Shown here piece after piece: positions 1 through 64,000 of a DNA stretch of 64,000 nucleotides. The DNA comes from an uncultured Acidobacteriota bacterium. GTDB taxonomy: Bacteria; Acidobacteriota; Thermoanaerobaculia; Gp7-AA8. The position numbers were made by a program, and so were the translations under genes. A model generated the notes under the pieces. The model was given only the letters and a program-made list of their open reading frames with translations, was not told where the DNA came from and did not search any database. Location of the stretch: positions 192,001 to 256,000 of the forward strand of contig CAVUKB010000001.1 in the NCBI GenBank assembly GCA_963741955.1. The letters run 5' to 3'. Numbering within the stretch: position 1 is the first letter of the stretch; the number at the start of each line of letters is the position of its first letter.

Positions 1-453
1 GTAGGCGATCCCGTCGAGCGTCTCCGCCCAGCTCGCATCCACGGCCGCGAGATTCGGATCGGCCGTCTGGCCGGCGGCACCGCGGTAGGTCCAAATCCTG
101 AGACGCGAGGCGGGGAAGGTCGCGTAATCCTTCTTGTTCACGAGGATCGACGTGAACGCATCGATCTCACCACGACCGACCGGCATCACCGCCCAGAGAG
201 AATTCGTGGCCGAGGGATTCCCAAAGGTGTAGAGGGGATTCGAGATTGGGATCGTGTGCTTGCCGTAGTAGATCGGGACGGGCCCGCTCGCACCGCCGAT
301 CTGCGTCTCGCCCTTCGTGATCGTATGCGCCGTGCGGTTGGTGACGAGCGGATGCGTGACGGTCGGAGTGGTCGGCACGTCCCCGCCGAGGTTCGGCGGC
401 GTATAGAACGGCGGAGGAGGCGCCGGCCCGCGAACGATGCGCCCGCGAGACAT
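1..453 (-). CDS. Phage tail tip / host-specificity (J-like) protein, N-terminal part (runs off window)
   Basis: Not in ORF track. ATG at 453 overlaps the upstream TGA (TGATG); reads MSRGRIVRG...GPVPIYYGKH...GRGEIDAF...YRGAAGQTADPNL...DGIAY, typical tail-tip motifs. Confidence 0.7.
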   Translation of the reverse strand, partial: MSRGRIVRGPAPPPPFYTPPNLGGDVPTTPTVTHPLVTNRTAHTITKGETQIGGASGPVPIYYGKHTIPISNPLYTFGNPSATNSLWAVMPVGRGEIDAFTSILVNKKDYATFPASRLRIWTYRGAAGQTADPNLAAVDASWAETLDGIAY

Positions 454-840
454 CAGGAGACATCCTCGATGAGCTGGACGTCGAGCTTCCACAGATCCGC
501 CTCGAAATGAGACGGAACGAACCCTTTTTCCGCGAGATACCAGACCGAATACCTCGAGCGAGCTCCTGCTGAGGTGAACGTTATCGCCGCTCCGTTCGCG
601 GGCGCCGCCGCGAATGTGATCTGGTCCTCGCCCTCCGGCCCCGCGCCGGCCGTCAGCACGACTCCGGTCAGCACGCCCGCCACATAGACGGACGGGGCGT
701 CGACCTCCTTCGCAGGGAGGTAAAACACCGTCGTCACTCCGTCACCGGTTCCGACGACGCCATCCGAGACAGGCAACGTCCAGAAGTCGAAGAATGAGAA
801 CTTCGTCGCGCGGTTCGCGAGCCAATGCTGCCAGAGGTGT
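453..840 (-). pseudogene. 5'-truncated DUF2460-like (GTA/phage distal tail region) protein
   Basis: LWQHWLANRATKFSFFDF...VGTGDGVTTVFYLP...QITFAAAPANGAAITF resembles the DUF2460 C-terminal part; no credible N-terminus, fused to the protease 3' end. Confidence 0.6.
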
Positions 841-2151
841 AATCGTCGATCGCAATCCCGGCGGCGCGAGCCCCCGCGAGGGCGAGTGGAGCTGCGCGGC
901 CTCGGGGTCGATCGCGACTTCCTTTCCCGCAACCCTTACCGTGCCGCCCACCTGGCCGGCCTGCACCGGAGGCGCCTCCGGCGCCGGATCCGTCCCCCGC
1001 GCCTGGGCGCGCGGGAGCTCGTCGGCCATCTTCGAGATGACCTCTTTCGCGTGCTCGATCCCGTGCTTCTTCGCGAGCTGCCTGACCCATGGTTCTTTCG
1101 CCGGCGTCACCTTCGGCCGGTTGGCGGCGATGAGCGCGTCGAGCTGCTCCTCCGCGGACTTCGCGGAGAGTTGCGCGAGCTCCGCCTTCGCCGCATCGCG
1201 CTCTGCGATGACGGCGTCGTGCTCCTCGCGCGTGACGACGCCCGCCGGCGAGCGGAGCTCGATGAGCTTCGCCTGAACCGTCGCGAGGTCCGCGTCATCC
1301 TCGATCTCGAGCAGCTCGAGCACCTCGGCCGATGCAACCGGGAGCTCGACGGCTCCGGCATCGTCAGGCTCTGATTTCGCGGTCTGCATCAGCACTTCGG
1401 CGATCGTCGCCGGAGACCCGTCGGATTTCGCCGCGCCGACCTCGAAGAGCATCTGATCGCCGTCCGGCAGTGCGTCGATAACCCGCTGAACAGCAGCCTT
1501 CAGCTCGCTCAGCGTCGTGGTGACTGGCAGCCCCAGCATGTACTGCAGGCGTTCGATGATCTCGTCCATCCCGTTTCCTCCCTTTGCCTTGATCGTCTTC
1601 ATTCGCGCGACCGCCTTCGCGGCGATCTGTTCGTAGAGCTCCGCCTGGTTGTGCGATGCGGGGAGATTCGTGAGAGCCAGCGAGAGCAGAGCCCGGATCC
1701 TCATAGTCTCGGGGTCGTAGAGGTAGACCGGCGAATGGTAGCGATACTCGCCGGAGCGGACCATCTCCGCCGCGCGATCGTTCCACTCGATGGACTTCGC
1801 GATCAGTCCCGCCGTCCCGCCCGCGACGAGTTCCCCTATGAACCCCGCGGCTGGCGCAATCTCGCCGGTGTGCGTCTGGTGCTCGTAATCGATCGGGATC
1901 TTGACGCCCCGGTCACTAAACCCGCCGACGATCTCCTTCTGGCTCGCCGCGTCGGTGACGTAGGTCCCGTGGTCGTTCTCGTAAGTCGGGAACGGGAACA
2001 CAAGGAGCTCGGACGGCAGCCCGTCTGCACCCGCTTTCGCCCCCTTTCGGCGGATCTCGACCGCCTTACCGACGAGCACGGCCAGCCCCGAGCCGTCCAG
2101 ATCCACAGAACCCGCCTTATGTCGTGCTATTTTTTGCGATCGCCCCTTCAT
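742..2151 (-). CDS. Mu-like prohead protease I / scaffold, 3' end disrupted
   Basis: IPIDYEHQT...APAAG...IEWNDRA...EYRYHSP...LALTNLPA Mu_Pro motifs; the C-terminus runs into the downstream tail gene out of frame. Confidence 0.85.
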   Translation of the reverse strand: MKGRSQKIARHKAGSVDLDGSGLAVLVGKAVEIRRKGAKAGADGLPSELLVFPFPTYENDHGTYVTDAASQKEIVGGFSDRGVKIPIDYEHQTHTGEIAPAAGFIGELVAGGTAGLIAKSIEWNDRAAEMVRSGEYRYHSPVYLYDPETMRIRALLSLALTNLPASHNQAELYEQIAAKAVARMKTIKAKGGNGMDEIIERLQYMLGLPVTTTLSELKAAVQRVIDALPDGDQMLFEVGAAKSDGSPATIAEVLMQTAKSEPDDAGAVELPVASAEVLELLEIEDDADLATVQAKLIELRSPAGVVTREEHDAVIAERDAAKAELAQLSAKSAEEQLDALIAANRPKVTPAKEPWVRQLAKKHGIEHAKEVISKMADELPRAQARGTDPAPEAPPVQAGQVGGTVRVAGKEVAIDPEAAQLHSPSRGLAPPGLRSTITPLAALAREPRDEVLILRLLDVACLGWRRRNR

Positions 2152-2307
2152 GGCTCCCGTCCTACCCTCTCACGCCCGATCGCGCCCCAGAGGGCCGCCT
2201 TGCGCGATTTCGATTCCTGACCGATACTGGATGTGCACCCCTCGTCACCCGGATGCCGCGTGCGGCTGCCAACGGAGCGAGGCGTGAGTCCAGGCACGCT
2301 CTGCGAC

Positions 2308-3585
2308 TCACTCTTTCCTCCCCGCCCGGCTGAACACGAGCAGCCCGTTCCTCTCCCGCCGTTCGATACCCTTCCAGTCGCTGGGAGATTCGGGCGACGA
2401 TCTGTAGATCGTGCGGAGCCGCAACCAACCTTCGGCCGAGCGTTCGAAGTAGATCGCGACGATCTTCTTTTTGTCCTCGATCGTGTAAATCCCGAGGTAG
2501 CGTTTGATGTAGTAGGGAGCTCCGTCCGGGCGGTTTCGTCTCACGTACCAGACCTCGGCCGGATTCTCGAGAACGTGCTGGATGAGCGGGAGCACGATGC
2601 CTCGCTCAGCGCGCGCGGCCGGCGAGAGCTGCTCGCCCGATGATGCGTATCCGGCGAGATGCAGAAAGGTGTCTTCATTGACGCGCACGCCGTCGGACGC
2701 ATAGTCGACGAACCAGGCCCCGGTCGCTCCCTCACCGATGCCTGTCGCCTCGCGGAAGGCGTTCCAGTCTGCAGCGCGATCGCCGCGAAAGGGCGACCCG
2801 AGGCGCGGAGGTGAATCCGGCGGCAACGTGTCGAGTGACGCGAGTCCATAGTCCGCCGCCGTCTTCATCGGGATCTCGGGGCCGAGGTCCGCGAGCGCTT
2901 TCGCGAAGAACCGGTCATCCGCCGCCATGACGTTCTTCGGCGCGAAATCGAACCCCGGATCCGGCAGGATCTCGCGCCCGTCGATCACCGGGCCGAGTTT
3001 TGGGTTTTTCTCCCCGTGCTCGTAGAGCTTCCCGCTCTCGCCCGCCTGCTCCGCTGTCAGCGATGTCACGTTGTAATGGCGTTCGTTGTGGTGATTCGGC
3101 GGATAGATGTGATCCCAGATCGGGTCATCGTGGCGCGCGACCAGGCCCTCGAGCTGCCGGCAGATCGCGCTGGTCCGTCCGTCGTGCGGCCCGAGCGGAT
3201 ACTGCCAATAAGGGCGCTCGTCGAGGACGTCGGGATCGCTCAACTGCTGATAGCGCCCGGCCGCGGTCGCGGTGGCGATCGCGTTCTGGTGGATAAGCTC
3301 GAGCCGCTGGGGCGACAGGATCGTCCCACCCTGGGCATCGACGATCTCGCCCAGGTGATCCGCGAAATCGCTCTTCGTCATACCGCTGGCCAGCGCCTCC
3401 TCGACTAAACGATTCGCCTCGAGCAGAGACGAATAGCGCTGCAAGCCGGTGATCGTGAACGCTCTCGGACGGGCTTCCGGAATGAGCGAATAGAAGTTGT
3501 CCGCGACCATCGGCGAGCGCTTCCGCTGAAAGAGGAGCGCCTCCTGGAAGGGCTTGAGGACCTTGCGGACCGCGGGCGTCGTCAT
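2308..3585 (-). CDS. MuF / SPP1 gp7-like head morphogenesis protein with C-terminal PBECR2-like extension
   Basis: True start MTTPAVRK at 3585 (ATGA overlap with portal); RAFTITG, RLELIHQN, DGRTS..C, DDPIW...PPNH MuF motifs; C-terminal LENPAEVW...KRYLG. Confidence 0.85.
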   Translation of the reverse strand: MTTPAVRKVLKPFQEALLFQRKRSPMVADNFYSLIPEARPRAFTITGLQRYSSLLEANRLVEEALASGMTKSDFADHLGEIVDAQGGTILSPQRLELIHQNAIATATAAGRYQQLSDPDVLDERPYWQYPLGPHDGRTSAICRQLEGLVARHDDPIWDHIYPPNHHNERHYNVTSLTAEQAGESGKLYEHGEKNPKLGPVIDGREILPDPGFDFAPKNVMAADDRFFAKALADLGPEIPMKTAADYGLASLDTLPPDSPPRLGSPFRGDRAADWNAFREATGIGEGATGAWFVDYASDGVRVNEDTFLHLAGYASSGEQLSPAARAERGIVLPLIQHVLENPAEVWYVRRNRPDGAPYYIKRYLGIYTIEDKKKIVAIYFERSAEGWLRLRTIYRSSPESPSDWKGIERRERNGLLVFSRAGRKE

Positions 3586-5126
3586 GCCGACTCCTCCGCC
3601 ACGTCGCCCGCGCCCATTGCTTCCGCGACCGCCATTGCCTGCGCGAGGATCTCGCCGTGGCGCGCCGAGTCGAGCTGGTCTACGCTCTCCCACAGCCGGT
3701 CGATCGCCTCGTCGAGCGTCTCTGCTCCGCGGACGAGCTCGAGGATCTTTTGAGTCTGCTCGCGGTTCGCGATCGTCCCGAGCTCGAGGACGAGGGCGGC
3801 GACATCCTCCGCCGTTTGGAGCTTTGGCTTCTTCGGCCCGCTCGCCGCGGCCGTACCGGTCCGCCTCTTCGCGGCGCCGAGCCCCGCGGGCGGCGCCGGA
3901 GCGGTCGCCTCGACCGTGCGCACCTGAAACACGTCCTCGATCTGCGAGGGGTCGATGGCTCGGCCCACCGAGGCGAGCGCCTCGTTTACGATCACGTAGA
4001 CTTGAGACGTCTTCGTGAGATCGGCCGGCGGCGCTGCATTGATGCGGAAATTCGGGATCTCTCCGCTCTCGACCTGGTCCCATCCCCGGTTGAAACCCCA
4101 CCACACGGCGACGACCTGTTCCTGCACGCTCTCGGCAATCTGCCCAGCGACGGCTTCGATGTTGTCGTTCGCGACTTCTTCGGCGTGATTGCCAGCGAGC
4201 GTGCCCGTCCCGCTCTTCGCCTCTGAGTTGAGCACGTGCCCGTTGATCAACTTCGTGATCGCTTCGTCGGATGCGGAGATGATCGCCTGGTAGAGCGACG
4301 TCGTGCCGTAGCGCTGCGCCTCCTGGAGTTTGACCTCGGTACCGGCTGGGAATGCCGCCCGCGCGTTCGCGGCGAGCCCTGTGATTGCTTCGAGCACCGA
4401 GTCGCGCGATTCGGCGCGGTCGAAGAACGCCCAGATCATCGGGTTCCCGTAGGCGTTCGCAAAGCGCATGAGCCATTCCCAGGAGGAATGTTTGAAGAGC
4501 CAGTACCAGGCGATCTTCCTCCACAGTCCGCGCTCGGTGAGCCGGCCGTCGGAGAGTCCACCCGAGTGGAAGACGAACCCTCGAGGGTTCACAGGCTCGC
4601 CGGCGGACGGACTCGCGATCGTGCGGAGTCGCAGCTCCCTCGTCGTCGGATCCTGACGCCAGCGCGGAGCGTCGACGACCTCCCACCCGGAGACCTTGTA
4701 GTCACGCGACCAGAGGATCTCCGGAGCGACGAATGGATAATGCTCACCGAAAACGAGGTGATACCGGAGACCGGAAAACGTGCGGAAGCCGTTCAGCATC
4801 GCGCTCACGTCCTCCGCGTCCTTCTTCGCGCCGGCGGAATCGTCGAACGGCTCGATGGACCAGTCGAGCTTCGAGACTGCGGACGCGAGATTGCGATACG
4901 ACGAGAAGACGTGCGCGTCCTCCAGGAGCTTCTTCGCGACGAGCATCTGTTGCTCGAGCGCAGCGTTGCCGCGCAGGACTCGCGCGAGGAACTCGGGGGT
5001 GAGCGTGCCGGTCGTGAGCCCCGCCCACGGATCGCGCACCCGTCCAATCTCCGCCTGCCGGTCCGGCGGGCGTTTGTCGAACGTGACGGTGTTGCCGAAA
5101 GCGTCGTAGAGGACCGTCTCAGCCAC
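3582..5126 (-). CDS. Mu gp29-like portal protein (DUF935)
   Basis: GTG start at 5126 after a G-rich RBS; LTPE.LARVLR, DAHV, GLWRKIAWYWLFKH, FANAYGNP, KLINGHVLNSE. Confidence 0.9.
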   Translation of the reverse strand: MAETVLYDAFGNTVTFDKRPPDRQAEIGRVRDPWAGLTTGTLTPEFLARVLRGNAALEQQMLVAKKLLEDAHVFSSYRNLASAVSKLDWSIEPFDDSAGAKKDAEDVSAMLNGFRTFSGLRYHLVFGEHYPFVAPEILWSRDYKVSGWEVVDAPRWRQDPTTRELRLRTIASPSAGEPVNPRGFVFHSGGLSDGRLTERGLWRKIAWYWLFKHSSWEWLMRFANAYGNPMIWAFFDRAESRDSVLEAITGLAANARAAFPAGTEVKLQEAQRYGTTSLYQAIISASDEAITKLINGHVLNSEAKSGTGTLAGNHAEEVANDNIEAVAGQIAESVQEQVVAVWWGFNRGWDQVESGEIPNFRINAAPPADLTKTSQVYVIVNEALASVGRAIDPSQIEDVFQVRTVEATAPAPPAGLGAAKRRTGTAAASGPKKPKLQTAEDVAALVLELGTIANREQTQKILELVRGAETLDEAIDRLWESVDQLDSARHGEILAQAMAVAEAMGAGDVAEESA

Positions 5127-6825
5127 GATACGCCCCCCATCCATCGCGACTCTGGCCCCACGCGGGGACCTGTGCGCCACGCGGTGTGACGATCTCGAAC
5201 GGCATGAACGCCGGAGCGACGAGCTCCGCGATGCGCGCCGAGTTGCCCGCCATCCCGAAGTGGTTCGCGACGCCCTTCACGTACCGATCGACCGCGCGTC
5301 CCTTCGCGTCGATGACCCGCTCCTTCCGGAGGTTCTTGAGATGCTGCGAGAGCGTCGAGAGGACCTCGCTCTCCTTCGCCGGGAGGATCAGCCCGAGCGG
5401 TCCGGTGATCTCGGCGGTGAAGTCGTCCAGCGACTCGTCGCGGTTCACCTTCACGCACCGATAGGTCCGCGACTCATGCTGCTCTTCGACGAGCTTCTGC
5501 TCGGACGAATCGGTGAAGTCCTGCAGGACGACCGTTCGCGGGAACCGGTATGCGAGCGCTCGCGCGACCGTGGTCAGCGGCTTCTTGTCGATCACGAGTT
5601 GAGTGATCCCGATCCGGTCGATGATCTCCGATACCCGCTCGACCGCCCGATCGCTGTCGATCTCTTCGATCCAGACGAGGCGCTTCCGGCCGTCCGGGAG
5701 CCGCTCGTCCACCCAGAGATGACACAGGTCGCCCGTGTCCATCCCGCCGTAGCGCGGAAGAAACCCGCGCGCCCCGGACAGCACGCACTCGGACGACCGC
5801 ATCGCGGCGAGCTCGGCGTCGCTCACGGGCTGCATTGCCCCGGCGTCCGGGATCGCGAGGACCGAGCAGCGAAACTTCGCCATCTCGGATTTCTTTCGCT
5901 GCGCTCGCTGCCACCGATGCCAGATCGCGTCGCCCGGCATCGATCCGACCGCGAGCGCGGAAAGACGGAACGAATAGCGACGGGATTTTTCCCGGTTTGG
6001 GAAGGTCGCGACCCACTCGCCGCGGGAAAGATCGAGCTCGCGCCTGCAACGCGGACAGACCCGCGTCCAGTGCCCGCCCAGCTTGGCCATGCACTCCGGA
6101 AACGTCTCCTCGAGACAGATCCCGCGTAGCCGGCAATGCGCGCAGCGGAACAGTATCCGGCGCTGCGAGCCTTCTTGCCACTTCGAATCGATGCCCGCGC
6201 CTGGCGTGTAGCCGGCGGAGAAATAAATCGCAAGACGGAGAGGCGAGCGAGCCACGCGGCCGCGTGACCATTCGAGGTTCTCTTCCGGCAGTAGGTCCAC
6301 CTCGTCATAAGCGAGGACGTCGAGCGGAATCGAGACCGCGCCGAGCATCGCCTCGAGGCCGAGGACGTACAGGAACCGGCCGTCGAACTCTTTGATCGTC
6401 GCCTGGCTTACGACCTCGCGATCGCGAAGATGCGACGAGAGGAACGGAGAGCGGCTGATCATGCGCTTCAGCCGCGTGCGGCCGAATCGGTGCGCGAACT
6501 TGTCGGTCGGCAAAAAGTATCCGACGTTGTACTGGCGATCGGCGACCAGATGCAGAGCGGCCCCGATTCCGATCGTCGTCGCGCCGACCTGCTCGGCCTT
6601 GAGTAGCGTGATCTCGCTGTCCGTCTCTCTCCTGCGCACCGCGCGATCGAGGATCCCCAGGAGCTCGCCGAAGGGCTCGTATCCCGTGAGCGACCAGCGG
6701 CCGTTCTCGGTGTCGACGTCCTGCTCGAGGAAGTCCTGGATGGTCGAGGGACGAGCGGCGACGCCCGGGGCGGTCGCATCTACGGACAGAGTACCCAGCC
6801 AGTCTGCGGTGGTGTTGCGCGTCAC
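5119..6825 (-). CDS. Terminase large subunit, lambda GpA-like family
   Basis: Walker A KAEQVGAT, Walker B LAYDEVD, two CxxC pairs, nuclease GMDTG and NHFGMA. Confidence 0.88.
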   Translation of the reverse strand: MTRNTTADWLGTLSVDATAPGVAARPSTIQDFLEQDVDTENGRWSLTGYEPFGELLGILDRAVRRRETDSEITLLKAEQVGATTIGIGAALHLVADRQYNVGYFLPTDKFAHRFGRTRLKRMISRSPFLSSHLRDREVVSQATIKEFDGRFLYVLGLEAMLGAVSIPLDVLAYDEVDLLPEENLEWSRGRVARSPLRLAIYFSAGYTPGAGIDSKWQEGSQRRILFRCAHCRLRGICLEETFPECMAKLGGHWTRVCPRCRRELDLSRGEWVATFPNREKSRRYSFRLSALAVGSMPGDAIWHRWQRAQRKKSEMAKFRCSVLAIPDAGAMQPVSDAELAAMRSSECVLSGARGFLPRYGGMDTGDLCHLWVDERLPDGRKRLVWIEEIDSDRAVERVSEIIDRIGITQLVIDKKPLTTVARALAYRFPRTVVLQDFTDSSEQKLVEEQHESRTYRCVKVNRDESLDDFTAEITGPLGLILPAKESEVLSTLSQHLKNLRKERVIDAKGRAVDRYVKGVANHFGMAGNSARIAELVAPAFMPFEIVTPRGAQVPAWGQSRDGWGAYRG

Positions 6826-7454
6826 GCGGCACCTCCGAGCTGACGCTGACGGACCTCTTCGACCTTTGCGAGCACACGCCGGAGGAGCGGAGGATCGTCG
6901 CGGAGGAGCTGCTCGAGCTCCGCGCGCAGGATCTTGAGCGCGCGGTCGACGCCTCGCGTGACGGCGAGGCGCGTCCGCTCGCGCGCCGCGCTCGAGCTCT
7001 GCAGCTTTGCGGCCGCGACGACGGTCGAGAGCTCCTCGTCCGAGAGGGCTTTCGGCTTCCCGTTCTCATCTTCTCCGAGAAGCGACTCGAGGATCCGCGT
7101 ATTGAGGAGCTGCGAGACGGCCTCCTCGAGCGCGAGCACCTCGTCCTGGTCGGAGGTGCGGAGGAGCTTGGCCTTCTCGACGAGCATCCGCACCGCGCGG
7201 CGCTGGATCTCGAATTTGTAACCGTATCGCGCGAGCGCGCTGCGCGAGACGTGGTAGCCCGTACCGCGGAGCCGCTCGATCATCTCGTCGTAGGTCGGCC
7301 GCGGGATCTCGAGGAGCCACGAATCGATGAGCTGCGCGAGGCCGACGTGCAGCTCGACCGCCGGATGGCCGCGACGCGGCTTCCCGGCCGGCCGCTTGTC
7401 CGCCGGTTTCTTCGCCGCCGGCTTCCGGCCCGGCTTCTGCGCCGCTCGCGTCAT
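6822..7454 (-). CDS. DUF3486 / Mu gp27-like small terminase subunit
   Basis: TYDEMIERL..GYHVSRSALARY HTH signature; directly upstream of terL. Confidence 0.8.
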   Translation of the reverse strand: MTRAAQKPGRKPAAKKPADKRPAGKPRRGHPAVELHVGLAQLIDSWLLEIPRPTYDEMIERLRGTGYHVSRSALARYGYKFEIQRRAVRMLVEKAKLLRTSDQDEVLALEEAVSQLLNTRILESLLGEDENGKPKALSDEELSTVVAAAKLQSSSAARERTRLAVTRGVDRALKILRAELEQLLRDDPPLLRRVLAKVEEVRQRQLGGAA

Positions 7455-7735
7455 GCGGTGCGCTCCCGTTTCAGCGCACGGTGTACGCCCGCGAACCCGT
7501 CGCGCATCTGATCTGCCAGGTCGATCCGCTGCCGGACTTCGCCGAGCTGCTCACGCGTCGCGTATTCCTCGCGGATGTCGCGTGCGAGCTGACCCTGCAG
7601 CTGGAGGAGAGCATTTGCCACCTCGAGCTTCTCCTGTCGGAGTGTCGTCCGGATCGAGTAGACGAGGAGCGCGACGATGCCGTTGAGGAGCATCGTCGCG
7701 ATGAGCGAGGCGAGAGAGATGACCAGCGGCGTCAC
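7451..7735 (-). CDS. Phage single-TM coiled-coil protein (Mu gp25/DUF2730-like position)
   Basis: GTGA-coupled start at 7735; N-terminal TM, then EEYATREQLGEV coiled coil. Confidence 0.65.
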   Translation of the reverse strand: MTPLVISLASLIATMLLNGIVALLVYSIRTTLRQEKLEVANALLQLQGQLARDIREEYATREQLGEVRQRIDLADQMRDGFAGVHRALKRERTA

Positions 7736-8046
7736 TGCGCAGCACCCCCGGCGCCGCGGCATTTCGCGAGCTCGCCCTGGAGGCGCGCGATCTTCTCCCT
7801 TAGCGCTGCATATGTCGCCGCGTCGAGCAGAATGCCATCGAACGGAGCGGCCTCGCCGGACGCGATCCAGTGGACGCGGACATCGACGGGCGTGACCGGA
7901 GCTGCGGCGACGATCGGGCCGCGGGCGCGGATCCGCATTGCCCCGCACCCGGCCGCGAAAGCGAGAACCAGGAGGAGACAAAGGGCGACCGAGGCCGCGC
8001 AGCGGCTACCTAAGAGCCGCTTCGATGTCTGACTTGCTGCGGTCAT
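7732..8046 (-). CDS. Lipoprotein, probable o-spanin (Rz1-like)
   Basis: Signal peptide with lipobox FAAG-C; 5' end overlaps the 3' end of the upstream TM gene. Confidence 0.55.
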   Translation of the reverse strand: MTAASQTSKRLLGSRCAASVALCLLLVLAFAAGCGAMRIRARGPIVAAAPVTPVDVRVHWIASGEAAPFDGILLDAATYAALREKIARLQGELAKCRGAGGAAQ

Positions 8047-8209
8047 CGTCCTTTCTCTCCACCTCATTCGCGATTTCCGTGAGCGCCTCCGACACCTGCG
8101 TGTCGGTCTTCGCCGCGCGCCGCGCCGGATCAGAGTTCCCGCGGATCAGCATCAGGATCAGCGTCACGATCCCGCTGAGCAGAGCGACTACCGCGCCGAG
8201 AGTCGTCAT
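8006..8209 (-). CDS. N-terminal TM helical protein, probable i-spanin (Rz-like)
   Basis: ATGA-coupled start 8209; MTTLGAVVALLSGIVTLILMLI followed by a helical charged tail. Confidence 0.55.
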   Translation of the reverse strand: MTTLGAVVALLSGIVTLILMLIRGNSDPARRAAKTDTQVSEALTEIANEVERKDDDRSKSDIEAALR

Positions 8210-8727
8210 TTCGCCGCCCATGCGCCGGCTTCGCATACGTACCATGTCGAGCCTGCGCCGCCCTCGGTTCGCGAGTAGAACGAGCCCGTCGTGCATGCGC
8301 CCGACGGAGCTCCGGCTCCCGCGGTCCAGGACGGACCCGCAGATAGGGCGAAAGAATCAGAGATCGTTCCGCCGGTGACGTTCGCGCCTCCGGCAGATAC
8401 GTACAGGCCTCCGGCATCAACATCGAGACCACCGGTGGTGATCTCCAGCGCGTCGGTGACCAGTGAGAAGGCGTTCCCCTGGGTGCTCGTGATCTGCATC
8501 AAGTCGACCCAATGGCCAACCGGAAACTGAACGAATTGGTGTTGGTTGGTGATGCCGACGCCGCCGATCGTCACGTTCTGGCCGTTCAGGCTGGTGATGC
8601 TCAGAGTGGCGGTCGAGATCGAATCGACTGAGAGATTCTGCGAAACGCCCTTGCGCGTCTCGGTCCCGGCAGCAAGCGTCGCCGTCGTGAAGGTCAGGAG
8701 CAGGATGGCGATCAGTCGTCGTTTCAT
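8206..8727 (-). CDS. Phage secreted beta-rich protein with tail-spike-like C-terminal motif
   Basis: Sec signal MKRRLIAILLLTFTTATLA; C-terminus GAGAPSG...GSFYSRTEGGAGSTWYV...WAAK; RBS GAGGAG. Confidence 0.7.
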   Translation of the reverse strand: MKRRLIAILLLTFTTATLAAGTETRKGVSQNLSVDSISTATLSITSLNGQNVTIGGVGITNQHQFVQFPVGHWVDLMQITSTQGNAFSLVTDALEITTGGLDVDAGGLYVSAGGANVTGGTISDSFALSAGPSWTAGAGAPSGACTTGSFYSRTEGGAGSTWYVCEAGAWAAK

Positions 8728-8739
8728 CGTGGTCTCCTC

Positions 8740-9060
8740 TCAGGCGTGGCTCTTGTTGAGTGCGACGACGATCGTGCATTGCGCATCGGCAAAGAACCGC
8801 AATTGCTGCGATAGCAGCCAGCTCGAGTTGTTCACCTGAAACACGTCGCCGGCACTCATCGGCATGTCGTTCGCGTCCGCGTCGGTGCCGTCGTTGTTGC
8901 GGTAGACGGTTCCTGCCGTCACCTGAATCTCGGCATCGCTGCATCCGTCCGGAAGTGCGGCGAGGCCGCAGAGATCCGCGAGGGTCGTCGTGCCGGCGAG
9001 TGCAGCGGCCGAGGTCGTGTAGGTGCCGAGGCCGATCGTGGCCGCCTGGACGATGTGCAT
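8740..9060 (-). CDS. Phage hypothetical small beta protein
   Basis: RBS GGAGG, operon position, natural amino-acid composition. Confidence 0.7.
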   Translation of the reverse strand: MHIVQAATIGLGTYTTSAAALAGTTTLADLCGLAALPDGCSDAEIQVTAGTVYRNNDGTDADANDMPMSAGDVFQVNNSSWLLSQQLRFFADAQCTIVVALNKSHA

Positions 9061-9062
9061 TG

Positions 9063-9152
9063 CTATTTCCTCCGCCGGCGCGCGCGCACCATCGCGACGC
9101 AGAGGAGCGCGATCAGCGCGAGCAGGATGTATTCGGTGATCAAGTAGGGCAT
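9063..9152 (-). CDS. 29-aa single-TM peptide MPYLITEYILLALIALLCVAMVRARRRRK
   Basis: Below the ORF-track cutoff; exactly fills the gap between neighbours; hydrophobic helix plus polybasic tail. Confidence 0.55.
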   Translation of the reverse strand: MPYLITEYILLALIALLCVAMVRARRRRK

Positions 9153-9156
9153 CCCT

Positions 9157-9555
9157 TCACCTCGGGTCTTCGGCGGTTGGCAAATGCGGCGGCGCGAGCT
9201 GCGGCGCCGGCTCCCGGTTGATCTCGAGCGCCTTCTCCCACCAGGCCCGCGTCGGCTTTTCCTTCATCGTTGCGTGGCCGTATTCGTCTGCGAGCAGGAT
9301 GGCGGTCCGCTCGCCGAGCCATTCGCCGTGCGGGCCGCGGTCCGTCACGCGCACTGTGTCGACGACGCGAGATAGATCGAGCGTCACGATCGCGTAGTGC
9401 TTCCCGCACTCCTGGACTCGGAGAATCTTTGCGCCGTCGCGCCAGGGCACGGTCCATCCGCGATGGGAAGGCCGCGGCGGCCCGATCTCACTCGCTCCCA
9501 GCACGCACGCGATCAGGCTCGCGACGGCGACGACGGCGCAAAGGTGTTTTCGCAT
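9157..9555 (-). CDS. Phage exported hypothetical protein
   Basis: N-terminal signal-like segment MRKHLCAVVAVASLIACVLG; operon context. Confidence 0.65.
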   Translation of the reverse strand: MRKHLCAVVAVASLIACVLGASEIGPPRPSHRGWTVPWRDGAKILRVQECGKHYAIVTLDLSRVVDTVRVTDRGPHGEWLGERTAILLADEYGHATMKEKPTRAWWEKALEINREPAPQLAPPHLPTAEDPR

Positions 9556-9559
9556 CGCG

Positions 9560-9799
9560 TCAGTTTCCGCCGAGTGACGCCTTCACCGCGCTCCGACCAG
9601 CGATGTACTTCGCGCCGGGCCAGGCCATGAGGACGAAGGTCAGCACCTTGTCGAGGACGCTGACGATCGCCGCGATCGCAGGGCTCGCCGTGACCGTCCC
9701 AACATCGACGTTGCCCGCCATGCCGAACAGGTGCAGCACCGCGACGATGAAGATGACGACGACCGTGAGAAACTCCGTGCTCTTCCATCCAGGCTTCAT
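9560..9799 (-). CDS. Holin-like two-TM protein
   Basis: Start MKPGWKSTEF with RBS AAGGAGAG; two TMs; YIAGRSAVK end, a pattern seen in putative holins. Confidence 0.7.
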   Translation of the reverse strand: MKPGWKSTEFLTVVVIFIVAVLHLFGMAGNVDVGTVTASPAIAAIVSVLDKVLTFVLMAWPGAKYIAGRSAVKASLGGN

Positions 9800-9885
9800 G
9801 CTCTCTCCTTTGAAGTCCCGCCGAGCGGCCCTGATCCGCCCGGCGGGCGAACAACAACATCGTGCGCGCATCGCGCTCTGGAAAT

Positions 9886-10525
9886 TCAATCGATTGATGC
9901 GAACGGGATCACGCGCGGCGTCCCGGCCCTCCGGTCGGTCACCACCGCGAATCCATAGATCTGCTGCGAATACGCTGCGACGCTCCCGGGGAACCCGACG
10001 CCAGAGCCCTCGGTGAGCTCGATCCGCCCGACGCTCACCCGCGTCGCGAGCTCGACGAATGTGAGCTCGCCGTCGCCGGCCACGTCGAAACTCTCGGTCC
10101 CGGCCAACTGGTTGTCGTGGTCATAGACTCGCGCGGTGACGACGCTCGGCGTCCCCTCGTCGAAGAAGGCCAGATGGGTGACCCAACGGTCATCGTTCTG
10201 GATGATCCGCACGTCCTGCGGATCCGGGAGGTGAGCAGTCAGCGGTGGCACTTCGAAGGAGATTGACAGGCCGCCTTCGACGAATCGCATGAGCGAGGTC
10301 ACGCGCGCGGAGCCTTCGAGAATCTTCACCTGGGTGATCCCGGCGCGCGGGCCGCAGACGTATCGTCCGAAGTCCTCCGCGATCGCCGAGCCGTTCGGCG
10401 GGATCGTGATCTGCCAGGATTCGGACCAGCACCCGGACGGCGCGATCGTCGCGCCATCGGTGGTCGTGATCAGCAGATCCGTGTCGTAGAGATCCGTGTC
10501 GGCGTAGACCAGGCGCGGGGCGCTG
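9886..10525 (-). pseudogene. 5'-truncated secreted beta-sandwich protein
   Basis: YDTDLLIT...VTHLAFF...ARVYDHDNQLAG...YGFAVVTDRRAGTP looks natural; the residues upstream of ~10525 do not. Confidence 0.55.
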
Positions 10526-10663
10526 GAAAATCTGGACGAAAAATCAACGCGAGGAGCTCTCGGACCTCGAAAGGACGCCAGGAGCGGAGATTCGCCCACG
10601 GAGTGGAAAAGGCGTCGCCGCGGTCCCGGGGGACCGCTCTCGGCTCAGTCAGTTCGCCGCCGA

Positions 10664-11017
10664 TTGGAATTCGCGCAGTCGCTCACGCGCCGCCGGCGAG
10701 AGTCTCCCGCCGGCGACAGCGGCTCTTCGTCATTTCGTGGCCCTCGCGGCCTCAATCTCATTGAGCTGAAACTGCTGATAGTCGATCTCGAGCTTCGCGA
10801 TCTCGAGCGAGTCGCCAGCTTCGTCCTGGGAATGGCTGAAGCGTATTCGGCGGGCGTCGCCGGATACGCGAGCGGCCATCATTCACATCAATCGAATTCA
10901 CCGAAGCCGGACTGGCGCGTCTTCGTGGAAGTCCGGCCAGCGCCTCCGGATGCCCCGGCGGAGCAGCCGTTGGCAGAGCAGGAGTCGATCGAGGCGAGCA
11001 TTTCGAGCGCGCCATAG
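10664..11017 (+). pseudogene. Phage hypothetical gene remnant
   Basis: Plausible C-terminal part (LIELKLLIVDLELRDLERVASFVLG); no clear start or RBS. Confidence 0.35.
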
Positions 11018-11106
11018 ATCCCTCTGCGAAACCGCGTGCTCGCCCGAGTGCGCGGTCGTCCGCTGGTGGCTCGGCGGGCCTGATGAGCAGCCCAGGAGAT
11101 GACGCT

Positions 11107-11376
11107 ATGGAATCGCTCACACCACAGGCAGCACGGGAGGTTGAGGTGCGAAGGATCGTCGCCGGCGTATGCGGACGATCGGTCGTCGGCACGACGGCAG
11201 GGACGCGGATCCGTCGAGATCTCGGGCTCACGGTCGACCAGGAGCGCGAGATCGCATGGCAGCTCTCGAATGCGTTTGGGATCGATCTCCGTGCGATCGA
11301 GTGGGCCGACCTCGTGACAATCGGGGACCTCCTTAATCGTGTCGATATCGCGATCGAACGGGAGCGATTCGCATGA
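11107..11376 (+). CDS. Acyl carrier protein-like protein lacking the phosphopantetheine Ser
   Basis: VRRIVA...TRIRRDLGLTVDQEREIAWQLSNAFGIDL...LVTIGDLLNRV aligns by eye to ACP; DSL replaced by TVD; RBS AGGAG. Confidence 0.7.
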   Translation: MESLTPQAAREVEVRRIVAGVCGRSVVGTTAGTRIRRDLGLTVDQEREIAWQLSNAFGIDLRAIEWADLVTIGDLLNRVDIAIERERFA

Positions 11377-11645
11377 CCGCGCTCGCGCAGCTGCATGTCG
11401 CAGTACTGGCGGCGACTTGCGCCCGCGAGGACGGACGTCCTCAGTCGTTCATCGACGTCATCAATATCCTCGCCGCCGCGGATCCGAGCGACATCGCTGC
11501 GGCAGTACTGGTTCTCGAGAGGGCAGGCTTCGTGCGCGTATTCGACCGCGACGGGCGCACTTGGGTGCGGCCGCAACGGACCGCCTGGATCGTGATCGCT
11601 GCGCACCTGAAACTCGCCAGAAGAGGCACGGAGTACGCGGCATGA
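11373..11645 (+). CDS. Small winged-helix-like phage protein
   Basis: ATGA coupling on both sides; AAVLVLERAGFVRV wHTH-like end. Confidence 0.6.
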   Translation: MTALAQLHVAVLAATCAREDGRPQSFIDVINILAAADPSDIAAAVLVLERAGFVRVFDRDGRTWVRPQRTAWIVIAAHLKLARRGTEYAA

Positions 11646-12040
11646 GCGGGTCCTGGCTCGAGCGTGGAAGCGTCGATCGGGCGCATGCAGTCAGCGTGGT
11701 CAAGATTATCTGGCGCCGTCTCGGCCGGGCCTCTGCGATTTCGATGCACGCGATCCGCCGTCAGACCGGTATCCCGACTCGCGAGATTCAATCGATCGTG
11801 AAATGGCTGGTCGAAGAGCGATCTCTCCCGATCGGCACGTCGCCCGCGCGGCCGTGGGGTTACTACTGGATCTCGACCGAAGACGAGCGACGAAAGGTCC
11901 GAAACCACTTCATCCGGCGCGCTCTCTCGACCCTCGAGCACGCGAAAGCCTATGACCGGGATTCGATCGTGGCCCCGCTGGTCGGACAACTCAAGCTCAT
12001 TTCGGAGGAGGGCGAGCATGAGTCGCAAGAAATACGGTGA
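11642..12040 (+). CDS. Phage winged-HTH DNA-binding protein
   Basis: Start MSGSWLER (ATGA overlap); GRASAISMHAI...TREIQSIVKWL...LPIG...GYYWISTEDE. Confidence 0.7.
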   Translation: MSGSWLERGSVDRAHAVSVVKIIWRRLGRASAISMHAIRRQTGIPTREIQSIVKWLVEERSLPIGTSPARPWGYYWISTEDERRKVRNHFIRRALSTLEHAKAYDRDSIVAPLVGQLKLISEEGEHESQEIR

Positions 12041-12713
12041 CCGTGAGCGTCGGATCGCGATCGAGATCTACGAGGCGACCGGAAGCCACTTAAAGGCAGC
12101 AGCGGCCGCCGGAACCTCGCCGTGTTGGGTATATGAGCTCCTGCGCCGGGAGGGCCGCGTGAAGCGTGCGTGGCCAACCTATACCGCGCGGCAAGCGCAT
12201 CGGGCGGTGGAGCTGTATCGCTCTGGTCTAAGCACATCTCTCGTGGCACAAGAGATCGGCGGCGTGTCACGTGAATGGGTGCGCGTGCAGGTCGTGGCTG
12301 CTGGAATCCTTCGTTCGAAATCTCACGCGATGCGGCTGCGTATGGCTAGGGAGAAGGGCCGAGACTACGAGCAGCTGCGGCGAGAGGCTCTCGAGCTCGC
12401 GACAGAGCAATTGATGTCCGTGCGTGCCATCGCAAAGTATCTCAGCGTCTCGACGAACTTCGTGAAACAGGCGATCCCTCGGGAGCTGCGTTGCAATCCG
12501 AAGGACGCAACGCTGCGCCGCAAGTGGCAGGCCTTCCTTCCCGACGTCGAGGCCCGCCGGGAGCGGCGTGAGCGGGTAATTTTGATGCGGCGCGGAGGTG
12601 CGACCTACGCGCGGATCATCGCCGAAACGGGTGTCTGCCAGGCGACCGTCTACCGTTATCTCTCCGAGGCCGGGCTCACCGGCTCGCTGCGCGACCAAAG
12701 GAGGATGAGGTGA
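12018..12713 (+). CDS. Multi-HTH phage regulatory protein
   Basis: Start MSRKKYG with RBS GGAGG; four HTH-like repeats, e.g. GLSTSLVAQEIGGVSREWV, MSVRAIAKYLSVS, GATYARIIAETGVCQATVYRYL. Confidence 0.75.
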   Translation: MSRKKYGDRERRIAIEIYEATGSHLKAAAAAGTSPCWVYELLRREGRVKRAWPTYTARQAHRAVELYRSGLSTSLVAQEIGGVSREWVRVQVVAAGILRSKSHAMRLRMAREKGRDYEQLRREALELATEQLMSVRAIAKYLSVSTNFVKQAIPRELRCNPKDATLRRKWQAFLPDVEARRERRERVILMRRGGATYARIIAETGVCQATVYRYLSEAGLTGSLRDQRRMR

Positions 12714-13573
12714 TTACTTCTGCGCAAATTCGCATGCTGCATATCGCCCAGCGGCAGCTCGAGATTCCGCGTGAGCACTACGAGGCGATCATGCTCGAGG
12801 CAGCCGGGGTGACGAGCTCAAAGGCGCTCGACAACGCGGGCTTCGACGCGGTGATCCGGAGGTTCGAGGAACTTGGATTCCGCAACACGGCCCGTCATTC
12901 GCGGCGTCCATATCATCCAGCCGAGCCAATCACTCATGCCCAGCAGCAGTTGATCGAGGGACTCTATCTCGAGCTCGGATGGGACGACCGCGATCGGCAG
13001 ATCGGCTTCAACCGCCGCCAATGCCGGAAATCCTGGCCACAGACCCGCCGCGACGCGAACCGGGTGATCGAAGGACTGAAGGCGATCCGCGCAAGATCGA
13101 GCCGGTCAGCCGGCCTGGGCCTCCTGGAGCTTCTTGTCGTGATCGCGGTGCTTGGGCTTCTTTTATGCGGCGCCGCGGTGGGGAAGGATCGCACGGCCAC
13201 CCCGCCCGCCCGTACCGTCATCCCGTACCTCGAAGCGTCCACTCATCCGTATCTGGCGACTGAATTCTCGGCCATCCGTGACGCCGAGAATTACATCGAG
13301 TTGCTCCCACTCCAGGAGGCGGTTACGGCCGTGATCACGCGGTGGGACGATCCCGACGATACGTCTAACACCTTCATCGTCCTGCACCGGACGAATCCCT
13401 GGCCAGCTCACGCAGCCCGAATCCCCTTGCGTGTTGGGGTATTGGATTTCGATTCCCCTGCCGCCCTGTTTAACACGCGCGAATGGTACGCTATGCAGGG
13501 CTACAAGACCGCGATGGCAACCGGGGTCGGCACGCGCCGTTACCTGCTCGTGATCGACCAGGGACCGCTCTAA
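12710..13573 (+). CDS. gemA: GemA (Mu gp16 / DUF1018) fused to a prepilin-like TM and C-terminal domain
   Basis: QIRMLHIAQRQL...GVTSSKAL...FEELGF...ANRVIEGLKA matches GemA; followed in frame by AG-LGLLELLVVIAVLGLLL. Confidence 0.75.
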   Translation: MITSAQIRMLHIAQRQLEIPREHYEAIMLEAAGVTSSKALDNAGFDAVIRRFEELGFRNTARHSRRPYHPAEPITHAQQQLIEGLYLELGWDDRDRQIGFNRRQCRKSWPQTRRDANRVIEGLKAIRARSSRSAGLGLLELLVVIAVLGLLLCGAAVGKDRTATPPARTVIPYLEASTHPYLATEFSAIRDAENYIELLPLQEAVTAVITRWDDPDDTSNTFIVLHRTNPWPAHAARIPLRVGVLDFDSPAALFNTREWYAMQGYKTAMATGVGTRRYLLVIDQGPL

Positions 13574-13703
13574 GGAGCGGTCACCGATCGCCGCCGGTAG
13601 TGCTCGGGCCGCCTGCTGGCATCGTGATCCCTCCGGCCTCTCTTCTTCGTCGACGTTTACTGTAGATTCACCCCTGTTTTTGCACAATTCCTTGTGCACT
13701 TTC

Positions 13704-13830
13704 ATGTCCGCTGATCAGTGCACAGCGATCGGGAGCTCGCCAGGGGTATCCTCTTGAGGCGCGGTAGTTTGCGCCGATGTCCGCTGATCGGACGCGCTTG
13801 CGCGAAAAGCCCGCAAAATGTCCGCTGATC
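13704..13830 (+). repeat. Three exact direct repeats ATGTCCGCTGATC (13704, 13777, 13818), candidate transposase-binding sites at the prophage end
   Basis: Seen directly; degenerate fourth copy ATGTCCCCTG at 14046. Confidence 0.7.
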
Positions 13831-14116
13831 GGCCCCGGATGATGACGGTAGGTGAGGCGTAGATGGGGCTTAATTGTCGGGTCTAGCGCGACTTACGGTC
13901 TCCATTAGGCGGGTTCGGCGATGCCTCGGGTCCGGCCGTCGCCCGTTTTGCGTTTCGTTTGGCAGAAAGATCGTCGGCGCGCGTCGGCGCGCGGCGTAAC
14001 CGCTGAACGTGGCTGAGGTTACGACGAGCGGCGATCCGTCCCGCCATGTCCCCTGTTATCCCGGCGTTTTGCCAAACCATCCGCAAACTCACATTAGGCT
14101 TCGACTTTCGGGGTTG

Positions 14117-14184
14117 CCCCTCACCCTTCCCTCTCCCCGAATGTCGTTCCTCGGCTGAAGACATGACCCCGGACGGGGGGAGGG
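14117..14184. repeat. REP-like element (CCCCTCACCC..CCCTCTCCCC...GGGGGAGGG)
   Basis: Matches the widespread CCCTCACCC/CCCTCTCCC-GGGAGAGGG extragenic palindrome style. Confidence 0.55.
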
Positions 14185-14333
14185 TGCGTCCCGCCGAGCG
14201 GCGCGGTCATCGCGTTGGCGGCTCGGCGAACGCGCCGAGTCACAGGAGCCGTGCGAAACCGAGTGCCGCTCCCCTGACGGGCCCGGCTGAACGAGGTGGC
14301 GTCCTTCGGTCTTCCGCGAGTCATCAGGCTCTT

Positions 14334-14603
14334 CAAATCGCGCAAATGAGATCGCTCTCGAAGCCGCTGCTCGCTCCGTCACCGCGATCGTTTTCATGGA
14401 AGACGCCAGAACGGGCTATGGCAAATCGCGCAAATGAAATCGCTCTCGAAGCCGCGAATCGCTCCGTTACCGGCGATCGTTCTCAGAGAAGACGCCCGAA
14501 CGAGCTATGGCAAATCGCCCCAATGAGATCGCTCACCAAGCCGCTGCTCGCTCCGTCACCTCTCAGATCCACGATCCACGATCCTCGATCCGCGATGCTT
14601 TTC
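14334..14603 (+). repeat. ~88-bp tandem repeat (2.5 copies, core CAAATCGCGCAAAT) ending in GATCCWC heptamers
   Basis: Copies start at 14334, 14422 and 14511; same family as the 48.6-49.3 kb array. Confidence 0.85.
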
Positions 14604-14674
14604 GTTTCATCTCCGTGACCGTCGCGCCGTTTCCTCCGCGGTATGGTGAAGATTCAATCGAAAAGGAGGATGCG

Positions 14675-15568
14675 ATGCGGCACGCCGGACCATGGGCGCT
14701 CGTGGCCGCCGTCGCGCTGACGATCTCGATCGTCGCCGCGCCGGCACAATCGGAGACGGCATCGGATCAGGCCGCGAGGCTGATCCAGACCCGCGACTGG
14801 AAGAACATCGAGCCGCAGCTCGAGCGCATCACGCGCGAGCATCCCGACGATGCGGAAGCGTGGTACGGACTCGGGCGATCGCTCCAGGAGATCGGAAAAT
14901 ATCGCGAGGCTCTCGTGCCGCTGACGAAGGCGCTGGAGCTCGGATACCGACCCGCGTTCATGCAACTCCTCCTCGCCCGCTCCTACGCCGCACTCGGCGA
15001 CGCGAGAGCCGTCGCGAGCCGGCTCGAGAAATCGAATGCGGCGGGATTCCCGGTGTGGGTCGTGGCGAAACAGTTCCCTGAATTCGAGCCGCAGGAGGCG
15101 GCGCTCGAAGCGTTCCGTCCCTGCTCCACCGCCGAGTACCGCCAGTTCGACTTCTGGATCGGAGAGTGGGACGTCTACAACCCCGCCGGGCAGCAGGTCG
15201 GATCGAGCCGCATCACGCCGATCAACGACGGTTGTGCCATTCGGGAGGAATGGACCAGCGCAACGGGGACGACCGGCAGCAGTTTCAACTTCTACGACCC
15301 GCGCACGAAGAAGTGGAACCAGTTCTGGGTCGGTAGCGGCGCCCCTCTCTCCCTCGACGACGAAGGAAACGCCGCGGTGATCACCGGAGGGCTGCGGAAC
15401 GGAAGCATGATCCTCTCGTCCAACGGCCGCGTCTCCCCGATGAACCGCATCACCTGGACGCCTCTCGACGGGGGTGCGGTACGCCAGCTCTGGGAACAGT
15501 CGAAAGACGACGGAAAGACGTGGAGCACCGCGTTCGACGGAAAGTACGTTCCGAAGAAGAAGCCCTGA
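14675..15568 (+). CDS. Secreted TPR protein with C-terminal DUF1579-like beta domain
   Basis: RBS AAGGAGG; signal peptide; PDDAEAWYGLG TPR; EYRQFDFWIGEW. Confidence 0.85.
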   Translation: MRHAGPWALVAAVALTISIVAAPAQSETASDQAARLIQTRDWKNIEPQLERITREHPDDAEAWYGLGRSLQEIGKYREALVPLTKALELGYRPAFMQLLLARSYAALGDARAVASRLEKSNAAGFPVWVVAKQFPEFEPQEAALEAFRPCSTAEYRQFDFWIGEWDVYNPAGQQVGSSRITPINDGCAIREEWTSATGTTGSSFNFYDPRTKKWNQFWVGSGAPLSLDDEGNAAVITGGLRNGSMILSSNGRVSPMNRITWTPLDGGAVRQLWEQSKDDGKTWSTAFDGKYVPKKKP

Positions 15569-15745
15569 CGTGGATCGAGGATCTGAAAGGCATCGAGGAT
15601 CGAGGATCGAGGATCGAGGATCGTGGATTGAGGATCGTGGATTGAGGATCGTGGATCGTGGATCGAGGATCGTGGATCTGAAAAGCATCGAGGATTGTGG
15701 ATCGAGGCTCGAGCCTCGAGCCTCGAGCCTCGACTCTCGAGCCCC
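15569..15745. repeat. Heptamer tandem repeats (GWGGATC)n then (CTCGAGC)n
   Basis: Seen directly, more than 15 units. Confidence 0.9.
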
Positions 15746-15852
15746 GATCCTCGCCGGAAACAGCTTCGCACAGCGTTGACGAGTCCGCTGGTTCACACGG
15801 CCGCGGAACGTGGTAACGTCTCCCCGCGCCAGCGGGCGCCGGAGGGAAACCC

Positions 15853-16878
15853 TTGCTGCGAAAGCCTGCCATTCTGATCACCGGCGCGAGCGGAGAGATC
15901 GGCCACGGCCTGATCACGCGACTCGCCGAGGCGGGAGACCGTCCCGTCATCACCCTCGACCTCAAGCCGCTCGAGCCCGAGCTCGGACGACTCGTCGCGC
16001 ACGAGTTCGCCGGCTCGATTCTCGATCCGAATCTGCTCGAGCGGATTCTCTCGGAGTACCAGGTGGAGATGGTCTTCCACCTCGCCGCTCTCCTCTCCAC
16101 CCGAAGCGAGTTCACACCGGTGACCGCGCATCAGGTGAACGTCGAGGGGACGATGAATCTCCTCGAGTTCGCACAGAAACAGGGAGAGTCTCACGGCCGT
16201 CCGGTGGTCTTTCTCTACCCCTCGTCGATCGCGGCGTACGGGATGCCCGACCTCGAGACGAAGAAACGCGTCGGCCGCGTTCGCGAGGACGAGTTCAACA
16301 CGCCGACCACGATGTACGGCTGCAACAAGCTGTATTGCGAGATGCTCGGCCGCTATTACGCGCGTTTCTACAAGCAGCTCTCGGCGGACTCCCTCGCGGG
16401 ACGGGTCGACTTCCGCTCGATCCGCTTCCCCGGCCTCATCTCCGCAGTGACGGTCCCGTCGGGAGGGACGTCCGACTTCGCGCCGGAGATGCTGCATGCC
16501 GCCGCAGAGGGAAAGCCGTACGCCTGCTTCGTCCGGCCGGACACGCGGATTCCCTTCATGGCGATGCCGGACGGCGTCGCTGCCCTTCTCGCGCTCGCCG
16601 CCGCGCCGAGCGAGCGTCTCACTCGGACGTCGTACAACATCGCGGCGTTCAATCCGTCCGCCGCGGAGATTCAGGAGATCGTCGAGCGCGCATTTCCGGG
16701 GCCGCAGATCACGACGAAGGTGGACGAGAAGCGACAGGGGATTCTCGACTCCTGGCCGGAAGACGTCGACGACTCGGCGGCGCGCCACGACTGGAACTTC
16801 GCGCCGCAGCTCGGGCTCGAAGCAGCGTTCAACGATTACCTGATCCCACGAATCCGCGAGAGATACGGCGCCGCCTGA
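15853..16878 (+). CDS. NAD-dependent epimerase/dehydratase SDR (L-threonine 3-dehydrogenase-like)
   Basis: ITGASGEIG, FHLAALLS, PSSIAAYG, YGCNK, GGTSD. Confidence 0.9.
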   Translation: MLRKPAILITGASGEIGHGLITRLAEAGDRPVITLDLKPLEPELGRLVAHEFAGSILDPNLLERILSEYQVEMVFHLAALLSTRSEFTPVTAHQVNVEGTMNLLEFAQKQGESHGRPVVFLYPSSIAAYGMPDLETKKRVGRVREDEFNTPTTMYGCNKLYCEMLGRYYARFYKQLSADSLAGRVDFRSIRFPGLISAVTVPSGGTSDFAPEMLHAAAEGKPYACFVRPDTRIPFMAMPDGVAALLALAAAPSERLTRTSYNIAAFNPSAAEIQEIVERAFPGPQITTKVDEKRQGILDSWPEDVDDSAARHDWNFAPQLGLEAAFNDYLIPRIRERYGAA

Positions 16879-16889
16879 AAGGCGATCCG

Positions 16890-16924
16890 AAAAAAAAGCG
16901 GTCCGGCGGGGGCTGCCGGACCGC
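16890..16924 (-). terminator. Rho-independent terminator of the small peptide gene
   Basis: GCGGTCCGGC stem, loop, GCCGGACCGC, then T8 on the minus strand. Confidence 0.85.
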
Positions 16925-16943
16925 ATGGACCGAATTGGAGGAG

Positions 16944-17135
16944 CTACTTGCCGAGGGTCGGGATCTCGGTGAGGTTCGGGAGCTGTTGCGGCTCCTGGAC
17001 CGCGGGAAGCGACGTCAGGGATGACGGCTTGAACGGTTGATTGAGCCCGATCAGAACGCCGCCACTCACGTCTTCGAGCTCGGCCTGTTCGAGCTCGTGT
17101 TCTTTCGTGGTTTCGGGGGTTTTCTCGTCTTCCAT
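16944..17135 (-). CDS. Double-glycine-leader peptide (RiPP/bacteriocin-type precursor)
   Basis: Acidic leader ELEQAELEDVSGG; RBS GAAGGAGA; own terminator. Confidence 0.75.
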   Translation of the reverse strand: MEDEKTPETTKEHELEQAELEDVSGGVLIGLNQPFKPSSLTSLPAVQEPQQLPNLTEIPTLGK

Positions 17136-17199
17136 GTGTTTCTCCTTCCCGTCCGTACTGCAGACAGATTCGAATATCGGCCCATCCCGGAGGAGCGAG

Positions 17200-17215
17200 C
17201 GTGATTCAGATCACG
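17200..17215. promoter_or_regulatory. Palindrome CGTGAT-TCAG-ATCACG, CRP/FNR-family-like site
   Basis: GTGA-N6-TCAC geometry, about 70 bp upstream of the peptide ATG. Confidence 0.5.
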
Positions 17216-17476
17216 GAATGACGATTTTCCGGGATTTTCCGGGCAGCCTCGGGTTTTCGGCGACTCTCGTGTTTCTGGCGATGGGGCGCCGCGGCCGGCA
17301 CGGCGGGAGCCGTGCCGCTCCTCGGGAGGCGGGTTGCTGGCGACGTGTTGCTGCGCGGATTCCGCGACGGGTTGGTGCGGGTAGGCGGGAGGGGTCAGAT
17401 CTTCACTAATGCTCTCGTGTTGCTGGCGGCGGGAGCCGTGCCGCTCCTCGTGATGTCGGTTGTGCGGCGCGCGGGG

Positions 17477-18334
17477 TCAGGCCTTTACTAGAGGGTCCAG
17501 CTTCTCGATGACATCGGCGAGGCGCCGCGCGGTCTGCCCCAGCTGGTGGAGTTGCGAAGAGCGGAGATGTCCCGGGCGGGCGAAGTGAGTGGAGAGAACG
17601 CCGACGCAGCGGTCGCTGCTGGTGACGAGCGGTGTCGACTGCACGGACCGGAATCCGGAGGAGGCGGCGATTGCGCGGTGCTCGGCAAACTCCGGATCGG
17701 ACTCGACGTCGTCGATCAGAATCGTGCTCCCGTTGCGAAGCGCGCGGCCGCATGCCGACCCGTCGAACGCGCTCACGCTCTTGAAGTGCTCGAGGAAATC
17801 GCGGCCGAAACCGCGCTGCGCGATGATCCGTAACGAGTGGTCGCGCGGGTCGAGGATCTGAACGTTCCCGAGCGTGGTCCGGTGGAGGGAGATGGTCCGA
17901 TCGAGCATCCCGTAGATCTGCCGCCGCGGCTCGTATGGCACCCGGAGCGCGCCGTCGCCGTTCGATCCGCCATTCACGCAGGCCCGGACCGACTCGAAAA
18001 GCTCCTCCAGATCGAACGGCTTCGGAAGGACGTCGAACACCGATCGTGGATCGAGATTCTTCCTCGCGCGAGGCGAGAGCCCGGTGACCACGAGGACTCG
18101 CGAGCCGATGTTCCCGTCGTGGCGCTGCATTTCCGCGAGGAGATCGAGCCCTCCTTTCCCTGGAAGCGCGAGGTCGAGGAGCACTGCGTCGTAGCGGAGC
18201 TCCCGCGAGAAAAGCGAGAGTGCCGCCCGGGCATCGGCCGCTTCATGGACTACGTAACCCTCGCGAGCAAGGGCGACATTCAGAAGCTGCCTGGTCGCAT
18301 GGTCGTCTTCGACGACGAGCAGATGGTGTGTCAT
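17477..18334 (-). CDS. Response regulator receiver + GAF domain protein
   Basis: LVVEDD, LLDLALPG, LPKPF; GAF with GNVQ, SACGRA, GFRSVQSTPL, LSTHF. Confidence 0.88.
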   Translation of the reverse strand: MTHHLLVVEDDHATRQLLNVALAREGYVVHEAADARAALSLFSRELRYDAVLLDLALPGKGGLDLLAEMQRHDGNIGSRVLVVTGLSPRARKNLDPRSVFDVLPKPFDLEELFESVRACVNGGSNGDGALRVPYEPRRQIYGMLDRTISLHRTTLGNVQILDPRDHSLRIIAQRGFGRDFLEHFKSVSAFDGSACGRALRNGSTILIDDVESDPEFAEHRAIAASSGFRSVQSTPLVTSSDRCVGVLSTHFARPGHLRSSQLHQLGQTARRLADVIEKLDPLVKA

Positions 18335-18462
18335 GGATTCTTATTAGGATACATCAACGCGAGCCCATTCGTGGTCGGATGGGGCATTTCCCCGATCCGG
18401 CGGGCTCGACATTCAGGGCTTTTTCCTACGCTCTCGCCCCGCCAGCGTTGATTGAAGCGCCG

Positions 18463-18497
18463 GTGGATATTTGTGGACAAAAGTGGGATTAGGTGGT
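18463..18497 (+). promoter_or_regulatory. MraZ operator: four GTGGN boxes at 10-bp period
   Basis: GTGGA 18463, GTGGA 18473, GTGGG 18483, GTGGT 18493 upstream of mraZ. Confidence 0.8.
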
Positions 18498-18533
18498 AGC
18501 TTCTTCGGGAAATCGAAGGGAAATGGCGGATAC

Positions 18534-18986
18534 GTGGAACTGACGGAGCTGATGGGGCATGCCCCGGCGAAAGTCGACGAGAAGGGTCGGATCAAGATCC
18601 CGACCTCGTTCCGTCGCGTCGTCGAGGAGCGCTACGGCCCGGACTGTTTCATCACGTCCATCGATGGAGAGAAGGGGTTGATCTATCCCCTTCCCGTCTG
18701 GCGCGAGTTCCAGGCGCGTCTGGCGAGGGTGCCATCCACCTCCCTCGCGAAGACGAAGCTCCTCGAGCGGGTCAATTACTTCGGCCAGCTCTCGACCATG
18801 GATACTCAGGGGCGCCTCCTGGTTCCCGCGGTCCTGCGGAATGTCGTCGGGATCTCGGAAGACGTGGTGGTGCTCGGACAGGAAGATCACCTGATCGTCT
18901 GGAACGACGAGAAGTTCAGGCAGCGGTTGACCCAGACGCCGTTGACGCCGGAAGAGATGAAGGAGCTGGAGCTCCACGGCGTGTAG
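18534..18986 (+). CDS. mraZ: Transcriptional regulator MraZ
   Basis: VDEKGRIKIP and MDTQGRLLVP; start probably GTG 18534. Confidence 0.95.
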   Translation: MELTELMGHAPAKVDEKGRIKIPTSFRRVVEERYGPDCFITSIDGEKGLIYPLPVWREFQARLARVPSTSLAKTKLLERVNYFGQLSTMDTQGRLLVPAVLRNVVGISEDVVVLGQEDHLIVWNDEKFRQRLTQTPLTPEEMKELELHGV

Positions 18987-19034
18987 TGATCCGTCGGGGC
19001 CCGATCCGGCCCGGACGGGCGGAGCGCGGAGCCG

Positions 19035-20018
19035 ATGGCTGACAACGAAGCGACGAATGCGGACGCAGGCCGTCACGCACCGGTTCTTTTGAAAGAGGTG
19101 ATCGCGCTCCTTCGTCCCGGGAGGGAAGAAGGGACGGTGGTCGATGCGACGGTGGGGCTCGGCGGACACGCCGAGGCTCTTCTGAAGAGCTGGCCCCGAA
19201 TCCGGCTGCTCGGCATCGACCGCGATCCGGACGCGCTCGCGATCGCGACGCGCCGGCTCGAGATCTTCGGAGATCGCGTGACGCTCGTGAGGGGTCGTCA
19301 CGAGAAGCTCATTGAAATTCTGAAGGATCACGGCATCACGGAGATCGACGCGCTTCTCGCGGACCTCGGCGTCTCTTCTCTGCAGTTCGACGAAGCTTCC
19401 CGCGGTTTTTCGTTCCGCGCGGAAGGGCCGCTCGACATGCGGATGGGGCAGGAGGGTGAGAGCGCGGCGGATGTGGTGAACCGGCTCGACGAGACGGATC
19501 TGGCCGATCTGATCTGGCGGTGGGGCGAGGAGCCGATGTCGCGACGGATCGCGCGGGCGATCGTCGCCGCACGCGCCGAGGAACGGATCGAGACCACGAT
19601 GCGCCTGGCGGAGATCGTCCGATCGGTGAAGCGGCGAGGCGCGGGAAGAGGCCGCGGCGCTGCGAGAGAACGGATCGATCCGGCGACGCTGACGTTTCAG
19701 GCGCTGCGGATCGCAGTGAACGAGGAGCTGGTCGGGCTGGAGTCGTTCGTGGAGAACGCCGTCGAGGCGATCTCTCCGGGGGGCCGGATCGCCGTGATCT
19801 CGTTTCACTCGCTCGAAGACCGGATCGTCAAGCGGACGTTCCGGAGACTGGAGGGAGAGTGCATCTGTCCGCCTCGCATCCCGCTCTGTCGCTGTGGTGC
19901 GGTGAAGAAGGTGAATGTGCTCACCCGCAAGCCGGTCGAAGCGGGCGCGGAAGAGACAGCGAGCAATCCGCGGGCGCGAAGCGCGAGGCTTCGGGTCGCG
20001 GAGAAGGTGGAGTGGTGA
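19035..20018 (+). CDS. rsmH: 16S rRNA m4C1402 methyltransferase
   Basis: HAPVLL, DATVGLGGH, DLGVSS.Q, FHSLEDR, NPRARSA. Confidence 0.97.
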   Translation: MADNEATNADAGRHAPVLLKEVIALLRPGREEGTVVDATVGLGGHAEALLKSWPRIRLLGIDRDPDALAIATRRLEIFGDRVTLVRGRHEKLIEILKDHGITEIDALLADLGVSSLQFDEASRGFSFRAEGPLDMRMGQEGESAADVVNRLDETDLADLIWRWGEEPMSRRIARAIVAARAEERIETTMRLAEIVRSVKRRGAGRGRGAARERIDPATLTFQALRIAVNEELVGLESFVENAVEAISPGGRIAVISFHSLEDRIVKRTFRRLEGECICPPRIPLCRCGAVKKVNVLTRKPVEAGAEETASNPRARSARLRVAEKVEW

Positions 20019-20271
20019 AGTATGAAGGAGGAAGAGGAGCCGGGCGGCTCTCTTTCTCCGGCACCGGGGAGTTCGGCGTGGCAGTGAGAGAAGCCGGAGT
20101 CGAGGTGCAAGGGTGAAGGTCGGGGAAGGGTTGGGCGTGTGTGATCGGCCGTTGGGATCGTGGGAGGGGTGGCGCGTGTGGGGTGGGTGTGAGTGAAGAC
20201 GGTCTCGCGGTCGTTGCCGGCAGGCAGATCTTCACCCTTGTACGTCGACTCCGGAGGTCGGCGGCGGGTCC

Positions 20272-20631
20272 ATGTACGCACAGAAGAAAACCATCGAGAA
20301 TACCCACATCGTTCGCGAGCGCGACCGCCGGCGCTTTCGTGAGCTCCTCGCCGTCCTGACCATCGGGGTTCCTCTCGGTCTGTTTCTCCTTCTTTTCACC
20401 TGGCAGAATCTCGAAGTGATCCGGCTGGGGCGCCAGTCGACCCGGCTGGCGAAGGTCAAGTCGGAGCTCGAGGACGCGAACAAGAATCTCCGTCTGGAGA
20501 TCGAGCGGCTGACTGCGCTGGACGAGGTCCAGAAGAAGGCAGAAGCGCTCGGATTCACCCGGACCGACCCCCGACAGATCGTGGTGGTGCGGCGCACGGC
20601 GGCGCCTCCCACTGCAGCAGGGAGGCGATGA
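20272..20631 (+). CDS. ftsL: Cell division protein FtsL
   Basis: Single TM plus leucine zipper between rsmH and ftsI. Confidence 0.85.
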   Translation: MYAQKKTIENTHIVRERDRRRFRELLAVLTIGVPLGLFLLLFTWQNLEVIRLGRQSTRLAKVKSELEDANKNLRLEIERLTALDEVQKKAEALGFTRTDPRQIVVVRRTAAPPTAAGRR

Positions 20632-22586
20632 TGCCCGGAACGCGTCGCCGCTTCGCCGTGATCATCGCGTTTCTCCTCGGCTGGGGTGCAGTCGTCGTCG
20701 GGCGCCTGGTGCAGGTGCAGCTTCTCCGGCACGACGACTACCTCAACCGCGCACAGAAGCAGCAGGAGCGTACTGTAGAGCTGACCCCGGTGCGAGGATC
20801 GATCTTCGACGTGCGCGGACGGGTGCTCGCCGAGAGCATCATCGCGGATTCGATCTACGCCGATCCGCAGAGCATCGAGGATCCGGACGATGCGGCCCGC
20901 AGGCTCGCCTCGATCAAGGGTCTCGGCGTCGACCGGAAGGATCTCGCGCGCCGTCTCCGGGGGCGGGGAGAGTTCGCCTGGATCGCGCGGCAGGTGACGC
21001 CGGAAGTGAGCGAAGCGGTCGCCGAGCTGCGCCTGCAGGGAGTGCACCGGCTGACCGAGCATCGCCGCTCCTACCCGAAAGGTGAGCTGGCGGCGAACGT
21101 GATGGGATACGTCGGCATCGACGGGGAAGGCCTGGGAGGGCTCGAGCATTCGCTCGACTCGTGGGTACGCGGACGCCCGGGACGGGTGACTCTTCTTCGC
21201 GACGCGCGCAAGGAGATGTACCAGGTCGGCGGCGAAGGAAGCAACGCTCCTGCGGACGGAATGAACGTGGTGCTCACCATCGACGAGGTGATCCAGTTCA
21301 TCACCGAACGGGCGGTGGAGAAGGCGGTCCGCGACCAACGGGCGACCAGCGGCGTCGCGATCGTGATGGATCCCCGGACCGGCGACATCCTGGCCATGGC
21401 CTCGGTGCCGACGTTCGACCCGAACCACTACGGTGACGCGTCGCCGGCCCAGTGGCGGAATCGTGCCGTCCAGGACATCTACGAACCGGGATCGACATTC
21501 AAGATCGTCACTGCCTCGGCGGGGCTGGAAGAAGGGCTGATCACGCCCTCACAGATCGTCGACTGCGGCGCGGGAAGTATCCAGGTCGCGAGCGTGAGGA
21601 TTCGGGAGCACGGAGGGAACGCATACGGGCGGATGCCGTTCGAGGACGTGATGGTGCACTCGTCCAACGTCGGAATCATCAAGGTGGGTCTCGCCCTCGG
21701 GCCGCAGCGTCTGTACGACTACATCCGCCGATTCGGATTCGGCGAAGATACCGGAATCGATCTTCCCGGCGAATCGGGAGGGATTCTCCGCAGTCCGTCG
21801 CACTGGTCGCTCGTGTCGAACGCGTCGATGTCGATGGGACAGGAGATCGCGGCGACGCCGCTCCAGGTGCTGCGGGCGATGGCAGCTCTGGCGAACGGAG
21901 GACGGATGGTGCGGCCGCGGATCGTGAGCCGCGTGGTCGACGGGGCTGGAAACGTGGTCTACGCCTCCCCGCCGGATCCGGGCGTGCAGGTGGTCTCGGA
22001 CCGCACCGCCGCGATCATGAACGAGATCCTCAAGGCGGTGGTGGCGCGCGGCACCGGAATCCATGCTGCACTCCCCGACTATGTCGTGGCGGGAAAAACC
22101 GGGACCGCGCAGAAGGCGGTGCGGGGAGGGTACTCCGCCGATCAATTCGTCGCCTCGTTCGTCGGTTACGTCCCGGCGGACCGCCCGCGACTCGCAATCA
22201 TCGTGGTGGTCGACGATCCGAAGCAATCCGAGTACGGGGGAACGGTCGCGGCGCCGGTGTTCCACGACATTGCAGAGGCAGCGCTCCGCTATCTCGACGT
22301 GGAGCCGACCATGCCTGCACGCGAGCTCGTCACTTCCCGGACACTTCTGGCGACGTTCTCGCAGGAGTCCGCCGTACCGGCCGGCGCTGCGGCGCCCGGC
22401 ATGGTTCCGGATCTGCGGGGGTTGGACGGGAGGGACGCGGTCGCGAGAGCGACGGCGGCGGGACTGCGGGTCAGCCTCACCGGGAGCGGGCGGGTGGCTT
22501 CACAGTCGCCGCCTGCCGGAGAGCCGCTCCCGGGAACGCAACGGATCGAGCTGACTCTTTCGACGACAACGGGGTTCGTTCCATGA
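20628..22586 (+). CDS. ftsI: Class B PBP FtsI with C-terminal PASTA domain
   Basis: RGSIFD, EPGSTFK, SSN, KTGTAQ; VPDLRG PASTA. Confidence 0.93.
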   Translation: MMPGTRRRFAVIIAFLLGWGAVVVGRLVQVQLLRHDDYLNRAQKQQERTVELTPVRGSIFDVRGRVLAESIIADSIYADPQSIEDPDDAARRLASIKGLGVDRKDLARRLRGRGEFAWIARQVTPEVSEAVAELRLQGVHRLTEHRRSYPKGELAANVMGYVGIDGEGLGGLEHSLDSWVRGRPGRVTLLRDARKEMYQVGGEGSNAPADGMNVVLTIDEVIQFITERAVEKAVRDQRATSGVAIVMDPRTGDILAMASVPTFDPNHYGDASPAQWRNRAVQDIYEPGSTFKIVTASAGLEEGLITPSQIVDCGAGSIQVASVRIREHGGNAYGRMPFEDVMVHSSNVGIIKVGLALGPQRLYDYIRRFGFGEDTGIDLPGESGGILRSPSHWSLVSNASMSMGQEIAATPLQVLRAMAALANGGRMVRPRIVSRVVDGAGNVVYASPPDPGVQVVSDRTAAIMNEILKAVVARGTGIHAALPDYVVAGKTGTAQKAVRGGYSADQFVASFVGYVPADRPRLAIIVVVDDPKQSEYGGTVAAPVFHDIAEAALRYLDVEPTMPARELVTSRTLLATFSQESAVPAGAAAPGMVPDLRGLDGRDAVARATAAGLRVSLTGSGRVASQSPPAGEPLPGTQRIELTLSTTTGFVP

Positions 22587-24061
22587 GATTGCAGACGTTA
22601 CTCGAGCGTGTTCCGGTAGTCGCGATCCGCGGCGACGCGAATGCGGAGATCATCGACGTGACCGATGATTCGCGGCGGGCCCGTCCCGGCGCGCTCTTCA
22701 TCGCCGTTCCGGGGCTCACTGTCGACGGAGCGCGCTTCATCGACGCGGCGGTCGAGAAGGGAGCGACGGCGATCGTCAGTGAGCTTGGAGAGGAGGATCG
22801 CCCCGGTGTGACCTGGGTCTCGGTCGCGGATGCGCGGCGTGCCCTCGCGCTGATCGCCGCGAATTTCTACGGCCGTTCCGCGGAGAAGCTCGAGCTGGTC
22901 GGCGTGACCGGCACCTCCGGAAAGACGACCACCACCAAGATGGTGGAGTCGATTCTCGACGCGACGGGCGAGCCGGCGGGACTGATCGGAACCATCGAAT
23001 ACCGCGCGGGGGAGAACCGGGAGATCGCGGACCGGACCACTCCCGACGCGATCGTGCTGCAGAAATGGTTCGGGATGATGGTGGAATCCGGTGTGAGGCG
23101 CGCGGTGATGGAGGTCTCCTCGCATGCACTCGCTCTCGGAAGAACGTACGGAATCCCGTACGCCGCTGCGGTCTTCACCAACATCACCCGCGAGCACTTC
23201 GACTTTCACGGAAACTTCGAGAACTACTTCGCGGCGAAGAAGATCCTTTTCGACCAGATCGACCGGAGCCGGAAGAGCGCGGTCGTGAACCGGGACGACG
23301 AATGGGGCCGTAAGCTCATCGAAGAGCTGGGCGATGCGGCGGTGACTTTCGGGAACGGAAGCGACGCGGACATTCATCCCGACCAGGGATTCGTCGTGTC
23401 CGTCGAGGGGCTGCACGGCGATCTGATCACTCCGGCCGGTCGGGTGGTGATCGATTCGCCGCTGCTCGGGATGCCGAATCTCTACAACTGGATGGGCGCG
23501 ATCGGCGCCGCACTGGCAATCGGTATCGAGCGGTCCCGGATCGAGGAGGGAGTCCGGAACCTCGCCGCAGTCAAGGGACGATTCGAGCGGATCTCCGTCG
23601 AAGGAGGTCCGACGGTTCTGGTCGACTACGCGCACAAGCCCGATGCGCTGGAGAAGCTTCTCCACGCGGTGCGGGATCTCGCGGGAAAGCGTCGCATCGT
23701 GGTGGTATTCGGCTGCGGCGGCGATCGCGACCGGGGGAAGCGGCCGGTGATGGGAGAGATCGCGGGAAGGCTGGCGGACTACACCATCATCACCAGCGAC
23801 AATCCGCGCAGCGAGGATCCGCAGAAGATCGTCGAGGAGATCGAGCGCGGCATCGTCGGCACCGGACGGCCCTACGAGACGATCCTCGACCGGCGGAAGG
23901 CGATCGAGGCCGCGGTGCACGTGGCGGACGAGCGGACGGTGGTGGTGGTGGCGGGAAAGGGACACGAGAACTACCAGGTGATCGGCGACCGGATCGTCCA
24001 TTTCGACGACCGGGAAGAAGTCGAAGCAGTGCTCGCGAAGCGAGCTCAAAAAGGATCGTAA
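22583..24061 (+). CDS. murE: UDP-MurNAc-Ala-Glu:meso-DAP ligase
   Basis: True start ATG 22583; GVTGTSGKTTT, MEVSSH, DYAH, DNPR, AGKGHE. Confidence 0.96.
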   Translation: MRLQTLLERVPVVAIRGDANAEIIDVTDDSRRARPGALFIAVPGLTVDGARFIDAAVEKGATAIVSELGEEDRPGVTWVSVADARRALALIAANFYGRSAEKLELVGVTGTSGKTTTTKMVESILDATGEPAGLIGTIEYRAGENREIADRTTPDAIVLQKWFGMMVESGVRRAVMEVSSHALALGRTYGIPYAAAVFTNITREHFDFHGNFENYFAAKKILFDQIDRSRKSAVVNRDDEWGRKLIEELGDAAVTFGNGSDADIHPDQGFVVSVEGLHGDLITPAGRVVIDSPLLGMPNLYNWMGAIGAALAIGIERSRIEEGVRNLAAVKGRFERISVEGGPTVLVDYAHKPDALEKLLHAVRDLAGKRRIVVVFGCGGDRDRGKRPVMGEIAGRLADYTIITSDNPRSEDPQKIVEEIERGIVGTGRPYETILDRRKAIEAAVHVADERTVVVVAGKGHENYQVIGDRIVHFDDREEVEAVLAKRAQKGS

Positions 24062-24286
24062 AAATCAGTGATGTTCGCAACGATTGAAAAATAGCTTGGT
24101 ATCTACGATGAAAATGCATTACGATATCTGCGTTGTTTCGAGCTGGCGTCGTGTTCAGGCTCCGTTGTCGGACGGGTGGCGCGATGAGCGGCCGGTGATC
24201 ATCAGGCAGTGTGACGGGGAAGGGATGATCGCCGGTGGATGGATACAGCGGAGCCCGAAGACGTTGCCAGCAGACGGAGGCCGGCC

Positions 24287-25660
24287 GTGCCGCGGCTGAG
24301 TCCCATCGAGATTGCCGCGATGTGCGGCGGTGAGCTCGTGCAGGGTGGCGAGGTCTCTTTTCCCGCCTTCGTGATCGACAGCCGCGAAGCGACCGAGGAT
24401 TCGCTCTTCTTCGCCATTCGCGGCGAGCGACTCGACGGCCACGACTATCTCCCGGAGGCGCTCGGCACGGCCCGAGGGGCGGTGGTGAGTCGCGTTCCGG
24501 ATCCTCTTCCCGCCGGCAAAGTGATCATCCGCGTCGCGGACACCACGCGTGCGCTCCAGGATCTGGCGAGAGGGGTCAGGTCTCGATTCGACTGGACGCT
24601 GATCGGAATCACCGGTTCCGCAGGAAAGACGACCACCAAGGAGATGATCGCGACGCTGATCGCGACGGAACGGCGGACCGCACGTTCGCGCGGCAACTTC
24701 AACAATCACATCGGACTTCCGCTGGGCATCGTCAACGCACCCGACGATACCGAGGTGTACGTCAGTGAGATGGGAATGAGCGCGAAGGGAGAGATCGAGT
24801 TTCTCGCCACGCTCGCCTCGCCGGACCTCGGCGTCTACACCACCATCAAGCCGGTGCACCTCGAGTTCTTCGGCTCTCTGGACGGGATCGCCGCCGCGAA
24901 GCGCGAGCTGCTGGAGAACATGAAGCAGGACGGGACGATCGTGATCAACGCCGACGATCCGAAGGTGATGGAGATCAGCAGAGGATTTCCGGGGCGGAAG
25001 GTGACGTACGGCTCGGACGCCGGGGCGGAGTATCGCGCCGAGGAGGTCCGGGAGCGCGGACTCCTCGGTACGTCGTTCCGGCTGAGCGCGGAAGGGACGT
25101 CGCGCACGTTCGATCTCCCGATGCCCGGACGGCACAACATGGAGAACCTTCTCGCCGCGATCGCCGCCGCACGTGCGATCGGTATCGGATGGGAAGGAAT
25201 CGAGAAGGGCGTGGCTGCAGTCCGTCCCGCCGCGCACCGCGGCATCGTGATTCGATGGAACGGGGCGACTCTCTACGACGACACCTACAACTCGAATCCG
25301 TATGCGCTCGGGAGGGCGCTCGAACTGCTGGCCCATGCCGATTGTGAGGGACGCCGGATCGCAGTGGTCGGCGACATGCTGGAGCTCGGCGGAGACGAGA
25401 TCGAGTTCCATCGTGAAGCGGGGAGAAAGATGCCCGAGGTGGTCGACACCGTCGTGGCGGTCGGGCCGCGGTCGAAGGCGATGCTCGACGGAGCGGCGGA
25501 GGCGGGATTCGAAGCGAGCGTGCTCCATCACTTCGACGATGCATCCGCGGCGACGGAGTTCCTGCGCACATTCATCACCGCCGGCGATCTGGTGCTGCTG
25601 AAGGCTTCCCGCGGAATCGGACTGGACAAGATCGTGACCACACTCGAGAGCGAGGTGTAG
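24287..25660 (+). CDS. murF: UDP-MurNAc-tripeptide:D-Ala-D-Ala ligase
   Basis: GTG 24287 after GGAGG; [40 protein letters not shown]. Confidence 0.96.
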
Positions 25661-25661
25661 A

Positions 25662-26750
25662 TTGCTGTACTACCTCCTGTTTCCGCTTCGGGAGTACATC
25701 TCGGGATTCAACGTCTTCCGGTACATCACGTTCCGGTCGGCGTGGGCAGCGCTCACCGCTCTGCTGATCTCGTTCGTTCTCGGCCCGTGGCTGATTCGCC
25801 GGATGACCAGCATCAAGCTCGGTCAGTACATCCGCGAAGAAGGACCGCAGTCGCATCAGAAGAAGGCCGGGACGCCGACCATGGGCGGGATCCTGATCAA
25901 TCTCGCCATCCTGATTCCGACCATCCTCTGGGCGGACATCATGAACCCGTACATCTGGATCATCCTGTTCGTCACGTTCTCGTACGGCACGATCGGATTC
26001 ATCGACGACTTCCAGAAACTGGTCAAGAAGCGGAACCTCGGATTGACCGCGAAGCAGAAGTTCTCCGCGCAGATCCTGGTCGCGCTGATCGCGGGAATGG
26101 CGATCGCTTACCTGCCGCAGATCCACAATGCGTACTCCACGGTCCTCACATTCCCCTTTCTGAAGCGGTTCGTCCTCGACCTGGGGCTCCTCTACATACC
26201 GTTCATCGTGGTGGTGATCGTAGGAGCTTCGAACGCGGTGAATCTCACGGACGGCCTCGACGGGCTGGCGATCGGCTCGACGCTCATCGCGGCGGCGACC
26301 TACACCATCCTGACGTATGCGGCGGGACACTACCGGGTGGCCGACTATCTGAAGATCGCGTGGGTTCCAGGGGCCGGAGAGCTGGCCGTCTTCTGCGGCG
26401 CGATGATGGGTGCCTCGCTCGGCTTTCTCTGGTTCAACGCGCATCCGGCGGAGATCTTCATGGGTGACGTCGGGTCGCTCGCGCTGGGTGGAGCGATCGG
26501 CTGCCTCGCGGTGATGATCAAACAGGAGATCCTCCTGGTGTTCGTCGGCGGGCTCTTCGTGCTCGAAGCGCTCTCGGTGATCATCCAGGTGATCTCGTTC
26601 AAGTCGACCGGACGGCGGGTCTTTCGAATGTCTCCGTTGCACCATCACTTCGAGCTCTCCGGCTGGGACGAGACGAAGGTGGTGGTGCGCTTCTGGATCA
26701 TCGCGATCATCTTCGCGCTGCTCAGTCTCTCCACACTGAAGCTGAGGTGA
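25662..26750 (+). CDS. mraY: Phospho-MurNAc-pentapeptide transferase
   Basis: [33 protein letters not shown]. Confidence 0.98.
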
Positions 26751-26939
26751 TCGGAGATCTCGAATTGAGGATGTGAGGGTTTACGGACGGTGGAAGTGAT
26801 GGGAGCAGTGCAGAGGAGCGAACGTTCATCGCGAGCGGAGAGGGACGTCGCGAGTTGAAAGAGTCCGGATGGCTGGACCGAAGGCGCGTGGCGGGACGCA
26901 CGCGCTCCTTGGCAAGAGGAAAGGCGAACTGAGTCGGAG

Positions 26940-28286
26940 ATGAGACGAGTTCTGATCATGGGGGCCGGCAAGTCCGGAGTCGCGGCGGCGAACTTTCTCG
27001 CCGGGCGCGAGGTCGACGTGTCGATCACCGACGCGAAACGGGAAGAGGAGCTCCCGCTCGCGTCGTCCATCGACCCGCGCGTGCATCGGGTGCTCGGTGA
27101 GCAGTCGTCCGCGCTGCTCGATGGCGCCGATCTGGTGGTTCTGAGTCCGGGGATTCCGCCGGATGTCCCGCTTCTGATGGAGGCGCACGCGCGCTCGCTG
27201 CCGGTGATCTCGGAGATCGAGCTCGCGTTCCGCCATCTGCAGGGGAAAGTCGTCGCGATCACCGGATCGAACGGGAAATCGACCACGACGGCACTGATCG
27301 GAGAGATCCTGAAGGTCGCCGGCTATGAACCGATCGTTGCGGGAAACATCGGAGAACCGTTGATCGGATCGATCGATCCCACCCGCTCCCGGCATTACGT
27401 GATCGAGCTCTCCTCGTTCCAGCTGGAAACGGTGGAGAGCTTTCACGCGGACGTCGCTCTTCTGCTCAACATCACTCCGGACCACATGGACCGCTACCGG
27501 TCGATGGAGGAGTATGCGGCCGCGAAGCTCCGGATCTTCCGCAACCAGGCGGCGACCGACACTGCGATCGTGAACGCGGACGACGTGCGCACCTCGACTC
27601 CTCCGACGCCGGCGCGGGTCTGGCGTTTCTCCTCCCGCCATCCGGTGGATCGTGGAGCGTGGCTCGAGGGCGAAGCGCTGGCCGTGTCGTTGGGCGACGA
27701 GGATCGGCGGATTCCGCGGAGCGCGCTCCGGATCGAAGGGACGGCCAACGTGGAGAACGCGCTCGCGGCGTGGCTCGCGGCACGAGCGATGGGGATCGGC
27801 GACGTCGACGTGCAGATCGCGTTCGGCAGCTTCACCGGCCTGCCGCATCGGATGGTGAAGGTGCGTGAGCTCGACGGAGTTCGATGGATCAACGACTCGA
27901 AGGGGACGAACGTCGACGCGACGGTGAAGTCGCTGGAAGGGATGCCGGACGGGCGGGTGATCCTGATTCTCGGCGGGAAGGACAAGAAGGGGGAGTTCGA
28001 GCGTCTGCGTGATCTGGTCTCGAGAAAAGCGCGAAACGTTCTCACCATCGGAACCGCAGCGGGACGGGTGGAAGAGGCGCTCGCCGGGACGGTGGAGATC
28101 GTGCCGTGCGGCGACATGAATCGCGCCGTGGAATGGGCGCATTCGCACGCTGCGGAACGTGACGTGGTGCTTCTGTCACCGGCTTGCGCCAGTTTCGATC
28201 AGTACAGGAATTTCGAGCAGCGGGGAGAGCATTTCGAAGAGCTCGTCCGTGGTCTGCGCGAGGGTGCGAGGGAGGGAGACCGATGA
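26940..28286 (+). CDS. murD: UDP-MurNAc-Ala:D-Glu ligase
   Basis: ITGSNGKSTTT, ELSSFQL, NDSKGTN, LSPACASFD. Confidence 0.97.
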   Translation: MRRVLIMGAGKSGVAAANFLAGREVDVSITDAKREEELPLASSIDPRVHRVLGEQSSALLDGADLVVLSPGIPPDVPLLMEAHARSLPVISEIELAFRHLQGKVVAITGSNGKSTTTALIGEILKVAGYEPIVAGNIGEPLIGSIDPTRSRHYVIELSSFQLETVESFHADVALLLNITPDHMDRYRSMEEYAAAKLRIFRNQAATDTAIVNADDVRTSTPPTPARVWRFSSRHPVDRGAWLEGEALAVSLGDEDRRIPRSALRIEGTANVENALAAWLAARAMGIGDVDVQIAFGSFTGLPHRMVKVRELDGVRWINDSKGTNVDATVKSLEGMPDGRVILILGGKDKKGEFERLRDLVSRKARNVLTIGTAAGRVEEALAGTVEIVPCGDMNRAVEWAHSHAAERDVVLLSPACASFDQYRNFEQRGEHFEELVRGLREGAREGDR

Positions 28287-29380
28287 GCCGGAAGCTGGCG
28301 TTCGATCGTACGATCTTCGGAGCGGCAGTGGTGATCCTGGTGGTCGGTCTGGTGATGATCTACAGCGCCTCCGCGATGATCGCTTCGCAGAAGGTGGGCG
28401 TCGACAATCCGTACTACTTTCTGGTGCGGCAGTGCGTGTGGCTTCTCGCGGGAGGCCTGGTCGCCCTCGCGGCGATGTACTTCGACAGCTCACTGCTGCG
28501 TGACCGCCGAGTGGTCTATCCGATGGTCGCTGCGGTGGTGGTGGCTCTGGTGCTGGTTCTCTTTCAGGCGCCGGTCAACGGCACGCATCGCTGGTTCATT
28601 CTTCCGGGATTTCAGTTTCAGCCTTCAGAGGTCGCCAAGCCGGTGGTGATTCTCTTCCTCGCGCTCTTTCTCTCTCAGCGCGAGGAGAGGATCAACGAGC
28701 TCTCCGGAGTTCTGGTGCCGGTCGTGTCGGTCCTGGCGATCATCTCCGGGTTGATCCTGCTGCAGCCGGACTTCGGAACGGCGGCGACGATCCTGATCGT
28801 GGCGACGTGTCTGATCTTCGCGGCGGGAATCTCGTGGCGGAGGATCGCGCTCTTCGCCATCCCGCTCGTCCCGGCGGGACTGGCGATTCTTCTCTCTGCC
28901 GATTACCGGCGCGAGCGGCTCCTCTCGTTTCTCAACCCGCAGGCGGATCCGCTCGGAAAAGGGTTCCAGGCGATGCAGTCGCTGATCGCACTCGGGACGG
29001 GAGGTCTGACCGGGCTGGGGATCGGCAACGGGCGGCAGAAGCTGTTTTTCCTTCCGGAGCCGCACACCGACTTCATCTACTCGATCATCGGCGAGGAGCT
29101 CGGCTTCATCGGAGCGTTCGTGGTGCTGACGCTCTTCGGAATCATCGCCTGGCGGGGGCTGCGCATCGCGGCGCTCGCGCGGGACCGCTTCACATTTTAC
29201 GCGGCGCTGGGACTGACGCTGATGATCGCGATCCAGGCGCTGCTGAACATCAGCGTGACGCTCTGTCTTCTGCCGACCAAGGGGCTGCCGCTCCCGCTGG
29301 TCAGCTATGGCGGCTCGTCGCTGATCGCGACGCTGTTCGGACTCGGAATTCTGCTCAACCTTTCGCAGCAGACGACGTGA
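28283..29380 (+). CDS. ftsW: SEDS peptidoglycan polymerase FtsW
   Basis: Start ATG 28283; QPSEVAK, QPDFG, LPEPHTDFI, LPLVSYGGSS. Confidence 0.96.
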   Translation: MSRKLAFDRTIFGAAVVILVVGLVMIYSASAMIASQKVGVDNPYYFLVRQCVWLLAGGLVALAAMYFDSSLLRDRRVVYPMVAAVVVALVLVLFQAPVNGTHRWFILPGFQFQPSEVAKPVVILFLALFLSQREERINELSGVLVPVVSVLAIISGLILLQPDFGTAATILIVATCLIFAAGISWRRIALFAIPLVPAGLAILLSADYRRERLLSFLNPQADPLGKGFQAMQSLIALGTGGLTGLGIGNGRQKLFFLPEPHTDFIYSIIGEELGFIGAFVVLTLFGIIAWRGLRIAALARDRFTFYAALGLTLMIAIQALLNISVTLCLLPTKGLPLPLVSYGGSSLIATLFGLGILLNLSQQTT

Positions 29381-29391
29381 GGAGAGAGGGC

Positions 29392-30513
29392 GTGAAGGGC
29401 GTGACGGAACGGAAGAGCAACGACGGGCGGCATCCGCTGCTGCTGATCGCCGGCGGCGGCACCGGGGGACACATCTACCCGGCGATCGCGATCGCACGGG
29501 GATGGCTCGCCCGCGAGGAGGGACGGGAAGTCGTCTTCGTCGGGACGGAGTACGGTCTGGAGAAGACCATCGTGCCGCGAGAAGGTTTCCGCCTGGAGTT
29601 CGTTTCGGTCGGAGGCTTGAAGGGAAAGTCTCTCCTGCAGACGGTGAAGAACCTCCTCCGGCTTCCGGTCGGACTCGCCGGCGCGTGGCGCCTCCTCGGC
29701 CGTTACCGCCCCGCCGCGATCCTCGGCGTCGGAGGTTACGCCTCCGGGCCGGTGCTCCTGCTCGGTGCGCTCCGCGGCATCCCGACCCTGATCCACGAGC
29801 AGAACGCATTCCCCGGCGTGACCAATCGGATACTCGCGCGATTCGTACGGCGGGTGGCGGTGGGATTCGCGGACGCGCTGCCGCGGCTGAAACGCGACGA
29901 CGGAGAAGTGACCGGAAATCCGGTGCGCACGGAGTTCTTCGAATCCGGAGTGCCGCATCCGGCGGACGTCAACGTGCGGCTGCTGGTGTTCGGTGGAAGC
30001 CAGGGATCGCGAGTGCTGAATCGCGCCGTCACCGGCGCTCTGTCGACACTCGCGCCGCTCGCCGGCCGGATGGAGATCGTGCACCAGACCGGGCCGACGG
30101 AGCTGGAGAGCGTCGAAGCCGCGTATCGGAACGCGGCGTTCGCCCGGGCGCGGGTGGTGCCGTATCTCGATGCGATGGCCGGCGAGATGAAGGCGGCGGA
30201 TCTGGTGGTCTCGCGAGCCGGCGCGATCACCATCGGAGAACTGGCGGCGACCGGGCGCGCGGCGGTGCTCGTCCCTTTCGCTCAGGCGACGAACAATCAT
30301 CAGGAACTGAATGCACGAGTGCTCGAGCGGGCCGGCGCGGCGGTGGTGATCACCGAAGCGGAGCTCACTCCGGAGCGACTCGGCGAGGTGATCGGAGCAA
30401 TCGTCGCGGAGCCGGAAACAATCGTCCGGATGGGTGCCGCGGCGAAGTCGCTCGCGTCACCGGACGCGACGGAAAGGATCGTCAAAATCATCGAGCAAAT
30501 TCAAAGAAATTAA
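29392..30513 (+). CDS. murG: Lipid II GlcNAc transferase
   Basis: GGGTGGH, GGYAS, HEQN, GNPVR, GGSQG; start approximate. Confidence 0.96.
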   Translation: MKGVTERKSNDGRHPLLLIAGGGTGGHIYPAIAIARGWLAREEGREVVFVGTEYGLEKTIVPREGFRLEFVSVGGLKGKSLLQTVKNLLRLPVGLAGAWRLLGRYRPAAILGVGGYASGPVLLLGALRGIPTLIHEQNAFPGVTNRILARFVRRVAVGFADALPRLKRDDGEVTGNPVRTEFFESGVPHPADVNVRLLVFGGSQGSRVLNRAVTGALSTLAPLAGRMEIVHQTGPTELESVEAAYRNAAFARARVVPYLDAMAGEMKAADLVVSRAGAITIGELAATGRAAVLVPFAQATNNHQELNARVLERAGAAVVITEAELTPERLGEVIGAIVAEPETIVRMGAAAKSLASPDATERIVKIIEQIQRN

Positions 30514-30542
30514 TTGCTTTGCCTGGCCTGCAACTTTAGAAT
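30514..30542 (+). promoter_or_regulatory. Internal sigma70-type promoter upstream of murC
   Basis: TTGCTT-N17-TAGAAT in an AT-rich gap. Confidence 0.6.
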
Positions 30543-30569
30543 GAATGAATATAAATCCAACTATTTCGC

Positions 30570-31949
30570 ATGAATTTCAATCACATTAAGAAGATCCATT
30601 TCGTCGGTATCGGCGGAATAGGAATGAGCGGAATCGCAGAGATTCTGGCGAGGTCGGGATTCACCGTCTCCGGATGTGACCTGAAGGGCTCCTCGGTGAC
30701 CGAACGGCTGGTCCGGGACGGCATTCCCGTCTTCATCGGTCACGATGCTGCGCACCTCGCGGGGGTGGACCTGGTGGTAACCTCGTCCGCGATCCGCCGC
30801 GACAACGGCGAGAGGATCACCGCCGAAGACATCGGGATCGAAGTGATCCGCCGGGCGGAGATGCTCGGCGAGCTGATGCGGCTGAAGAAGGGGATTGCGA
30901 TCTCCGGGACTCACGGAAAGACGACGACCACGGCGATGACCTCGGTCGTCCTCCAGGAAGGAGGGCTCGAGCCGACGGTCATCGTGGGAGGAATGATCCG
31001 GGAGGTGGAAACGAATGCGCAGCTCGGCGCCGGAGAGTATCTGGTCGTGGAGGCGGACGAATACGATCGCTCGTTCCTCTCGCTGCATCCGGCCGTCGCG
31101 GTGATCACGAACATCGAAGCCGACCACCTCGACACGTACCGGGATCTGGGCGACATCCGCGATGCGTTCACCGAGTTCGCGGGTCACGTTCCCGCACGTG
31201 GTGTGGTGATCGGCTGCGCGGATGACGCGGAGGTGGCGGCGTTGCTCGATGCGGTGAAGGCGCCGAAGATCTCTTACGGGCTCGGCGAGGCGGCCGACCT
31301 CCGCGCGACCAATCTCACCTTCGATCGGGAGGGAACGAAATTCGAGGTCGAGCTGCGAGGGGAGACGCTGGGACCGGCGCGGCTCAAAGTTCCCGGGGAG
31401 CACAACGTACGCAACGCACTCGCTGCGATCGGAGTCGCGGTGCATCTGGAGATTCCGTTTGCGGCCGCGGCGCGCGCACTCGAGCGCTTCGGCGGTGTCG
31501 AACGGAGATTCCAGATCCTCGGCGAGATCAACGGAGCGATTCTGGTCGATGACTACGCCCATCATCCGACGGAGATCCGCGCGACGCTCGCCGCGGCCCG
31601 GCGCTCCTATCCCGATCGCCGGTTGATCGCGCTCTTCCAGCCGCACCTCTACTCGAGGACGCGTGATTTCGCGGAGGAGTTCGGCGAAGCTCTCTCGCTG
31701 GCCGACCTGGCGCTGGTGGCGCCGATCTATCCGGCGCGTGAAGAGCCGATTGCCGGAGTCGACGCGTCGTTGATCACCCGGGCGGCGGAGAAGAGGGGAC
31801 ATGCGAACGTGCAGCTGATCGATCTCTCGCTCGAAGAGATCGTGGCGGAGCTGCGGAAGAACCTGGTGTCGACGGATCTCCTCCTGACCATGGGAGCGGG
31901 AGACATTCATCGGGCCGGTGAAGCGCTGGCCGCCGGAGGTGCCGCATGA
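30570..31949 (+). CDS. murC: UDP-MurNAc:L-Ala ligase
   Basis: IGGIGMSGIA, GTHGKTTT, EADE, DDYAHHPTE, FQPH, MGAGD. Confidence 0.97.
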   Translation: MNFNHIKKIHFVGIGGIGMSGIAEILARSGFTVSGCDLKGSSVTERLVRDGIPVFIGHDAAHLAGVDLVVTSSAIRRDNGERITAEDIGIEVIRRAEMLGELMRLKKGIAISGTHGKTTTTAMTSVVLQEGGLEPTVIVGGMIREVETNAQLGAGEYLVVEADEYDRSFLSLHPAVAVITNIEADHLDTYRDLGDIRDAFTEFAGHVPARGVVIGCADDAEVAALLDAVKAPKISYGLGEAADLRATNLTFDREGTKFEVELRGETLGPARLKVPGEHNVRNALAAIGVAVHLEIPFAAAARALERFGGVERRFQILGEINGAILVDDYAHHPTEIRATLAAARRSYPDRRLIALFQPHLYSRTRDFAEEFGEALSLADLALVAPIYPAREEPIAGVDASLITRAAEKRGHANVQLIDLSLEEIVAELRKNLVSTDLLLTMGAGDIHRAGEALAAGGAA

Positions 31950-32791
31950 ACGGGACCGTCGGGATGAACGACCGCTTCATGCGGCCGCTCGATCTCGATT
32001 CGACGCGGCGGAATCATCGAATGCTCCGGACTCGGCGTCTGCTGGTCATCGCCGCGAACGGAGTGTTCATCGTCCTCCTCGCGCTGGCCGGAGCGTGGCT
32101 CTACCAGAGAACGCAAGAGGACACCCGCTTCGCGATTCGCAGGGTGGAGATCACCGGCGTGCAGAACGTGCAGGCATCGGAAGTCCGGGCGATCGCTGCG
32201 AAGTACATCGGGGCGAACCTTTTCCGTCTGGAGATCGCGTCCATGCGGAGCGAGATCACCCGGTTGCCGTGGGTGGAGCGTGTGGCGATCGAAAAGAAAC
32301 TGCCGGACACGGTGACGGTTCAGATTTTCGAGCGTCAGCCGCGGGCGATCGTGATCGATCGAGGTACGCCGAAGTACGTCGACGGAAGCGGAGTGGTCTT
32401 CGCCGAAGTGACGCCGCGAGTGGGGGATCACGAACTGCCGCTGGTTACAGGCGCAGCGGGAGCGGAGCTCGAGAAGGCAGTGACTTTCCTCGAGACGCTC
32501 CGTAGTTCTGCACCGGCCCTCTACTCGCGGGTCTCCGAGGTCAGTCCGGTGGCGGCGGGTGGATGGATGGTTTTCGATCGGGATCTCGGAACGCGGGTCT
32601 ATCTCGAAGGAGCGGATGCGATCGGCAAGTGGAACGCGCTGTATGGAATCGCGCAGGCGGAAGGTTTTGCTGCCGGTTCGATCGAATACGCCGATCTCCG
32701 GTTCGACCGGCGGGTGGTGATCCGGCCGCGGCACGTGGCACCGCTCGCCGCCGATCCGCGCAGCACCGCAGGGATTTCGATCACGAATTGA
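31946..32791 (+). CDS. ftsQ: Cell division protein FtsQ/DivIB
   Basis: TM plus POTRA (LPWVERVAIEKKLPD), YADLRF. Confidence 0.9.
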   Translation: MNGTVGMNDRFMRPLDLDSTRRNHRMLRTRRLLVIAANGVFIVLLALAGAWLYQRTQEDTRFAIRRVEITGVQNVQASEVRAIAAKYIGANLFRLEIASMRSEITRLPWVERVAIEKKLPDTVTVQIFERQPRAIVIDRGTPKYVDGSGVVFAEVTPRVGDHELPLVTGAAGAELEKAVTFLETLRSSAPALYSRVSEVSPVAAGGWMVFDRDLGTRVYLEGADAIGKWNALYGIAQAEGFAAGSIEYADLRFDRRVVIRPRHVAPLAADPRSTAGISITN

Positions 32792-32822
32792 GTCGAGGAA
32801 ACAGAGGCGGGGGAGAGGAACA

Positions 32823-34049
32823 ATGACAAAGACCGACAACTACACCGTAGCGCTCGACATCGGAACCTCGAAGGTTTGCGTGCTGGTCGGCGAAGTCAGC
32901 GATCGCGGCCGGTTGGAGATCATCGGGAAGGGAACTGCCCCGATGCGTGGCACGCGCCGCGGCAACATCATCAATCTCGATCAGGCGGTCGAGGCGGTCA
33001 AGCGTGCAGTCGACGAAGCGGAAGTGATGGCCGGCCTGCAGATCGAGTCGGCCTCGGTCGGGATCGCGGGGGACCACATCCGGTCGGTCAACTCCCGCGG
33101 TGTCGTCGCGGTGATGGGGAAGCAGAAAGAGATCGGCCGGGAAGACATCGACCGGGTGATCGAAGCGGCGAAGTCGATCAACATTCCCAACGAGCTGGAG
33201 ATCCTCCACGTCATTCCGCGCGAATTCGTGGTCGACGGTCAGGACGGGATCCCCGATCCGCTCGGAATGACCGGATCGCGGCTCGAAGCGAAAGTGCACA
33301 TCGTCACCGGCGCGCGCACCCACAACCAGAACGTGCTGGCATGCGTGAACCGCGCGGGGATCGCGGTCACCGAGCTCGTGCTCGAGCAGCTCGCGGCCGC
33401 CGAATCGGTGCTCACTCCCGACGAACGGGAGATGGGTGTGCTGCTGATGGACCTCGGCGGTGGAACCACCGATTACGCAGTCTTCCTCGAAGGAAACGTG
33501 ATCCACACCAACGTGCTGCCGGTCGGCGCGGGGCACTTCACGTCGGACATTTCGGTCGTGCTGCGCACGCCGATGGACGACGCGGAGCGGATCAAGAAGC
33601 GCCACGGCTGCGCGCTCGGTTCGCTGGTTGCCGAAGACGACCCGATCGAAGTGCCGACGGTCGGCGGACGCGCGCCGAAGATCGTCACCCGGCGCGAGTT
33701 GACGAACATCCTCGAGCCGCGTGCGGCGGAGATTGCGAAGCTCGTCTACCGGGACCTCGAGAAGGTCGGACTGGAGAAGGAGATCCGCTCGGGGGTGGTG
33801 CTGGTCGGCGGCGGTGCGGAGATGGATGGAGTGGTGGAGATCATCGAACAGATCTTCGACCAGTCGGCGAGGAAGGGAGCCCCGGTGGGACTCGGAGGAT
33901 TGAGCGACACGGTGAACGGGCCCGAGTGGGCCGCAGCGGCAGGGCTTCTTCTGTGGGGTCATCGCTACCGCAGCCGGGTGCGAAAGCCGAGGCGCACCGG
34001 ATTCGGGCGCGTCGCGGATTCATTCAAGCAGTGGTTCGCGCACAGTTGA
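32823..34049 (+). CDS. ftsA: Cell division protein FtsA
   Basis: [24 protein letters not shown]. Confidence 0.97.
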
Positions 34050-34059
34050 GAGTACGACG

Positions 34060-35436
34060 ATGGCCGAGAAGAGAGAGAAAGTGAAGGACCAGGAGGAACG
34101 GCGCGAACCGTCGTTGTTCGACGCGAGCGCGGGTGGAGGCCACGACATGATCACTTTCGAAGAACCCGAGGAGCAGAGCAAGTTGAAGATCTCAATGGAT
34201 GAAGAACTGACGGCGAAGATCAAGGTCGTGGGAGTCGGCGGCGGCGGAGGTAACGCTGTGAACCGCATGATTCAGGCGGGAATCGGCGGAATCGAGTTCC
34301 TGGTCGCCAATACGGACACGCAGGCGATGAAGAACTCCCTTGCCCCGACGAAGCTGCAGCTCGGGTCGAAGCTGACCAAAGGCCTGGGGGCCGGAGCGAA
34401 TCCCGAAGTCGGGAAGCAGGCCGCGCTGGAGGACACCGACCGGATCATCGAGTCGCTCTCCGGAGCGGACATGATTTTCATCACCAGCGGAATGGGCGGT
34501 GGAACGGGAACGGGGGCGGCGCCGATCATCGCTTCGCTCGCGTCGGAGCTCGGAGCGCTGACGGTGGCGGTGGTCACCAAGCCGTTCAATTTCGAAGGGA
34601 AGAAGCGGCGGATCCAGGCCGAACAGGGGATCCGTGCTCTCCGCGACACCGTCGACACGCTGATCACCATTCCGAACGAGCGTCTGCTGAATTTCGTGGA
34701 GAGAGCGACTTCGCTCTCGGATGCGTTCCGGATCGCCGACGACATCCTGCGCCAGGCGGTGCAGGGCATCTCGGATCTGATCACCGTGCCGGGCGAGATC
34801 AATCTCGACTTCGCGGACGTGAAGACGATCATGCACGGAATGGGGATGGCCCTGATGGGGACCGGCATCGCCGAGGGCGAGCACCGGTCGGTCGAAGCGG
34901 CCCAGCGGGCGATCTCCTCGCCGCTGCTCGAAGAGGCGTCGATCGAAGGCGCGAAGGGGGTTCTGATCAACGTCACCGGCGGTGAAGACATGACCCTCTT
35001 CGAGGTCAACGAAGCCGCGTCGGTGATCCAGGAAGCGGCGGACGAAGAGGCGAACATCATCTTCGGAACGGTGATCGACCCGCGGATGAAGGGTCAGCTG
35101 AAGGTGACCGTGATCGCAACCGGATTCGACACGGCGACTCGGGGGCTGCTCAACGCGCGTGGGGAAGCCCTTTCGAACCGGCGGGAAGAAACGAGGCCGG
35201 TCGCGCGGGTCGAATCGAGGATGCCGGAGCGGGAGCGCGCCCCCGAGGCGCCTCAAGGTCAGGCTCCGGCCGAAGGATCGAAGCCGCAGATCGGTGCGGA
35301 AGACGACATCTACGATCCTCCGTTTTTTCGGCGCACGTTCCGCGACGACGGAACGTCCGGATTCGGGCCGATGGCGGGGAGCGATTACGGAAATGATCTC
35401 GATATTCCGACGGTGATCCGGAATCTCAGCGACTGA
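34060..35436 (+). CDS. ftsZ: Cell division protein FtsZ
   Basis: [28 protein letters not shown]; alternative start ATG 34147 after GGAGG. Confidence 0.98.
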
Positions 35437-35573
35437 CTGCTCCCAGTCGCGGAGCGCATCCCACTGTGCGCTCATCGAGGACGGAGAGTGGGCTCCGTCC
35501 TCACACTTCCGGATCCCAGCATGGCCAGGGCGCGGCAGCAGCCGCGCCCTTCGTTTTGTGCGCTGAAGCGGAT

Positions 35574-35593
35574 CCCAGGGCTGACGCCCTGGG
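35574..35593. repeat. REP-like palindrome CCCAGGGCTGACGCCCTGGG
   Basis: Inverted repeat between convergent ftsZ and ompA genes. Confidence 0.6.
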
Positions 35594-35628
35594 ACGGCGG
35601 CGAATCGCGAGTCCGCGAAGCGGACATG

Positions 35629-35662
35629 AAAAAGGCCTCGAGGCGGGAGCCCCGAGGCCTTT
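35629..35662 (-). terminator. Terminator hairpin after the OmpA gene pair
   Basis: AAAGGCCTCG...CGAGGCCTTT with a T-run on the minus strand. Confidence 0.75.
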
Positions 35663-35695
35663 GAGATTGCGGTGCGGCGTACTGCTGCTGCCGCG

Positions 35696-37510
35696 CTACT
35701 GCGGTTGCTGGGGGTTGGTGATGACCAGCTCCACGCGGCGGTTCTGCTGCCGGCCGGCGTCGGTGTCGTTCGAGGCGACCGGTTCCGACTCGCCCTTCCC
35801 GACGGTCGACATCTGTTCGGGACTGATGCCGCGGCCGGCGAGAAAATCACGCACTGCATCGGCACGATCCTGAGAGAGTCTGAGGTTCATGTCATCCGAG
35901 CCGACGCTGTCGGTGTGACCTTCGATGAGGATGTGGACGTTGTCGACGCCCTGGAGCTGAGTCGCGATCTTCTCCAGTGAGTTTCGCGCTCCCGGCTTGA
36001 TGGTGCTCTTGCCGGAGTCGAAGAAGATTCCCGGAAGCGTGACGATGAGACCGCGCTGATCCTTCCTGGTCTCCGCGATCTTCGAGAGCGCGTCCTGCAT
36101 CTCCTGCATCTTCTGTTTCTGCGCTTCTTCGGCGGCCTTGCGGGCCGCGAGCTCTTCCTGTGCCTTCTGAAGCTGCGCCTGGGTCTCGGCGATCTGCTGA
36201 CGGAGCTTTTCCTGTTCGGCTTCGCGGCTTTCGCGTGCCTTCTGCGCCGTCAGTACGTTCTGTTCGTGGGTGCGACGCGCATCCGCGCGAGCACGGTCGG
36301 CCGCTTCACGATCGTTTCGCATCTGCTGGAGCTGGGCGGCTTCGTTCTGGATCTGCGCTTCGCGCTGTGCGGCCGCGTCGCCGGTGGTGACACCGGCTCC
36401 CCGCTCCTGCGAGAGCTGCTGGCGCATCCGGTCGATCTGGTCGGCTACGGCCTGCTCGCTCATCCGTTCGCGTTGCGCCGCCTGTTCGGTGGCGAGATTC
36501 TGGTCCTCTACCTGACGGCGGAGCGATTCGATCTGTGCGGCGTCGGTCGCATTGGCGACTGCATTCTCGTACTGCTGCTGGAGCTGCTGAAGGCGCTGAT
36601 CGGCCGCCACGCGTGCCGCCCGGTCCTGGTCCAGCTGCTGGCGGACGCGCTGCTCGTTCTGTTCGACCTGGGCGCGCAACGCGGCGAGCTGCGCCTGTTG
36701 CGCCTGCCTGTTCTGCTGCTCCTGCTCGAGCTTCGCACGAAGGTCGGCCGCTTCCTTCTCGGCCTTCTCGCGGTCGGCTCGTTCCTTCGCCGCCTGAGCT
36801 TCGCTCGCGAGCTGCGCGAGACGGGTTCGCTCGAGTCGCAGCGCGGGAAGCACCTGCTCGACGGACGTTGCGTGGGCCAGATACGTCGCGCGGCGAGCGA
36901 GCATCTCGGCGGCGTACGCGAGGTAACCCGCCGAGTCGTTCTGGGCATTGTTCCTGGTGATCGTCTGCGCGGTTTTCAGCCAGTCCGCTGCGCGCTGCAT
37001 GTCCTGAGGGGCTGCGGCCTTCGCACCTGCGTCTGCCGCCTTCTGCCAGACCGACTGCGCGTATGCGACGCGCGCGCGGGAATCCTTCCCGCGGTCGATC
37101 TGAAGCGGAGGTTCTTCGGTCAGCTGAATGGGCTCGCTGCTTCCGCCGAATCCGGTGATGTCCGACTGCAGGTTCTTGGCTTCGAGGTTGTTGGTGACCC
37201 AGCGCGCCTTCGCCTCCGCGGCCCGGGCGGCGTACTGCGCTTCGAGGGCGTTCATCCGACCTTCTTCGCGAACGTCCTTCTTCTTGCTGTCTGCCGCTTC
37301 TTTCGCGAAGCGGAGCTTGTTCGACGCCTCGTTGTAGAGCGTGGCCGCATAGAGCGGCGCGCCTGCCTGCGAGGCCTCCTGTACCGCCTTTTCGGCTTTC
37401 GTGAGATCGCTCTCCGCGGGCTGATCGGCCGCGAGCGCGGTCACACAGAATCCCGAAAGAAGGATCAGAGTGGAGAGGAGTCCGAGGGCGGGTCTTCGTG
37501 GGATCGTCAT
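35696..37510 (-). CDS. DUF4398-like x2 + long coiled coil + OmpA C-terminal domain protein
   Basis: Start MTIPRRP after GGAGG; signal peptide; IEGHTDSVG...LSQDRA...NRRVE. Confidence 0.9.
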   Translation of the reverse strand: MTIPRRPALGLLSTLILLSGFCVTALAADQPAESDLTKAEKAVQEASQAGAPLYAATLYNEASNKLRFAKEAADSKKKDVREEGRMNALEAQYAARAAEAKARWVTNNLEAKNLQSDITGFGGSSEPIQLTEEPPLQIDRGKDSRARVAYAQSVWQKAADAGAKAAAPQDMQRAADWLKTAQTITRNNAQNDSAGYLAYAAEMLARRATYLAHATSVEQVLPALRLERTRLAQLASEAQAAKERADREKAEKEAADLRAKLEQEQQNRQAQQAQLAALRAQVEQNEQRVRQQLDQDRAARVAADQRLQQLQQQYENAVANATDAAQIESLRRQVEDQNLATEQAAQRERMSEQAVADQIDRMRQQLSQERGAGVTTGDAAAQREAQIQNEAAQLQQMRNDREAADRARADARRTHEQNVLTAQKARESREAEQEKLRQQIAETQAQLQKAQEELAARKAAEEAQKQKMQEMQDALSKIAETRKDQRGLIVTLPGIFFDSGKSTIKPGARNSLEKIATQLQGVDNVHILIEGHTDSVGSDDMNLRLSQDRADAVRDFLAGRGISPEQMSTVGKGESEPVASNDTDAGRQQNRRVELVITNPQQPQ

Positions 37511-37752
37511 GTCTGGACCTCCTTGTCCCTGTCCGGGTGATCGTTGGGTAGGGTTGCCATTATGCACCAACCTGACCCTCGAGGTGAGCGACCTCTCCGA
37601 CAGAAGTGGGAGAGTCGTGGAGGAGGAGAGAGAGGAAGAGAGGAGGGCGTGCGGCGCGGATTCCTCGAGAACGAGGAAGAAGAGGGCGGCGCGGCTTCCG
37701 CCGCGCCCGGCCACGGCGGAAGCCGTGGCCCCCTGGAGTGGAATTGTTCCTC

Positions 37753-39249
37753 CTAGTGGCTTTGCGCCATTTGCTGAGCAGAGGTGGTGATCACCAGTTC
37801 GACGCGCCGGTTCTGCTGGCGGCCGGCGGACGTGGCATTCGACGCCACCGGTTCCGACTCACCTTTGCCGACCGTCGACATCTCGGCCGGGGCCACACCT
37901 TGCGAAGTGAGGAAGTCGCGCACCGCGTCCGCTCGTGCTTCGGAGAGCTGCTGGTTGTAATCGGCGGAGCCGACGCTGTCGGTGTGACCCTCGATCTGGA
38001 TCACGAGTTTCGGATTCTCCTTCAGCTGCGCCGCGATCTTCCGCAGGACGTCCTTCGCTCCCGGGGCGAGCGCGCTCTTGCCGGTCTCGAAGAAGATCCC
38101 CGGGATGGTCACGATCAGTCCGCGCTGATCTTCACGCGTCTTGGCGATTTCGGAGAAGGCCTGCTGCATCTGATCGAGCTTCTGTTTCTGCGCCTGGTCG
38201 GCCGCTTCACGAGCGGCGAGCTGCTGGCGGGTCTGCTCGAGCTGGGCCTGAGTCTGAGCGACCTGTGCCTGCAGCTGTTCCTTCTGCGCCTGCGCCGCCG
38301 CATCACGGGCGGCGAGCTCTTCACGCGTCTGCTGAAGCTGGGAGTTGGTCTCCGAGATCTGCTGCTGGAGAGACTGCACCTGATTCTGAACGTCCGCCCT
38401 CATGGCTGCGGCCGCTGCGGCGGTCTCTGCCTCACGCTGCTGTTGCTCGGCCTGGAGCCGTGCCCGCAGCTGCGCTGCCTGCTGTTCGGCCTGGAGTCGT
38501 GCCGCACGTTGCGCGGCCGCCTCGTTCTCGTTCGCCTTCGCTTCGAGGCGCGACTTCTCCATCCGGAGTCCCGGAAGTGTCCGTCCGACGTCGGTGAGGC
38601 GCGCGGTGTACATGGCGTGACGCGCCATCATCTCGGAGACGTACGCGAGATAGTCGGCCGAGTCGTTGTTCTTGTCGTGCCGGGTGATGGTTTTCGCCGT
38701 CTGCAGCCAATCGTGCGCCTGGTTCATCTCGTCGGGCGCCGCTGCGCGCGCTCCCGCGGCCGCGGCCGTCTCCCAGACGCTGATCGCGTACTGCACGCGG
38801 TCGCGACTGGTCGAACCGCGATCGATCGCTACGGTTGGTTCCTGCTGCAACTGGAGAGGGGCGACCGTTCCGCCGAAGTTCCGGATGTCCGTGGCGAGGC
38901 TGTTCGCCTCTCGATTATCCTGAATCCAGCGGGCTTTCGTCTCCGCGGCGCGCGCTGCGTAGAACGCTTCGAGGGCGTTCTTACGCGCGTCGTTTCGAAC
39001 GTCTTTACTGCTGCTTCCGATCCCCTGTTTCGCGAACTGCAGTTTCGAGGTCGCCTCGGAGTAAATCCCGTTCGCGTAGAGCGGAGCTCCCGCCTGTGAT
39101 GCGTACTGCACGGCGTTCTCCGCCTTCGCGATCGTTTCCTGGTTGGTCAGGCTGGCCGGGTTCTGATCCGCGGCGAGCGCAACCGAACCGCTTACGGCGA
39201 ATGCGATCGCCAACGCGAGCACATTCCATGCTTTCTTTGCTGATCTCAT
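37753..39249 (-). CDS. DUF4398-like x2 + coiled coil + OmpA domain protein (paralog)
   Basis: Signal peptide; AGAPLYA; IEGHTDSVG...LSEARA...NRRVE. Confidence 0.92.
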   Translation of the reverse strand: MRSAKKAWNVLALAIAFAVSGSVALAADQNPASLTNQETIAKAENAVQYASQAGAPLYANGIYSEATSKLQFAKQGIGSSSKDVRNDARKNALEAFYAARAAETKARWIQDNREANSLATDIRNFGGTVAPLQLQQEPTVAIDRGSTSRDRVQYAISVWETAAAAGARAAAPDEMNQAHDWLQTAKTITRHDKNNDSADYLAYVSEMMARHAMYTARLTDVGRTLPGLRMEKSRLEAKANENEAAAQRAARLQAEQQAAQLRARLQAEQQQREAETAAAAAAMRADVQNQVQSLQQQISETNSQLQQTREELAARDAAAQAQKEQLQAQVAQTQAQLEQTRQQLAAREAADQAQKQKLDQMQQAFSEIAKTREDQRGLIVTIPGIFFETGKSALAPGAKDVLRKIAAQLKENPKLVIQIEGHTDSVGSADYNQQLSEARADAVRDFLTSQGVAPAEMSTVGKGESEPVASNATSAGRQQNRRVELVITTSAQQMAQSH

Positions 39250-39312
39250 GAGTCCTCCCTGCCGGCCGCGGGGTTTGGAGAGGTGGGCCGGCGACAGGGA
39301 AAACCCCTGCGA

Positions 39313-39525
39313 TCAGGATGCCTGTCCGGGGCGGCGGAAGGGGAGAATCCGCGCTCCGTCCCGTTTCGAAACGGATTCTTTCGCCGGCGGGACGGGTGCT
39401 GCCGGCGCTTCTTCGGCCGAATCGTCCGGACGACCGCGGAAAAGCGACTCGAGAAGCTTCCGGTCGAGAGGAAGCCTGAAATCGAACATGTCCGACTCCT
39501 CAGGGTCCGGTCTCTGTTGCATCAT
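39313..39525 (-). CDS. Small hypothetical protein
   Basis: Ends ARILPFRRP; co-oriented with neighbours. Confidence 0.45.
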   Translation of the reverse strand: MMQQRPDPEESDMFDFRLPLDRKLLESLFRGRPDDSAEEAPAAPVPPAKESVSKRDGARILPFRRPGQAS

Positions 39526-39625
39526 GGCGGCGTTCGCTGCCGGGAGTCAGACGAGCCGTACGGCGGCGGACCGGGCCGTTCGGCAGATATTGTAGCGCTG
39601 GAAGAGTGAAGCGGGGTGATCGGCG

Positions 39626-39856
39626 TCAGCTCGTCCGTCGCGGGTCGGCCTCGTCGAACCGGGAAAGGATCTCACCGCGGAGTCTCTGCTCCTTCACCCG
39701 CAGTGTCCGGACCAGCACCCGAAACTGCTCGTGCTCGCGGGGATCGAGAACTTCTGCAGCCTGACGCAGCTCGGTCTCGATCGCATCGAGCTGTTCCCTG
39801 CTGCGCTCGATGAGGGTGAGGAGAAGTCCGATCTCGTTCTCTTCCCGTACGCTCAT
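39626..39856 (-). CDS. Small helical hypothetical protein
   Basis: MSVREENEIGLLLTLIERSREQL..., amphipathic helices. Confidence 0.6.
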   Translation of the reverse strand: MSVREENEIGLLLTLIERSREQLDAIETELRQAAEVLDPREHEQFRVLVRTLRVKEQRLRGEILSRFDEADPRRTS

Positions 39857-39867
39857 CGGATCTCCGG

Positions 39868-40398
39868 TCACGACCCGAAGCCTGCTTCGGTGCGGGCGCT
39901 CCGTCGAATGCATCGGACGAGAAATTCGATCATCGCGAAGACGTCGACGGGCTTGATCAGCCACTGATGTGCCACACCATCGTCCAGCGCAGGTCTGGTC
40001 GTCCGCTCCGAAAGAAGGGCGGTGCAGTCGACTCCGAAACAGCGGCTGAGACTCTCGAGCGTCTGGAGCGGCGGATCGATGGAGTCCTCGCACCAGCGCG
40101 CGACGGTCTCGGTGTCGATGATCGCGGCGGTGCAGCCGTCTTCGGCGATCGCAGAGAGGGACTGGAGCTCTTCTCGCCGCAGAACGTGGCAGATCAGCCC
40201 GAGATGGAGGCAGATTGCGTGACAGAGAGCGAGTAGAGAAGCGTCGTCGATCGCGATCGCGACGCGGCCGACCGGCGTCAGTGCGCGTCGGGGATCCGCT
40301 CGAGTATCTGTCGCGGTCTCTGGTGACGAAGAGGCGGAGGGATCTCCGTGCATGGTGTAACTGATTTCTGGCGATTCCAGGAGAGAGGCTGTCATCAT
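39868..40398 (-). CDS. Atypical stand-alone receiver-like protein
   Basis: VAIAIDD...AAIID...WLIKPVD receiver-like spacing. Confidence 0.55.
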   Translation of the reverse strand: MMTASLLESPEISYTMHGDPSASSSPETATDTRADPRRALTPVGRVAIAIDDASLLALCHAICLHLGLICHVLRREELQSLSAIAEDGCTAAIIDTETVARWCEDSIDPPLQTLESLSRCFGVDCTALLSERTTRPALDDGVAHQWLIKPVDVFAMIEFLVRCIRRSARTEAGFGS

Positions 40399-40831
40399 CC
40401 ATCCAGACTCGAGGTGAATTCCCATTCTTCGGCCTTTGACGGACGGGACACCAGAGGGAAAGCGGGGGGGCTTTAGGGGAAAACCCGCAGGACGGAAGCC
40501 AGGAGTCTGCGCGGTAGGAACGTCCGTAGCGAGAAAGCGGAGCGGCGAGGCCAAATTCGTCCGGATTTGAGGTGCGTAGCGGTGGCTACTCGCCGAAAAT
40601 CCGGACGGATTTGGACCGCTGATCCGTTTTCGCAGTAGGACAGTTTCTATCGCGCAGACTCCTAGCCCGCATTTCTCACACCGTCTCGTCGCGAGGAGGC
40701 GGAGAGGGGCTTGGATGCAAGGAGCGCCCGGCTTCCACCGCGGACGGTTCTCGTGCGCAGAAACAGGAGAGTTGCAGGAGGGAGAGGTGCATTCCTCAGA
40801 TCGTGACTCATCGAGGTTTCAATAATCCGGG

Positions 40832-41479
40832 TTACCGCTCCGCTTCCAGCCATCCCATGTGAGCGGCATAGCGGACCAGCTCCGAACGGTTCTGCGCGCC
40901 GAGCTTTCCCTTGATGTTCGCCTTGTGGCTTTCCACCGTCTTGACGCTCAGACCGAGATCCGCGGCGATCTCCTTGTTGGACTTCCCCCAGGCGATCAGA
41001 CGGAGCACCTGCTCCTCACGACGGGTCAGCTTCCGTTCCGGAGTGCTGGAGTCGTTGCCGTGCTTCCGGATCGAATCGACGATCGCGCCGGTCAGTGTCG
41101 GGGCGAGATACGACTTCCCACTCATCACCGTCCGGATGGCGAGGAAGAGCTCGTCCGGCGGTGACTGTTTGAGTGCATATCCCTCGACTCCCGATTCGAG
41201 CATCTGCTGGAGGTACCCGTACTCGCGATGTCGGGTGAGAACCAGAATCCGGGCCGACGGGACCGACTCCCGGATCCTCTCCACTGAATGCACCGGAGAG
41301 CTTCCCGGGAGGGAGAGGTCGAGGAGGACGAGCTCGGGGCGGCTCTGCGGAAGGAGAGGAAGAGCGGTGAAGATGTTGTCGGCGTCGCCGACGACCTGCA
41401 TGTCATGTTCGGTCGCGAGGAGCAGCTTCAATCCTTCCCGGACGGAGTTGTGATCTTCGATCAGAAAGACTCGGGTCAT
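40832..41479 (-). CDS. NarL/LuxR-family response regulator
   Basis: IEDH, LLDLSLPG, LTRREEQVLRLIAWGKSNKEIA. Confidence 0.95.
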   Translation of the reverse strand: MTRVFLIEDHNSVREGLKLLLATEHDMQVVGDADNIFTALPLLPQSRPELVLLDLSLPGSSPVHSVERIRESVPSARILVLTRHREYGYLQQMLESGVEGYALKQSPPDELFLAIRTVMSGKSYLAPTLTGAIVDSIRKHGNDSSTPERKLTRREEQVLRLIAWGKSNKEIAADLGLSVKTVESHKANIKGKLGAQNRSELVRYAAHMGWLEAER

Positions 41480-42798
41480 TCGAGGATCTCCTGGAGCGGC
41501 TCCGAGACGATCGGCAGCCGGAAGTAGAGCGTCGTTCCTTTCGAGCGGGACGATTCGATCTCGAACGAGCCTCCGAGCGATTCGACCCGCTCCATCATGC
41601 TGCGGAGACCGAGCCCGCCGTTCTGCATCTTCTCCGACGCGTACTCGAACCCTTCGCCGTCGTCTTCGACGATCAGCGTCAGAGCTCCCTGGTCCAGCCG
41701 GAGCTCCACGGAAACCGAGTGCGCGTTTGCGTGCCGCGCAACGTTGTTCAATGCTTCATTGAGAATCCGGAAAAGATTGCTCTCCACGAGCTGAGGGAGC
41801 CGGGAGTGGACCTCCTCGACCTGCACGTCGGCCGGAATGCCGGAGATTTCCGACCATCCGAGGGTATGGTCGCGCACCGCCTCGAAGAGTCCCATCTCGT
41901 CGAGGACCACCGGCCGGAGCTCGTGGATCGCTCGGTCCAGCTCCCGATCAAGCTCCGCGACGAGCCACTGAAGCTTCCGGAGGTCGTCGGCCGTGGTCGG
42001 CCGGGCGGTGGCGGCGGCCAGAGAAAGAGAAAGCGCGGTGATCTGCTGTCCGACGCCGTCGTGGAGGTCCCGCGCGATCCGGCTGCGCTCTTCTTCCTGA
42101 GCGGCGACGAGATGCCGGAGCAGCTCGGTGCGATTCCGCTCGTTGGCGATGGCAGTCGCAGTGGATCTCCGGAGAGCGTCGTTCGCATTCCGGAGCTCGT
42201 GAGTCCGATCGTCGACGCGCCGTTCCAGATCCTCCCGGTTTGCCCGCGCCAGCCGCTCTGCCTCGCGGATCGCGGTGACGCCCGTCATCACCATCAGACG
42301 AAACGAGTGGTCTCGCGTCGCGATCCATTCGATCCGGGTGAGGAACATCCGCCCGCCGAGGGAGATCTCCATCGGAAGAGGGTGCTGGTGTGCTGCGGGA
42401 TTCGTGCTCGCGAGACGCTCGAGATCGCCGAATGCCGGATGGAGAGTGTCGAGCTGCCGTCCCTCGACCGAGAGATCTGCGGAGCGGATCATCTTCCGGA
42501 ACGCGCTGTTCGCGGTGATGATGCGGAAATCCTCGGTCAGGAGAACGACTGCTTCATTGAGGGAATCGAGAACGAGCCGCGAATAGCGGGTGGGGATACG
42601 GAATCCGTCGGCGATGACGGTATGAAAATCGAGTGCGACGGCGGTGAGGGAGCGGACCGTCTCGCGCATGATCGAGCTCTGTTGCTCGATGGAGCTCGAG
42701 AGTGCCTCATGCAGCTCCCGCGTCTCTGCGCTCAACCGCTCAACGCGCGCGCGAATGACGTCGAACCGGTCTGGTTCCGCGGTCGTCATGGTCGTCAC
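41476..42798 (-). CDS. PAS sensor histidine kinase (HisKA_3)
   Basis: EEERSRIARDLHD, EALNNVARHA, DDGEGF, GLGL. Confidence 0.93.
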   Translation of the reverse strand: MTTMTTAEPDRFDVIRARVERLSAETRELHEALSSSIEQQSSIMRETVRSLTAVALDFHTVIADGFRIPTRYSRLVLDSLNEAVVLLTEDFRIITANSAFRKMIRSADLSVEGRQLDTLHPAFGDLERLASTNPAAHQHPLPMEISLGGRMFLTRIEWIATRDHSFRLMVMTGVTAIREAERLARANREDLERRVDDRTHELRNANDALRRSTATAIANERNRTELLRHLVAAQEEERSRIARDLHDGVGQQITALSLSLAAATARPTTADDLRKLQWLVAELDRELDRAIHELRPVVLDEMGLFEAVRDHTLGWSEISGIPADVQVEEVHSRLPQLVESNLFRILNEALNNVARHANAHSVSVELRLDQGALTLIVEDDGEGFEYASEKMQNGGLGLRSMMERVESLGGSFEIESSRSKGTTLYFRLPIVSEPLQEILE

Positions 42799-42995
42799 CT
42801 TCTCGGGTCAGCCGAATCGAAGTTCATGCGACTCTCATGCCGGACAGGACCGTTCTCGAACGGATCGTGTATCGCAGAACCTGGGAACTCTATCCTCTGT
42901 AGACATCCGCCGCTTCAATTTCTCACGGTGGTCCGGGAGAGGGCGACTCGAACTTCTCGCGACCTCCTGCGGTCGCGCACGGGTGATCGGGGCGG

Positions 42996-45608
42996 TCAGC
43001 CCGGCTGCTCGACGATCGTGAGCACGGCACCTTCGATTCTGTTCTCGAGAGTCTTGTAAGGCTTGATTCTCAAATTGTAGGTTCCGCCATTCCTCCCGTC
43101 CACTTCGATGTCGTGAACCACGAGCGAATCGACCGAGTCCGCGACGAGTTTTTCGAGGTCGTCGATGCGGAGAGTGGTCCGGAGGTCGGTGATCGGTCTG
43201 CCGAGATCCGAAGGGATCAGATTGAGAACCTTCTGCGCCGCGGAGTTGAAGCGCCGGATCCGGTAATCGCTGCCGAGCATGAGGATCGGGATGTCGACCG
43301 AGCCGAGGAGGTTCGACAGGTCGTTGTTCAGTTGCGAGAGCTCGTGATTGCGGGTCTCGAGCTCCTCGTTGAGCGTGGTCAGCTCTTCGTTGCTCGACTG
43401 CAGCTCTTCCTTCGCGGTCTCCAGCTCTTCGTTCGTGCTCTGCAGCTCTTCGTTGCTCGACTGGATCTCCTCGTTCGCACTCCGGAGCTCTTCGTTCGTC
43501 GCCTCCTGTTCCTCGATGATCGACTGGAGGTACTCGCGGGTGGCATCCAGCTCTCTCTCGAGTTTCTCGATCTCTTTGCGCTCCGCCTGAGTGGGCGCTT
43601 TTCCCTGCCGGGAGCTTGCCGGGTGCGCTGGTTTCGCGACTTCGAAAAGGATCACGAAGTGGCGCTGCTCTTTCGAGAATCCGAACGGAATCACTTCCAG
43701 ACCGACCTCGATCGTGCTGCCGTTGGACTTGAGCGGAATCGCTTCTCTCCGCACCGGTTTGTCGCTTCGTCGTGCCTGATGAATCGCGCTCTGAAGGTCC
43801 GCGAAAAGGCCTTCCCTCGTCATCTTCAGCAGGTCGAAGCTGGCCGATCCGGTCGGCGGCTCGAGGAACGGCGCCGTCCGGCCGCGGAACTGAAGGATCT
43901 GCAGATTCGAGTCGACGATCACCCCCGGCGGGACGAATTGGTTGAGGATGGTCCGGTCGGCTTCCTTCAGAATGCTCATTCGCGGCGGAGATTTCTCCTC
44001 TCCACTCCCCGTCGGGGCCGCCTCGGCGATGTTGCCGAACGAGAACTCCACCATCGGACGGGGAGCGACGGACTTCTTGCGGTACACCTTGTGATGCCGG
44101 TCGACCACACCGAACAGGTCGCTCATCTTCCCGACCGTCTCGGAGCTCCCGAGAAGAAGAAATCCGTCGGGATGGAGCGAGTAGTGGAGGATCGAAAGGA
44201 CACGGCGCTGGAGCTGCGGACCGAGATAGATCATCAGGTTCCGGCAGCTGATCAGGTCCAGCTTCGAGAACGGCGGGTCTCTGGTCAGATTCTGCTTCGC
44301 GATGATGCAGCTGTCGCGAACCGACTTGTTCACCCGGTACCGGCCGTCGCTCCTGACGAAGAAGCGGCGGAGCCGCTCCGGGGAGACGTCGCTTGCGATG
44401 CTCGCGGGGTAATCCGCCGCCCGAGCGATCTGCACCGCGTAGTCGCTCACGTCGGTGCCGAAGATCTGGAATGGAATCGAATCCTTCCTCTCGTCGAGCG
44501 CTTCGAGCAACGACATCGCGATGGAGTACGTTTCCTCGCCGGTCGCACACCCCGGAACCCAGATCCGGATCGGCGTTCCGTCGTCGTGCCGTTCGATGAT
44601 CCGGGGAAAGATCTCGCTCCCGAGGAAATCGAAGACCTCGGGATCCCGGAAGAATCCGGTCACCCGGATGAGGAAGTCGTACTCGAGTGCCTCGACCTCC
44701 TTCGGGTCTGCCTGCAGGAGTTGGATGTATTGGGCCAGACTCGTAATCCTGTGAAGGGTCATCCGGCGGAGGAGACGCCGCTCGATGGTGGTCGACTTGT
44801 ACTGGCTGAAGTCGATTCCCGAGGCGGATCGGAGAAGGGAGTAGATCTTCTGGAGGAGCTCGCTGCGTGCGATCAGCTCTTCCGGAGTTCCATCGTCCTG
44901 GATGTAGCGCTCCCTCGACAGCCGCAGGATCTCGTCTGCGATCTGATCCGGTGAGAGCCGGAGGTCGACGGCGGCGCCGATCGCCGCATTGCCCGGGAGG
45001 CGGGAGAATTCTGCGCTCTCGTTCTGAGCGATCGTGATTCCCCCCGCCGCCTTGATCGCAGAAAGCCCCACCGCGCCGTCGTAGGCATCGCCCGAGAGGA
45101 CGATGCCGATGGAGCGAGCCCCGGCGTCCTCCGCGAGAGAGCGGAAGAACGTGTCGATCGGCATCGCCGATCTCGATGGATCGGAGTCGATCAGGCGGAG
45201 AAGACGTTCGCGGACCACGATGTCCGCATGGCCGTCGCAGATGTAGATGCGGTCGGGCTCGACCTGCTGCTCCCGGTCGACTTCGAGCGTCGGGATCAGG
45301 CTGGCGGAGCGGATCGCCTCGACGATCGACGCGCTCTCGCGCTCCGCAGTGTCCCGCACCACGACGAAAGCGACTCCGGTGTCGTCGGGGATCCTGCGGA
45401 AGATCTCCGCGAGAGCGCTCTCGGATCCCTCGCCGCAACCGATTCCGACGATGGGGCCATTCGGTGCCGGCGCGGAGGAGAGGGGAGCCCCGGCGACCGT
45501 CTTCTTTCGTGAGGTCTTGCGCCGGGCTCCTGCGGCCGCCATCCCTTTCGTCGACCGTGGCTTCGTCGTTCCGGCGCCGTTGCCTTCCGTCTTTTTTTTG
45601 TTCGCCAT
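42996..45608 (-). CDS. CheB(degenerate)-CheR-PAS fusion protein
   Basis: IWVPGCATGEE, DLISCRN, NEELQSTNEEL coiled coil, PAS; CheB GxSxGG replaced by GCGEG. Confidence 0.92.
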   Translation of the reverse strand: MANKKKTEGNGAGTTKPRSTKGMAAAGARRKTSRKKTVAGAPLSSAPAPNGPIVGIGCGEGSESALAEIFRRIPDDTGVAFVVVRDTAERESASIVEAIRSASLIPTLEVDREQQVEPDRIYICDGHADIVVRERLLRLIDSDPSRSAMPIDTFFRSLAEDAGARSIGIVLSGDAYDGAVGLSAIKAAGGITIAQNESAEFSRLPGNAAIGAAVDLRLSPDQIADEILRLSRERYIQDDGTPEELIARSELLQKIYSLLRSASGIDFSQYKSTTIERRLLRRMTLHRITSLAQYIQLLQADPKEVEALEYDFLIRVTGFFRDPEVFDFLGSEIFPRIIERHDDGTPIRIWVPGCATGEETYSIAMSLLEALDERKDSIPFQIFGTDVSDYAVQIARAADYPASIASDVSPERLRRFFVRSDGRYRVNKSVRDSCIIAKQNLTRDPPFSKLDLISCRNLMIYLGPQLQRRVLSILHYSLHPDGFLLLGSSETVGKMSDLFGVVDRHHKVYRKKSVAPRPMVEFSFGNIAEAAPTGSGEEKSPPRMSILKEADRTILNQFVPPGVIVDSNLQILQFRGRTAPFLEPPTGSASFDLLKMTREGLFADLQSAIHQARRSDKPVRREAIPLKSNGSTIEVGLEVIPFGFSKEQRHFVILFEVAKPAHPASSRQGKAPTQAERKEIEKLERELDATREYLQSIIEEQEATNEELRSANEEIQSSNEELQSTNEELETAKEELQSSNEELTTLNEELETRNHELSQLNNDLSNLLGSVDIPILMLGSDYRIRRFNSAAQKVLNLIPSDLGRPITDLRTTLRIDDLEKLVADSVDSLVVHDIEVDGRNGGTYNLRIKPYKTLENRIEGAVLTIVEQPG

Positions 45609-45718
45609 GGGAGTCGCACGATTCTACATTGTTATGGATCAGTGTAATTCTGACCGTCCCCAGGCGCATCAAAGAAGCGACGGCAGCGCTTTTGCTCCGC
45701 ACCTTGCAGGGAGAATTT

Positions 45719-46762
45719 TTGGCCAGTCGCGACATCGTAGTCGTCGGAACCTCAGCCGGTGGAGTCGAAGCCCTCACCACCCTCGTCGCCGCGCTTCCGG
45801 AGACGCTCACCTGCTCGATCTTCGTGGTGATTCACCTCGCGCCGTCGAGTCCGGGGATGCTGCCTCAGATTCTGAGCCGGGCCGGAAAGCTTCCGGCGGT
45901 GACTCCGCGCGACGGCGAAGCGTTGAAGCCGGGAATGATTTACGTCGCTCCTCCCGATCGCCACATGATTCTGGATGGAGAAAGGATCCGGGTGCTCTTC
46001 GGACCGAAAGAGAATCGCAACCGTCCGGCAATCGATCCGCTGTTCCGTTCGGCGGCGATGTTTTTCGGATCGAGGGTGGTGGGAGTCATTCTCACCGGAT
46101 CGCTCGGAGACGGAGCCGGCGGATTGAGGATGGTGAAGGAAGCGGGAGGGACGGCGATCGTCCAGGATCCGAACGACGCCCTCTATCCCAGTATGCCTTC
46201 GACCGCCATGGCGAATCTGGAGCCCGACTACGTCCTTCCGCTCGCGGACATCCCGGCGAAGCTGGTCGAGCTGACGAATCCGAAGAACGTGCTGCCGCCG
46301 GAGCATCCTGTTCGCGGTAGTCTCAGACCGAAGGATGCACTGCTGGCGCTCGAGAACGATCACGAGCCATCCCGCAACGGACATCCCTCCGTCTTCTCCT
46401 GCCCCGATTGCGGTGGCGTGCTGTGGGAGGTGACGGAAGAGAACGTGCTGCGTTATCGCTGCCGCGTCGGCCACGCGTTTTCTCCCGAGACGATGCTCGA
46501 AGCGCAGGGGGAAACGCTGGAAGGCGCGCTCTGGGCCGCCCTCGCGACTCTGGACGAGAGCGCGACGCTCGCGCGCCGTCTCGCCGAACAGCACCGCGGC
46601 CGCGGGCTGCCGTGGATCGCTCAGCGCTTCGAAGAGCGGGAGCAGATCGCACGCGAGAGGGCCTCTCTGGTGCGGCAGGCGCTCCTCGGCGTCTCATTGC
46701 ACGAGATTCCCGTCGCTCCTGAAGAGGAGCCAGTGGAGAGCGGGGGAAAGAGTGGAGAATAG
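45719..46762 (+). CDS. cheB: CheB methylesterase with C-terminal Zn-ribbon (CPDCGG...CRVGH)
   Basis: TTG start after GGGAGA; GTSAGG, VIH, RPAIDPLFRS, GDG. Confidence 0.9.
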   Translation: MASRDIVVVGTSAGGVEALTTLVAALPETLTCSIFVVIHLAPSSPGMLPQILSRAGKLPAVTPRDGEALKPGMIYVAPPDRHMILDGERIRVLFGPKENRNRPAIDPLFRSAAMFFGSRVVGVILTGSLGDGAGGLRMVKEAGGTAIVQDPNDALYPSMPSTAMANLEPDYVLPLADIPAKLVELTNPKNVLPPEHPVRGSLRPKDALLALENDHEPSRNGHPSVFSCPDCGGVLWEVTEENVLRYRCRVGHAFSPETMLEAQGETLEGALWAALATLDESATLARRLAEQHRGRGLPWIAQRFEEREQIARERASLVRQALLGVSLHEIPVAPEEEPVESGGKSGE

Positions 46763-46768
46763 CCGGAG

Positions 46769-46987
46769 AGAGAAGCTGAATTCAGAGTGCTTAATGCAGA
46801 TTCAAGACTTCAGAATTCAGGCGCCACCCGCGGGCGACGGCCACCTTCGACCAAACGAATGGCGAGAGCGAATTTAAAAATTGTCCTCCTGCCCCGAAGG
46901 GGCAACGGAGATTAGCCGGTGGAAAGGGAGGAGCTCCCTTCTCGTCTCTCCGCATTCTGCATTCTGCATTCTGAATTCGTCTTCTCC
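46769..46987. repeat. MITE/REP-like element with imperfect terminal inverted repeats and GCATTCT heptamers
   Basis: GAATTCAGAGTGC...GCATTCTGAATTC; internal GCCCCGAAGGGGC; shares TTCAGGCGCCACCCG with 59.37 kb. Confidence 0.6.
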
Positions 46988-46992
46988 CGCAC

Positions 46993-48534
46993 TCACTCCC
47001 ACTCGATCGTGCTGGGAGGTTTCGAAGAGACGTCGTAGACGACGCGGTTGATCCCGCGTACCTCGTTCACGATGCGTCGTGAGATGCGGTCGAGTACTTC
47101 GTAAGGGAAGCGGTACCAGTCCGCAGTCATGAAGTCGCTGGTGACGACCGCCCGCAGCGCACAGACGTTCTCGTACGTCCGGTAATCGCCCATCACTCCG
47201 ACCGACTGCACCGGGAGGAGCACCGCGAACGCCTGCGCGATCTCGCGATAAAGTCCCCCCTTCCGGATCTCTTCGAGCATGATCGCGTCGGCGTTCTGCA
47301 GAATCTCCACGCGCTCCGGGGTCACCTCGCCGAGAACCCGGACTGCGAGGCCGGGGCCGGGAAACGGATGCCGCCAGACGAACTCCTCGTCCAGCCCCAT
47401 CTCCATTCCGAGCTGACGGACTTCGTCTTTGAAGAGCTCCCGAAGCGGCTCGATCAGAGCGAGTCCCATCTTCTCCGGGAGTCCGCCGACGTTGTGGTGC
47501 GTCTTGATCACCGCGGAGGGCCCCTTCACCGAGACCGATTCGATCACGTCGGGGTAGAGCGTTCCCTGGACCAGGAACTCGGCGCCGGTGATCTTCCGAG
47601 CCTCTTCTTCGAAGACCGAGATGAACTCGTGGCCGATCTTCTTTCGTTTCATCTCCGGGTCGGTGATGCCTGCGAGCTCGCGGAAGAAGCGCTCCTTCGC
47701 ATCGACCGCGACCATGTTCAGCCCGAGCCCGTCACTCAGACGCGAGACGACGCCCATCGCTTCGTTCTTTCGAAGCACGCCGTTGTCGACGAAGACCGCA
47801 GTCAGCTGTTCGCCGATCGCTTCACCGACCAGGACCGCGGCCACGGACGAGTCGACCCCGCCGCTCACTCCCGCGATGACCTTCTTGTCGCCCACGACGT
47901 TGCGGATCTCTTCGATTTTCCGTTTGCGGAAGTCGCCGAGGTCCCATTCGCCGCGGCACTGGCAGATCTCGAAGAGGAAATTCTTCAGGATCTGCGCGCC
48001 GTGCTCGGTGTGGGTGACTTCCGGGTGAAACTGGATCGCGAAGCACTTCGTGTCGGGGTTGCCGATTCCGGCGACGGGGGCGGATTGGGAGGAGGCGATG
48101 AGGTGGAATCCGGGAGGCGCCTCGACGACCCGATCGCCGTGACTCATCCAGACGCTCTGGCGCCGGGGCGTACCGCTGAAGATCGATTCGTCCATCGCCT
48201 CGATCTCGGCACGTCCGTACTCGCGCTCCGGAGCCGCCTCGACCTTCCCGCCGAGGAAGAGCGCGGTGATGTACATGCCGTAACAGATGCCGAGGATCGG
48301 AACGCCGAGGGAGAAGATCTCGCGCTGAGGGTAGGGCGCGTCCTCCTCGTATACGGACTGCGGTCCTCCGGAGAGGATGATGCCGCGGGGGGCGAGATTC
48401 CGGAGGCGTTCGATGGAAATGTCGAACGGATGGATCTCGGAGTAGATGTGGTTCTCGCGCACACGCCGGGCGATGAGCTGGGTGTACTGCGATCCGAAGT
48501 CGAGGACGACGATTTTCTCTTCGGCGGAGATCAC
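46993..48534 (-). CDS. guaA: GMP synthase (glutamine-hydrolysing)
   Basis: [40 protein letters not shown]. Confidence 0.98.
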
Positions 48535-48559
48535 GGGGGGATGATAAACGAAGACATCT

Positions 48560-49334
48560 GAGATCTGCTATCGAGGATCGAGGATCTGATTTGCGCGATT
48601 TGCGCGAATTGCATATGGACGGACGGGCGTATCCGGTCGGGACGGGACGGATTTGCATATGGACGGATGGGCGCATCCGGTCGGGACGGGACGGATTTGC
48701 ATATGGACGGATGGGCGCATCCGGTACAGACGAGTAGCGTGGAGAGACGGTAAGCGGCTTCGGGGCGATTTCATTTGCGCGAATTGCATATGGACGGATG
48801 GGTGCATCCGGTCGGGACGAGTGGCGAGGAGGGACGGGGAGAGGCTTCGGGACGATTTCATTTGCGCGATTTGGAGGACGTAAATCGCTGCAAATCGCGC
48901 AAATCGGATCGTGCCGAAGCCGCTGCCCGCGCGAGTGGCACCGCTCGATCTTCACGGGACGCCGTTCCAACCCACGCGCAAATCGCGCAAATCGGATCGT
49001 ACCGAAGCCGCTGCCCGCGCGAGTGGCACCGCTCGATCTTCACGGGACGCCGTTCCAACCCACGCGCAAATCGCGCAAATCGGATCGTGCCGAAGCCGCT
49101 GCCCGCGCGAGTGGCACCGCTCGATCTTCACGGGACGCCGTTCCAACCCACGCGCAAATCGCGCAAATCGGATCGTGCCGAAGCCGCTGCCCGCGCGAGT
49201 GGCACCGCTCGATCTTCACGGGACGCCGCTCCAACCCACGCGCAAATCGCGCAAATCGGATCGTCCCGAAGCCGCCGATCACGGAGCCGCGCGAGCCGTC
49301 TTCACGGGACGCCGTTCCAACCTACGCGCAAATC
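48560..49334. repeat. Divergent tandem arrays of ~88-bp and 44-bp units
   Basis: Plus arm starts 48891, 48979, 49067, 49155, 49243; minus arm anchors 48873, 48786, 48699, 48655, 48611. Confidence 0.92.
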
Positions 49335-49335
49335 T

Positions 49336-50127
49336 CTACCGCGGCGGCGGCGGCGTGTTCGGCTGGGGTGACGCGGGCGCTTTCTGGACTCCCTGCTCGG
49401 TCACGGGGGGTGCTGGAGGAACGATCGCCTCGGCCGGCGGCTGAGGCGAGGGGGCACCTTCCATTTCGGCCGGCCGCTCCTCGTTCGACACCATGCCGGC
49501 GGGAATCCGCTGATAGAGGACTGCACGGCGGATGTGCTCGTCGGGGTAGAGGCGAAGGAGTGCGCGGTCGATCAGATGAGAGTCGAGAACCCGGGGGTTG
49601 ACGTCGACTTCGAGCAGGTTCGGGTTGATCGAGATCGCCTTCGCGTATTCGTCGATCGCGGCGTCTGTGCTCCCGCGGCGCTCGTAAAGAAGCCCGAGCT
49701 GGAAGTGGGCGGCCGGATGGCCCGGCTTCAGATCGACGACCTTGCGGAAGGCGTGCAGCGCGCCGGAGAAGTTTCCCCGCGCTTCGCGTGCGAGCCCGAG
49801 GTTGTACCAGGCGGGGTAGAGGTGAGAGTCGAGCCCGACTGCACGCATGAACTCGCGCTCCGCATCCTTCGGGAATCCTTTCGTACTGAGGAGCGCGCCG
49901 AGCTGATTGTGGAGGATCGGGTTGCTCGGATTCCGGCGGAGCGCATCGACAGTCTGCCGGATCTGCACGTCCAGCGCCTGATCCGTGGTCGCGTACTTCA
50001 TGTAGAACGGTGGCTTGCTGTACGGATTCTCTCCGGAGGTGATCCGGTCGATGCGGGCGCGAAGCGTGGTGCAACCGGTGGCGGCGACCAGAGCGACGAG
50101 CAGAAGTGGGATCCAGCGTGTTTTCAT
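49336..50127 (-). CDS. TPR lipoprotein
   Basis: MKTRWIPLLLVALVAATG-C; several TPRs; ATGA overlap. Confidence 0.85.
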   Translation of the reverse strand: MKTRWIPLLLVALVAATGCTTLRARIDRITSGENPYSKPPFYMKYATTDQALDVQIRQTVDALRRNPSNPILHNQLGALLSTKGFPKDAEREFMRAVGLDSHLYPAWYNLGLAREARGNFSGALHAFRKVVDLKPGHPAAHFQLGLLYERRGSTDAAIDEYAKAISINPNLLEVDVNPRVLDSHLIDRALLRLYPDEHIRRAVLYQRIPAGMVSNEERPAEMEGAPSPQPPAEAIVPPAPPVTEQGVQKAPASPQPNTPPPPR

Positions 50128-50747
50128 AGTTTTTCCTGCACGGGCTTTGCCCTGAGCTTGACCTTTCCGTCCACGGTCTCCACCCGGAAAGCCACTGCGG
50201 CGACGTTGTATTTCGTGCTCAGCTCCTGCGCCTGCTGCCGTACTCTTTCTGCAATCTGCGCAACGTTGACCGGAGTGTTCTTTCCGAGCCGGTTGTGTGC
50301 CTCCTGAACTTCGGCACAGAGACGCTGGATCGAATCGCCGGATCCGTCCAACGCCACTGTTACATACGATTCGGCGGGCCTTGACGTTACGTTCGGAGCA
50401 GGAGGTTTCTCGGCCTCCTCCGGAGGTTTCTCCACTTCCGGTGGTGGCGTTTCCTCGCCGAGGGCGGCCGAGCGGCGCCGGTAGTCGACCGGTCCTTCCT
50501 CGCGCTCGCGCATCAGACGGCCCCAGAGCTCCTGATACTGGTTGTAACGCGAAACGAGCGTGGAGAAGCGGAACCTCTGCGCGTTGTCGCGGACCCGGAG
50601 CTTCGAGGTTTCCCGGATCAGCTGGTCGAGGCGGCGACGGTCCTCGGTCGGCGGAAGCTTCCGCGTTCCAGCGAAGAACATGTCGTACATGGTCTTGAGC
50701 CGTTTGATCGAATCCTCGATCAGATTGTTCGTTTCCTCGGGCGTCAT
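50124..50747 (-). CDS. MXAN_5187 C-terminal-domain-like protein
   Basis: YDMFFAG..KLPP, RFRFSTL..RY..Y..LW, VAFRVETVDGKVKLRAKP. Confidence 0.7.
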   Translation of the reverse strand: MTPEETNNLIEDSIKRLKTMYDMFFAGTRKLPPTEDRRRLDQLIRETSKLRVRDNAQRFRFSTLVSRYNQYQELWGRLMREREEGPVDYRRRSAALGEETPPPEVEKPPEEAEKPPAPNVTSRPAESYVTVALDGSGDSIQRLCAEVQEAHNRLGKNTPVNVAQIAERVRQQAQELSTKYNVAAVAFRVETVDGKVKLRAKPVQEKL

Positions 50748-50796
50748 CGGTCCGTCCGCGTCTCCTGTCCCGCCTCAACGATACAATATCCGGACG

Positions 50797-52161
50797 ATGT
50801 CAGGAAAATCACCGGTCCCGGACGCTCCGTCACGAAACGACAACTCGCTGCTCCGCGGCATACCTTCCGTCGAGCGTCTCCTCACCGACCACGATCTCGA
50901 CGGGCTGATCGGAACGTACGGACGCGATGCGGTCAAGAGACACTTGACCCGAGAGCTGGAACGTTTCCGCGCTGCACCGGACGCACCGTTCTCGAAAGAG
51001 CGTCTCGTCGCCGCTCTGGGCGACGCCCTCGCCGCGGCATGGGCATCCTCCCTGGTCCGGGTGATCAACGCTTCGGGAGTGATCATCCACACGAACCTCG
51101 GCCGCTCCCCGGTGGATGGCCGTCTCTGGAGCGATGCAGGGGTGCTCGTCTCGCACTACTCGAATCTCGAATTCGATCTCGCGAAAGGGGAACGTGGCAG
51201 GCGCGACGACCATCTCCGACAGATCGCGGGGAGCCTGTTCGGCGCTGAAGCCGCGATTCTCACCAACAACAACGCGTCGGCGGTTCTCCTGGTGCTCGCG
51301 ACCCTCGCCGCGGGAAAGGAAGTGATCGTCTCCCGCGGCGAGCTGGTGGAGATCGGTGGCGGCTTCCGCGTCCCCGACGTTCTCCGGCAGGGAGGTGCGA
51401 AGCTCCGGGAAGTCGGTACCACCAACAAGACGCGTGCGGCGGATTTCGAAGAGGCGATCGGAGAGGAGACCGCGGCGCTTCTCCGCGTGCACCGCTCGAA
51501 CTTCGAGATCGTCGGCTTCACCGAATCGCCGACCGTGTCGCAGCTCGCGGAGCTCGGCCGCGAGCGCGGCATCCCTCTGGTGATGGACGAAGGCGCCGGG
51601 CACGTCGTCGACGTGTCGAAGTATGGATTCTCCCGCAAGGAGACCATCCGGGAGCTGATCGAGAGCGGAGTCGATGTGGTGACCTGCTCGACAGACAAGC
51701 TGATCGGCGCCACGCAGGGAGGATTGATCATCGGACGCGAGGAGATCGTCCGGAAATGCGCGCGCCACCCGCTGATGCGCGCCCTTCGCGCCGGGAAGGA
51801 AAGCTACGCGTTGATCGGCGCCGCCCTGCGTACTTTCGGCTCAGGCCAGCACGAGCAGCGGATCCCGATCTACCGGATGCTCGCCACGCCCGTCGAGGAG
51901 CTGCACCTCCGCGCCTCGGCGCTCGCCGAAAGTTGCGGCGGAGAGGTGGTCGAGACTCGCTCCGCGCTCGGTGGCGGAACCACTCCCACCGAGACCATTC
52001 CCTCCGCCGGCGTCGCTCTTCCCGGTGACGGGCAGGCGAATTACGAACGCCTCCTCCACGCTACGATCCCGATCGTGTCACGCATCGAGAACGACCGGTG
52101 CATTCTCGACCTCCGGACCGTTCTGCGGGACGAGGATGATGTGTTGAGGGCGGAGATCTGA
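50797..52161 (+). CDS. selA: L-seryl-tRNA(Sec) selenium transferase
   Basis: INASGVIIHTNLGRSP, SRGELVEIGGGFRVPD, EVGTTN, DKL, RALR. Confidence 0.93.
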   Translation: MSGKSPVPDAPSRNDNSLLRGIPSVERLLTDHDLDGLIGTYGRDAVKRHLTRELERFRAAPDAPFSKERLVAALGDALAAAWASSLVRVINASGVIIHTNLGRSPVDGRLWSDAGVLVSHYSNLEFDLAKGERGRRDDHLRQIAGSLFGAEAAILTNNNASAVLLVLATLAAGKEVIVSRGELVEIGGGFRVPDVLRQGGAKLREVGTTNKTRAADFEEAIGEETAALLRVHRSNFEIVGFTESPTVSQLAELGRERGIPLVMDEGAGHVVDVSKYGFSRKETIRELIESGVDVVTCSTDKLIGATQGGLIIGREEIVRKCARHPLMRALRAGKESYALIGAALRTFGSGQHEQRIPIYRMLATPVEELHLRASALAESCGGEVVETRSALGGGTTPTETIPSAGVALPGDGQANYERLLHATIPIVSRIENDRCILDLRTVLRDEDDVLRAEI

Positions 52162-52198
52162 GGAGCGGAGGTCGGGGAGCAAGAGAGAACGTCCGTCT

Positions 52199-52241
52199 GA
52201 CTTGTCGGACTTGTCGGACTTGTCGGACATGTCTGACTTGT
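52199..52241. repeat. 9-bp tandem repeat (GACTTGTCG)n
   Basis: About five units between convergent selA and tsaE. Confidence 0.8.
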
Positions 52242-52255
52242 CTTTTCTCTCTGCC

Positions 52256-52690
52256 TCAGCTCTCCGAGCTCATCCGGATCTCACGGCTCTCGTCGCCGCC
52301 CATCCGGATCTCGATGGTGACGTTGTGGCGGCCGAAGGCTTCGAATCCGTGACGCGGCCACTCGATCAGTTTGATCCCCTCGCCTCGAAGGATCTCCGGG
52401 ATCCCGATCTCTTCCCACTCGTGGAGCTGTCCGCTGAGGCGATAGCCATCGATGTGAATGATCGACGGGCCGTCGGGAAGCGGGTACTCGTGAATGATCG
52501 CGAATGACGGAGAGCTGACCTCCAGCGGGTTTGCGCCGAGAGCGGTGGCGATGGCACGCGCGAGAGTGGTCTTGCCGGCGCCGAGGTCTCCGACCAGGTG
52601 CACCACCGCATCGGGAGGGAGGAGCGGGGCGATCTCCCTTCCTGCCGCCATCGTTTCGTCTTCGTCGTGCGAGAGCCAGCTTCTGTTCAT
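52256..52690 (-). CDS. tsaE: t6A biosynthesis ATPase TsaE
   Basis: GDLGAGKT, VSSPSF, HIDGYRL, IEW. Confidence 0.93.
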   Translation of the reverse strand: MNRSWLSHDEDETMAAGREIAPLLPPDAVVHLVGDLGAGKTTLARAIATALGANPLEVSSPSFAIIHEYPLPDGPSIIHIDGYRLSGQLHEWEEIGIPEILRGEGIKLIEWPRHGFEAFGRHNVTIEIRMGGDESREIRMSSES

Positions 52691-54219
52691 TCGTGGTTCC
52701 GGATCATCTCGATGGCTTTGGGAATGCGGTCCGCGAGATCCATGGCGGCGAGACCGGCGTCGGAGAGCTCGTCGCGGAGGATGTCTCCCGCGACGCCGTG
52801 AACGAAGACTGCGGCACGGGCGGCCTCGAAGGGATCGAAACCCTGGCCGAGGTACGAGAGGACGAGTCCGCCGAGGACGTCGCCCATTCCACCGGTCGCC
52901 ATGCCGGGATTCCCGGTCGGATTGACGGCGACGTGGCCGTCGGGATCGGCGACGAGCGTCTTGTCTCCCTTGAGGATCACGACGCATCCGGTGCGGCGTG
53001 CGGTCTCGACGGTGAGCTCGACGCGACGGGCGAGAAGCTCGCGGGTGGAGATGCCGAGGAGGCGGGAGAGCTCTCCCGGATGAGGGGTGAGGATGCAGGT
53101 TCTCTTCGCCACGTTGATGTCGTCGGGATGGCCCGCGAACGCGTTGATCGCTCCGGCGTCGAGCACCATCGGCTTGTCGAGCTTGCGGAGAAGGAGATGG
53201 ATGAACTCGTACGCATCCTCTTCGTCCGGCAGACCGGAACCGATCAGCACCGCGTCTTTCTCTTCGACGAACTTCAGGATGGAAGGGATGGAGCGCGGTT
53301 CGAGGTGCACGCGGTGGGTCATCGATTCGATGGAGACGGAGTCGACGACGTCGGCGGTGTCCGGATCGGTGATCACGGTGACCAGCCCCGACCCTCCACG
53401 GACTGCGCCGCGGGCGGAGAGGATGGCCGCACCGCTCTTCCCCGGCGATCCCGCGACGATCGACACGTGACCGTACGTTCCTTTGTGCGTATCGGGACGG
53501 CGCGGCGGGAAGAGGATCGCGATCTCGTCACTCCGCATCAGTGAGAGCATCACTCCTTCCGCTTCGATGGCGGCGGCGGGAATGGAGATGTCGGCGATGG
53601 CGATCTCGCCGCAGTAGTCGGATGCGGGCGCGAAGACGTGAGCGATCTTAGGGAGAGCGAAGGTCACGGTGAGCTCGGCCATGATCACCGGATCGCCTGT
53701 TTCGGCGGACGATCCATCGAGACCGCTGGGAATGTCGACCGCGACGATCGGGAGGCGGAGATTCATCATTCCCCGGATCGCGTCGGCGGGAAGGCCGGTC
53801 GGAGGCCGATTGAGTCCGGTGCCGAAGATCGCGTCGACGACCAGGTCGGCCTCGGTGGCTCTGGCCAGCGCCTGGTCGAGCGAGTCGGTGTCGGTGACTT
53901 CCGCGACCTGGATCCCCATCCGGTCGCAGATCACCAGATTCGTCTGCGCGTCACCCTGGTACCGGTCGCGGGAACCGATGAGAAAGACCATCGGAACGAT
54001 GCCGTGATTTTCGAGATGGCGGGCGATGGCGAGACCGTCGCCGCCATTGTTTCCGGAGCCGCAGAAGATTGCGGCGCGCTCGGCGTCCGGGTAGTGTCGC
54101 TCGATCGCTTCCACCACTCCGATCGCCGCGTTCTCCATCAGGACCACGGAGGGAATGCCGTACGCGTCGATCGCTCGCTGATCGATGTTTCGCATCTGTT
54201 CGGACGTGACGACCTTCAT
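52687..54219 (-). CDS. nnr: Bifunctional NAD(P)HX epimerase/dehydratase
   Basis: Start MKVVTSEQMR; LMENA, GNNGGDG, HKGTYG, LTPHPGE, MATGGMGDVL. Confidence 0.95.
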   Translation of the reverse strand: MKVVTSEQMRNIDQRAIDAYGIPSVVLMENAAIGVVEAIERHYPDAERAAIFCGSGNNGGDGLAIARHLENHGIVPMVFLIGSRDRYQGDAQTNLVICDRMGIQVAEVTDTDSLDQALARATEADLVVDAIFGTGLNRPPTGLPADAIRGMMNLRLPIVAVDIPSGLDGSSAETGDPVIMAELTVTFALPKIAHVFAPASDYCGEIAIADISIPAAAIEAEGVMLSLMRSDEIAILFPPRRPDTHKGTYGHVSIVAGSPGKSGAAILSARGAVRGGSGLVTVITDPDTADVVDSVSIESMTHRVHLEPRSIPSILKFVEEKDAVLIGSGLPDEEDAYEFIHLLLRKLDKPMVLDAGAINAFAGHPDDINVAKRTCILTPHPGELSRLLGISTRELLARRVELTVETARRTGCVVILKGDKTLVADPDGHVAVNPTGNPGMATGGMGDVLGGLVLSYLGQGFDPFEAARAAVFVHGVAGDILRDELSDAGLAAMDLADRIPKAIEMIRNHE

Positions 54220-54911
54220 GAGATCCACCCCCATTCGCGAAGAGTCTGCCCCACTCGGGGAGAGGTCCGGTCCGGCGGAAGCGTGCGGAGATCCTCGGCT
54301 CGATCGATGTCGCTGCGACGCGGGAGGATGGTCACCGAGGCCGCCTTGTGGCGAATGCGATCGAGAGTCGATTCGAAGACAGTCGAAGCGCCCCACTCGA
54401 TTCCTTCGAAGACGGCCGGCGTGAACGCGCGGTTGCGGCATCCGATCAGGTAATAGCCGCCGTCTTCGGCCGGGCCGACCACCCACTCGCAGCCGTCGAG
54501 TATGCGGAAGCAGAGCTCGATCTGTGGCCGGGAGAGGGTCGGGTCATCAGTTCCGATCACGACGATCTTTTCCGCACCGTGAAAGAAGATCCGTTCGCTG
54601 ATCGCGACGGTCATTCGCTCGCCCAGGTCGCGGCCGGACTGCTCAGCGGTCTCCAGATCCCCGAACCAATGGGCGAGAATCTCTCCACTGACGTCGCTCT
54701 CCGCGGTCCAGAGCACCTCGATCTCGATTCCGTCACTGGAGGCACCCATGGATTCGAGGAGATCCGCGAGCATCGACTGGTAGAGCCGGAGGGCCCGGTC
54801 GAGCCCGATCTCCGAAGCGACGCGAGTCTTCACCTTCCCGAGCTCCGGAACCCGGGCGAATACGAGGAGGCGCTGGCGCGGTCGTTTCGTGACGGGGAAG
54901 CTTTTCAGCAT
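54216..54911 (-). CDS. TIGR04282 / DUF2064 family glycosyltransferase
   Basis: GKVKTR, QSGRDLGERM, IGTDDP, GPAEDGGYYLIG, DID..EDL. Confidence 0.88.
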   Translation of the reverse strand: MLKSFPVTKRPRQRLLVFARVPELGKVKTRVASEIGLDRALRLYQSMLADLLESMGASSDGIEIEVLWTAESDVSGEILAHWFGDLETAEQSGRDLGERMTVAISERIFFHGAEKIVVIGTDDPTLSRPQIELCFRILDGCEWVVGPAEDGGYYLIGCRNRAFTPAVFEGIEWGASTVFESTLDRIRHKAASVTILPRRSDIDRAEDLRTLPPDRTSPRVGQTLREWGWIS

Positions 54912-54937
54912 GCAACGGGCAAGTATACGATGAGCGG

Positions 54938-55747
54938 ATGCCAGAGGAATCACCGACGGTCGCGCTGCTCACGGACTTCGGAACGCGCGATCCGTACGTG
55001 GCGGCGATGAAGGGCGTCCTTCTCGCCGGCTGCGGCGCCACGCTGGTCGATCTCGGTCACGATCTCCCTCCGTTCGATCCCTTCGCGGCGGGCCTCTTTC
55101 TCCGCGCGATCGTTTCCTACTATCCTCGTCGCCCCGATCCCGCCTCCCGAATGATCTTCGTCGCGGTGATCGATCCCGGAGTCGGAACTTCGAGGAAGAT
55201 TCTGGCTGCGGAGGAGGAGGGCCAGGTCTTCGTCGCGCCGGACAATGGCCTGTTGTCGCTCGTACTGGGAGAAGAGGCAGCGATCCACTCGGCGGAGAAT
55301 CCTGCGTACTTTCTTCCCGGAGGGAGCAGTACGTTTCACGGAAGGGATCGCTTCGCTCCGGTGGCGGCGGCTCTCGCGAACGGTATCGAGCTGCGGGAGC
55401 TCGGGCCGCGCGTCCCGCGGCAGTCGATGGTGAAGCTCGAATACGAGGTACCTTGCTACGAAGCGGAGAAGGCGGTGGGAACCGTCGTCTCCATCGATCA
55501 TTTCGGAAACGTGATCACCGATCTCGAGGTGGTGCGCATTCCGTCGCTCGAGCGGGCGGTCGCGAGGGTCGGTCTCCGCGAAGTGCGGGATTTTTCCGGA
55601 ACTTACGGTGAGCGGTCGGGATCGAAGGAGCCGTTCATGATCGTTGGATCGTCGGGAAGCGTGGAGATCTCGCTGGCGAGCGCGAGCGCGGCAGAGGTCT
55701 TGCAAATCCGGCGGTTCGACAGAGTCGAAATCCAGTACAAAGGATGA
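54938..55747 (+). CDS. DUF62 SAM hydroxide adenosyltransferase (SAM hydrolase)
   Basis: LLTDFG..DPY, VIDPGVGTSR, STFHGRD, IDHFGN. Confidence 0.9.
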   Translation: MPEESPTVALLTDFGTRDPYVAAMKGVLLAGCGATLVDLGHDLPPFDPFAAGLFLRAIVSYYPRRPDPASRMIFVAVIDPGVGTSRKILAAEEEGQVFVAPDNGLLSLVLGEEAAIHSAENPAYFLPGGSSTFHGRDRFAPVAAALANGIELRELGPRVPRQSMVKLEYEVPCYEAEKAVGTVVSIDHFGNVITDLEVVRIPSLERAVARVGLREVRDFSGTYGERSGSKEPFMIVGSSGSVEISLASASAAEVLQIRRFDRVEIQYKG

Positions 55748-55750
55748 ATC

Positions 55751-57442
55751 GTGAGTCGTTTTGACTGGCGCTCGAAGCGCTTTCGCCTCGGTCTGCTCGC
55801 CGTCCTGGCCGGCGTGATCATCATCGTTGCCGCGGTCTACTTCCTCCTCGGGATTCCGCTCCGGAACGCGCGCGAGGAATGGATGGCGGGTAAGAGCATG
55901 GACGCGGTCGAGACTCTGCGGCCGTGGTCGAAGCTCCACCTTCGCTCGGGCGACTTCGACCTGGAGATGGCCGCGGCCTATCTAACCGCGGGGAGTCCCC
56001 ACCAGGCGGCGCCGTATCTCGATGCGCTCTCGCGGCATTCGCCGTTCTTTTTCCCGGAGATCCGGAAGTGGGAGGTCGGCGAGAAGCTGCTCGCCGAGGG
56101 ACGTTACGACTCGTTCCTGCAATACGACCGGGCCGTGCGCGAGCGGTTCGAGCCGGAGGCGACGAAGCTCTATCGCGCGGCTGCGGCTCTCGGTACGGAC
56201 AAGCTCGCGACGGCGAAAGAGGTCTTCGACGGGATCGAGGAGTCGAAGGTCGATCCGACGAAATACGCAGCGCTGAAGAAGTCGATCGACGACCGGGCGA
56301 ACGGAAGCTATCCGATGGTGTTCGACCGCGAGGGGAGACCGATCGCGATCTGGCAGATGCGCAATCGGGACCTCGTGACTATCGACACGCAGTTCTCGCC
56401 ATTGATCGACCGCTCGGGAGGGAACCAGACCATCGAGACCGCGTTGAGCAGGATCGGCGGCGGTTCGACCTTCAACACCACGCTCGACCCTGCGGTCCAG
56501 AACGCTGCGCTCTACGCACTGGGAGGCTTCCGCGGCTCGATGGTGGTGATCGACGTCAAGAGGAACGAGATTCTCGCGGTCGCTTCGAATCCGGGCACGG
56601 GAGCTCCGGCCAACATCGCGTTCGAGGGTTTCTACGAGCCCGGGTCGGTGATCAAGCCGCTGACCGCGCTCGCCGCGATCGACCACGGCGTGGACCTCGG
56701 GAAGATCTTTCCGTTCCAGTGTGGAGGGTTCCTCACCATCGATGGGAAGATGTTCTACGACTGGGCCAAGCACGAGAAGGTCGAGAACCTGAACGAAGCG
56801 ACGGCGGTGTCGTGTAACGGCGCGTACGGAGAGATCGGGATGCAGCTCGGCCGCGACGAGCTGCTCCAGTTCCTCCACCAGGCGGGCTTCGGCGCAAACG
56901 TCACGCTGGGTATCCTGAAGGTTCCCCTCGGCCGGATCGTCGGTCCGATCGAATCGAAATACGACGTCGCGAATCTCGCGATCGGTCTCGGGCACGAACG
57001 GATCAACGCCCTTCATCTCGCGATGATGGCGGAGATGATCGCGAGCGAAGGGAAGCTGCGCGTCCCCACTCTCTTTACTGCTCGGCGTAATGTGCTCGGC
57101 GAGCCGATGCCGCTTCCCGCTTCGGTTCCGCCGCGGCAGATCGCCTCGGAAGGCGCGGACGCACGGGTGGAGCAGGCGATGGAGGCGGTGGTCGTCAATC
57201 CGCGGGGGACGGGCCGGCGCGCAGCGGTCAGTGGTGTCCCGATCGCGATGAAGACCGGAACCGCGGGCCACCGCGAACCGGGTTACAGCGCGCTGATCAT
57301 GGCCTTCGCGCCGGCCGGAGACCCGAGGATCGCGATCGGAATGATCGCGGAGAACGCCGGTCCGGCAGAGATCGCGGGGGCGAAGATCGCTCACGATTTC
57401 TTCTCCCAGATGGCACCGAGATTAGAGACCAGCGGCGAGTGA
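55751..57442 (+). CDS. Penicillin-binding transpeptidase with helical (TPR-like) N-terminus
   Basis: EPGSVIK, SCN, KTGTA; N-terminal TM. Confidence 0.85.
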   Translation: MSRFDWRSKRFRLGLLAVLAGVIIIVAAVYFLLGIPLRNAREEWMAGKSMDAVETLRPWSKLHLRSGDFDLEMAAAYLTAGSPHQAAPYLDALSRHSPFFFPEIRKWEVGEKLLAEGRYDSFLQYDRAVRERFEPEATKLYRAAAALGTDKLATAKEVFDGIEESKVDPTKYAALKKSIDDRANGSYPMVFDREGRPIAIWQMRNRDLVTIDTQFSPLIDRSGGNQTIETALSRIGGGSTFNTTLDPAVQNAALYALGGFRGSMVVIDVKRNEILAVASNPGTGAPANIAFEGFYEPGSVIKPLTALAAIDHGVDLGKIFPFQCGGFLTIDGKMFYDWAKHEKVENLNEATAVSCNGAYGEIGMQLGRDELLQFLHQAGFGANVTLGILKVPLGRIVGPIESKYDVANLAIGLGHERINALHLAMMAEMIASEGKLRVPTLFTARRNVLGEPMPLPASVPPRQIASEGADARVEQAMEAVVVNPRGTGRRAAVSGVPIAMKTGTAGHREPGYSALIMAFAPAGDPRIAIGMIAENAGPAEIAGAKIAHDFFSQMAPRLETSGE

Positions 57443-57566
57443 CGAGCGAAGAGTGACGAGTGAAGAGTTGCGAGTGAAGAGTGGCGAGTGACACTCGTCT
57501 CCCTACTGAGCTAATGGCTCGAGACCCTCCTCGACTCTCGACTCTCACCGCTCACCGCTCGCCGCT
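57439..57566. repeat. Opposed heptamer tracts (GAGTGAC/GAGTGAA; CTCTCGA/CTCACCG)
   Basis: Seen between the convergent PBP and GT genes. Confidence 0.7.
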
Positions 57567-59275
57567 CGCTTGACGAGGTACACATCGATCGAGTTGCCGA
57601 CGGTGGCGATCCGTTCTCCCTTCGCTTGAAGCTCCATGAGACGCAGTCCCGACGCGGGGGAGAAGCGTGCGATCGTGGAGAGCTCCCTCCGCATCGGAGA
57701 TTCGGGGGGAAGGCCGGCATACGCTGTCAGCTCCACGAAGAGCGTGCGACTGACGGCATAGGTTCCCGGCGTGAGTGGCGCGTCGGGGTCGAGACGGCTG
57801 AATCCGGGGCCGAGCTCGACTTCCGGGAGAGAGCCTCCCATCAGAAGAACCCGGGCCGGCAACATTCCGCGCGCTCGGAGGAGCGAGGCGAGCCTGCTGT
57901 TGTCCTGACCCCAGTCGACGTTCGAGTCGCTCAGGAGGGACGTCGCGGTGTCGCGGCTTCCCGCCTGTACACCGAAGAACCCCATGTAATGCGGCCACGC
58001 GACGAAGGAGCGGGCGCAGGTCGCGCAGACGAGGATCGTCGCGGCAATCCGGAGTGTGCGGGAGTGCCGGATCTCTCCTGGTGCGAGAAGGCGCGAGGCC
58101 CAGACGAAAAGAAGCGGATAGATCGGGAGAAGATGCCGGATGCCGATGTTGTAAGTGGAGAAGATCGAGACGAAGAGATAGAGAAGGACCGGCGTGAGGA
58201 GCGCGAGGTCGAGCCGGTCGCGTTTCAGCACGAGCATTCCGGCGGAAAGAAGAAGGAGAAGGAGAGTCGGGAGGGGAGTCTTGAGGAGGAACGCGACGGG
58301 AAAGTAGAACCACCATCCATCGCGGGAAAACGCGCCCCCGAAGTAATTCACTGCGACGCCGGCGCCGCGGCCGAGGAAGCTCTCGAAGCCGAACCAGTAG
58401 AGCCCGAGGGGCCGAAGCGGCGCGGAACCGAAGAGGATCCGGTCGAGCGGAGTGCCGATGGAAGCGAGGCGCTGCGCGAGATGCTGGTCGACGCCGCGCA
58501 CCATCACCGCCATTCCGATCCAGAGCGTCGCGAATGCGATCGCACCTGCGACTGCCAGTACGAACACGCCTCGTCGCCGGCGGGAATTCGATCCCGGAAT
58601 CGATGTGAGAATCACGGCGATGCCGAAGCCGGCCAGAAGAATCACCGCGGAATACTTGGAGAGGAGTGCCGCTCCCCAGAGAAGGCCTGAGAGAAGTGGC
58701 CAGCCGTAACGGGCGAGTGGTGACGACGACTCGTCCAGTGCGCAGATCCCGGCGAAGAACGCAGTGGTGGCGAAGAGCGTCACCGCGAGATCGGTGTGCA
58801 CCAGGTGTCCGACGGCAAGAAAGAGAGGCGAGAAGAGGGTCAGGGCTGCAGCGGCGATCGAGGACCACGGGCCGGCGTACCGCCACACGAAAGACGCGAC
58901 GGCGAACCCGAGGAGAATCATGCCGAACACGAACGGGAGTCGCCCGAGGTAAAGCATCTCGTGAAGGGGGAGAGCGTTGCGGTAAGCGAAGTCGGCGACC
59001 GCGATCCCGAGGCGGTTGCCGGTCCAGAGGTCGACGTACGGTGGTGGCAGCGCTCCGCCGCGGAGGAGCGGAGCGGCGGCTGCGATCTTGGCCAGTGGGG
59101 GATGTTCGAGATTGATGGTGGTCTGACCCCGGGTGAGGAGGAGCGCCCCGGCAAAAAGGTGGATCTGCTCGTCCTCGGTGCTGCTGTCGGTAGCCGCGAG
59201 GCGGAGGTTCATCATCAGCCCGACCGCGAGGAGGAGGGCGAGGAGCGCGAGGCGTTTCTCGACTCGGCGAGACAT
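57545..59275 (-). CDS. GT39/ArnT/PMT-like membrane glycosyltransferase
   Basis: DE..H, EHPPLAK, LVHTD, KYSA, YFPVAFLLKTP, IGIRHLLP, DSNVDWGQD. Confidence 0.85.
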   Translation of the reverse strand: MSRRVEKRLALLALLLAVGLMMNLRLAATDSSTEDEQIHLFAGALLLTRGQTTINLEHPPLAKIAAAAPLLRGGALPPPYVDLWTGNRLGIAVADFAYRNALPLHEMLYLGRLPFVFGMILLGFAVASFVWRYAGPWSSIAAAALTLFSPLFLAVGHLVHTDLAVTLFATTAFFAGICALDESSSPLARYGWPLLSGLLWGAALLSKYSAVILLAGFGIAVILTSIPGSNSRRRRGVFVLAVAGAIAFATLWIGMAVMVRGVDQHLAQRLASIGTPLDRILFGSAPLRPLGLYWFGFESFLGRGAGVAVNYFGGAFSRDGWWFYFPVAFLLKTPLPTLLLLLLSAGMLVLKRDRLDLALLTPVLLYLFVSIFSTYNIGIRHLLPIYPLLFVWASRLLAPGEIRHSRTLRIAATILVCATCARSFVAWPHYMGFFGVQAGSRDTATSLLSDSNVDWGQDNSRLASLLRARGMLPARVLLMGGSLPEVELGPGFSRLDPDAPLTPGTYAVSRTLFVELTAYAGLPPESPMRRELSTIARFSPASGLRLMELQAKGERIATVGNSIDVYLVKRAASGER

Positions 59276-59597
59276 GGGAGGCATGGTACTCGATGCGAGG
59301 GATCGGGGGTCGGGAGTCGGGGCCGGGGATCGGGGTGAAGAACAGCCGAACTAAGAATGCGGAATGCAGGATTCAGGCGCCACCCGAAAGAGAGGAGCGC
59401 GATCATTCGTCGCACCCCGAAGGGGCGCCGGAGTTTCGCAGCAGAATGGAGAAGGAAGACGAGAGAAGGTCCTCCTTCCTTCTTCAATCTGCATTCATCG
59501 GGTACCTCTCAGTCAGGTCCGGATCTTTCACCCGTCGCTGATCCGCCATCCCTCGATCCCCGACCCCCGCCCCCCCGATTCCCTGTACCATTGCCGC

Positions 59598-60668
59598 ATG
59601 CCTCAGGCGTACGGACGTGACCGTGTCGCGGGAGAGAGGGAAGGCGTGGTGCTTCTCGACTCTGCCGCGCCGAAGTCGTGGGTTGCACGGCGCGACCGGA
59701 AAGGCACAAGGTCCGAATTCCCCGGCTCCGCCGTGCTGTGGGATGGGTCGATGTACGAGGTGGCGCAGATCGAACCGCTTCCGTCGGGATCGGTCCGCTA
59801 CGTCCTTGCGCCGTGGGATGAGCGGCACATCGCGCGCTACGTCGAGACATACGACGTGACGACGGAACGGTTCCGGATCGATGATCGCGCCGATGTCACG
59901 CGTCGGGAGCGGTTCCGGCGAGGAGCGTTGTTCGCTGCGCCGCTGGTCGGACTCCTCCCGGGACGGTTCCAGCAGGCGATGTCGAACGAGATCGGGGTGC
60001 CTCCGCTCGCGATGACCGTCTGGTCGGCCATCCCGCTGCTTCTTTTCGGCGGCGTCGCTCTGATCGAAATGCTCACAGCCGGCATGGGAGGCTATCTCTT
60101 CCAGTTTCCGGTGTGGCTCTCGCTCCTCGGCTGCTGGTTTTTCGTCGAGTCGCTGGTGCGGCTGACTGCTGCATGGAGCGGCGGAATTGCGGTCGGATCG
60201 CTGATCGGTTTCGTCGCGACCGACCTCTGGCTTCGTCCGTATCAGTTCCTGCGAAGCCGAGTCCAGCGGAGCCCATCTCCCTCAGTACTCCCGGACGGAA
60301 TCTCGCTCGCGGATGACGCGAAGCTCATGGAGCCGTTCTTCGCCCTCTTCACGCCGGACGAACAGAGACTTCTGGCCTCGCGGTTCGGATGGGATCCGAT
60401 CCCGGCGGGGAAGATGTCGGCTGCGGTGATCGGTGCATTCGCACTGGCCGGCCTCATCTCGGCGGTGGTCACTGCAGTTCGCGGAGAAGCACGATTTTCG
60501 ATCCTTCTCTCGGCTCTGATTGCGGTTGCGGTGCTGGTGGAGCAGTGGAGCCGCTGGGTCAAGCTCGCGCGCAACGAGCCGGCTGGGAGCGTCTTCGGCC
60601 GTCTGTTCCGGCCGCTGGCGAAGGGGCTGCTTGCCGGCAACGACAAGGGCGGGAGCGCGGCGCTATAA
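59598..60668 (+). CDS. Multi-TM hypothetical protein
   Basis: Start MPQAYG; soluble N-terminal domain followed by about four TMs. Confidence 0.7.
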   Translation: MPQAYGRDRVAGEREGVVLLDSAAPKSWVARRDRKGTRSEFPGSAVLWDGSMYEVAQIEPLPSGSVRYVLAPWDERHIARYVETYDVTTERFRIDDRADVTRRERFRRGALFAAPLVGLLPGRFQQAMSNEIGVPPLAMTVWSAIPLLLFGGVALIEMLTAGMGGYLFQFPVWLSLLGCWFFVESLVRLTAAWSGGIAVGSLIGFVATDLWLRPYQFLRSRVQRSPSPSVLPDGISLADDAKLMEPFFALFTPDEQRLLASRFGWDPIPAGKMSAAVIGAFALAGLISAVVTAVRGEARFSILLSALIAVAVLVEQWSRWVKLARNEPAGSVFGRLFRPLAKGLLAGNDKGGSAAL

Positions 60669-60725
60669 TTATTCGTGACGTGCTGGGAGGGTGTGATGGG
60701 AACGTGGAACGTCATTGAATTCGTC

Positions 60726-61076
60726 ATGTCGAAAGAACGCCGCCGCGACCCGCGATTCGGGATGCCATCGATTCCGGTGCAACTCTCGGATGTCGACGGA
60801 GAGCTGGTGGACCTCAGTCTTCGCGGCGCCGCAGTTCTCCACCGCTCGCCGGTCAAGGCCGGAACTGCCTGTACGCTGATCTTTCCTTCCTACGGTGGGA
60901 TCTACGTCCCCTGCCAGGTTCTCCGCTCGATCGTTCAGGTACGGCGCGGCAGCAGCCGTCCCGAGTACATCTTCCGCTCGGCGATCACGTTTCTACCGAT
61001 GTCGGATACCGAGCGGGGCCCGCTGCACGAGTTCCTGAAGGTTCAGATCCAGCGACTCAAGGCGGTCGGCGAGTAA
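60726..61076 (+). CDS. PilZ domain protein
   Basis: RRRDPR and DLSLRG c-di-GMP-binding motifs. Confidence 0.85.
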   Translation: MSKERRRDPRFGMPSIPVQLSDVDGELVDLSLRGAAVLHRSPVKAGTACTLIFPSYGGIYVPCQVLRSIVQVRRGSSRPEYIFRSAITFLPMSDTERGPLHEFLKVQIQRLKAVGE

Positions 61077-61175
61077 CCACGGCCAGCACGAACGTATTTT
61101 TGTGCTTCGAATCGTGAGCGCTCACGTTCACGGGAAACGAGCTGGCCAGGAACTCCTCGTGCAGCTGTCTCCGCC

Positions 61176-61690
61176 GTGAATCCGGATGCCGGCTCCCTCT
61201 ACGACTGCCTGATCATCGGAGGGGGTCTGGGGGGCCTGACCTGCGAGATCTTCCCCGGGCAGTATCACGGCCATTTGATGGTTCTTTTGGTTGCGAGCGC
61301 GCCGTTTGATGCTGGCGTACGGGTACAAGACCTGCCCCTCGTACGCCTCCGGGATTCGATTACTTCAACGGCACCAGCATCTTTCACTGTTCGGACTGCG
61401 ACGGCTGGGAGTCTTCCACCGGAGAGTCGGCGTGATCGAAACCAGGAGAGCGGTCACCGCACTCTCGGAGGGCGGACGCGACCATCTTCGCCAACCCCGA
61501 GGAACGCAACTCGCTCAGGAAGGCTTCAGTCGGCTCGCGGCGAACGACAGTCGACCCGCGGACAAGCGGATCACCCGGCTGATCCCGCGTGCCGAAGGTG
61601 AAGAAGAGAGCATCGATCGTCGTCGCGCAGCGGGGGTCGACGCGGACGTTCGGTCGCTCCGCGTCGACTTCGCGGCTCAGAGCTGGTGAT
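61176..61690 (+). pseudogene. Fragmented thioredoxin-reductase-like FAD oxidoreductase
   Basis: YDCLIIGGGLGGL, LAYG/VQD and DYFNGTSIFHCSDCDGWE lie in different frames. Confidence 0.7.
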
Positions 61691-61938
61691 GAGGTCCGCC
61701 GCCGACGGTGCGGTCACAGCCATTGCGATTCACAACGCGCTTGAGCCGCCACCGCGAGGTGGAGCCTCTGGAGTTCGACGGCGTCATCTCAAGAATCGGG
61801 TGATCTGCCCATGCATAAGAGTCATACCGGCGGCGTGACCTGCGCTTACCACAATTGCCTCCGATCTTGGATGTCGAAGTTCGCAAAGAGAATAGTTCGA
61901 TTGACCAATTGACCCAGAAGTGTAGCGAAGATACTATC

Positions 61939-62718
61939 ATGGCGTTCTCGCCCGAACGTCGGCTCTCAAGCTATTTTGGAAGAAAATTGGAAAAGAATTG
62001 TAAGTTGATCCTCGTGTTCTCGCTAGCCATTCTGTTGTCGGCGGCTGCGTTGCTTGCCGGCCAATCCGATAATCTCAAAAAGGCAGGCTCCGATCCCGCC
62101 AGCAAGGGCGTGGCGTTCTATATTTTTCACGACGTAACCGCTGAGCGTGTCACCGCAGACCTCTTGCGCCCGGACAAATCGGTCGTGGCAACAATTGCCG
62201 TAGTTCCTGAGACTGGGCATGGATGGCTCGTGCATTACAAGAGTAAGCAAGCGAGCTTCGAACTTCGCTGGGCACCTTCAGAGGGCTTGGTGGAAGTCCG
62301 GGACCATGACCGTAAGGCTTCAAAGACCTTCGATACAGAGGGAAAGCGATGGGTCACGAGTGGCGATGAGTCTTTGCTTGTTGAACGTGACGAACTGCTG
62401 AAGCTCTGTTTCGCTGTCGTTGCTGACTTCGAAGAGTCCGGGGTCAAGGGCGTTGCTTTGGTGCGCGACCCGTGGCAACAAGACGACGGTGGTGGCTCGT
62501 CGGATGGCACTTTCTGCAATGGCAGCGAATATCGCGGTTTCGGCGCTGGAACTACCAGATCGCAAGCGTGCTACAACGCAACGGCGGATGCCAATAATCA
62601 GTGCTGGAACTATTGGTGTACGGGCTGTTGTTTCTTTCTCGACTGCGATGGGTATTGTTCTTTGGGTGATTACGGCTGCTTCGCTGGCCGCTCCGGTCGA
62701 GCGTGCTCTGGATCGTAA
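61939..62718 (+). CDS. Secreted protein with 10-Cys C-terminal domain
   Basis: Signal LILVFSLAILLSAAALLA; DDGGGSSD linker; Cys-rich tail; lower-GC DNA. Confidence 0.8.
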   Translation: MAFSPERRLSSYFGRKLEKNCKLILVFSLAILLSAAALLAGQSDNLKKAGSDPASKGVAFYIFHDVTAERVTADLLRPDKSVVATIAVVPETGHGWLVHYKSKQASFELRWAPSEGLVEVRDHDRKASKTFDTEGKRWVTSGDESLLVERDELLKLCFAVVADFEESGVKGVALVRDPWQQDDGGGSSDGTFCNGSEYRGFGAGTTRSQACYNATADANNQCWNYWCTGCCFFLDCDGYCSLGDYGCFAGRSGRACSGS

Positions 62719-62747
62719 CCGTTATTTCTTAGCCGAGAGGATAAAAA

Positions 62748-62882
62748 ATGGGTGGCATCGGACTTCGAGAGACGATCAGCCTCGCTGTGGTCGTCATTGT
62801 GGCACTCGCCGTCGTATTCGCAGTATTGTACGGTCTGGTCCGCGTGCTTCGAGCGCCCAGGAATGACCGCAAATCGAAATGA
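62748..62882 (+). CDS. 44-aa single-TM peptide
   Basis: RBS GAGAGG; MGGIGLRETISLAVVVIVALAVVFAVLYGLVRVLRAPRNDRKSK; below the ORF-track cutoff. Confidence 0.6.
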   Translation: MGGIGLRETISLAVVVIVALAVVFAVLYGLVRVLRAPRNDRKSK

Positions 62883-62992
62883 CGTAGAAGTATCATGACG
62901 GCGTCTGGCGAAACGGACGTCTGCAGCCGCCCCTGCAGAAGTTTTCGCGGAACTGCGTTTTCTGTCAATTCACCGGCGTTCGGCAGACTCGA

Positions 62993-63946
62993 TCATCGAG
63001 TGGCCGCACCGGTGGCCAACCCGCGGAGCGGCTCGACGCGGATGGAGATGTTGCTCGCCGGAAGTTGCCGCCCATCCTTCCGCACCCACGCCACGATGGT
63101 GTAGACGCCGCTCCCCTGATCGAGCGGCAGGGTGCAGGAGAACTCTCCATCCGGACCGACATCGATCGACGGAGATGCGATCGGAGCGTCGCTCCGCGCG
63201 AGCGCGGCGAGTCCGCGGCGGTCATTCTCGCGACGCAGACCGAAGTTGCGACGCGTCTCCGGGAGCGAGTACGTCTCGATCCGGTTGGCTTCGGAGACAC
63301 TCAGTGGCCGCGGAAGGGGCTCGTGATAGAGCGAGATCGCGTCGATCCGGCTTCCGCGGAGGGTCGTGCCGGCCAGGTGCACCCGCTCTCCTTCCGTGGC
63401 GATACGAGGGACGTCGCTCGACCAGCGGACGTAGCGTCGCAGGAACTCCTGGGTCATGCGGAACTCGCCGCCACGCCACGCGAGCCCGATCCCCACATGC
63501 GTCGCGTCGGGATCGAGGATCGCCTTGCGATGGCCGTCGCCGGGAGGTTTTTCGGCGATCATCACCTGCTCCGAGCGCTGAACCAGGTCGAGGACCATCG
63601 CGTCATTGAACGGGTAGTCGGCGGACCACGACGCGGTGTTCTCCGTCAGTCCGTCGTTGCCACCGCCGAGGGAGTAGCGCATGTAGGGGGATTGCCCATC
63701 GACGCTGTAGTGACCGGTCGTTCCGAACTCGATCTGTTCCTCGCAGTACGCATCGGCGATTCGCGAGGCGACCGGATCGAGTACCACCGGGCCGAGCCCA
63801 GCCGCGGCACGGTCGCGGTTGATCCGTACCAGGGCCTCCCGCCGCAACGACTCCCGCAGGACGTTCTGTCCCCCGGACGCCGCGACCGCCGCGGGCCCGA
63901 CCGACACCGCAACCAACACACACCACCCGACCGCGATCCGTTTCAT
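62993..63946 (-). CDS. Secreted CAP/SCP domain protein
   Basis: INRDRAAAGLGPV, GHRKAILDP..THVGIG, QEF. Confidence 0.85.
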   Translation of the reverse strand: MKRIAVGWCVLVAVSVGPAAVAASGGQNVLRESLRREALVRINRDRAAAGLGPVVLDPVASRIADAYCEEQIEFGTTGHYSVDGQSPYMRYSLGGGNDGLTENTASWSADYPFNDAMVLDLVQRSEQVMIAEKPPGDGHRKAILDPDATHVGIGLAWRGGEFRMTQEFLRRYVRWSSDVPRIATEGERVHLAGTTLRGSRIDAISLYHEPLPRPLSVSEANRIETYSLPETRRNFGLRRENDRRGLAALARSDAPIASPSIDVGPDGEFSCTLPLDQGSGVYTIVAWVRKDGRQLPASNISIRVEPLRGLATGAATR

Positions 63947-64000
63947 CGTCGGGCACATTGTAGTGGAGCGGGCCTCGGGAGAGAAACGGGGTCAGGGGCT

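Follow-up and report, generated by a model that had tools for sequence, protein, structure and literature searches.

A serine-less acyl carrier protein homologue in the early region of Mu-like phages

A short gene at the start of a coupled prophage operon

The window, by which we mean the whole 64,000-nucleotide stretch of DNA analysed, comes from an uncultured Acidobacteriota bacterium and carries a Mu-like prophage with two divergent operons. Its late operon lies on the reverse strand and, only about 500 bp away, a series of short overlapping genes on the forward strand begins with one that encodes an 89-aa protein resembling acyl carrier proteins (ACPs). The features referred to throughout are as follows.

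742..10599 (-), divergent late operon of the Mu-like prophage
742..2151 (-), Mu protease I
2308..4686 (-), fusion of a Mu F domain with a PBECR2 nuclease domain
5119..6825 (-), large terminase (phrog_675)
6822..7454 (-), small terminase (phrog_426)
9886..10599 (-), first late gene
11094..11098 (+), Shine-Dalgarno-like AGGAG, 8 nt 5' of the ATG, as read in the sequence
11107..11376 (+), gene for the 89-aa serine-less carrier-protein homologue; predicted helices at residues 6-22, 43-57, 63-66 and 72-88
11233..11235 (+), codon GTC for Val43, at the column of the phosphopantetheine serine and the start of helix II, as placed by two alignments and the model
11302..11304 (+), codon for the family-invariant Trp66 (19/19), which aligns with an Ala in helix III of the host AcpP
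11373..11645 (+), 90-aa gene, probably winged-helix, with no significant family match; ATGA overlap with the preceding gene, translationally coupled
11642..12040 (+), 132-aa phrog_2113 protein, viral winged-helix-like, 48% identical to its counterpart in the related phage G438
12018..12713 (+), multi-HTH protein whose C-terminus matches HTH_23/HTH_7; the gene may start at either 11952 or 12018
12710..13573 (+), GemA-domain protein (domain at residues 22-129) with about 150 additional C-terminal residues, which open with a prepilin-type methylation motif

The open reading frame of the ACP-like gene was listed as 11083..11376 on the forward strand, and initiation at the ATG at 11107 gives the 89-aa protein RDLGLTVDQEREIAW. 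The database copy of this protein (P0001) is 76 aa long and starts instead at an internal GTG at 11146; we favour the start at 11107 because the alignments of relatives begin at residues 2-8. With AGGAG at 11094-11098 in front of this ATG, the first-pass annotation was right to describe an 89-aa reading frame with a good ribosome-binding site. GC content at codon positions 1, 2 and 3 is 0.70, 0.48 and 0.69, close to that of the other genes of the operon. A promoter and terminator scan gave no promoter-like site and nothing that exceeded shuffled sequence, and the spacer at 10.6-11.1 kb contained only short, unremarkable repeats.

Downstream, the ACP-like gene is followed on the forward strand by the 90-aa gene, the phrog_2113 gene, the multi-HTH gene and the GemA gene, each overlapping the one before it: by ATGA at 11373-11376, by ATGA at 11642-11645, by 23 nt at 12018-12040 and by GTGA at 12710-12713. 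The ATGA and GTGA overlaps, together with the HTH_23/HTH_7 and GemA matches, bear out the earlier description of a phage setting and a coupled operon rich in HTH genes.

Comparison with an intact relative

The family could be read in genomic context in two places only, the window prophage and G438, a 44,332-bp Mu-like viral contig from IMG/VR that is also represented by a 5.2-kb duplicate. In G438 the early operon starts with MuA, a MuB-like ATPase, two small genes, a 439-aa protein, an HTH_31 protein, Gam and a SEC-C protein, and continues with the ACP-like gene, an 87-aa winged-helix-like gene joined to it by an ATGA overlap, a homologue of the phrog_2113 gene and GemA. Other Mu-type genes on this contig are gp27, Portal_Mu, Mu F and protease I. 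Its layout is divergent like that of the window, and the first late genes of the two phages are homologous (35% and 49% identity). Given the Mu-type genes in both the window and G438, the ACP-like gene is a member of a Mu-like early region.

Both contexts share the order ACP-like gene, small winged-helix-like gene, phrog_2113 gene, GemA, with ATGA following the ACP-like gene. The two ACP-like proteins are 38% identical, and no BLASTP similarity was detected between their winged-helix neighbours (E 7.9).

Compared with G438, the window prophage has a gap between late operon and ACP-like gene, from which the repressor region, MuA, MuB, Gam and the SEC-C gene are missing (window 10600-11107 versus L044:11435-13948 onward). 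The window itself has no MuA, MuB or Gam, and a G438 query found no MuA homologue in the genome from which the window comes. By this comparison, the window prophage is a defective deletion derivative of a G438-like Mu-type phage, and because it is defective the gene may not be expressed here. This also qualifies the claim of the first-pass annotation that the gene heads its operon: it does so in the deleted window prophage, because that prophage lost its transposase region, but not in intact G438, where it lies mid-operon after MuA, MuB, Gam and SEC-C.

To the left of the Mu protease gene (window 1-2151; L038:17399-19922) there is first an ORF of 159 aa and next a protein of 678 aa that has a Phage-tail_3 domain. 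Between them no gene for a major capsid or tail-tube protein was recognised, so the late region also looks shortened. Separately, both phages carry a Mu F-like head protein with a C-terminal PBECR2 domain, which is Barnase/EndoU/colicin-like (window 2308-4686, reverse strand; L044:2914-4164, reverse strand).

Carrier-protein homology and predicted fold

Taken alone, the protein gives weak matches to carrier-protein profiles. The direct match to Pfam PP-binding (PF00550) covered profile positions 2-66 of 67 at E 0.018, and its 15.7 bits fall below the Pfam curated cut-off of 20.8. PHROG 5934, 'acyl carrier protein', was matched at E 0.005 (18 bits; residues 6-84 on profile positions 11-89 of 93) and NCBIfam AcpM at E 0.058. 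Across the family, 9 of 17 members matched PP-binding at E <= 0.1, the best at 4.4e-4. Profiles built from the family gave much stronger signals. Aligned by hhalign with nine canonical ACPs, the host AcpP included, the family scored 98.0% (E 2.2e-13) over 74 columns, with an identity of only 18% over the aligned columns. Searched against PDB sequences, the family profile returned 39 matches at E <= 0.01, all of them ACPs, the best being AcpM (1klp) at 1e-7; among 400 other genomes from the phylum, it also recovered canonical ACPs or carrier domains in 62, in register in every case.

One candidate from outside the carrier proteins was rejected. Zika virus NS1 came top when the single sequence was searched against PDB with phmmer (E 0.0036-0.013, residues 14-72), ahead of a free-standing ACP at E 0.015. 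We regard this as chance: neither the fold nor the profile comparisons support it, and in the family-profile search the NS1 match was gone and only ACPs were left.

The AlphaFold2 model has carrier topology, and its pLDDT rises from 85.5 for the sequence alone to 94.0 when the family alignment is supplied. In a structural search of 48,161 representative chains, the best 50 rows were all carrier proteins, carrier domains or chains of complexes, at Z 13.0-9.8, values that count only together with the sequence evidence since Z below about 13 can be common among helical bundles; the rmsd to carrier proteins was 1.5-3.9 A over 71-87 residues. Foldseek against the PDB gave no match at E <= 0.001 (best 1.7e-3), and its best 13 rows were all ACPs, with TM-scores by target of 0.66-0.84. 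Among the viral models of BFVD, phage ACPs came out on top (best E 9.7e-5, TM 0.78/0.85), and the protein atlas agreed. The predicted structure is thus the four-helix carrier fold, as the first-pass annotation had proposed from sequence landmarks. Because the profile and fold evidence is strong, the resemblance is more than chance despite the weak direct Pfam match, and the protein is almost certainly a very diverged homologue of acyl and peptidyl carrier proteins from which the serine is absent.

The phosphopantetheine serine is missing throughout the family

The earlier reading that the invariant DSL is replaced by TVD held up. Two alignments, independent of one another, one of the family HMM with 29 canonical carriers and the other by hhalign, both placed T42-V43-D44 on the canonical D-S-L, so that the serine position is occupied by Val43, which is also the first residue of helix II in the AlphaFold model. 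We then compared this column across 23 family members, 29-47% identical, comprising the window protein, the G438 homologue, 14 representatives from an exhaustive search, 3 from a further search and 3 cluster mates; 3 of the 23 are near-duplicates. None of the 23 has Ser at the phosphopantetheine column, compared with 29 of the 29 canonical carriers. The column instead holds Gly (11 members), Leu (3), Ala (2) or Pro (2), with Val, Asn, Met, Phe and Glu once each. One residue past the canonical column, Ser occurs in 5 of the 23 members and Thr in 4; the window protein has Asp44 there. The check that the first-pass annotation had called for, whether phage homologues consistently lack Ser, therefore came out in its favour, and retention of DSL by close homologues, which it had named as the mark of simple decay, was seen in no member.

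Other positions are strongly conserved. Arg15, Trp66 and Val79 are invariant in all 19 non-redundant members, and Glu48 (18 of 19), Ser25, Gly58 and Val59 (17 of 19 each) are nearly so. In the other two members Ala replaces Ser25, a residue sited in the loop that follows helix I and not where helix II begins. The counterpart of Trp66 in the host protein is an Ala in helix III, which we take to be the equivalent of E. coli AcpP Ala59, a residue that lines the acyl pocket; by this analogy, a Trp at that position would plug the pocket. Because none of the 23 homologues has the serine while Arg15, Trp66 and Val79 are invariant, loss of the serine is old and maintained, a selected state and not simple decay.

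Surface charge, host AcpP and carrier partner genes

The family also differs from canonical carriers in charge. Over the aligned core, the window protein has a net charge of -1 and the family ranges from -5 to +2 (pI 4.7-8.4), whereas the cores of the 29 canonical carriers, aligned with the same profile, range from -15 to 0 with a median of -12. The host AcpP is canonical and acidic and has the DSL; its EEE stretch, the helix II patch, aligns with S-N-A in the window protein, at positions that vary across the family. ACP partners dock mainly on the acidic face of helix II, and many ACP clients need the holo or acylated form. Judged from the sequences, the acidic partner-docking surface is gone.

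Genes that would serve a carrier were sought on the contig and in both phages. On contig C1 the ACP-like gene is at 203 kb and the AMP-binding and ketosynthase matches closest to it are at about 320 kb, more than 115 kb off, which agrees with the earlier remark that no fatty-acid genes are nearby. Family scans found no transferase, synthase or ligase gene in the window prophage or in G438. No PADLOC model matches the window protein.

Two features of the host genome were recorded alongside these scans. The ACPS transferase model PF01648 had no match at E <= 0.01 in this genome, which is 99.1% complete and has the canonical AcpP; the host holo-ACP synthase may be too diverged for the model. A near-identical cluster of an AMP-binding enzyme, a small carrier protein and two ketosynthase-like genes is present three times (G000 C1:320087-325177, C2:2238-7329 and C3:2372-7471), and two of the three copies sit at contig starts.

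Distribution of the family

An exhaustive HMMER search of 1.84 billion representatives returned 18 proteins at E <= 0.001: the window protein, 15 small proteins (66-142 aa, 33-47% identity) and two long ones. The long ones, P0015 (1527 aa) and P0016 (1149 aa), were excluded from the alignments because both are multi-domain proteins that matched only in part. Fused forms were looked for among the longer proteins and none was found, which is weak evidence on the point. With the family profile, members were absent from 400 genomes of the phylum and 400 of the class, other than the genome of the window, and in tblastn against 50,697 isolated phage records both the ACP-like protein and the phrog_2113 protein went unmatched. 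Metagenome and viral contigs searched with the family and phrog_2113 alignments gave only G438 and its 5.2-kb duplicate. Viral contigs searched with the window protein, P0004, P0022 and a sub-family alignment gave no relative, and genome contigs searched with P0011 and the phrog_2113 alignment gave nothing.

Most members come from metagenome assemblies. For P0004 there are 32 contigs, the longest of 43.9 kb, and for P0009 there is one of 41.2 kb; the sizes of member contigs, 41-45 kb, fit whole Mu-like genomes. The family is small, rare and patchy, and our search of the literature found no account of a phage ACP-like protein lacking the serine.

Some candidate relatives were discarded. Weak single-protein matches in L004 and L005 failed the family profile at E <= 1. 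One member, P0018 (142 aa), has a Cys-rich N-terminal extension, and its matches at L045:8001-8117 and L046:6709-6816 involved the Cys-rich part only; both are viral contigs without an ACP-like gene.

Proposed role and alternatives

Because the attachment serine and the acidic docking surface are missing, the phage has neither partner enzymes nor a transferase, and an invariant Trp sits at the pocket-lining position of helix III, we consider it likely, on sequence grounds, that the protein would act by binding other proteins and not as a carrier. What it binds is a less certain matter. The reading we prefer, tentatively, is that the protein, with its carrier fold and no cofactor, would bind another protein as a subunit within the early module of the phage. 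The preferred partner would be a product of the same operon, either the co-translated winged-helix protein or the phrog_2113 protein, and through it the ACP-like protein would modulate the early regulatory and host-modulation module, of which GemA is the last member. We put this choice of partner forward a little more hesitantly still; what speaks for it is that gene order and ATGA coupling persist although the ACP-like proteins of the two phages share only 38% identity. Early operons of phages are often translationally coupled, which on its own does not prove a complex, and winged-helix neighbours as dissimilar as those of the two phages would sit poorly with a conserved interface. Next in likelihood, and close behind, would be a host protein: one involved in defence, some other host protein or, less likely, an ACP client. 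It is conceivable, though we would not count on it, that Mu-like phages have a dedicated family of near-neutral, cofactor-less carrier-fold proteins with an invariant helix III Trp, which pair with small winged-helix proteins as a new regulatory subunit upstream of GemA.

A host target could be reached in more than one way. The protein may bind or inhibit some host protein as an anti-defence or host-takeover factor, with the scaffold reused for a purpose unrelated to ACP biology. This would suit a small early protein in the variable 'semi-essential' region of Mu-like phages, between Gam and GemA in G438, and a family as rare and patchy as accessory genes are; the invariant Arg15 and Trp66 are features of the family, not of carriers. 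We nevertheless find it rather doubtful, as no PADLOC model is similar to the protein, and a coupling to the following gene that is both tight and conserved points rather to a partner from the phage. The first-pass annotation had favoured a decoy of host ACP, which would occupy the ACP sites on FAS enzymes, LpxA/D, SpoT and other clients and so block or divert them. The protein shares its fold with ACP, Glu48 of helix II is kept and aligns with a Glu in helix II of the host AcpP, and phages frequently use mimics. Set against these are a family only 18% identical to canonical ACPs, a net charge of -1 where the carriers have a median of -12, the S-N-A of this protein in place of the EEE patch, and the need of many ACP clients for a holo or acylated partner. 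The lost acidic surface and a Trp that would plug the pocket argue against classical ACP mimicry, and we judge the decoy unlikely.

The two remaining alternatives are much less probable. The protein might still be a carrier, modified at Ser25, at Thr42 or, in some members, at the Ser one residue past the canonical column, and the frequency of Ser25 (17 of 19) and of the +1 Ser (5 of 23) could be cited for this. Ser25, however, lies in the loop after helix I and is Ala in 2 of the 19, the +1 Ser is absent from 18 of the 23 members including the window protein (Asp44), neither phage has a transferase, synthase or ligase gene, and known transferases act on the helix II serine, so that such a modification is very improbable. 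Slightly less credible again is a functionless, decaying remnant of a phage-borne metabolic ACP gene. The state of the window prophage speaks for it: the prophage is defective, with no MuA homologue by the G438 query and an early region deleted relative to G438. But the frame is intact and the models are confident; fold, core and invariant residues are all retained in more than 20 relatives (29-47% identity), none of which has the serine, and relatives are seen repeatedly on contigs of 41-45 kb, P0004 among them on its 32.

Relation to known carrier proteins

The closest comparison is with the type II ACPs (AcpP, AcpM; PF00550). The window protein has their four-helix fold, a helix II that starts at the canonical position, in-register profile similarity, a DLG/L motif before helix II, G-[VI] after it and the T-[VI]-G-D-L of helix IV. 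It differs from them in having Val43 in place of the serine, in being near-neutral, in the invariant Trp of helix III and Arg of helix I, in its lack of FAS, PKS or NRPS neighbours and in scoring below the Pfam cut-off. Like the phage-encoded ACPs (PHROG 5934; the BFVD proteins of Olleya phage Harreka_1, phiCbK and ViI), it is a small free-standing protein with the carrier fold; its sequence similarity to them is marginal, with the ViI protein matching weakly in BFVD (E 0.41). In outline, PMC8224337 describes a canonical acpP beside fabF and fabG in Rhodobacteraceae prophages, a case different from the present one.

Precedent for a carrier-fold protein acting as a bound subunit, and not as a shuttle, comes from ACPs with structural roles in mitochondrial complex I (SDAP/ACPM), Nfs1-ISD11-ACP, MmpL5-AcpM and EmbB-AcpM, and entries of this kind figure among the fold matches of the window protein. 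These ACPs keep the serine, whereas the window protein does not. They usually bind through the acyl-phosphopantetheine arm, a mode that the window protein would be unable to use because it has no cofactor serine.

Because it fails on the serine, the acidic surface and nearby partner enzymes, we do not class the protein as an acyl carrier protein. What we describe from sequence and models is well supported as an observation on structure and evolution, and the function put forward here is a proposal. Automatic annotation would label such a gene 'acyl carrier protein' or hypothetical, and the first label would be functionally wrong, as there is no cofactor site. That a whole small family keeps the fold and never the serine points to a carrier scaffold that transposable phages have put to another use. 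Identifying a partner, be it a winged-helix regulator of the phage or a protein of the host, would give a way into the early region of Mu-like phages, which is poorly understood.

The last gene of the operon has a peculiarity of its own. The GemA ORF of the window is 287 aa long, compared with 141 aa for GemA of G438, and its GemA domain ends near residue 129. In frame after the domain there is a prepilin-type N-terminal methylation motif at residues 131-152 (about 13100-13165; Pfam N_methyl E 7e-4, TIGR02532 E 0.0067), followed by about 135 residues. The long ORF could be a fusion, could conceal a second gene, or could mark the end of the prophage joined to a host pseudopilin gene.
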